From Nitrosomonas europaea (GTDB taxonomy: Bacteria > Pseudomonadota > Gammaproteobacteria > Burkholderiales > Nitrosomonadaceae), in the NCBI RefSeq assembly GCF_900167395.1, contig NZ_FUWK01000009.1, positions 39,666 to 71,665 of the forward strand: 32,000 bases of DNA. Direction: 5' to 3'. The notes beneath the pieces were generated by a model, which made no database searches, had not been told where the DNA came from, and saw only the letters and a list, made by a program, of their open reading frames with translations. The first letter of the stretch is position 1; each line of letters starts with the position of its first letter. The position numbers were made by a program, and so were the translations under genes. This document shows, in pieces, positions 1 through 32,000 of this stretch.

Positions 1-2160
1 GAGATCAATGAGCAGAAACTGCTGCCCGGCGGATTACAGATCGTTCCGTATTATGACCGTACCGACCTGGTCGATGCCGCATTGTGGACGGTCAGCAAGG
101 TACTGATGGAAGGTATTTTTCTGGTCATCGTCGTGTTGTTCATCTTTCTGGGGGATGTGCGCTCGAGCCTGATCGTGGTGGCAACACTGGTAGTTACGCC
201 CTTACTGACATTCATGATAATGAATCACCAGGGTATCTCCGCCAATCTGATGTCACTGGGCGGGCTTGCGATCGCGATCGGGCTGATGGTCGATTCCACC
301 GTGGTGGTGGTGGAAAATGTCTTTCATCGCCTGGGCCATAGTGGCAACACGCAGGAATCACGTGCGCGTACCATTATTGAGGCGGTGGGTGAGGTCGGTA
401 CACCGGTGATTTTTGGGATTTGCATCATCATTCTGGTGTTTCTGCCACTGATGACGTTACAGGGTATGGAGGGCAAGTTGTTCAGTCCGCTGGCCTTTAC
501 GATTGCGATTGCTTTGGCGATTTCCCTGATCGTCTCGCTGACTTTGTCCCCGGTATTGTGTGCCTATATCCTGAAAGGGGGGGCCGATCACGATACGACG
601 ATCATTGCCAAACTGAAAGCGGCTTACCATTCCTTGCTCAACACTGCACTCAAGCGGGGAAAACTGACAGTTACCACTGCGCTGGGATTATTGCTGCTGT
701 CTTTTGTGTTGTTTCCATTTCTGGGGAAATCGTTTATTCCAACTTTGAAAGAAGGTGCATTGACTCCCCAGATCAACCGGGTAGCCTCGATTTCCCTGTC
801 CGAAGCCATTGAAATGGAAATGGAAGCCATGAAGGCCGTATCGAAGGTGCCAGGGGTGAAAAGTGTGGTATCCAAACTGGGGCGCGGTGAATCTCCTGCT
901 GACCCGGCCGGGCAGAATGAATCCGATCCGATCGTGATACTCGATCCGGAGTCCGGTCGTACCCAGGATGAAGTGGATGAAGATATCCGCAAATTGCTGG
1001 AGGTGCTGCCAGGCGTCAATATCGTTTTGTCACAACCGATTGCCGAAAGAGTGGATGAGATGGTGACTGGTGTACGCTCTGAAATTGCAGTAAAAATTTT
1101 CGGGGACGATCTGAATAAATTGCGTGAGCTGTCGGAACAGATCGCACGCATTTTACGCAGCATTCCGGGTGCACAGGATATTCGTATAGAACGTCTGTCC
1201 GGCCAGCAATCCCTCACCATCGATGTTGATCGTAATGCCATTGCGCGTAACGGTATCAATGTCGCTGATGTGCATGAACTGATCGAGACTGCTGTCGGCG
1301 GTCGTGAAGTCAGTACTTTGTACGAAGGTGAGCGGCGTTTTTCCATCGTGGCACGTTTTCCACAACATTTTCGTGACAGTATCGAAAGCATTCGCAATTT
1401 GCTGCTGCGGGCCCCGGATGGCGTAACCGTGCCCTTATATACTGTTGCTAACATTAACATCGTCGATGGTCCCGCCCAGGTTTCACGTGAAAATGCCAAG
1501 CGTCGCGTAGTAGTCGGATCGAATGTCGAAGGCCGTGATCTGGGCGGGTTTGTAGCAGAGGTACAGGAGCGGATTGCCAAAGAAGTGAAACTGCCTGACG
1601 GTTATTTCTTCGAGTGGGGGGGGCAGTTCGAGAATATGGAGCGTGCTATGGCTACGCTTTCGATCATTGTCCCGATAACGATTTTTGCGATTTTCTTTTT
1701 ACTGTTCATGTTGTTCAATTCCCTCAGATTGGCTGCTTTGATCATTCTGGTGCTGCCATTTGCATCGATAGGGGGTGTATTTGGCCTGTTTGTCACCGGT
1801 GAATATCTATCGGTGCCTGCCTCGGTTGGTTTTATCGCATTGTGGGGAATTGCGGTATTGAACGGAGTGGTGCTGATTTCCTATATTCGCAAATTGCGTG
1901 ATGAGGGGGTCAGCGTGAAGGATGCCGTCATTAAAGGATGCGAGCAGCGCTTCCGCCCGGTCTTGATGACCGCTACGGTAGCCATGCTCGGGCTGGTTCC
2001 GTTTCTGTTCGCGACCGGCCCGGGCTCAGAAGTGCAGCGGCCGCTTGCCATCGTGGTCATCGGCGGGTTGATCACCTCTACGTTGCTGACACTGGTAGTG
2101 TTGCCTGTGCTGTATCGCCGGTTTGATCAACCTCCGGTCACACAGCAGCAAATCCTCTGA
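1..2160 (+). CDS. CzcA/CusA-family heavy-metal efflux RND transporter, C-terminal ~720 aa. The 5-prime end lies outside the window.
   Basis: Frame 1 is open from base 1, with no stop before the tool's start at 82. The product has periplasmic domains alternating with multi-TM blocks, as in RND/ACR_tran pumps. Overall similarity is to CzcA/CusA proteins. Stop codon at 2158-2160. Confidence 0.85.
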   Translation, partial: EINEQKLLPGGLQIVPYYDRTDLVDAALWTVSKVLMEGIFLVIVVLFIFLGDVRSSLIVVATLVVTPLLTFMIMNHQGISANLMSLGGLAIAIGLMVDSTVVVVENVFHRLGHSGNTQESRARTIIEAVGEVGTPVIFGICIIILVFLPLMTLQGMEGKLFSPLAFTIAIALAISLIVSLTLSPVLCAYILKGGADHDTTIIAKLKAAYHSLLNTALKRGKLTVTTALGLLLLSFVLFPFLGKSFIPTLKEGALTPQINRVASISLSEAIEMEMEAMKAVSKVPGVKSVVSKLGRGESPADPAGQNESDPIVILDPESGRTQDEVDEDIRKLLEVLPGVNIVLSQPIAERVDEMVTGVRSEIAVKIFGDDLNKLRELSEQIARILRSIPGAQDIRIERLSGQQSLTIDVDRNAIARNGINVADVHELIETAVGGREVSTLYEGERRFSIVARFPQHFRDSIESIRNLLLRAPDGVTVPLYTVANINIVDGPAQVSRENAKRRVVVGSNVEGRDLGGFVAEVQERIAKEVKLPDGYFFEWGGQFENMERAMATLSIIVPITIFAIFFLLFMLFNSLRLAALIILVLPFASIGGVFGLFVTGEYLSVPASVGFIALWGIAVLNGVVLISYIRKLRDEGVSVKDAVIKGCEQRFRPVLMTATVAMLGLVPFLFATGPGSEVQRPLAIVVIGGLITSTLLTLVVLPVLYRRFDQPPVTQQQIL

Positions 2161-2200
2161 TCGAGATCTTGAACAGGTCCTGAAAGGTGATCCTCAGCCG

Positions 2201-4078
2201 TTAACAGGTTTCGTCATGGCTGCCAGAGCTATGGTCGAGATGACCCAGAAAACCACCAGACTGATGGTTCCAGAGCCTGGCATAAAGCCCGTTGAGTGAC
2301 AGCAGCTCGGCGTGGCGCCCCTGCTCGACGATGTGCCCGTTATCCAGCACGATCAGCCGATCCATGGCCGCAATGGTAGAGAGACGGTGGGCAATGGCGA
2401 TCACGGTTTTGTTTTGCATCAGCTCATGCAGGCTTTGCTGGATACTGGCTTCTATATCAGAATCCAGCGCAGACGTTGCCTCATCCAGAACCAGAATAGG
2501 TGCATTTTTGAGCAGTACCCGGGCAATGGCGATACGCTGGCGTTGCCCGCCTGACAGATTGACTCCGCGTTCTCCCACCATGGCGTCGTACCCTCTGCGG
2601 CCGTAACTGTCTACCAGTTCCTGGATGAATTCATGCGCATGGGCCCGCTGTGCGGCCAGGATGACTTCTTCTTTGGTGGCATCGGGTCTGCCAAACAGGA
2701 TATTTTCACGGATGGAACGGTGCAGCAATGAGGTATCCTGAGTAACGATGGCGATGTTGGCACGCAGGCTCTCCTGCGTTACCGTACGAATATCCTGCTG
2801 ATCGATCTGGATACTGCCCTGCCGGATATCATAAAAACGCAGCAAAAGGTTGATCAGAGTCGATTTTCCGGCACCGGAGGGACCGACAATCCCTACCTTT
2901 TCGCCAGAGCTGATATGGAGATCGAGTGCTTTGAAAATCCGGTGATCCTCGTTTTTAATATCGTTATGGTAGGAAAATTCGACCTGGTTATAATCGATTT
3001 GTCCCTTCGTGACGAATAGCGGTATGGCATCGGGGGTATCTGTTACTGCATATGGTTTGGCCAGCATGTTCATGCCATCCTGCACGATGCCGATGTTCTC
3101 GAATAATTCTCCGACTTCCAGCATGATCCAGTGAGACATCCCGGTCAGGCGGATGGCAAGACTTAGTGCAATGGCAATTGCTCCTGTGCTGATACTTGTA
3201 TCGAGCCACAACAGGATACCAAGTGTGCCGATCGCAAAAACGGACAGCATGTTATTGATCCAGACACAGGTATTCAGCTGCGTCACCAGACGCATTTGCG
3301 GGTGGACGGTATCCAGAAATTCCTGCATACCGTCCCGGGCATAGTCGGATTCCCGCCGGGTGTGGGAGAAGAGCTTGAGGGTGAGAATGTTGGCATAGCT
3401 GTCCACGATGCGCCCAGTCATGTTTGAACGGCTATCTGCCTGAATCCGGGAGATGTGCCGGAGTTTGGGTATGAAGTAGCGCAGAATACACAAGTACACT
3501 GCCAGCCAGATGATCAGCGGAATACAAAGGCGCAGATCTGCATTGGCAATCAGCAGTAATGCAGTTGCCAGATAGACGGTAACAAACAGCAGAACATCGA
3601 GCGTTTTGATGATCGTTTCACGTACAGCCAGTGCCGTTTGCATGACTTTGGTCGCGATACGTCCGCTGAATTCGTTCTGAAAGAAGGCATAACTCTGGTC
3701 AAGCAGGTAGCAATGAGATAGCCAGCGAACGACCATGGGAAAATTTCCCATCAGGGACTGGTACAGAATGACTGAATGGAAGAAAACGATCACTGGCATC
3801 GCTATCAGGATGAAAAGTGACAATCCCAGCAAGGTTAATCTTTCTTCCTGTAAAAACGCTTGTGGATCTTTCTCAGCCAGCCAGTCTATGATGGTTCCCA
3901 GTACACCGAACAGCATGGCTTCACCGACGGCAACACAAAAGGTGGCGATCGCCAGCAAAATGAAATAAATCTCTGCACCTTTCATGTAATGGCGGCAGAA
4001 CCGGTAGAGCGTAGCAGGAGGTTCGGTCAGTTTGCCGGATGGAAAGGGGTTGATCAGGCGTTCGAAATAACGGAGCAT
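2201..4078 (-). CDS. ABC transporter, fused permease/ATP-binding protein (exporter type)
   Basis: 625 aa with an N-terminal 6-TM domain and a C-terminal NBD. Motifs seen: Walker A GPSGAGKST, signature LSGGQRQR, Walker B ILVLDEATS, H-loop IAHRL. Convergent with the RND gene. Confidence 0.85.
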   Translation of the reverse strand: MLRYFERLINPFPSGKLTEPPATLYRFCRHYMKGAEIYFILLAIATFCVAVGEAMLFGVLGTIIDWLAEKDPQAFLQEERLTLLGLSLFILIAMPVIVFFHSVILYQSLMGNFPMVVRWLSHCYLLDQSYAFFQNEFSGRIATKVMQTALAVRETIIKTLDVLLFVTVYLATALLLIANADLRLCIPLIIWLAVYLCILRYFIPKLRHISRIQADSRSNMTGRIVDSYANILTLKLFSHTRRESDYARDGMQEFLDTVHPQMRLVTQLNTCVWINNMLSVFAIGTLGILLWLDTSISTGAIAIALSLAIRLTGMSHWIMLEVGELFENIGIVQDGMNMLAKPYAVTDTPDAIPLFVTKGQIDYNQVEFSYHNDIKNEDHRIFKALDLHISSGEKVGIVGPSGAGKSTLINLLLRFYDIRQGSIQIDQQDIRTVTQESLRANIAIVTQDTSLLHRSIRENILFGRPDATKEEVILAAQRAHAHEFIQELVDSYGRRGYDAMVGERGVNLSGGQRQRIAIARVLLKNAPILVLDEATSALDSDIEASIQQSLHELMQNKTVIAIAHRLSTIAAMDRLIVLDNGHIVEQGRHAELLSLNGLYARLWNHQSGGFLGHLDHSSGSHDETC

Positions 4079-4309
4079 AAAATCGTGTTTCAGAAAAAAC
4101 AGGTGGTGAGAAATATCAGATGAACCACATTATGGTTGCGGTGTAAATATTGATATCCATCAGAATTCACAAGGATACCGGATTTTGTCAGGTAACTGAT
4201 TCTGGAAATCCGGCAGATAACCGGGTGGATATTTTCGTTTCGGCCACGGCGACTGGTCTGATCGACCAGCAATGACCGATATGGATGAAGTGTTTCCCGG
4301 CACTGCGGG

Positions 4310-6361
4310 CTACGGGGGAGAGACTAACGGCAGCATGACTGTAAAAATCGTTCCTTTCGATACTTCGCTGGATACATGCAATTTCCCACCGATTTCCTCG
4401 ACATATTCCCTGCTTTCGAAAACACCGATACCCATCCCTGCTGTTTTGGTCGATTCGAAAGGAGTGAACAGTTTCTCGCGGATGAATTGCTCACTCATAC
4501 CATGTCCGCTATCTTCGATTTCGATGACTGCCCATCCGGGCTGCTGCTTGAGCCGCACCTCGACATACCCATCTTTGGGAGTCGCCTCGATTGCATTCTG
4601 TACCAGATGGCCAAGGACGCGTTCCAGACGTGACAGATCAGCCAGTACATTCAGTTCTGTGTCGAGGATGTCAAGTACCGGCTGAGGTTCATAAAAGGAT
4701 TTGCTGGCAATGATCCGTTGCAGCAGCTCATTCAGAGACAGGGCATTCTTTTCTTCACGTATGTTTTCACTGCTGAGTTTTTCAAGCATGCGTTTCATTT
4801 TATTGACGGATAACGCTACGGTGTCCAGCATATCCTGCTGAAATTCCGGGTTATCCTTATGCTTTTCTGCATTGGTAAGTAACAGCGAAAGCTGAGCGAT
4901 CAGATTTTTGATGTCATGTACGATGAATGTGGACATGCGATTGAAGGATTCAAATTGCCGGGCCGTGGATAATGCCTGGGCTGCCTCGTACTGCGCCAGA
5001 TAACTGGCTGCCTGTCTTCCTGCTACTTTCAGTAAATCCCTGACTTCCCAGTTGAACTCGACTGCGCTGCGCGGTTCGGTCAGCACTACGAATCCCAGCA
5101 GTTCTCCGTGTAATATCAGTGGTACCACCCAGCGTGCCTTGGGAATGGTGGGCAGCCAGTCGGGTAATATCATGGCCGCGTATTTCTGTGATTCGGAATC
5201 ATGCTGGTATAAATCGATTACCCAGGAGCTTTCCTGCATGAACTGGCAAAAATAGCTATCTATTGCCACGGAAGCGTCGATATGTGGAATATTCCAGCGG
5301 GCAATCGGCAGATAGGCATGGTGTTGTTCCGATTTGAACCATACTCCTCCGGCCGGACTTTCGACGAGCTGTGCGAGTGACTTGATCACCCGAACCCTCA
5401 ATTCTGTTTCTTCCTCGGACAGAGTGCGTGTAAAGCGCAGCCACTCCTCACGATAGTCATAGTTGTAACTGAAGAAATGTTTACTGATGAACACCTTGAG
5501 CCAGGAACGCGTCGTCCCGGAGAACAGTACGACGATCAGCAGAATAATCGCCCCGAACAGGAAAGTGAGCTGGAATATCGTCCCCCAGGTGCCTCCCGAG
5601 AATCGGAGGTAATAGCCTGCTGCGGCCATCAGTAACAGGTAAACTGCCGCGCCGAACAATGCGGAAGAGTAAAACAGGATGCGCCTCGAAACCGCAATAC
5701 CTACCGTCCATTTCGGATTGCGCGCGGCTGAGAGGGCAATCAGCGGAACGATGAGTGTATTGACCCATCCCCGGGCAACCCAGATATCGGCACTGATTTT
5801 TCTGAACAAGAGTGCATCGCTGTACAGATAAAAATCGTAGACAAACAGGCCGCCGATACCCAGGCAGATGAATTTGGTTCCCCAGCGCTGTTCACGGGGA
5901 GTGTTCCGGTAGTACTGTTCCACCAGGATCATCCCGATGATGGCCATTGCCACCCATATAAGAAAATCCCGGGAAGCACCCGGCTGATCCGGATCGATAC
6001 CGGTGGTCTGACCAAAAACGACTATCTGAGCCAGGCAAATCAGGTAGAACAGAGCGATGGCAGCGACTGCCGGTCTGATTTTAGGTGATGTGTTATCTGT
6101 CTTTCCCGGCTGGAAGGGCCCCAGCAAGGTGATCAGGAAGATGGTCAGGGTAGCGTTGCGCAGCAGTTCCAGTACCTGGATCAACAGAGGATAGGCGTAA
6201 TCCAGATAGGACAGCCCTGCGATCGTTGCCGCCCATATCGAGGAGGAAAGACAGGCTGCTGCCAGTAATAAACCATAAAGACGTCCCCGCCAGCTGGTAA
6301 TGAGCAGAATGGATAAAAAGAAAAAGGCTGCTGCTGCTGCTGCGTAGCTCAGGGTTGTCAT
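4310..6361 (-). CDS. prsK: PEP-CTERM-system (XrtA-associated) sensor histidine kinase PrsK
   Basis: Long polytopic N-terminal domain, then a GAF-like region. H-box FIVHDIKNL followed by NAEKHKDNPEFQQDML, which I recall as characteristic of TIGR02916. C-terminal HATPase (DSGHGM, GMGIGV). The longest ORF starts at 6433 and would overlap the upstream gene. ATG at 6361 (MTTLSYAAAAAAFFF) is preferred. Confidence 0.8.
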   Translation of the reverse strand: MTTLSYAAAAAAFFFLSILLITSWRGRLYGLLLAAACLSSSIWAATIAGLSYLDYAYPLLIQVLELLRNATLTIFLITLLGPFQPGKTDNTSPKIRPAVAAIALFYLICLAQIVVFGQTTGIDPDQPGASRDFLIWVAMAIIGMILVEQYYRNTPREQRWGTKFICLGIGGLFVYDFYLYSDALLFRKISADIWVARGWVNTLIVPLIALSAARNPKWTVGIAVSRRILFYSSALFGAAVYLLLMAAAGYYLRFSGGTWGTIFQLTFLFGAIILLIVVLFSGTTRSWLKVFISKHFFSYNYDYREEWLRFTRTLSEEETELRVRVIKSLAQLVESPAGGVWFKSEQHHAYLPIARWNIPHIDASVAIDSYFCQFMQESSWVIDLYQHDSESQKYAAMILPDWLPTIPKARWVVPLILHGELLGFVVLTEPRSAVEFNWEVRDLLKVAGRQAASYLAQYEAAQALSTARQFESFNRMSTFIVHDIKNLIAQLSLLLTNAEKHKDNPEFQQDMLDTVALSVNKMKRMLEKLSSENIREEKNALSLNELLQRIIASKSFYEPQPVLDILDTELNVLADLSRLERVLGHLVQNAIEATPKDGYVEVRLKQQPGWAVIEIEDSGHGMSEQFIREKLFTPFESTKTAGMGIGVFESREYVEEIGGKLHVSSEVSKGTIFTVMLPLVSPP

Positions 6362-6398
6362 GGTGGTCAGCACGGGGGGAGGTCGTGACTGCCAAAAT

Positions 6399-7688
6399 TC
6401 ATCGGCTGCCTTTGCGCAACAGGACGACGCCAACAGTGTCGATCAGAATGACGAAATCGAGAAACAGGCTGTGGTTTTTGACGTAATACAGATCGTACTG
6501 GAGCTTCTCGATGGCATCCTCAATCGATGCTCCATAGGGATAGCGTACCTGGGCCCAGCCGGTAATACCCGGCTTGATACTGTGCCGCATGTTGTAATAG
6601 GGAACCTGTGCACTCAGCATGTCAACGAAATGAGGCCGTTCGGGCCGCGGACCGACGAAACTCATTTCACCCTTGAGCACATTGATGATCTGCGGTAGTT
6701 CGTCGATTCTCAGTTTGCGGATGATTCGCCCCACCCGCGTCGAACGGGGGTCGTCCGTAGTGGCCCATTGTGGTTTTCCGGCTTTTTCCGCATCGTTGAA
6801 CATGCTGCGGAATTTGATGACCATGTAAGTTTTTCCCGCATCCCCCACTCTTTCCTGACGATAAAATACCGGCCACCCGTCTTCGATCACTATCAGCAGT
6901 GCAGTCAGTAACATAATGGGTAATGTAACGATCAGCAGCAACAGGCTGGTGATGATATCGAACATGCGTTTGACCACGGTTCTCAAAGTTCCCTGGTTGA
7001 AGCCGCTGCCAAACACCAGCCAGCTGGGATAGAGTGAATCCATTCGCAAGTGGCCGCACTCTCTCTCAAAGAAACCAACCAGATCAGTGACTTTTATACC
7101 GCTTATTCTGCATTCCAGCAGCTCCTGAATGGGAAAAGTGCCTCCTCGTCTTTCCTGCGTTGCGACGATGACTTCACTGGCATCATATTGATCGACCAGA
7201 GAGGCCAGTGAACCGGCTTTCGGGATGATCATTTCCGCTGGAACATGACGGCTTTCTTTATCGAATGGTACAAATCCAACAATTTTTAAATTAGGCAGAA
7301 TGGAAGTCTTGTCAATGAGATCGAGCAATTCTCTGGCATTTACCCCGGCACCCAGTACGAGCGCACGGGGGCGTAAACTGTCGAGCCCGGACCACCTGAA
7401 AAAAAGCAGTCGGATGATCAATATCAGCAACAAGGCCAGCAGCATTACGATGGCCAGTAGTCCACGACCGAAGTAAAGATCCGGAAACAGATAAAAAATA
7501 AGAGTGATGAAACCAAAACCCAGCGCAAGGGAAGGGAGCAGTCTGAGCAGAATCCCTTCGAAATCCTGCCGGCCGTCCAATTGGTACATACCCAGCGCAG
7601 CCATGCTGGCGAGGATTACGAAAGTAAAAGTGACCGCTCCAGGTAATTGTGAGATCAGTGATCCCGATACCGGGACATCCCATTGCAT
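6399..7688 (-). CDS. Polyprenyl glycosylphosphotransferase (bacterial sugar transferase, EpsB/WbaP-like, EPS priming enzyme). The N-terminus appears frameshifted and the intact gene would span 6399..7795.
   Basis: 429-aa ORF. The C-terminal PF02397-type domain carries [27 protein letters not shown] central Rossmann-like region (LVLGAG) and TM helices are present. The family-typical N-terminus (IRVSNHYIS...) is encoded upstream in another frame, as described in the findings. Confidence 0.85.
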
Positions 7689-7709
7689 GAATCGAATGGC
7701 CGCACCGGC

Positions 7710-7716
7710 AAAAAAA
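7710..7716. other. A7 (T7 on the coding strand) homopolymer at the frame junction of the sugar transferase gene
   Basis: Read directly: ccggc-aaaaaaa-ccgc. The upstream and downstream reading frames of the same protein family meet here. T8 or T5 would restore a single ORF. Confidence 0.8.
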
Positions 7717-7884
7717 CCGCAAGCAATGCAGCAGCCTCGATGCTGGCGAGCAATACGGAAAATCCGGAAATGTAATGATTAGATACCCGAATCAAAGCAT
7801 ACCCCAGCCAGAATGACGTATAAATAAACGGATCGGTAAAAAACGGTAAGATCGATGGCGAGCCATCTCACTGTCATAAAACGA

Positions 7885-8664
7885 TCAGAAGCCACCTTGT
7901 TTGAGCAGATCAATAACGTAGTTAGCCGGGATGGCATAGCTGATCCCGCTTGGATCGCTCAGTATAGACTCCTTTTTGCCTTTTATGAAAACCATATTCA
8001 CCACCCCGTAAACCTCTCCGGTATCCGGGTCATACAATGGGCTTCCGCTGTTGCCCGGATAAGCCGTACCATCGAGCTGAAATATTTTGTAAGCCGATTT
8101 TTGCAGTTGTCGAATTTTTGCCGCATCGAGCTGCCTGGCATTTTGTGCAGGCAGGATGACAGGCGTGATTGAAGAAATGGTAGCTCGATGGGTCACCGGG
8201 TAGAAGCCGAGTACCATTCCGATGGGAAAGCCGGTAAATGCCAGCAATTTTCCTTCTTTTATCGTGCCGGCATCCCCCAGTTTCATTGCAGGTAATGCTG
8301 TTCCCTCGAAACGCAAGAGAGCAAGATCATGTTCTTTATCCAGAGCAATGATCGTGGCATTTCTCAGCTCAGGTTTTTCACCCTTTCCGGTCATGATGAT
8401 CAATGAGCCTTTGCTGGTATTGCTGGATAAATCAGAAATCACATGGGCATTGGTTATGGCATGTAAACCATCTTCGACCACGAAGCCGGTACCAAGAAAA
8501 TTGACAGGGGGAGAATGTAATTTCTGGAAAGAGCCTATTCCAACAATTGCCGGTTTGATTCGCTCCACTGTTTTTACGAGATCTGCCTGACAGAATGGAG
8601 AATAGAGCAGTACCAGACACACGATAAACAATCGCAGAACGGGAAATGCAGCCGGGTTGAACAT
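7885..8664 (-). CDS. Secreted trypsin-like (S1/S1C) serine protease
   Basis: Catalytic triad motifs TNAHV, DLALL and GNSGSP are present. A signal-peptide-like N-terminus (MFNPAAFPVLRLFIVCLVLLYSPFCQA) follows the ATG at 8664. The longer tool ORF, running to 8832, overlaps tRNA-Val and was trimmed. Confidence 0.8.
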   Translation of the reverse strand: MFNPAAFPVLRLFIVCLVLLYSPFCQADLVKTVERIKPAIVGIGSFQKLHSPPVNFLGTGFVVEDGLHAITNAHVISDLSSNTSKGSLIIMTGKGEKPELRNATIIALDKEHDLALLRFEGTALPAMKLGDAGTIKEGKLLAFTGFPIGMVLGFYPVTHRATISSITPVILPAQNARQLDAAKIRQLQKSAYKIFQLDGTAYPGNSGSPLYDPDTGEVYGVVNMVFIKGKKESILSDPSGISYAIPANYVIDLLKQGGF

Positions 8665-8805
8665 GTGGCAGGAGTAAAATGGGTTGAAGAGTGGTGCCCG
8701 CAGTGACTGCAGGACACCGTTCAAAAAATTATTCCTGTCATATAAACCGGTCCTTCCATGCCAATGACAAGCTGGCACAGGTTGTTCTGGCGTGACAGAA
8801 AAATC

Positions 8806-8880
8806 TGGTAGGCGGTACTGGAATCGAACCAATGACTTCCACCGTGTGAAGGTGACACTCTACCGCTGAGTTAACCGCCT
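8806..8880 (-). tRNA. tRNA-Val (anticodon CAC)
   Basis: A 75-nt cloverleaf was folded by hand. Acceptor AGGCGGT/ACCGCCT, D arm ACTC-AGCGGTA-GAGT, anticodon loop TTCACAC, T arm ATTGG-TTCGATT-CCAGT, encoded CCA. Confidence 0.9.
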
Positions 8881-8903
8881 CTTTGTTGCCTCTTAACGAC
8901 AGG

Positions 8904-8933
8904 ATTAGACCATAGCCTGTTTATGCCGGTCAA
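8904..8933 (-). promoter_or_regulatory. Putative sigma70 promoter of tRNA-Val
   Basis: On the minus strand: TTGACC (8933-8928), an 18-nt spacer, then TCTAAT (8909-8904). The -10 element ends 23 nt upstream of the mature tRNA 5-prime end. Confidence 0.35.
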
Positions 8934-9076
8934 TTATTATCGTTCTCCTGAATTCCTGCAAAATAATTGTTTCTGCCCCTAAGGCAAACTCGGCCAATCT
9001 GCTATACAATTTCAACCATTGCAATATCAGCCCGCGGCAACAGGCTCCACTCTTAATATCCGGCAAGATTTACCCT

Positions 9077-10462
9077 ATGTTCATCAGCGTACTCGATCTG
9101 TTCAAAATTGGTATTGGCCCTTCCAGTTCTCACACCATGGGGCCAATGACGGCAGCAAATGTTTTCCGTGATCATGTCGATCAGTTGGTCTCGCAGACTC
9201 CAGACGATCTCAACTATCGTGTCTATTGTGTGCTCAAGGGTTCGCTTGCCTTTACCGGCAGAGGGCATGCAACGGACAGGGCAGTGGCTTTGGGATTGCA
9301 CGGCCATAGCCCCGTCTCGCTTGCCGGAGAGGATGTCAATGCACTGACGGCAAAACTCTGGGCCACCGATACGTTGCAACTTACCAGCGGGAGAGAGATT
9401 GGTTTCAACCCTGAGGATGATATCGTTTTTGATAAATCGGACCCATTGCCGCAACACCCCAATGGCATGATTTTTTATCTGCTGGATGAAGAGGGGAAAA
9501 AAATTCTGTCAGAAACCTTTTTTTCCATCGGGGGCGGGTTCATCTGCACCCTGGCAGAAATCAACCAGCTGAATGCTCCGCTCAAAATGGAATCTGCCGG
9601 GTTGTATCCCTATCCGTTCGATTCTGCGATCGGCATGCTAGAAATGTCTCAGCAGAGCGGCTTATCCATCGCCGAAATGAAGCGTGCCAATGAGTTGACC
9701 AGAATGTCGGCGCAGGAGCTTGAACAAGGGTTGGATAGTATCTGGAAAGCCATGTGTCACTGTGTCGAGCAGGGATTGACGGCAGAAGGCCGTCTCCCGG
9801 GCGGGTTGAGTATACGCAGACGTGCAAAAGATTTGTACGAACAACTGCAGATGCATCCGGAAAAGGCCACACTGAACGATTGGTTATGTGCTTACGCTAT
9901 GGCAGTCAATGAAGAAAATGCTGCAGGGCACATGGTCGTTACAGCACCCACCAACGGTGCTGCCGGGGTTATTCCGGCAGTCATTTACTATCTGCTCAAA
10001 CATGAAGGCGGTACTGAACAGCAGGTACGGGATCTCCTGCTGACAGCTGCGGCCATTGGCGGGCTGATCAAGCACCTCAGCTCTATTTCCGGTGCCGAAG
10101 TAGGTTGCCAGGGAGAAGTAGGTTCAGCAGCAGCCATGGCTGCGGCCGGTCTCTGTGCGGTACGAGGAGGTACTACCGAGCAGGTCGAAAATGCCGCTGA
10201 AATTGCGCTGGAACATCACCTGGGTATGACCTGTGACCCGGTCGGTGGGCTGGTTCAGGTGCCTTGCATCGAACGCAATGGCTTTGGCGCAATCAAGGCA
10301 CACACTGCCGCTGCGCTTGCCTGTCGCGGTACTGGCGAGCATTTCATCCCCCTTGATAACTGTATCAATGCAATGAAGCAGACTGGCCTGGAGATGTCGC
10401 ACAAATACAAGGAAACTTCACTGGGCGGCCTGGCTGTCAGTGTCAGTATCACTGAATGTTGA
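9077..10462 (+). CDS. sdaA: L-serine ammonia-lyase (L-serine dehydratase, single-chain iron-sulfur type)
   Basis: 461 aa. The N-terminus [24 protein letters not shown] is typical of SdaA. Fused beta and alpha domains, including the CIERNG region. Confidence 0.9.
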
Positions 10463-10798
10463 GAGCGTTATTTCCTGAAATTCTCGTTGTGAGGGGGCGA
10501 TAGCCCGGAGAGTCGCATTATTCAAAGTAAGCCTTCTGCTGCATGGCTGCACGACAGAAAATGCGTGCCTGATCGTCATAGGCGATACGCCCGCATCGCA
10601 TACAGTACAAATATGAACATCTCCAGAGTAATACTGATTCCACGACTGTGGCGGTTTCCTGCCATTGTCCCGTGCGCCTGATCATTACATTGAGTTGCTG
10701 ATTATCAGATAGTGATACGGGTCTTCTCCCGCTGATCGCTGTCTTACGTGAAAAGACCTGTGTTTTTAATGATCGAATACAGGATTTTCAGATTCCCC

Positions 10799-11713
10799 AT
10801 GTACCCCTTACTTGCAAGATTCTTCTCATCGCACCAGCAGGCGCTGGGTGTTCTGTTTGCCTTGCTGTCGGCGATTGGTTTTTCCGCCAAGGCGATTTTC
10901 ATCAAACTGGCCTATGTCGAGCCTGTGGATGCCGTAACTTTGCTGGCCTTGCGCATGGTGTTTTCCGTGCCATTTTTCGTATTTGCCATGCTGCACGGAC
11001 GGGCGCAGGCCACACCCATGGCCCGGCACGACTGGCTCGCTGTCCTGCTGCTGGGGCTGGTGGGTTACTATCTGGCAAGTTTTCTTGATTTTCTCGGTCT
11101 GCAATACATCAGCGCGGGGCTGGAGCGCATGATTCTGTTTCTGTATCCCACCATGGTGGTGCTTATCAGTGCGCTGGTATTTCGCGCGGCTATCGGGCGC
11201 AGGGTCTGGTTCGCCTTGCTGCTCAGTTATGTTGGTATCGGGCTGGTGTTCGTGCATGATTTCCACATCACATCGGATGGTCTGTTCATGGGGAGTAGCC
11301 TCGTTTTTGCCAGCGCACTGGCTTATGCCATCTACTTGATTGGTGCCGGACACACCATCGCCCGTATCGGCTCCATGCGCTTTACCGCTTATGCCATGAC
11401 CGTCGCCTGTCTGGCCTGCATCGCCCAATTCCTGCTCACTCATCCGCTGGATGACTTGCAGCAATCCACCCGTGTCTATGGCCTCAGCATTGGTATGGCG
11501 CTGTTCTCCACCGTGATGCCTGCCTTTGCCCTTGCCGCTGCTATGCGACGAATCGGCTCCATGCAAACCTCCATGATAGGTGCACTGGGGCCGGTGGCGA
11601 CCATTTACCTGGCTTACGTGTTTCTCGCGGAACAACTGTCGCTGACACAGCTGGCAGGCTCGGGGCTGGTGTTGATTGGTGTGATGATGATCAGTATGCG
11701 GAAGATGGAATAA
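10799..11713 (+). CDS. EamA/DMT-superfamily permease
   Basis: About 10 predicted TM helices arranged as two EamA-like halves. ATG at 10799 (MYPLLARFF) is preferred over the GTG at 10748 given by the ORF tool. Confidence 0.7.
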   Translation: MYPLLARFFSSHQQALGVLFALLSAIGFSAKAIFIKLAYVEPVDAVTLLALRMVFSVPFFVFAMLHGRAQATPMARHDWLAVLLLGLVGYYLASFLDFLGLQYISAGLERMILFLYPTMVVLISALVFRAAIGRRVWFALLLSYVGIGLVFVHDFHITSDGLFMGSSLVFASALAYAIYLIGAGHTIARIGSMRFTAYAMTVACLACIAQFLLTHPLDDLQQSTRVYGLSIGMALFSTVMPAFALAAAMRRIGSMQTSMIGALGPVATIYLAYVFLAEQLSLTQLAGSGLVLIGVMMISMRKME

Positions 11714-11844
11714 TGGAGTGGCTCTGGGAAACCTGAACTTGAGCAGAGTGTACACTTAGTAATGATGGCATCCAGGTTATAGAAGCCCATTGCCCGTAAA
11801 CCATTCACTGATGGTGTGCCTACCTACCTCGAACAACTTGGTCA

Positions 11845-14800
11845 TCACTTCGACCATGAATTCGACAACACTTCCGCTTGCTGTAGCACCAATTCCACTG
11901 CCTCCAGCTGCTTGTCGGGCGGGTACTTCCATTTCTGCAAGGTGCGCCGCACCAGAATCCGCAGCTTGGCGCGAACACTCTCACGCACCTGCCAATCCAC
12001 CGTGGTGCTGTTGCGCAGTTTTTCGGTAATCTCGACGGCGATTTTCTTGAGGGTGTCGTCTCCCAGCTCCCGCACGGCGCTTTCGTTGTTGGCCAGTGCA
12101 TCATAGAAAGCAATTTCATCGGGATTCAGCCCCAGCGCGGCTTCGCGTTCAAGCGCCGCCTGGAAGTCCTTCGCCATCTGGATCAGTTCCTCGATGATCT
12201 GCGCCGTCTCCACCGCCCGGTTGTGGTATTTGCGCAGGGTTTCCAGCAGGCGGTCGCCGTACTTCTTCTCCTGCACCACGTTGTTGCGTGCGCGCGCCTT
12301 GATTTCGTCGCTCAGCAGTTTTTCCAGAAGCTCTACCGCCAGGTTGCGGTTCTTCATCTGTCGCACATCTTCCAGGAATTCTTCCGACAACAGCCCGATG
12401 TTGGGCTTGTCCAGACCCGCCAGCGCGAAGATATCCGCCACCCCGTCAGCGACGATGGCGTTGTCCAGAATCTGCTTGAGCGCGCTGTTCTTATCTGCGT
12501 CGGAACGCTTGCGGTCCACCGTGGTGAACTTGACGATGGCGGCCTTGACGGCGGCGAAGAAGGCAATCTCCGTACGCAAGGCAGCAGTTTCATCCAACGT
12601 GCTGCACAGGGAAAATGCCTTGCTCACGGCCAGCATGGCATCGAGGAAGCGCTGCTTGCCGTCCTTCAGCCCCAGGATATGGTTGGCTACCGGCACCAGC
12701 AGCTTCATTGCATCGGTCTCGAACCCGCGGTAGTCGAAGCCGTGCATCAGCCCACGCACGATGTCCAGCTTCTCCAGCAGGACTGCCAGAGCTTCGGCCG
12801 CGTTGTGCGTCGGGTCGCCCTTGCCCTTGGATTCGGTGTAGGTCTTGAGCGCCGCCTTCAGCTCGTTGGCGATGCCGATGTAATCCACCACCAGCCCGCC
12901 GGGCTTGTTGCGGAATACCCGGTTGACGCGGGCAATAGCTTGCATCAGGTTGTGGCCCTTCATGGGCTTGTCCACATACATCGTGTGGCAGCAGGGCGCG
13001 TCGAAGCCGGTCAGCCACATATCGCGCACGATCACCAGCTTCAACGGGTCCGCCGGGTCCTTGAAGCGCTTTTCCAGGAGTTTTTTGACCTGCTGGCTGT
13101 ACAGGTGAGGCTGCAGCAAGGGCTTGTCCGCTGCCGAGCCGGTCATCACTACCTTGATTGCGCCCTTCTCCGGGTCGGCATCGTGCCAGTCCGGGCGCAG
13201 GGCGACGGTGGCGTTGTACAGCTCGGCGCAAATGTCCCGGCTCATGCACACGATCATCACCTTGCCTTCCAGAGTGGCTGTGCGCGTCTCGAAGTGCTGC
13301 ACCAGGTCGGCAGCCACCTGTTCCAGACGCGGCTGCGCGCCGACTAGCTTGGTCAGCGCAGCCCAATCGCTCTTGGTCTTCTCGCGGGCGGTGATGTCTT
13401 CCTCGTCCTCGATGACCTCATCTACCTGGGCATTGAGTGCGTCGATCTCGGCCTGGTTCACGTCCAGCTTGGCTAGGCGGCTTTCGTAGAAGATCGGTAC
13501 CGTGGCGCCATCGTCCACCGCGTCCTGAATGTCGTAGATGCTGACGTAATCGCCGAACACCGCCCGCGTGTCTTTGTCTTCCAGGGCGATGGGGGTGCCG
13601 GTGAAGCCGATGAAGGTGGCGTTGGCCAGCGCGTCGCGCATGTGCTTGGCGTAGCCAAATACGTACTTGCCGGTCTTGGTATCCAGTCGCCCTTTCATGC
13701 CGTACTGGCTGCGGTGCGCCTCGTCGGAAATCACCACGATATTGCTGCGATCCGACAGCAGCGGGTGCTGTTCTTCGTCGTCCAGCAAGGCGAACTTCTG
13801 CACCGTGGTGAAGATGATGCCGCCCGCCTCACGCGAAGCCAGTATTTCGCGCAGCTCCTCGCGGCTGCCGGCCTGCACTGGCGTTTGACGGAGCAAGTCT
13901 TCGGCGGCGCAAAAGGTGGCGAACAACTGCCCGTCCAGATCGTTGCGATCGGTCACCACCACCAGGGTGGGGTTCTTCATCTCCGGCTGCTGCAACAGCT
14001 TGCCCGCGTAGCAGGCCATAGTGATGCTCTTGCCCGAGCCTTGCGTATGCCACACCACGCCAGCCTTGCGGCTGCCGGGCTGCACTTCCTTACCATAGGT
14101 GGCGCGCGGCTCCTGCACTTCCAACAAACCTTTGTTCGGGTTGCTGGCGGCGATCACCGTGGCTTTCACCGCCTCGCGCACCGCATGGAACTGGTGATAG
14201 CCCGCGATCTTCTTGATGATCTGATCGGCATCCTGCTCGAACAGAACGAAGTGGCGCACATAGTCGAGAAACAGCGCCGGCTCGAAGAAGCCACGCACCA
14301 GCGTTTCCAGCTCGAATTCCAGCAGCGGCCGGTCGTCCTCGTTGGCAATCGCCCGCCAGGGCTGCATGCGCTCCTGATTGGCCGTGAGCGAACCCAACCG
14401 CGCCGTGAAGCCATCGCTGACCACCACCGCCACGTTGGTGTTGAACAGGTCGCCAATCTCTTCCTTGTAGGTCTGTATCTGGTTCAAGGCATCCCAGATG
14501 TCGGTCTGCTCGTTGGCCGGGTTCTTCAGCTCGATCACCACCAGCGGCAGGCCGTTGACGAAGGCCACCAGATCGGGGCGGCGCGGCTGGCGGGTAGCCC
14601 GGACGGTGAACTGGCTGACCAGCAGGAAGTCGTTGTTGCGCGGGTTGGCAAAGTCGATCAGGTTGACCAGATCGCTGCGCTTTTCATCACCCACGGAAAA
14701 CTCTACGGGGATACCGGACAGCAGCAGCCGATGCACACGGCGATTGCGGGCAATCAACAACGGCTCGCCCACCGTCAACAACTCGTGCGCGGCCTGCTCC

Positions 14801-14994
14801 AGCGCGGCGGCGGGGATGTGCGGGTTGATGCGTGCCAGTGCGGCCAGCAGGTGTTCTCGCAGCACCACTTGGCGGTAGTCGGTGCGGGCGGGCTGGTCGC
14901 CATCGGGGGCGATCTCCGGGCCGTTGGCATGCGGCCAGCCCAGCTCGGCAAACCAGCCAACGGCTGTATCTTCCAGTTTTTGTTCGGTGATCAT
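11845..14994 (-). CDS. hsdR: Type I restriction enzyme, R (endonuclease/translocase) subunit
   Basis: 1049 aa. HSDR_N-like N-terminus. SF2 helicase motifs GSGKS (Walker A), VISDEAHRSQYG (DEAH) and FTGTPI. C-terminal helical domain typical of HsdR. The start overlaps the upstream stop as ATGA (14991-14994). Confidence 0.92.
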   Translation of the reverse strand: MITEQKLEDTAVGWFAELGWPHANGPEIAPDGDQPARTDYRQVVLREHLLAALARINPHIPAAALEQAAHELLTVGEPLLIARNRRVHRLLLSGIPVEFSVGDEKRSDLVNLIDFANPRNNDFLLVSQFTVRATRQPRRPDLVAFVNGLPLVVIELKNPANEQTDIWDALNQIQTYKEEIGDLFNTNVAVVVSDGFTARLGSLTANQERMQPWRAIANEDDRPLLEFELETLVRGFFEPALFLDYVRHFVLFEQDADQIIKKIAGYHQFHAVREAVKATVIAASNPNKGLLEVQEPRATYGKEVQPGSRKAGVVWHTQGSGKSITMACYAGKLLQQPEMKNPTLVVVTDRNDLDGQLFATFCAAEDLLRQTPVQAGSREELREILASREAGGIIFTTVQKFALLDDEEQHPLLSDRSNIVVISDEAHRSQYGMKGRLDTKTGKYVFGYAKHMRDALANATFIGFTGTPIALEDKDTRAVFGDYVSIYDIQDAVDDGATVPIFYESRLAKLDVNQAEIDALNAQVDEVIEDEEDITAREKTKSDWAALTKLVGAQPRLEQVAADLVQHFETRTATLEGKVMIVCMSRDICAELYNATVALRPDWHDADPEKGAIKVVMTGSAADKPLLQPHLYSQQVKKLLEKRFKDPADPLKLVIVRDMWLTGFDAPCCHTMYVDKPMKGHNLMQAIARVNRVFRNKPGGLVVDYIGIANELKAALKTYTESKGKGDPTHNAAEALAVLLEKLDIVRGLMHGFDYRGFETDAMKLLVPVANHILGLKDGKQRFLDAMLAVSKAFSLCSTLDETAALRTEIAFFAAVKAAIVKFTTVDRKRSDADKNSALKQILDNAIVADGVADIFALAGLDKPNIGLLSEEFLEDVRQMKNRNLAVELLEKLLSDEIKARARNNVVQEKKYGDRLLETLRKYHNRAVETAQIIEELIQMAKDFQAALEREAALGLNPDEIAFYDALANNESAVRELGDDTLKKIAVEITEKLRNSTTVDWQVRESVRAKLRILVRRTLQKWKYPPDKQLEAVELVLQQAEVLSNSWSK

Positions 14995-16484
14995 TCCCCC
15001 ACCTCCCAGTGACCGCCCTTGTTGGGGCCGATGCGGCGCAAGCGTTTTTGCGCCTTGAGTTTGGCCAGCTGCTTTTCAATCGCTCGGGGCGTGAGTTGCA
15101 GACGCCGGGCCAGTGCCGAGGCGGTCAGCGAAGGCTCTTCGCGCAGCAGATGAAGGATCTTTTTGCCCGTTTCTTCCGAACTTTCTTCCGAACTTTCTTC
15201 CGAACTTTCGGAAGCCAAAGTCGCCCCCCGCCCCTTCGCCCAGAACATCTCCAGCACCGAATGCTCGTGCGGCTCATAGGATTCGCGCAGATGCAATTCG
15301 TGGCCCAGGTCACGCCAGCCATGCACGATGCGGGACATGCCCGAACCCGCACGCTCGCCCAGGCCAATCATCAGGAACATTTGCTGCATGGTGCGGTTGC
15401 GGCAGTCGCTCATGCCGCCTTGCAACGCCTGCTGCGCAGGCACCCGCAAGCCGCCGGGGTTGCGCAGCACAAAGCCCGCGGGCTCCTTGACCACCAGCAC
15501 GGAGATGCGGCCCGTGTAGTCCGCATGCACCAGCGTGTTCACCAACGCCTCGCGCAGCGCCTTGTGCGTGGGCGTATCGTCCTGGCGAATATCGCCCTTG
15601 AGCACGAACGGCACCTTGATGTCGGCCGTCAGCTTGCCCACGACGCGGCGGTAGAAGTCGAACACATTGCCTGACCACGTGCCGTCGGGCACGATGCGAT
15701 CCAGCCATTGCACCGTCGTGGCATAGTCTGCCGGGCGCTCCTGATAGTCCAGAAAGCACAGCGGCACGGCCTCGGTGATCGACGACCACTGCCCGAACAT
15801 CAGCAGGCCCGCCAGCGTCAGCCCGGCTTCGCCTGTCTCGCGGTGTTGCCGCCAGCCACCGATCTGCCGCAAGAACGCCTGATCTGCCAGCGCATTCCAC
15901 GGGTGGGAGGGGTCGCGATTGGCAAACAGTTGACGGTACGCGCGCAGGCTTTCCAGGTGCAGGTCATCCAGGCCGTAGCCGGGCAGGATGCGCTCATCCC
16001 GGCTGTCTTCCACCTGCTCGGCCAGCATGCGTTTGACGTCTTCGTCCGGCAAGGGCCGGTCACCCTCATGCAGACGGCGGTAGGTATGGCCGCCCAACGG
16101 ATTGCCCCTCAGGTACACGGGCCGCTGCTGACGCCGCGCTCGCGGAATCTCCACCACCAGCAGCGTCTTGCCCTCTACCGGCCAGGCCCGCACATCCTCA
16201 TCCCGCAGCAGATTGACGCTGACCTTCTGGCGGTTGTTCAGGTGGTTGAACAACTCGGTGCGCAGCTTGTCCGGGTTTTCAATGCCCGCCACTTCGAACT
16301 GCCCCTTGCGCTCACGCACGCCCAGAATCACGATGCCGCCATCGGTATTGGCCATCGCGCTGTAGGTGGGCCAGAAATCATCCGGCAACGCACCCTTGCC
16401 ATCCCGGCCCTGGGCGAGCTTGCACTCCAGCGAGACGGATTCACGCAGCAGGGAAAGATCGTCCAGCGCGGTAAATTCGATCAT
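14991..16484 (-). CDS. AlbA_2 (Schlafen-like 'divergent AAA') + HATPase_c_4 (RecG-C-like GHKL) + C-terminal winged-HTH protein, embedded in the RM operon. Function unknown.
   Basis: 497 aa. N-terminal LRESVSLECK motif (the E..E.K pattern of AlbA_2). Central ALREALVNTLVHADY ... NPGGL ... RNRTM ... GLGERAGSG block, typical of HATPase_c_4 proteins. The C-terminal segment ILHLLREEPSLTASALARRLQLTPRAIEKQLAKLK is HTH-like. ATGA overlaps link it to both hsdS (16481-16484) and hsdR (14991-14994). Confidence 0.7.
   Translation of the reverse strand: MIEFTALDDLSLLRESVSLECKLAQGRDGKGALPDDFWPTYSAMANTDGGIVILGVRERKGQFEVAGIENPDKLRTELFNHLNNRQKVSVNLLRDEDVRAWPVEGKTLLVVEIPRARRQQRPVYLRGNPLGGHTYRRLHEGDRPLPDEDVKRMLAEQVEDSRDERILPGYGLDDLHLESLRAYRQLFANRDPSHPWNALADQAFLRQIGGWRQHRETGEAGLTLAGLLMFGQWSSITEAVPLCFLDYQERPADYATTVQWLDRIVPDGTWSGNVFDFYRRVVGKLTADIKVPFVLKGDIRQDDTPTHKALREALVNTLVHADYTGRISVLVVKEPAGFVLRNPGGLRVPAQQALQGGMSDCRNRTMQQMFLMIGLGERAGSGMSRIVHGWRDLGHELHLRESYEPHEHSVLEMFWAKGRGATLASESSEESSEESSEETGKKILHLLREEPSLTASALARRLQLTPRAIEKQLAKLKAQKRLRRIGPNKGGHWEVGE
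15171..15214. repeat. 12-bp perfect tandem repeat x3 (ttcttccgaact), ending in an 8-bp inverted repeat (cttccgaa-ct-ttcggaag)
   Basis: Read directly. Units lie at 15171-15182, 15183-15194 and 15195-15206. They encode the (SSEE)n linker SESSEESSEESSEE between the GHKL-like domain and the HTH of the AlbA_2 protein. Confidence 0.9.
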
Positions 16485-17821
16485 GCGGTCGCCGCCTCGG
16501 CAGAGGTGTTGTCGACGGACAGCTCGCCGGAGAGGAGTTTTGGGAGGAGGGTGTCGCGGAGTTCGGCCAGCGATTGCCCTGTCGTTTCGTTTGCTTGCAT
16601 TGTCTTCCTAATCTGCGCAACCAGCCCATCGAAAGCATTCAAAACCGGCGTGGATGGTTTAACCAACTCCAGTCGGTACACGTTCTCCCGATTCAAGCCG
16701 GGAACGGCAGCATCGGTATTCATTTTGTTCAACCCAAGTGTTTGCATGGCATAGAAGCAGTACGTCATCGGCACAGCTTTTGGTTTGACGTAAAAGGTTG
16801 TGTCGATCGGGTAAAACGGATCGTCTTCCCAGTACAAACTGCCAACTGTTCCTTTGCGGCCAACAATGATCGCTCCATGCGGTACCAATGCTTCATTGTG
16901 GCAGCCGGTGATGCCGCCAGAACCGTAAACAGGAACAGCGCCTTCTTGGCGGTCGGTTGATTTGAGAGCTTTGCCGTATGCCAATTCAATCAAATCACCG
17001 ACGCGCTTTACTTGCCACCCCTTCGGAATCGCCCCCAACTCCGACTCTTGCATGGTATCGGGGAACAGGGCGGCGGTGGCGGCGAGTTGGTCGTGGTGCT
17101 CGCGGGGCATCTGGTCGAGCTCAAGGTCGGTCTTGCCGCTGATGGCGCGCATGGCGGCGCGCAGCGGGTCTTGGCCTTGTTCGATGGCGGCGATCCTGGC
17201 CTTGACCGGGTCGAAATCGACAAACCAGGATTTGAAGACGGCTTGCGCCATGGCTTCGAGGGTTTGGTTGATGCGGCGATTCGCGCGAATCTTGACATCA
17301 AGTGCCTTGATGTTTCGCACGACAACTTGCTGCTCTTCGATTGAGGGAACGGGAACTTCGATTGTTTTCAGGTATGACGAGGGACGTGCGATTGATGGCA
17401 CACCAACCTGGTTAGCGTTGGCAAGAAGTTTGTGCTGCCCTTCAGGACTTTTGAAATAATAGACAACAAACTCCGGAAGAATAATGCTGGTATCACAGCG
17501 TAAATAGAACTGCCGCTGCGAGATAACATATCTCTGATATTTTGAATGATTCGGAATAAACGCCACCTGCCCAATATTTCCAGCATGGGTAAAAATCACA
17601 TCCCCCCTTTGAACATTGGCATTTTTAAGAGAGTCAGCGTGTTCTTCCGTAATGAAATTGAACTCACTATCTGTTAGTTCTGCATCACGCAGGTGCTGCC
17701 CACTTATTATGGGAATACCCGTATCTGTGAATGTTTCAACTTTAATTGATGAGCCAAACGGCCCCATTGCAACCTTCAGGGCAATTTCTTCAACTCGTTT
17801 GTAGGGCCACTTACCAGCCAT
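16481..17821 (-). CDS. hsdS: Type I restriction-modification system, S (specificity) subunit
   Basis: Two target-recognition domains are separated by a conserved central helix ([23 protein letters not shown]) and followed by a C-terminal conserved helix ([17 protein letters not shown]). ATG at 17821 ([10 protein letters not shown]) is preferred. It overlaps the hsdM stop by 11 nt. Confidence 0.9.
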
Positions 17822-19526
17822 AGCCCAACCCCGCCAAATTCTTCCTGATCTCCGTCTCCAGCCTCGCACTCTCCGCGAACTGTTCCGCCAGTTGCGCGGT
17901 CAGGCGCTGCATCTTGTCGGCAAAAGGTTCTCCGTCTTCTTCCTGCTCAGCCGTGCCCACATAGCGCCCCGGTGTTAGCACATGCTCATGCTTGCGCACT
18001 TCCTCCAGTGAGGCGGATTTGCAGAAGCCGGGGACATCCTCGTACCCATCGCCCTGCTGCCAGGCATGGAAGGTGTCGGCGATTTTCTGGATGTCGTCCA
18101 CTGTGAAATCGCGCAGCACGCGATCCTTCATATAGCCCATCTGACGGGCGTCGATGAACAGAAATTCGCCGCGCCGGTCGCGCTTCTTCTTGTCCAGCGC
18201 AAAGCCGTTCTGCTTGTCGCGGGTCAGGAACCAGATGCAGGCCGGAATCTGGGTGTTGGTGAACAACTGGCCGGGCAGCGCGACCATGCACTCCACGTAG
18301 TCGTCCTCGGTCAGCCGCTTGCGGATTTCACCTTCGCTGTTGGTGTTGCTGCTCATGGAGCCGTTGGCCAGCAGCAGTGCCATGCTGCCGGTGGGCGCCA
18401 GGTGCCAGAGCATGTGCTGCAACCAGGCGAAGTTGGCGTTGCCTTGCGGTGGTGTACCGGCGATCCAGCGCGGGTCGTTGGCCAGCTTTTCGTTCCACCA
18501 TTCCTTCATGTTGAAGGGCGGGTTGGCCATCACGAAGTCGGCGCGCAGGTCCGGGTGCAGGTCGTTGAGCAGGGTGTCGGCCGGGCCGCTGCCGAAGTTG
18601 AAGTCGATTCCACGGATAGCCATGTTCATCGCAGCCAGCCGCCAGGTGGTGGGGTTGCTTTCCTGCCCGTAAACGCTGATCTGCCCACTCTTGCCGTTGG
18701 CCGCTTTGCCGCCGTGCTGTCCGATGAACTCCTCGCTCTGCACGAAGAAACCGCCGGAGCCCATGGCCGGGTCATACACGCGGCCCTTGAAGGGCTGGAG
18801 CATTTCAACGATCAGGGTGACGATGCTCTTGGGCGTGTAGTACTGCCCGCCCTTCTTGCCTTCGGCCAGGGCGAACTGGCCGAGGAAGTATTCGTAGACG
18901 TGGCCGAGGATGTCCCTGGATTGCAGGCTGAGCGGCTGGCCCTTGTAGGTCTTGGCCGCGAAGTCGGTATCAGAGAACAGGGCGATGAGTTCGCCCAGCT
19001 TGCTGGAGTCGAGCTGCACGCGGGCGAAGTCCTTGTTTAGCACGTTCTTCAGCCGGATATTCTCCCGTTCGATAGCTTCCATGGCGTTGTCGATCAGCCA
19101 GCCGACCGAACGCATTTCCTCGGGTTCGTCCTTGCCGGGTTTGTTCCAGGGCAGCGCCGCCTTGGGTGGCAGTTGCGCGCAATCGCGCAGGGTTTGCCAG
19201 CGGGCTTCCACAGGGACCCAGAACACGTTCTTCTCAGTGTAGTAGTCGCGGACTTCGAGCTCGGCGGCGATGTTGTCCTCATACTCCGGCGTGCCCGCGC
19301 CGCCGTATTCTTCCGGATCCATGTAGTAGTCGTGCTGAGGGTTGGTGAACTGTTCGCGCAGTTCCCGCTGCCGCTCCTCGAAGGCATCGGATACATACTT
19401 GAGGAAGATCAGCCCGAGCACGACATGCTTGTACACGGCGGCGTCGAGGTTGGAGCGCAGCTTGTCGGCGGCGGTCCAGAGCTTCTTTTCCAGATCGTTG
19501 AAGAACTGTTGTTCTATGGGTTTCAT
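17811..19526 (-). CDS. hsdM: Type I restriction-modification system, M (N6-adenine DNA methyltransferase) subunit
   Basis: 571 aa. HsdM_N-type N-terminus ([38 protein letters not shown]). SAM motif DPAMGSGGF and catalytic motif NPPF (VMANPPFN). Confidence 0.93.
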
Positions 19527-19687
19527 ATCAGGAGAATGATGAATTTATGCAGTTTGAATGAGGCGGTGGCTATCATTAACCTTATCACATGAGCCTGATT
19601 TCATATTTTTCTTTATGCCAGTAATTTTCCTGCTTCTTATCCGATTGATCCGGATTCGAGGCACTTCGATACCGCCAGGAAGGCTTG

Positions 19688-21070
19688 TTATTTTCCGATG
19701 CAGAAACTGGAAAAAATCTCGCCCAGCAGATCATCGCTGGTAAATTCACCGGTGATGGAGGATAGGGCTTGTTGCGCGAGGCGTAATTCTTCGGCCAGTA
19801 TTTCCAGCTGATCTGCACGATGCAGCCAGGCGGCTGCTCTTTCCAGCAGTTCTTTTGCCTGTATCAATGCTTGCAGATGGCGCTGGCGAGCCATGTAGGC
19901 GCCTTCTCCGGCAATGTTGGCCTGCCAGCCGGCAGTTTTGAGCAGTGCAGCCCGTAGCAGTTCTATTCCTTCCCCATTTATGGCTGAAAGGTAAATGGTT
20001 GGCCCGGATGTGTTTTCTTCCAGGCGAGGAGGCTGAGCTGACAGATCGATTTTGTTGTGGACGGTCAGTACCGGCAACCGTTCCGGCAGGCGCGTCAGCA
20101 CTGAGCGATCTTCTTCTGTTACACCGTGGCGGCTGTCCACCAGTAACAATACCAGATCAGCCTGTTCGATTGCGGCGTAGGTGCGGGCAATTCCGTGTTG
20201 CTCAACAATGTCGCTGGTTTCTCTCAGCCCTGCGGTATCAATCAGATGCAGTGGAATTCCTTCGATTTCGATCGATTGCCGGACAGTGTCTCTTGTCGTA
20301 CCAGGAATATCAGTGACAATGGCAACCTCGTCTCCGGCAAGACGGTTGAGCAGGCTGGATTTGCCTACGTTGGGCTGACCAGCCAGTACGACTTTGATAC
20401 CTTCCTGCAGCAGATTGCCCTGGCGAGATGCAACCAGTACCTGTTCCAGTTTGGCTCGGATCGTCGCCAGTTGTTCTGCGGCATGGGCTGACTGGAGAAA
20501 GTCGATTTCTTCTTCCGGAAAATCGAGTGTTGCTTCGACCAGTACACGCAGATCGATTAGTGCACTGACGAGCTGGTGAATCGTTGATGAGAATTCTCCG
20601 TGCAACGAGCGTACTGCACAGCGCGCGGCATTGGCAGTGCTGGCTGCGATCAGATCTGCGACGCCTTCGGCCTGTGCGAGATCGAGTTTATCGTTGAGGA
20701 AGGCCCGTAGTGTAAATTCACCCGGTTCCGCCAGGCGGGCACCCAGTTGAAGGCAGCGATCCAGTAGCAGATTCATGACGGCGGGGCCGCCATGCCCTTG
20801 CAGTTCCAGCACCTCTTCGCCGGTGTAGGAATGGGGAGAAGGAAAGTAAAGTGCGATTCCCTGATCGATGATCTGACTATTCTGATCAAGGAAGCTGAAT
20901 AACCCGGCATGACGCGGATCAGGAAGCTTGCCCAGGATTCCCCGGGCAAGCGATTCCAGATTTGTTCCGGAAATCCGGACTATACCTATGCCGCCACGAC
21001 CGGGGGGCGTGGCAATTGCTGCGATGGTGTCATTACTTGTCACCAGAGAGGGCAGGGCTTTTTGATCCAA
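19688..21070 (-). CDS. mnmE: tRNA uridine-5-carboxymethylaminomethyl(34) synthesis GTPase MnmE (TrmE/ThdF)
   Basis: 460 aa. N-terminus [23 protein letters not shown] domain with [17 protein letters not shown] and DTAG. Canonical C-terminal CIGK. Confidence 0.93.
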
Positions 21071-21101
21071 AAGGACAAAGAGCGATTAAAGCGATAAATA
21101 T

Positions 21102-22946
21102 CTATTTCTTTCTCGTTCTTTTGTACATTTTCCTTGGATTATTGGCAGGAGTTTGAGGCTGTTTAGGGCTATCAGCCGGACTGTTGGCAGTTGTTTCAGG
21201 ATTTTCTGAACTATTTACCTGTTTACTGACGGGTGGTTCAGGCGTGTCCTTGCTGGGGGCAGTCCCGTACATTTTTGTAATCTTCCATTGCTGTGCAATC
21301 GACAGAATATTGTTGACCAGCGAATACAGAACCAGGCCGGCCGGGAAGAAGAAGAAAATGGCGCTGAAGGCAACAGGCATAATTTGCATTATTTTTGCCT
21401 GGAGCGGATCTGTCGGCGTCGGGTTAAGCTTGGTCTGCACAAACATGGAAATACCCATCAGCAGCGGCAGCATGTAGAAGGGATCTGGAGAGGATAAGTC
21501 ATCGATCCAGAGCGCCAAAGGAGCATAACGCAGCTCTACTGCTGCAAGAATAGTCCAGTACAGAGCGATGAAAACCGGAATTTGCACCAATATAGGAAAA
21601 CATCCTCCCATCGGGTTGATTTTTTCCTCTTTGTAGAATTCCATCATGGCCTGGTGCATACGCTGCCGATCACCTTTATATTGATCCTGAATACGCTTCA
21701 GTTTGGGTGTTACCAGGCGCAACTTGGCCATGGATCGATAGCCGGCTGCAGATAGCGGGAAGAACAGAAGTTTGACGGTCATTGTCAACAGGATGATTGC
21801 CACCCCCCAATTGTCCGTCCATGAATGATAGAACGATAGCAGGCGGAATAACGGTTTGGCGATCACTGTCAGCCAGCCGTAATCAACTGTGAGATCCAGA
21901 CCGGGAGCCAGTCCTTCCAGATTATCCTGCTCTTCGGGGCCCGCGTAAAATGGCATGGTGGTGGCTGCAATTTCACCAGGCGCGATGACACCAGCGGGTA
22001 CAATCACCCCGGCACTGTAGAGATTGTCACTCTGCCGTTTGGCAAAAAATTCACGTGGTGTCTGCTGTTGTGGCAGCCAGGCAGTCAGGAAATAATGTTC
22101 CAGCATGGCAATCCAGCCATTGTTCGCATTGGCCGGATAATCTGCCTTGTTCTTGTCCAGATCGGAAAAAGGAATTTTCTGGTATTTACCTTCCTCAGTG
22201 TAAACGGCTGCCCCCAGGAATGTGGGGATCATCATGGTCTTGGCGGGTGGCGGATTACCGTCACGCAGCATCTGGAAATAGGCAAACGGGCGAACTGTGG
22301 CGTCACCTTTGTTTTCCACTTCGAAACCGACATCGATCACATAGCTGTCACGGTGGAAAGTATAGGTTTTGATGACCTGAACACCTTGGGCCTCAGGTGC
22401 CAGCAGGCGGATGACGATTTTATCCTCGCCCGAGGAGAGCTCGTAGTTGCGTATATCCGACTCTGCCCGGAAAGTTGTTTTATGGTTGGGCAGGCCTTCT
22501 CCAACCAGGCCGGATTGTGCAATATAGGTACGCGCAGCCTCGCTGTACAGCAGAGCGTAAGGTGTGTCTTTGTCTTCTGATGAAGGTTGCTGCAGCAGCT
22601 CCAGACGCCGTAAATCGCCGCCGATCGTATCGATTTCTGCAATGACCTTGTCGGTGACGACACGTATCTGTTCTCCTGATGGCAGGAGGCGTGGAGTAAC
22701 TGAGTCTCCATTACCACCGCTTGCAGGTATTCCATTTGTATCCGGGCTTGCTTGTGACGATGTCAGCTCACTGCCAGGAACAGGGAGGCTGTCGTCATTT
22801 CTGGATTGTGTCGATCCGGCTGAAGAATCAGCCTGGGTAATGGCGGGAGGATTGTTGAACTTTTCCTGCTCCTTTATCCATGCATCCCATAAAAACAGCA
22901 ATGATGTCGAAAAAATGATAAGCAGTACGATTTTTTTATTGTCCAT
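21102..22946 (-). CDS. yidC: Membrane protein insertase YidC
   Basis: 614 aa. N-terminal anchor, large periplasmic P1 domain and a C-terminal 60-kDa-IMP 5-TM core (PLFRLL...WGVAIILLT...KINPMGGCFP). Conserved position downstream of rnpA-yidD. Confidence 0.93.
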   Translation of the reverse strand: MDNKKIVLLIIFSTSLLFLWDAWIKEQEKFNNPPAITQADSSAGSTQSRNDDSLPVPGSELTSSQASPDTNGIPASGGNGDSVTPRLLPSGEQIRVVTDKVIAEIDTIGGDLRRLELLQQPSSEDKDTPYALLYSEAARTYIAQSGLVGEGLPNHKTTFRAESDIRNYELSSGEDKIVIRLLAPEAQGVQVIKTYTFHRDSYVIDVGFEVENKGDATVRPFAYFQMLRDGNPPPAKTMMIPTFLGAAVYTEEGKYQKIPFSDLDKNKADYPANANNGWIAMLEHYFLTAWLPQQQTPREFFAKRQSDNLYSAGVIVPAGVIAPGEIAATTMPFYAGPEEQDNLEGLAPGLDLTVDYGWLTVIAKPLFRLLSFYHSWTDNWGVAIILLTMTVKLLFFPLSAAGYRSMAKLRLVTPKLKRIQDQYKGDRQRMHQAMMEFYKEEKINPMGGCFPILVQIPVFIALYWTILAAVELRYAPLALWIDDLSSPDPFYMLPLLMGISMFVQTKLNPTPTDPLQAKIMQIMPVAFSAIFFFFPAGLVLYSLVNNILSIAQQWKITKMYGTAPSKDTPEPPVSKQVNSSENPETTANSPADSPKQPQTPANNPRKMYKRTRKK

Positions 22947-23038
22947 TTCTTTGGAGCTCGGAAAAGCAGAAAATTTTTAGTGCAAAATATTAAATGACTG
23001 GAATCTGATAATTGGTGGAAGTGCATTATCCACTTTTT

Positions 23039-23248
23039 CTATGGAACAGGGTCATATCCCCCCTGATTCCATGGGTGGCAGCGCAATATTCGTTTCATAC
23101 CCAGCCATAGCCCCTTGATGAGACCATGTTTCACCAGTGCTTCATGCATATAGTTCGAACAGGTTGGATAAAATCTGCAGGAAGGCGGGATCAAGAGCCC
23201 AATACTATACCGGTAGAGTTTGATGAGATCGATGATCAGCTGTTTCAT
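23039..23248 (-). CDS. yidD: Membrane protein insertion efficiency factor YidD
   Basis: 69 aa containing [10 protein letters not shown] ... RCHPW..GGYDPVP. ATGA overlap with the rnpA stop. Confidence 0.9.
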
Positions 23249-23604
23249 AATTGTCTGGCCGCTTTGTTGAAAAGCATTACAGCTTCCTGATAGATGCGGG
23301 TCGAATCTAACAGTTCAACGGGATGCCGAAGCTGCATGACACAATCCAGACCCATGAGCATTTGCCGGTGTCTGCGGAATGCTTCCCTGATCAGGCGTTT
23401 GATACGATTTCTCCTGACAGCTTTCCGTTCAACCCTTTTTGCCACGATCAGACCAATACGCGCATAGTCAACATCGATGGGCTTTACATACAATCGCAGC
23501 GAGAGACTTTCGAACACGATCCGATTCCGCAGCACAGCACGAAACTCATCAGCTTTTCGCAGCTTGCACTGCCTGGGTAGCGTACAAATTTGCCTGGTTG
23601 TCAA
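23245..23604 (-). CDS. rnpA: Ribonuclease P protein component
   Basis: 119 aa, basic, with the RNR motif region ([15 protein letters not shown]). Located between rpmH and yidD. The start codon is TTG at 23604, so the exact start is uncertain. Confidence 0.85.
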
Positions 23605-23643
23605 GAAATGCAGTTCGGGCAGTGGCCAGACTTATATTTATGA

Positions 23644-23778
23644 TTACACGCTAAGCTTGGCTCGTCCTTTTGCTCGGCGTGCACGAATAACTGCTCTGCC
23701 GCCGCGCGTTTTCATGCGGACGCGAAATCCATGGGTACGTTTTCTGCTGATGACGGATGGTTGGTAGGTACGTTTCAT
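23644..23778 (-). CDS. rpmH: 50S ribosomal protein L34
   Basis: Below the ORF-track size cut-off. Hand translation gives [44 protein letters not shown], 44 aa, a canonical L34. Confidence 0.95.
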
Positions 23779-24061
23779 TTTTAATGATGTCTGTTTGTAC
23801 TTGCGTAAGGAAACTAAGTGAAGTCAGTAAAAGTCCTGGTATCTACTTGCCTGCAGAAAATTACTAACCTGTCCCTTTTTGGGCCGAACATTATAGCCCA
23901 ATCTGAAAAGATTGCGCTATACGTGTTTTTAATTGGCCTGGTATGCAGTGTTGCGCTGCTGAACGGGTGGCTTTACACTTGGTTCTTGTATAAATGAGGT
24001 AAAGTACCGGGTCGATTTCCCGAGAAAACGGATCAGATCTTATACCCAGGGAGAGTGAATT

Positions 24062-24523
24062 GTGGCGAACCAATTGACGATAGATCAGCGATTACAGGAA
24101 AGACGGGCCGGAGCTTCTTTCGTTTGTCCTTACCAGTTGGGGATTAAACAGGGGAGGCGGGTTACTCGCAGACGTTCCGGTAAAGGTGCGGCTTATGTTG
24201 ATAAGTATGGCTGGCCTTTGGTGATCTGCTGCCTTGCCATCGTATTATTCAGCGCAACAGATGCCTTTTTGACGATCAATATATTGTCCGATGGCGGTAC
24301 GGAGCTCAATTATTTCATGGCAGTGCTGATTGAAGAAAGTACACAGAAATTCGTTCATTTCAAACTGGCGCTTACCTCTCTGGCAGCAATTATTCTGACC
24401 ATCCACCATGAAGTGCAGATTCGTGGTGGATTCCGGTGCCGGCACCTGCTCTATATGATCTCAACCGGGTATGCTGGTCTGATTGGTTATGAGCTGGTGT
24501 TGTTACAGATCATTGATGTCTGA
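24062..24523 (+). CDS. Hypothetical membrane protein with an Arg-rich N-terminal tail (DUF5658-like)
   Basis: 153 aa with a GTG start and the SD-like sequence GGAGAG 6 nt upstream. Cytoplasmic basic segment (QERRAG...GRRVTRRRSGKG) followed by 3-4 TM helices. A DAFLT....GG.ELN motif resembles DUF5658 as I recall it. The family assignment is tentative. Confidence 0.5.
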   Translation: MANQLTIDQRLQERRAGASFVCPYQLGIKQGRRVTRRRSGKGAAYVDKYGWPLVICCLAIVLFSATDAFLTINILSDGGTELNYFMAVLIEESTQKFVHFKLALTSLAAIILTIHHEVQIRGGFRCRHLLYMISTGYAGLIGYELVLLQIIDV

Positions 24524-24529
24524 TGATTT

Positions 24530-24552
24530 TCAGAGGTATCTCTGAGGTTTTT
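24530..24552 (+). terminator. Weak intrinsic-terminator-like hairpin (possible attenuator between the two small membrane-protein genes)
   Basis: tcagag-gtat-ctctga, a 6-bp stem with a 4-nt loop at 24530-24545. It is followed by ggTTTTT at 24546-24552. Confidence 0.3.
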
Positions 24553-24562
24553 CGTTGATTGA

Positions 24563-24778
24563 ATGGAACAGATTACACGTTGGTTGATGATAGCGGGTGC
24601 TGCGCTACTTGTTATTGGCGTAGTGCTGCACTTTGCGCCCTGGTTATTCAATTGGTTCGGAAAGCTGCCGGGCGATATTCGAATTGAAACCCGGCATAGC
24701 AAGATATTTATTCCCATCACGTCCATGCTTATTGTGAGCATCGTATTGAGTGTGATAATCAATCTGTTCAAAAAATGA
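24563..24778 (+). CDS. DUF2905-family small membrane protein
   Basis: 71 aa with two TM helices. Central motif GKLPGDIRIE....IFIPITS is typical of DUF2905. Confidence 0.7.
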   Translation: MEQITRWLMIAGAALLVIGVVLHFAPWLFNWFGKLPGDIRIETRHSKIFIPITSMLIVSIVLSVIINLFKK

Positions 24779-24854
24779 TCCCTGGCAGCTGCACTATCTG
24801 TCGGGTGTGTTCAGTCTTGCTGTTGCCATTTATTTATATAAGTCAGAGTCATTC

Positions 24855-25667
24855 ATGAAAATTACTTTTATTGGTGGCGGAAACATGGCTGGAGCCATGA
24901 TCGGCGGCCTGATACATCATGGAAGCACACCTTCACACATCTGTGCCGTGGAAACCGATGCGATGCGACGACAGCAACTTGCCGAGGCATGCGGTGTCAC
25001 GGTTACGGCATCGATACCTGATGGAATTCATGGCAGTGAGATTGTTATTCTTGCCGTAAAGCCGCAGCAGTTACGTGCTGTGGCCAATCAAGCTGCACAA
25101 TTTCTGCAGAATAAACTTGTAATTTCGATTGCAGCGGGAGTTCGTGCAAGTGATCTGAGCCAGTGGCTGAACCGGCATGAATTTGTCATTCGTGCCATGC
25201 CCAATACACCCGCTTTGATCGGAGAAGGTATCACCGGCTTATATGCGTTACCTTTGGTCGATAGCCGGCAGAAGGAACAGGCCACTACGATTCTGGAGGC
25301 AATCGGTACAGTAATCTGGGTGAATGAAGAAGCGCAGCTGGATGCGGTGACAGCTTTATCTGGCAGTGGCCCGGCGTATGTTTTCTATTTTCTGGAGGCC
25401 ATGCAGGAGGCCGGAACACAGTTGGGACTGACAGCAGATACGGCGAAACAGCTTGCAATGCAGACATTTCTGGGCGCAACACATCTTGCCGCACAAAGTA
25501 ATGACACGCTTGCAACGCTGAGGATGAAAGTGACTTCGCAAGGTGGAACGACTGAACAAGCTTTACTCAGTATGGAACAAGCCGATATCAGAGGGGCGTT
25601 TATTCGTGCCATGCATGCTGCCTGTGATCGTTCCCGGCAAATGGGTGAAATATTCGGACGTACATAA
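24855..25667 (+). CDS. proC: Pyrroline-5-carboxylate reductase
   Basis: ATG at 24855 gives MKITFIGGGNMAGAMIGG, the NADP Rossmann motif. The C-terminal motif TSQGGTTEQAL is present. The tool ORF starts 48 nt earlier. Confidence 0.9.
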   Translation: MKITFIGGGNMAGAMIGGLIHHGSTPSHICAVETDAMRRQQLAEACGVTVTASIPDGIHGSEIVILAVKPQQLRAVANQAAQFLQNKLVISIAAGVRASDLSQWLNRHEFVIRAMPNTPALIGEGITGLYALPLVDSRQKEQATTILEAIGTVIWVNEEAQLDAVTALSGSGPAYVFYFLEAMQEAGTQLGLTADTAKQLAMQTFLGATHLAAQSNDTLATLRMKVTSQGGTTEQALLSMEQADIRGAFIRAMHAACDRSRQMGEIFGRT

Positions 25668-25724
25668 TCCGGCCTATAACCGGGTCACGACTCGGCAACA
25701 ACCCTAACTTTCAATGGAAAAGCC

Positions 25725-26285
25725 ATGCCCAATCAAATAATGATATTTTTGCTGGATACCTTACTCAGCTTGTTTTCACTGGCCCTGTTATTGAGATTTT
25801 ATGTGCAGTGGTCTCGTGTACCTTACTATCATCCGTTTACGAGATTTCTGGTAGCGGTAACGGATTTTATCGTCAGGCCAGCAGGCCGGGTGATACCCAG
25901 TTGGCGGGGTCTTGATCTATCTACTTTTGTACTGGCCTGGCTTGCCCAATTTATTATTCTGGTGGGCGTCAATCTGCTGGGAGGTTTCGGTGCGGGAAGC
26001 AGCATGTTCGCATTTGCTTTGCTGGCATTGGTGAAACTTGCCAGCATGACACTTAACATCCTGTTAATTTCAATTATTGTACAGGCTGTATTGTCGTGGA
26101 TTAATCCACATACTCCACTTGCACCCGTGTTGGAAAGTTTTACCGGGCCTGTTTTGGGGCCGATACGCCGGTATATTCCTCCCATAGCCAACTTTGATCT
26201 TTCTCCGATATTTGCCTTTATTCTGTTGCAGGTACTTATGATGGTCGTGGAGAATTTGCAGCGCCAGATCATACAGATGTTTTAA
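25725..26285 (+). CDS. yggT: YggT-family integral membrane protein
   Basis: 186 aa with two YGGT repeats (LLRFYVQW..., IIVQAVLSWINP). Conserved proC-yggT-yggU synteny. Confidence 0.85.
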   Translation: MPNQIMIFLLDTLLSLFSLALLLRFYVQWSRVPYYHPFTRFLVAVTDFIVRPAGRVIPSWRGLDLSTFVLAWLAQFIILVGVNLLGGFGAGSSMFAFALLALVKLASMTLNILLISIIVQAVLSWINPHTPLAPVLESFTGPVLGPIRRYIPPIANFDLSPIFAFILLQVLMMVVENLQRQIIQMF

Positions 26286-26587
26286 TGAGCTGGTATAGCT
26301 TTGGCAACGATCGCAGTCTCTTGATATTGAAACTTTACGTTCAGCCAGGTGCCAGACAAACTGAAGCAGTTGGCATTTGCGGAGAAGAGCTGAAAATAAA
26401 ACTGGCAGCTCTTCCTGTGGACGGAAAAGCGAATCGTGCGCTGACGGAATTTCTGGCGAAACGCTTTAATGTTCCCCGGAAGAACATCACGCTGAAGCGC
26501 GGCGAACAATCCCGGCATAAAGTTGTTGAAGTCTGTCAGTCATCCAATGGACCCGAGGTGTTATTCAGTGAAATGAGAGCTGAATAA
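26285..26587 (+). CDS. yggU: DUF167 (YggU-like) protein
   Basis: 100 aa. LKLYVQPGARQTE...LKIKLAALPVDGKANRAL..FLAK is the typical DUF167 signature. TAATG overlap with yggT. Confidence 0.85.
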   Translation: MSWYSFGNDRSLLILKLYVQPGARQTEAVGICGEELKIKLAALPVDGKANRALTEFLAKRFNVPRKNITLKRGEQSRHKVVEVCQSSNGPEVLFSEMRAE

Positions 26588-26701
26588 CCGGCCGTTTGAT
26601 GATACTGCCGGGTAAGATTTGATGTTTTCGAATTTGCGTCGATGGTACTCCGGGTTTACTGAATTTGTTTTTCAGAATGTAGAACAGGAGGTTGTTTATT
26701 C

Positions 26702-27784
26702 ATGTCAGATAAAAATATACAGGACCGTGCCGCAGGGGCCATTATGGGAGCATTCATCGGGGATGCTTTAGGGTTGGGCCCGCATTGGTACTATGATCTT
26801 TCCGAGCTTCGTCGAGATTATGATGACTGGATTACCGGTTACACCGACCCCAAGCCAGATCGATATCATGCTGGATTGAAAGCAGGGCAGTTATCGCAGT
26901 CTGGTTTCATTTTGAAGTTGATGGTTCGTTCACTGGTTGGATGTGGCGGTTACGATACTGAAGATTTCTGCCATCGTATGGATGAAGAGCTGTTTCCGTT
27001 ACTGGATGGTACGCCGGTCAATGGTCCTGGTGGCTATACCAGCCAGTCGATTCGTGAAACGTGGCGGCGGCGTGTGCAGCAGATGTTGCCTTGGGGGCAG
27101 ACGGGTGGCCATGCGGATACGACCGAGGCAGTGGAGCGTACACTTGCAATTGCTGTTCGTTATGCATACCAGCCGGAGCAGCTTGCTGCGGCGGTTTCAG
27201 CTAATACAACGCTTACTCAGACAGATGAAACAATCGTTTCGATGACCGTTGCATATGGTGCGGTGCTGGGTTTGCTGATTCAGGGGCATGCGCTTGATAC
27301 CGGTTTATCGGGAAAACTCATGGATCTTGTGAAAAGTGGTGCACTGCCATTCCATGCTGTGACTGGCGATGATCTGCAACCTCCGCGCCCTGGTGATCCG
27401 GATCCACCGCGTGCGGGCCGTTTTGCTTCCCCGGATGCGTTGCTCACACCTTCTTATATGGCTGCGGCAGCTGTAGATCCTGAAATTCGTATTGAGCCGG
27501 CATGGAAAGTATCCATTGTGTATGGTATGCCATGTGCGATTTATCATCAGTTGCCGGCTGCCTATTATCTGGCAGCAAGGTTTCGTGACGATTTCAAATC
27601 AGCCGTCCTCCATGCGGTCAATGGCGGGGGGCAGAACCAGGCGCGTGCCATGCTGACTGGGGCGCTCGCGGGCGCACAAACCGGCTTGTCCGGGATTCCG
27701 CAGTATTTGCTTGACGGACTCGACAACTCGGCGGTGCTGGGCAAGCTGGCTGTGGAACTTGCTGCCAGTGTGAATCCGATCTGA
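26702..27784 (+). CDS. ADP-ribosylglycohydrolase-family protein (DraG/ARH-like)
   Basis: 360 aa. N-terminal DRAAGAIMGAFIGDALG motif and a C-terminal GG.NQARAMLTGALAGA block, typical of PF03747. Strong SD (AGGAGG) upstream. Confidence 0.8.
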   Translation: MSDKNIQDRAAGAIMGAFIGDALGLGPHWYYDLSELRRDYDDWITGYTDPKPDRYHAGLKAGQLSQSGFILKLMVRSLVGCGGYDTEDFCHRMDEELFPLLDGTPVNGPGGYTSQSIRETWRRRVQQMLPWGQTGGHADTTEAVERTLAIAVRYAYQPEQLAAAVSANTTLTQTDETIVSMTVAYGAVLGLLIQGHALDTGLSGKLMDLVKSGALPFHAVTGDDLQPPRPGDPDPPRAGRFASPDALLTPSYMAAAAVDPEIRIEPAWKVSIVYGMPCAIYHQLPAAYYLAARFRDDFKSAVLHAVNGGGQNQARAMLTGALAGAQTGLSGIPQYLLDGLDNSAVLGKLAVELAASVNPI

Positions 27785-27863
27785 GGTTGCATCCGGAATG
27801 ATCATCGGAATCCCTGATTGACCGGATGCTTCCTTCTGATCATCTCTGTTGAAGGGGGGAAGT

Positions 27864-28778
27864 ATGGAATTCGGTATGGTGGGTTTAGGGCGCATGGGGG
27901 GCAATATGGCACGCCGTCTTGCCCGACAGAGCAGAAAAATTGCAGTGATGAACCGTAGTTTTGATGTAGCCGAGGCATTGGTGAAGGAAACGGGGCACAT
28001 CGCGTGCAGGGATTACACCGAGCTGGTTGCTGTACTTGAGAAACCACGGATTATATGGCTGATGCTGCCAGCGGGTGACGTGACTGAAACGGCGCTTTCC
28101 ACACTATTACCATTATTGTCCCCAGGTGATCTGATCGTGGATGGTGCAAATGCCCATTATCAGGATGATGCGCCACGTGCGGCACGCTGTGCAGAACGGG
28201 GTATCGAATTTGTCGATGCCGGGGTTTCCGGAGGGATATGGGGATTGGAAAATGGTTACTGCATCATGTTTGGTGGATCAGATACAGCAGCTGCGCGACT
28301 GAAGCCTTATCTGGAAGTATTGGCACCGACCCCAACGACTGGCTGGTTGCATACTGGGCCGGTTGGCTCAGGGCATTATGTGAAAATGATCCATAACGGG
28401 ATCGAGTACGGCATGATGCAGGCCTTTGCCGAGGGATTTGCGCTGATGAAAGACAAATCCGGGTTCAATCTCGATCTTGCCGAGATTGCCGAGTTATGGC
28501 GGCATGGTAGTGTGGTGCGCTCGTGGTTACTCGATTTGTCTGCCGATTTTCTGGCTGAAGATCAGATGTTTGATGATATTGCTCCTTTTGTGGCGGATTC
28601 GGGTGAAGGTCGCTGGACGGCACTTGCTTCTATTGAGCAGGGTATTCCTGCCCCGGTAATCATGCTTTCACTGATGATGCGTTTTACCACACAGGGCAGA
28701 AATGATTATGCGGCTAAAATGCTTGCCAAGATGCGCCACGGTTTTGGTGGCCATGCCATCAAAAAAGGTGAGCAATGA
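27864..28778 (+). CDS. gnd: 6-phosphogluconate dehydrogenase, decarboxylating, short (~300 aa) type
   Basis: ATG at 27864 is preceded by GAAGGGGGGA. N-terminal [15 protein letters not shown] Rossmann motif. [16 protein letters not shown] motif. ATGA overlap with zwf. Confidence 0.85.
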
Positions 28779-30265
28779 ATGATGCAAAAATGAGCCAGAC
28801 TGAAAAGCTGCCCTGCCTGTTTGTCATTTTTGGTGCAACTGGAGATCTCGCCTCAAACAAGTTGCTGCCCGCGTTATTTGAGTTGGAAAATGCTGGCCGC
28901 CTGGCAGATAATTTTTCCATCGTTGCTTTCTCGCGCCGCGAGTGGACAACTGACGATTGGCTCGAACATCTGCGTGAAATACTGAAGAATAGGATTGATC
29001 AATCTTTTCCGGAAGGAGTGCTGGAGCGTTTTTTTGCACGTTTCCGTTATCAGCAGGGAGATCTCAACGATATCGAATCCTATCGTGTGTTAGCTGCCGG
29101 TCTGGCGCCCGGATCGGCTTGTTCTCGTACGGTATTTTATCTTGCGATCAGGCCTGCTGATTTCGTTGCGGTGATCAGGAATCTCAAAGCTGCTGGCCTC
29201 AATGAGCCGCGAGGAATGAACCGTGTAGTGATTGAAAAACCGTTTGGAGAGGATCTTGAATCGGCACAGGTACTGAATCGCTTATTGCATCAGCATTTTG
29301 ATGAAGAGCAGATTTATCGTATCGATCATTTCCTTGGTAAGGAAACCGTACAGAATCTGCTTGTTTTCCGGTTTGCCAATACGTTGATCGAGCCACTGTG
29401 GAATCGTAATTTTATTGATCATGTACAAATTACGGTGGCGGAATCGGGTGGTATTGAAAAACGTGCAGGGTATTATGATCGTGCTGGTGCGTTGCGTGAT
29501 ATGTTGCAGAATCATTTGATGCAATTATTGACCGTAGTTGCCATGGAACCGCCACCTGCTCTTGAGGCAGATGCTTTACGTGACGAAAAGGTCAAAGTAC
29601 TACGTTCGATTCGTCCCATTGCCAAGCGCGCGATACATGCCCATGCTGTGCGCGCTCAATATACTCACGGTAATATCGATGGGCAGGTGGTGGCAGGTTA
29701 TCAGCAGGAAGATAATGTTGAACGGGATTCGATTACCGAAACTTTTGTGGCAGCCAAGTTCTACATTGATAATTGGCGCTGGCGGGGAGTGCCGTTTTAT
29801 CTGCGTACAGGTAAGCGTATGCCGAAACAGAATTCGATGATCGCAATTCGTTTCAAGCATCCTCCCCAGCAACTTTTCCGTGAAACACCATTGGAATGGA
29901 TTGCACCAAACTGGGTGTTGCTTTCGATTCAGCCTGAAGAATCGATGCACATGGAAATTCATGTTAAACAACCCGGTCTCGATATGAATACCCGGGTGAT
30001 GCAGATGAACGCAAGTTTTCTCAAAACCGATGAACAGGCGCTGGATGCTTATGAAGCGCTACTGCTCGACGTCATTGAAGGCGATCGCTCACTTTTCATT
30101 CGTTTTGATGAAGTTGAATGGGCGTGGCAAGTGATTGATCCTATTCTGAAACATTGGGTGGTAGAGCGCGAATATATCCCGACTTACCCTGCTGGCAGTT
30201 GGGGGCCGGCAGAGGCTAATCGCTTGTTTGACAACGATGATCAGACCTGGCGCAACGAGCTTTAG
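28775..30265 (+). CDS. zwf: Glucose-6-phosphate 1-dehydrogenase
   Basis: 496 aa. NADP motif FGATGDLA. The active-site motif is RIDHFLGKE, a variant of the canonical RIDHYLGKE. EKPFG block present. Confidence 0.92.
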
Positions 30266-30330
30266 CGGTTTTCGCGATGGTAGTGAAAGCAGCAATTATG
30301 TACCGAGTTAAAGGGCAGGATTTATTGGCA

Positions 30331-30359
30331 TTGACTTGGTCTGGCTAAACGTTCATAAT
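30331..30359 (+). promoter_or_regulatory. Sigma70 promoter of the tRNA-Tyr/Gly/Thr-tuf operon
   Basis: TTGACT (30331-30336), a 17-nt spacer, then CATAAT (30354-30359). A GC-rich discriminator (gccctgc) follows. tRNA-Tyr starts 14 nt after the -10 element. Confidence 0.6.
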
Positions 30360-30372
30360 GCCCTGCTATTTT

Positions 30373-30457
<85 letters not shown>

Positions 30458-30574
30458 GCTGCGATAATAAAAATCAGAGAGGCGCGTGGTGTCGGCGTGA
30501 ACTGGTTACATCGATTATCACGGATGGTGTGGCTGTTTATCTTGGGCATAAGGTAGTAGGTGGCCGGGCAATAA

Positions 30575-30648
30575 GCGGGTGTAGCTCAATGGTAGAGCAG
30601 AAGCCTTCCAAGCTTACGACGAGGGTTCGATTCCCTTCACCCGCTCCA
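30575..30648 (+). tRNA. tRNA-Gly (anticodon TCC)
   Basis: Acceptor GCGGGTG/CACCCGC, anticodon loop CTTCCAA, T loop GGTTCGATTCC, encoded CCA. 74 nt. Confidence 0.9.
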
Positions 30649-30675
30649 CATCGCGGTGAAAGTGATGTTCTATTT

Positions 30676-30750
<75 letters not shown>

Positions 30751-30813
30751 GGTAAGCTGTGGCTGGATTTGGTGGATTGCTGATGCAAGTGTTAATAAAA
30801 GGGAACAGACGTA

Positions 30814-32000
30814 ATGGCGAAGAGTAAATTTGAGCGGGTGAAGCCGCATGTGAATGTGGGAACGATTGGTCATGTGGATCATGGAAAGACGACGTTGACG
30901 GCGGCGATTACGACGATACTGACGAAGAAGTTTGGTGGAGAAGCCAAATCATACGATCAGATTGACTCGGCGCCGGAAGAGCGTGCACGCGGAATTACTA
31001 TCAATACATCCCATGTTGAATACGAAACAGACAAGCGCCATTACGCACACGTAGATTGTCCTGGTCATGCTGACTATGTGAAGAACATGATTACCGGAGC
31101 GGCACAAATGGATGGTGCCATTCTGGTGGTATCAGCAGCTGATGGTCCGATGCCGCAAACGCGTGAGCATATTTTGCTGGCTCGGCAAGTGGGGGTGCCC
31201 TACATCATCGTTTTCATGAACAAAGCGGACATGGTAGACGATGCTGAATTGCTTGAACTTGTCGAAATGGAGATACGCGAACTATTGTCCAACTATGATT
31301 TTCCGGGTGACGACACACCTATTATCATTGGTTCGGCATTGAAAGCGCTGGAAGGAGATAAGAGTGATATTGGTGAAGCCGCCATTCTGAAATTGGCAGA
31401 GGCACTGGATTCGTATATACCGGAGCCAGAAAGGGCAATTGATGGGGCTTTCATCATGCCTGTGGAAGACGTCTTCTCAATCTCTGGGCGTGGGACCGTA
31501 GTCACGGGGCGTGTGGAGCGTGGGATAGTCAAAGTAGGTGATGAAATCGAAATCGTTGGATTGAAACCCACGATCAAGACAGTATGTACCGGTGTGGAGA
31601 TGTTCCGTAAATTGCTGGATCAGGGGCAGGCTGGTGATAACGTGGGTATCCTGTTAAGAGGTACCAAGCGAGAAGAAGTGGAGCGTGGGCAGGTACTTGC
31701 CAAACCCGGCAGCATACTGCCACACACCAAGTTTACTGCAGAGATCTATGTGTTGAGCAAAGAAGAGGGTGGTCGTCATACACCATTTTTTGCGGGATAT
31801 CGCCCACAGTTTTATTTCAGAACAACGGATGTGACAGGATCGATTGAGTTACCGGCAGGTGTTGAGATGGTGATGCCCGGGGATAATATCTCGGTCACAG
31901 TCAATCTGATTGCGCCGATTGCAATGGATGAAGGGCTGCGTTTTGCAATCCGTGAAGGTGGACGTACCGTAGGCGCAGGCGTGGTCGCTAAAGTGATCGA
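30814..32000 (+). CDS. tuf: Elongation factor Tu, missing only the last codon or so at the window edge
   Basis: Absent from the ORF track because no stop lies in the window. Hand translation from ATG 30814 gives [29 protein letters not shown]...DCPGHADY...NKADMV... and ends ...[14 protein letters not shown]. Confidence 0.95.

What the first reader, a model, noticed from the sequence alone, without database searches (positions are those of the whole stretch)
14991..16484. Schlafen-like AlbA_2/GHKL/wHTH gene translationally coupled between hsdS and hsdR, in the PrrC-equivalent slot
What the sequence shows:
- All four genes are chained by overlaps: hsdM/hsdS by 11 nt, hsdS/X by ATGA and X/hsdR by ATGA. 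X is therefore an integral, stoichiometrically coupled part of the RM operon and not a passenger.
- X combines an AlbA_2 domain (ESVSLECK motif), a HATPase_c_4 GHKL-like module and a C-terminal winged HTH.

Established background:
- In the E. coli prr locus, the latent anticodon nuclease PrrC sits in exactly this position (hsdM-hsdS-prrC-hsdR). The Type I enzyme holds it inactive until phage anti-restriction triggers it.
- The AlbA_2 fold is the core of eukaryotic Schlafen proteins, several of which are tRNA/rRNA endoribonucleases.

Inference: X could be a second-layer effector or sensor guarded by, or guarding, the Type I complex. Possibilities include RNA or tRNA targeting, or transcriptional control through the HTH. 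It is probably not the 'RecG-like helicase/transcriptional regulator' it is usually annotated as. As far as I know, this architecture has no experimentally defined function.
Basis: partly seen in the sequence, partly recalled or inferred. Interest (0 to 1): 0.75.

Follow-up and report, generated by a model that had tools for sequence, protein, structure and literature searches.

The report
Schlafen-ATPase RNase gene inside Type I restriction operon
The gene between hsdS and hsdR encodes a bacterial Schlafen-type RNase fused to an ATP switch and a DNA-binding domain, a protein class already noted in 2026 papers as riding inside restriction and BREX operons as a probable second line of phage defence, so this is a clean but ordinary example whose trigger is still unknown.

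Summary
On the minus strand, hsdM, hsdS, X and hsdR are chained by overlaps of 11, 4 (ATGA) and 4 (ATGA) nt. X (497 aa) has a Schlafen/AlbA_2 domain, a GHKL-type ATPase and a C-terminal winged HTH. The Schlafen catalytic residues (E15-x4-E20-x-K22, plus E58) and the GHKL Mg/ATP residues (E312, N316) are present and conserved in homologues.

X belongs to a known class: "pSlfn HisKinase-HTH", also called the "Schlatpase" supradomain plus HTH. Three 2026 papers report this class as tightly linked to RM, BREX and type I CRISPR loci. None has tested an RM-embedded member.

Among the 80 closest genomic relatives, 33 of 61 with enough downstream sequence have hsdR downstream on the same strand. In 26 of 34 inspected junctions the hsdR start overlaps or lies within 20 nt.

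X is not an obligate Hsd subunit:
- A 94%-identical copy stands alone inside an ABC-transporter operon.
- Genomic context is scattered across the X similarity relationships.
- X co-varies with HsdR/HsdM far less (r about 0.5) than they do with each other (r = 0.88).

Best reading: a latent, ATP-switched tRNase cassette serving as a backup effector. A PrrC-like guard role remains possible but unproven.

The parts
17811..19526 (-). hsdM, Type I methyltransferase subunit (571 aa)
   Evidence: Pfam HsdM_N + N6_Mtase, E 5e-110. PADLOC MTase_I, E 9e-184.
16481..17821 (-). hsdS, specificity subunit (446 aa from the ATG at 17821; the longest ORF extends to 17869)
   Evidence: Pfam Methylase_S, two stretches. 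The PADLOC Specificity_I model starts at residue 17 of the longest ORF. Public gene calls give 446 aa.
17811..17821 (-). 11-nt hsdM/hsdS overlap (ATGGCTGGTAA)
   Evidence: Read directly from the sequence. Same overlap in public gene calls.
16481..16484 (-). ATGA overlap: hsdS stop / X start
14991..16484 (-). X: Schlafen-GHKL ATPase-wHTH protein (497 aa), i.e. a 'Schlatpase'+HTH, pSlfn HisKinase-HTH class
   Evidence: Pfam. More than 5,200 homologues. Whole-chain fold match to 3LMM, E 2e-19. Class defined in the literature.
16050..16442 (-). Schlafen/AlbA_2 nuclease domain (about aa 15-145)
   Evidence: PF04326, E 7e-10. PDB 2KYY, E 1e-10. Domain model hits SLFN13/5/14/12/11.
16419..16442 (-). 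Catalytic motif E15-SVSL-E20-C-K22 (Ex4ExK). The third acidic residue, E58, is encoded at 16311-16313.
   Evidence: Invariant in 22 homologues. Aligns with SLFN13 E205/E210/K212 and D248, and with the corresponding ESxxxExK motif of SLFN14. Motif defined.
15240..15677 (-). GHKL (Bergerat-fold) ATP-binding domain, about aa 270-415. N-box E312...N316 is encoded at 15537-15551. Also carries RNPGG and GERAGSG glycine motifs.
   Evidence: HATPase_c_4, 24.7 bits. Foldseek hits to CpxA/ZraS/PDK/BCKDK kinase domains. Residues invariant in homologues. The E-x3-N spacing and position match RzAgo E314/N318, the Mg/gamma-phosphate ligands; this correspondence is inferred, since no RzAgo sequence was aligned.
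15170..15209 (-). In-frame 12-nt tandem repeat (3.3 copies) encoding the (SSEE)x3 linker
   Evidence: the repeat finder family D3.
14994..15173 (-). C-terminal winged helix-turn-helix (about aa 438-497)
   Evidence: HTH_11 and HTH_24 above cutoff. Model shows three helices plus a beta-hairpin; fold hits to MarR/ZitR and Zalpha.
14991..14994 (-). ATGA overlap: X stop / hsdR start, with GGAGG upstream
   Evidence: Tight X-hsdR junctions in 26 of 34 related loci.
11845..14994 (-). hsdR, restriction/translocase subunit (1049 aa)
   Evidence: Pfam HSDR_N, SWI2_SNF2, T1R_D3-like, T1RH-like_C. TIGR00348, E 1.5e-181.

Best explanation
X is a prokaryotic Schlafen effector of the 'Schlatpase + wHTH' class: a Schlafen RNase domain, a GHKL ATPase and a winged HTH.

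Proposed mechanism, by analogy with characterised relatives:
- The protein is made in a latent state together with the Type I enzyme.
- ATP binding to the GHKL domain drives dimer/tetramer assembly, which pairs the single-lobe Schlafen domains into an active RNase.
- The active RNase cuts tRNA (possibly also rRNA) and shuts down translation. This aborts infections that escape restriction.
- The wHTH and the variable linker most likely supply the nucleic-acid-related cue or restraint.

The gene is a self-contained cassette. It is preferentially lodged directly upstream of hsdR and translationally coupled to it, so it is co-expressed with restriction as a second layer. It does not need Hsd proteins to exist or be maintained.

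Shown here: the domain composition, intact catalytic and ATP-binding residues, operon coupling, strong enrichment next to hsdR, and autonomy of the cassette.
Inferred: RNase activity, the ATP switch, the defence role and the trigger.
For: Family and active sites:
- Pfam SLFN_AlbA_2, HTH_11/HTH_24 and HATPase_c_4.
- E15/E20/K22, E58, E312/N316 and the glycine motifs are conserved in homologues of 56-74% identity.
- The profile alignment puts E15/E20/E58 on SLFN13 E205/E210/D248.
- Fold searches give 3LMM over the whole chain, histidine-kinase ATP domains, and only Schlafens after the two bacterial entries for the N-terminal domain.

Mechanistic precedent:
- Ex4(E/D)xK pSlfns cleave tRNA and defend against phage.
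- In RzAgo, ATP binding to the same PF13749 domain drives tetramerisation that reconstitutes the Schlafen nuclease.
- Cash cleaves tRNA.

Context:
- 33 of 61 close relatives have hsdR downstream.
- 26 of 34 X-hsdR junctions overlap or lie within 20 nt.
- The same order occurs on a Pseudoalteromonas plasmid.
- The same architecture sits inside BREX-3, next to a type IIG enzyme and in a Wadjet locus.
- The literature calls this architecture a backup effector in BREX and links it to RM.

Autonomy:
- L006 (stand-alone) and L008 (RM-embedded) are 94% identical, and the stand-alone copy carries a remnant of the hsdR 5' end.
- Context is only weakly clustered among related X sequences: nearest-neighbour concordance 39/61 against 30.7 expected.
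- Mantel r is 0.46 for X-HsdR and 0.55 for X-HsdM, against 0.88 for HsdR-HsdM.
Against: - No experiment exists for any RM-embedded member.
- The HisKinase-type pSlfn fusions tested in E. coli gave no protection against the phage panel used.
- PADLOC has no model for this protein, only partial hits to pAgo-associated proteins.
- The HATPase_c_4 score in X itself is just under Pfam's cutoff.
- The alignments to eukaryotic Schlafens are weak (E 0.06-0.09, TM 0.3-0.4) and the models are of moderate confidence (pLDDT 68-73).
- The very tight coupling to hsdR across phyla could reflect a functional dependence that sequence analysis cannot see.
Confidence: 0.6

Rival explanations
1. PrrC-like guard. 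X is held inactive by physical association with the HsdM2S or HsdR2M2S complex. It is unleashed when a phage anti-restriction protein (Ocr, ArdA or Stp-like) disables the enzyme, or when HsdR stalls or cleaves, and then cuts tRNA.
For: - X sits in the same slot as prrC (hsdM-hsdS-X-hsdR; the prr gene order is from established knowledge; embedding of prrC in a Type IC locus is).
- Translational coupling at both junctions and a conserved tight X-hsdR junction.
- Published fusions of the Schlatpase module to HsdS, and of Schlafen domains to RM methyltransferases, suggest physical proximity.
- An FRG protein in the same slot carries an HsdR C-terminal domain, showing that cargo in this slot can borrow Hsd docking modules.
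- The Cash authors speculate that such homologues sense structures generated by DNA cleavage.
Against: - X has no HsdR- or HsdM-like docking domain.
- A 94%-identical copy is maintained with no hsd genes nearby.
- About 45% of close relatives are stand-alone or sit with type IIG, Wadjet or BREX systems, which would need a partner-independent trigger.
- Co-variation with Hsd proteins is weak.
- X has no homology to PrrC: no ABC ATPase or HEPN hit.
Confidence: 0.2
2. Transcriptional controller. X uses its wHTH to repress or time expression of the hsd operon, like a C-protein. The Schlafen/GHKL part would be a ligand-sensing or vestigial module.
For: - A confident C-terminal wHTH of the MarR/ArsR/AsnC type.
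- Databases annotate relatives as HTH transcriptional regulators.
Against: - The catalytic Schlafen residues and ATP-binding residues are invariant, which is not expected for a vestigial module.
- The gene sits mid-operon rather than upstream.
- No palindromic operator lies upstream of hsdM in the window, and none is shared among 27 related loci.
- The promoter scan found nothing above background.
- The same protein occurs in unrelated operons and as a lone gene.
- Long-form relatives replace or duplicate the HTH region.
Confidence: 0.07
3. Pure hitch-hiker. X is an independent defence or selfish cassette that lands in the hsdS-hsdR gap because that gap is a permissive hotspot. There is no functional interplay with restriction beyond shared transcription.
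For: - The slot also holds FRG, SIR2, Fic, AAA_15/21, reverse transcriptase, DUF4268 and a second Schlafen gene.
- Precedent: TgvAB is embedded in a Type I operon but works alone.
- Precise cassette boundaries and stand-alone copies.
- Moderate co-variation only.
Against: - X is nearly always the gene immediately before hsdR, even when other cargo is present, and it overlaps or abuts the hsdR start.
- It recurs specifically with DNA-targeting or methylation-based systems (Type I, IIG, BREX, Wadjet) rather than random neighbours (literature).
Confidence: 0.25

Closest known systems
pSlfn 'HisKinase-HTH' class (Perez Taboada et al., Nat Microbiol 2026, PMC13056530), also called Schlatpase + C-terminal HTH (Kuzmenko et al., bioRxiv 10.64898/2026.05.29.728809)
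   Same: - Same three-domain order: Schlafen, then GHKL (PF13749), then HTH.
- Same Ex4(E/D)xK motif.
- It is the second most common pSlfn architecture (19.2%), and most Schlatpases are small proteins with or without an HTH.
   Different: Nothing architectural. This class has not been characterised biochemically, and the HisKinase fusions tested showed no defence in E. coli.
Schlafen-minimal histidine kinase-wHTH proteins embedded in BREX loci (NAR 2026, PMC12839542), and Schlafen+ATPase+DNA-binding clusters linked to RM, BREX and type I CRISPR (Nat Commun 2026, PMC13462974)
   Same: - Same architecture.
- Same behaviour of sitting inside a methylation/nuclease defence operon.
- Interpreted there as a backup suicidal RNase.
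- I saw a BREX-3 example myself.
   Different: Here the host system is a Type I RM, with the gene specifically between hsdS and hsdR and overlapping both. The papers give no junction or co-variation analysis for this arrangement.
PrrC / EcoprrI (E. coli prr locus)
   Same: - Gene embedded between hsdS and hsdR of a Type I operon.
- The predicted output, tRNA cleavage as a second line of defence, is the same kind.
   Different: - Unrelated protein: PrrC is an ABC-type NTPase plus a HEPN-like anticodon nuclease, whereas X is Schlafen + GHKL + wHTH.
- Latency through binding to the RM enzyme, and activation by T4 Stp, are shown for PrrC and untested for X.
RzAgo SLFN-pAgo (Runella zeae)
   Same: - Shares the Schlatpase supradomain.
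- The PADLOC pAgo model aligns to X residues 41-347.
- The ATP ligands E314/N318 correspond in spacing and position to X E312/N316 (inferred, no RzAgo sequence was aligned).
   Different: [quoted passage not shown] X has only a wHTH after the ATPase.
DIP2311 (PDB 3LMM) and the RecG-related N-terminal domain (PDB 2KYY)
   Same: These are the best structural matches: 3LMM over the whole chain (E 2e-19) and 2KYY for the Schlafen domain.
   Different: Both are structural-genomics entries with no assigned function, at 16-30% identity.
Other Type I-embedded cargo (TgvAB, Campylobacter rlo genes)
   Same: They occupy the same intra-operon slot, and TgvAB works independently of the RM genes.
   Different: The proteins are unrelated (GmrSD-like DNA restriction).

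Membership tests
Prokaryotic Schlafen nucleases (pSlfn) | SLFN_AlbA_2 (PF04326) domain | tested here: met
   Residues 16-144, E 7.4e-10, 39.8 bits against a cutoff of 25.3. The domain model hits SLFN13/5/14/12/11 after two bacterial entries.
Prokaryotic Schlafen nucleases (pSlfn) | Catalytic Ex4(E/D)xK motif plus a third acidic residue | tested here: met
   E15-SVSL-E20-C-K22 is invariant in 22 homologues. E58 aligns with SLFN13 D248 and is E or D in the homologues aligned. The alignments to eukaryotic Schlafens are weak (E 0.06-0.09).
Prokaryotic Schlafen nucleases (pSlfn) | tRNA cleavage and phage defence | not testable with these tools
   Needs biochemistry and phage assays. The HisKinase-type fusions tested by others gave no defence in their panel.
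Schlatpase supradomain (Schlafen + GHKL ATPase) | PF13749 GHKL domain following the Schlafen domain, with the E...N Mg/ATP motif | tested here: met
   HATPase_c_4 scores 24.7 bits in X, just below the cutoff of 26, and 29-32 bits in close relatives. Foldseek hits histidine-kinase and PDK ATP domains. E312/N316 are invariant and match RzAgo E314/N318 in spacing and position.
Schlatpase supradomain (Schlafen + GHKL ATPase) | ATP-driven tetramerisation that activates the nuclease | not testable with these tools
   Shown only for RzAgo. No multimer prediction or assay is available here.
PrrC-type anticodon nuclease guarding a Type I enzyme | Gene located between hsdS and hsdR in one operon | tested here: met
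   Order is hsdM-hsdS-X-hsdR with overlaps.
PrrC-type anticodon nuclease guarding a Type I enzyme | ABC-type NTPase N-domain and HEPN-like nuclease C-domain (homology to PrrC/RloC) | tested here: not met
   No AAA/ABC or HEPN family hit in Pfam, NCBIfam or PADLOC.
PrrC-type anticodon nuclease guarding a Type I enzyme | Latency through binding to the RM complex and activation by anti-restriction | not testable with these tools
   The indirect evidence is mixed: stand-alone near-identical copies against published HsdS fusions.
RM controller (C) protein | Small Xre-type HTH protein upstream of the genes it controls, with a C-box operator | tested here: not met
   X is 497 aa, carries a wHTH and lies mid-operon. 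No operator-like palindrome lies upstream of hsdM and none is conserved across 27 loci.
RecG-like helicase (common database label) | Superfamily 2 helicase core (DEAD/Helicase_C) | tested here: not met
   No helicase domain in X. The label derives from the name of PF13749.

The most novel reading that the evidence does not exclude
X is a Schlafen-based functional analogue of PrrC. It would be a latent tRNase that reads the state of the Type I enzyme, either its inhibition by anti-restriction proteins or DNA structures produced by HsdR translocation and cleavage, through its wHTH and GHKL switch. It would then convert failed or ongoing restriction into translational shutdown. This would be convergent with the ssDNA-triggered activation of human SLFN11.
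Probability: 0.2. Interest if true: 0.7.

Novelty: new member of a known kind. Interest (0 to 1): 0.4.

Why it matters
Schlafen RNases link bacterial and human antiviral immunity. The Schlafen-GHKL-HTH form is among the most abundant bacterial versions, yet none has a known trigger.

A compact four-gene operon with X tightly coupled to hsdR is a convenient natural test bed for one question: do these proteins act as independent backup effectors, or as sensors of restriction activity or of its inhibition?

For this window on its own, the result mainly corrects the annotation. X is neither a RecG-like helicase nor a plain regulator. It belongs to a class already described in the 2026 literature.

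Tried and rejected
- Operator search. I looked for palindromes upstream of hsdM in the window and in 26 related loci. There is none in the window and nothing shared.
- Promoter/terminator scan of the operon. Nothing above shuffled background, and no internal promoter or terminator separates X.
- PADLOC and NCBIfam. Neither has a dedicated model for X, only partial pAgo-associated and weak HTH hits.
- Flanking direct repeats that would mark an integration site. None found.
- Exact-sequence cluster look-up to name the organism. The identical protein is on a 2.81-Mb NCBI chromosome, CM135170.1.
- HsdR family. It is only distantly related to EcoR124I (E 1e-28 over the motor domain), so similarity to the Type IC EcoprrI system cannot be claimed.
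- Makarova et al. 2011 on defence islands, which I recall discussing COG2865. The paper is not held, so I do not cite it.
- Supplementary tables of the pSlfn paper. They are not held.
- 'X as an obligate RM subunit'. Rejected because of the 94%-identical stand-alone copy and the weak co-variation.
Full report
**1.

On the minus strand the window carries yidC (21102-22946) and mnmE (19688-21070). After a 160-nt gap come hsdM (17811-19526), hsdS (16481-17821), X (14991-16484) and hsdR (11845-14994).

Reading the junctions directly:
- The hsdM stop lies inside ATGGCTGGTAA, an 11-nt overlap with the hsdS start at 17821.
- hsdS/X share ATGA at 16481-16484.
- X/hsdR share ATGA at 14991-14994, with GGAGG upstream.

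Public gene calls on five independent contigs that encode the identical X protein give the same three overlaps. The Hsd proteins are full length with all expected domains. A promoter/terminator scan finds nothing above shuffled background inside the operon.

**2. What X is.**

Pfam gives four relevant hits:
- SLFN_AlbA_2, residues 16-144, E 7e-10.
- HTH_11 and HTH_24, residues 438-478, both above cutoff.
- HATPase_c_4, residues 340-395, 24.7 bits, just under the cutoff of 26.

Sequence search of the PDB finds 2KYY for the N-terminal domain and 3LMM for the C-terminal two thirds.

An AlphaFold2 model (pLDDT 73) matches 3LMM over the whole chain (E 2e-19). Its middle domain matches histidine-kinase and PDK-type ATP-binding domains. 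Its tail matches MarR/ZitR and Zalpha winged helices.

A separate model of residues 1-165 (pLDDT 68) hits 2KYY and 3LMM, and after those only Schlafens: SLFN13, SLFN5, SLFN14, SLFN12 and SLFN11. TM-scores are modest at 0.3-0.4.

**3. Active sites are intact.**

In 22 homologues of 56-74% identity the following are invariant (that alignment's numbering is one lower than the numbering used here):
- E15, E20 and K22.
- The GHKL N-box E312 and N316.
- The RNPG and GERAGSG glycine motifs.

E58 is nearly invariant in that set (E or D) and invariant in the 8-sequence N-terminal alignment.

A profile of the N-terminal domain aligns E15/E20/K22 with rat SLFN13 E205/E210/K212 and E58 with D248. It also aligns with the corresponding ESxxxExK motif of SLFN14. 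These E-values are weak (0.06-0.09), but they agree with the Pfam assignment.

In the SLFN-pAgo RzAgo, E314 and N318 of the same PF13749 domain coordinate Mg and the gamma-phosphate. ATP binding there drives tetramerisation that rebuilds the two-lobed Schlafen nuclease. X E312/N316 have the same E-x3-N spacing and nearly the same position; no RzAgo sequence was aligned here.

X has no helicase domain, so the RecG label is only a legacy of the Pfam family name.

**4. The class is already described.**

- Perez Taboada et al. (Nat Microbiol 2026) list Slfn-HisKinase-HTH as 19.2% of 5,930 prokaryotic Schlafens. Their HisKinase fusions gave no protection against their E. coli phage panel. DUF262 and Ig-like fusions did protect, and one of these cleaves tRNA.
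- Kuzmenko et al. (bioRxiv 2026) name the Slfn-GHKL pair 'Schlatpase'. They note that most Schlatpases are small proteins with or without a C-terminal HTH. They also show a Schlatpase fused to HsdS, or standing alone, in an RM operon.
- The BREX survey (NAR 2026) reports Schlafen-minimal histidine kinase-wHTH proteins inside BREX loci in at least 1,017 taxa and calls them backup suicidal effectors.
- The Cash paper (Nat Commun 2026) reports Schlafen+ATPase+DNA-binding clusters 'tightly associated' with BREX, RM and type I CRISPR, with the activation mechanism unknown.
- Embedding of unrelated defence genes in Type I operons is also established, for example PrrC and TgvAB.

**5. Neighbourhood evidence gathered here.**

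X has more than 5,200 database relatives. A scan of one genome per species returned 561 relatives, and I analysed the best 80 (47-76% identity, many phyla).

Searching those loci with the window's Hsd proteins:
- 33 of 61 loci with at least 1.5 kb downstream have hsdR downstream on the same strand, 32 of them within 300 nt.
- 23 of 48 loci with long flanks on both sides have the full hsdS...X...hsdR order.

I placed the hsdR start by its conserved N-terminus (M-I/L-T/N-E-x-Q-L-E). On that basis 26 of 34 junctions overlap or lie within 20 nt. A Pseudoalteromonas plasmid shows the same four-gene order.

When extra genes lie between hsdS and X they are other defence-type cargo: FRG fused to an HsdR C-terminal domain, SIR2, Fic, AAA_15/21, reverse transcriptase, DUF4268 and a second Schlafen-GHKL gene. 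X stays next to hsdR.

**6. X is nevertheless an autonomous cassette.**

35 of the 80 loci show no hsd gene. Their neighbours are heterogeneous:
- Integrases.
- A type IIG Eco57I/MmeI-like enzyme overlapping X by 4 nt.
- A Wadjet JetC locus.
- Fic.
- Plain housekeeping genes such as rpoN/rlmL, an ABC-transporter operon, and molybdopterin genes.

Plasmid copies are stand-alone in Burkholderia, L. iners and S. aureus, and sit inside BREX-3 in Roseicitreum.

Context is scattered among related X sequences: nearest-neighbour concordance is 39/61 against 30.7 expected by chance (p about 0.04). The closest discordant pair, L006 (stand-alone) and L008 (RM-embedded), is 94% identical in protein.

At the DNA level, homology between these two begins one base before the X start codon. 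It ends about 30 nt past the X stop, so the stand-alone copy still carries the first ten or so codons of hsdR. This indicates escape from an RM operon.

Across 22 complete operons, pairwise identities correlate as follows (Mantel test):

| Pair | r |
|---|---|
| X vs HsdR | 0.46 |
| X vs HsdM | 0.55 |
| HsdR vs HsdM | 0.88 |

So 'integral, stoichiometric, not a passenger' is not supported, although the coupling to hsdR is real and conserved.

**7. Mechanism.**

The best-supported reading is a latent, ATP-switched Schlafen RNase, most probably a tRNase. It is co-expressed with the Type I enzyme as a second-line, abortive-infection-type effector. The wHTH and linker would provide a nucleic-acid-related cue or restraint.

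A PrrC-like guard mechanism, meaning latency by binding the Hsd complex and release by anti-restriction or by restriction activity, remains possible. The published HsdS fusions favour it. The stand-alone near-identical copies and the variety of partner systems weigh against it, because those would require a partner-independent trigger.

A pure regulator role is unlikely. The enzymatic residues are invariant, no operator was found, and the gene occurs in unrelated operons.

**8. Setting in this genome.**

The hsdM-hsdS-X-hsdR block has 60-64% G+C against 48-53% in the flanks, and lies between mnmE and an EamA transporter gene. This is consistent with horizontal acquisition.

Two strains of the same species share identical flanks and an identical block running from mid-hsdS through X into the first roughly 900 nt of hsdR. 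They differ in hsdM (84-95% identity), in the first target-recognition domain of hsdS (51-68%) and in the 3' part of hsdR (84-96%).

**9. Verdict.**

This is a new member of a known, recently described but biochemically untested class. The remaining interest is the open question of what triggers RM-embedded Schlatpases, for which this compact operon would be a good experimental model.

Noticed in passing
window 15170-15209; X homologues in L001-L080: In-frame tandem DNA repeats in the linker are a family-wide feature, present in 74 of 80 genes. Short forms (about 500 aa) carry a 12-nt (4-aa) unit with 3-8 copies, often 100% identical to each other, just before the wHTH. Long forms (about 660 aa) carry a 21-nt (7-aa) unit with 2-7.5 copies (for example SSSLLPG). 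The unit sequence differs between homologues, but its period and position are conserved. This suggests slippage-driven variation in linker length.
   Followed up: partly
L006:7997-9534 vs L008:7997-9534: A stand-alone X lies inside an ABC-transporter (LolD/MacB-like) operon and is 90% identical in DNA to an RM-embedded X. Homology starts one base before the ATG and ends about 30 nt after the stop, so the stand-alone copy keeps the first ten or so codons of hsdR. The cassette boundaries are precise, and the ATGA overlap with the new upstream gene is recreated.
   Followed up: partly
L004:6651-7943, L007:6716-7987 (also L060 and one further locus): A roughly 430-aa protein lies between hsdS and X. 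It combines an FRG domain with the last part of the HsdR C-terminal domain (T1RH-like_C). This looks like cargo that has borrowed an HsdR docking module.
   Followed up: no
window 11845-19526: The whole hsd block has 60-64% G+C (X is highest, hsdS lowest at about 53-55%) against 48-53% in the flanks. It lies between mnmE and an EamA transporter gene. No flanking direct repeats or integrase were found.
   Followed up: partly
L081 vs L082 (same species as the window): The operon shows mosaic allelic variation. hsdM is 84-95% identical, the first hsdS target-recognition domain 51-68%, and the 3' two thirds of hsdR 84-96%. The second half of hsdS, all of X and the first roughly 900 nt of hsdR are identical.
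   Followed up: partly
P0017 (one Logan assembly, 46.5-kb contig): A 391-aa variant is 100% identical to X up to residue about 343 (RNP|GG) and then frameshifted. It could be a natural knock-out or a sequencing error.
   Followed up: no
L005:2-4350; L017:6321-12882; L091:1783-10622: Close or distant X homologues are also coupled to other DNA-targeting defences: a type IIG Eco57I/MmeI-like enzyme (4-nt overlap), a Wadjet JetC locus next to a DUF1016/YhcG nuclease, and BREX-3 (between the BrxC-like DUF6079 gene and the methyltransferase).
   Followed up: partly
P0097; L016:7962-10007; L044; L058; L077: The long-form relatives (about 650-690 aa) also sit between hsdS and hsdR. After the heptad-repeat linker they have an extra C-terminal region with a weak second winged-helix hit (Fic-like_C).
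   Followed up: no
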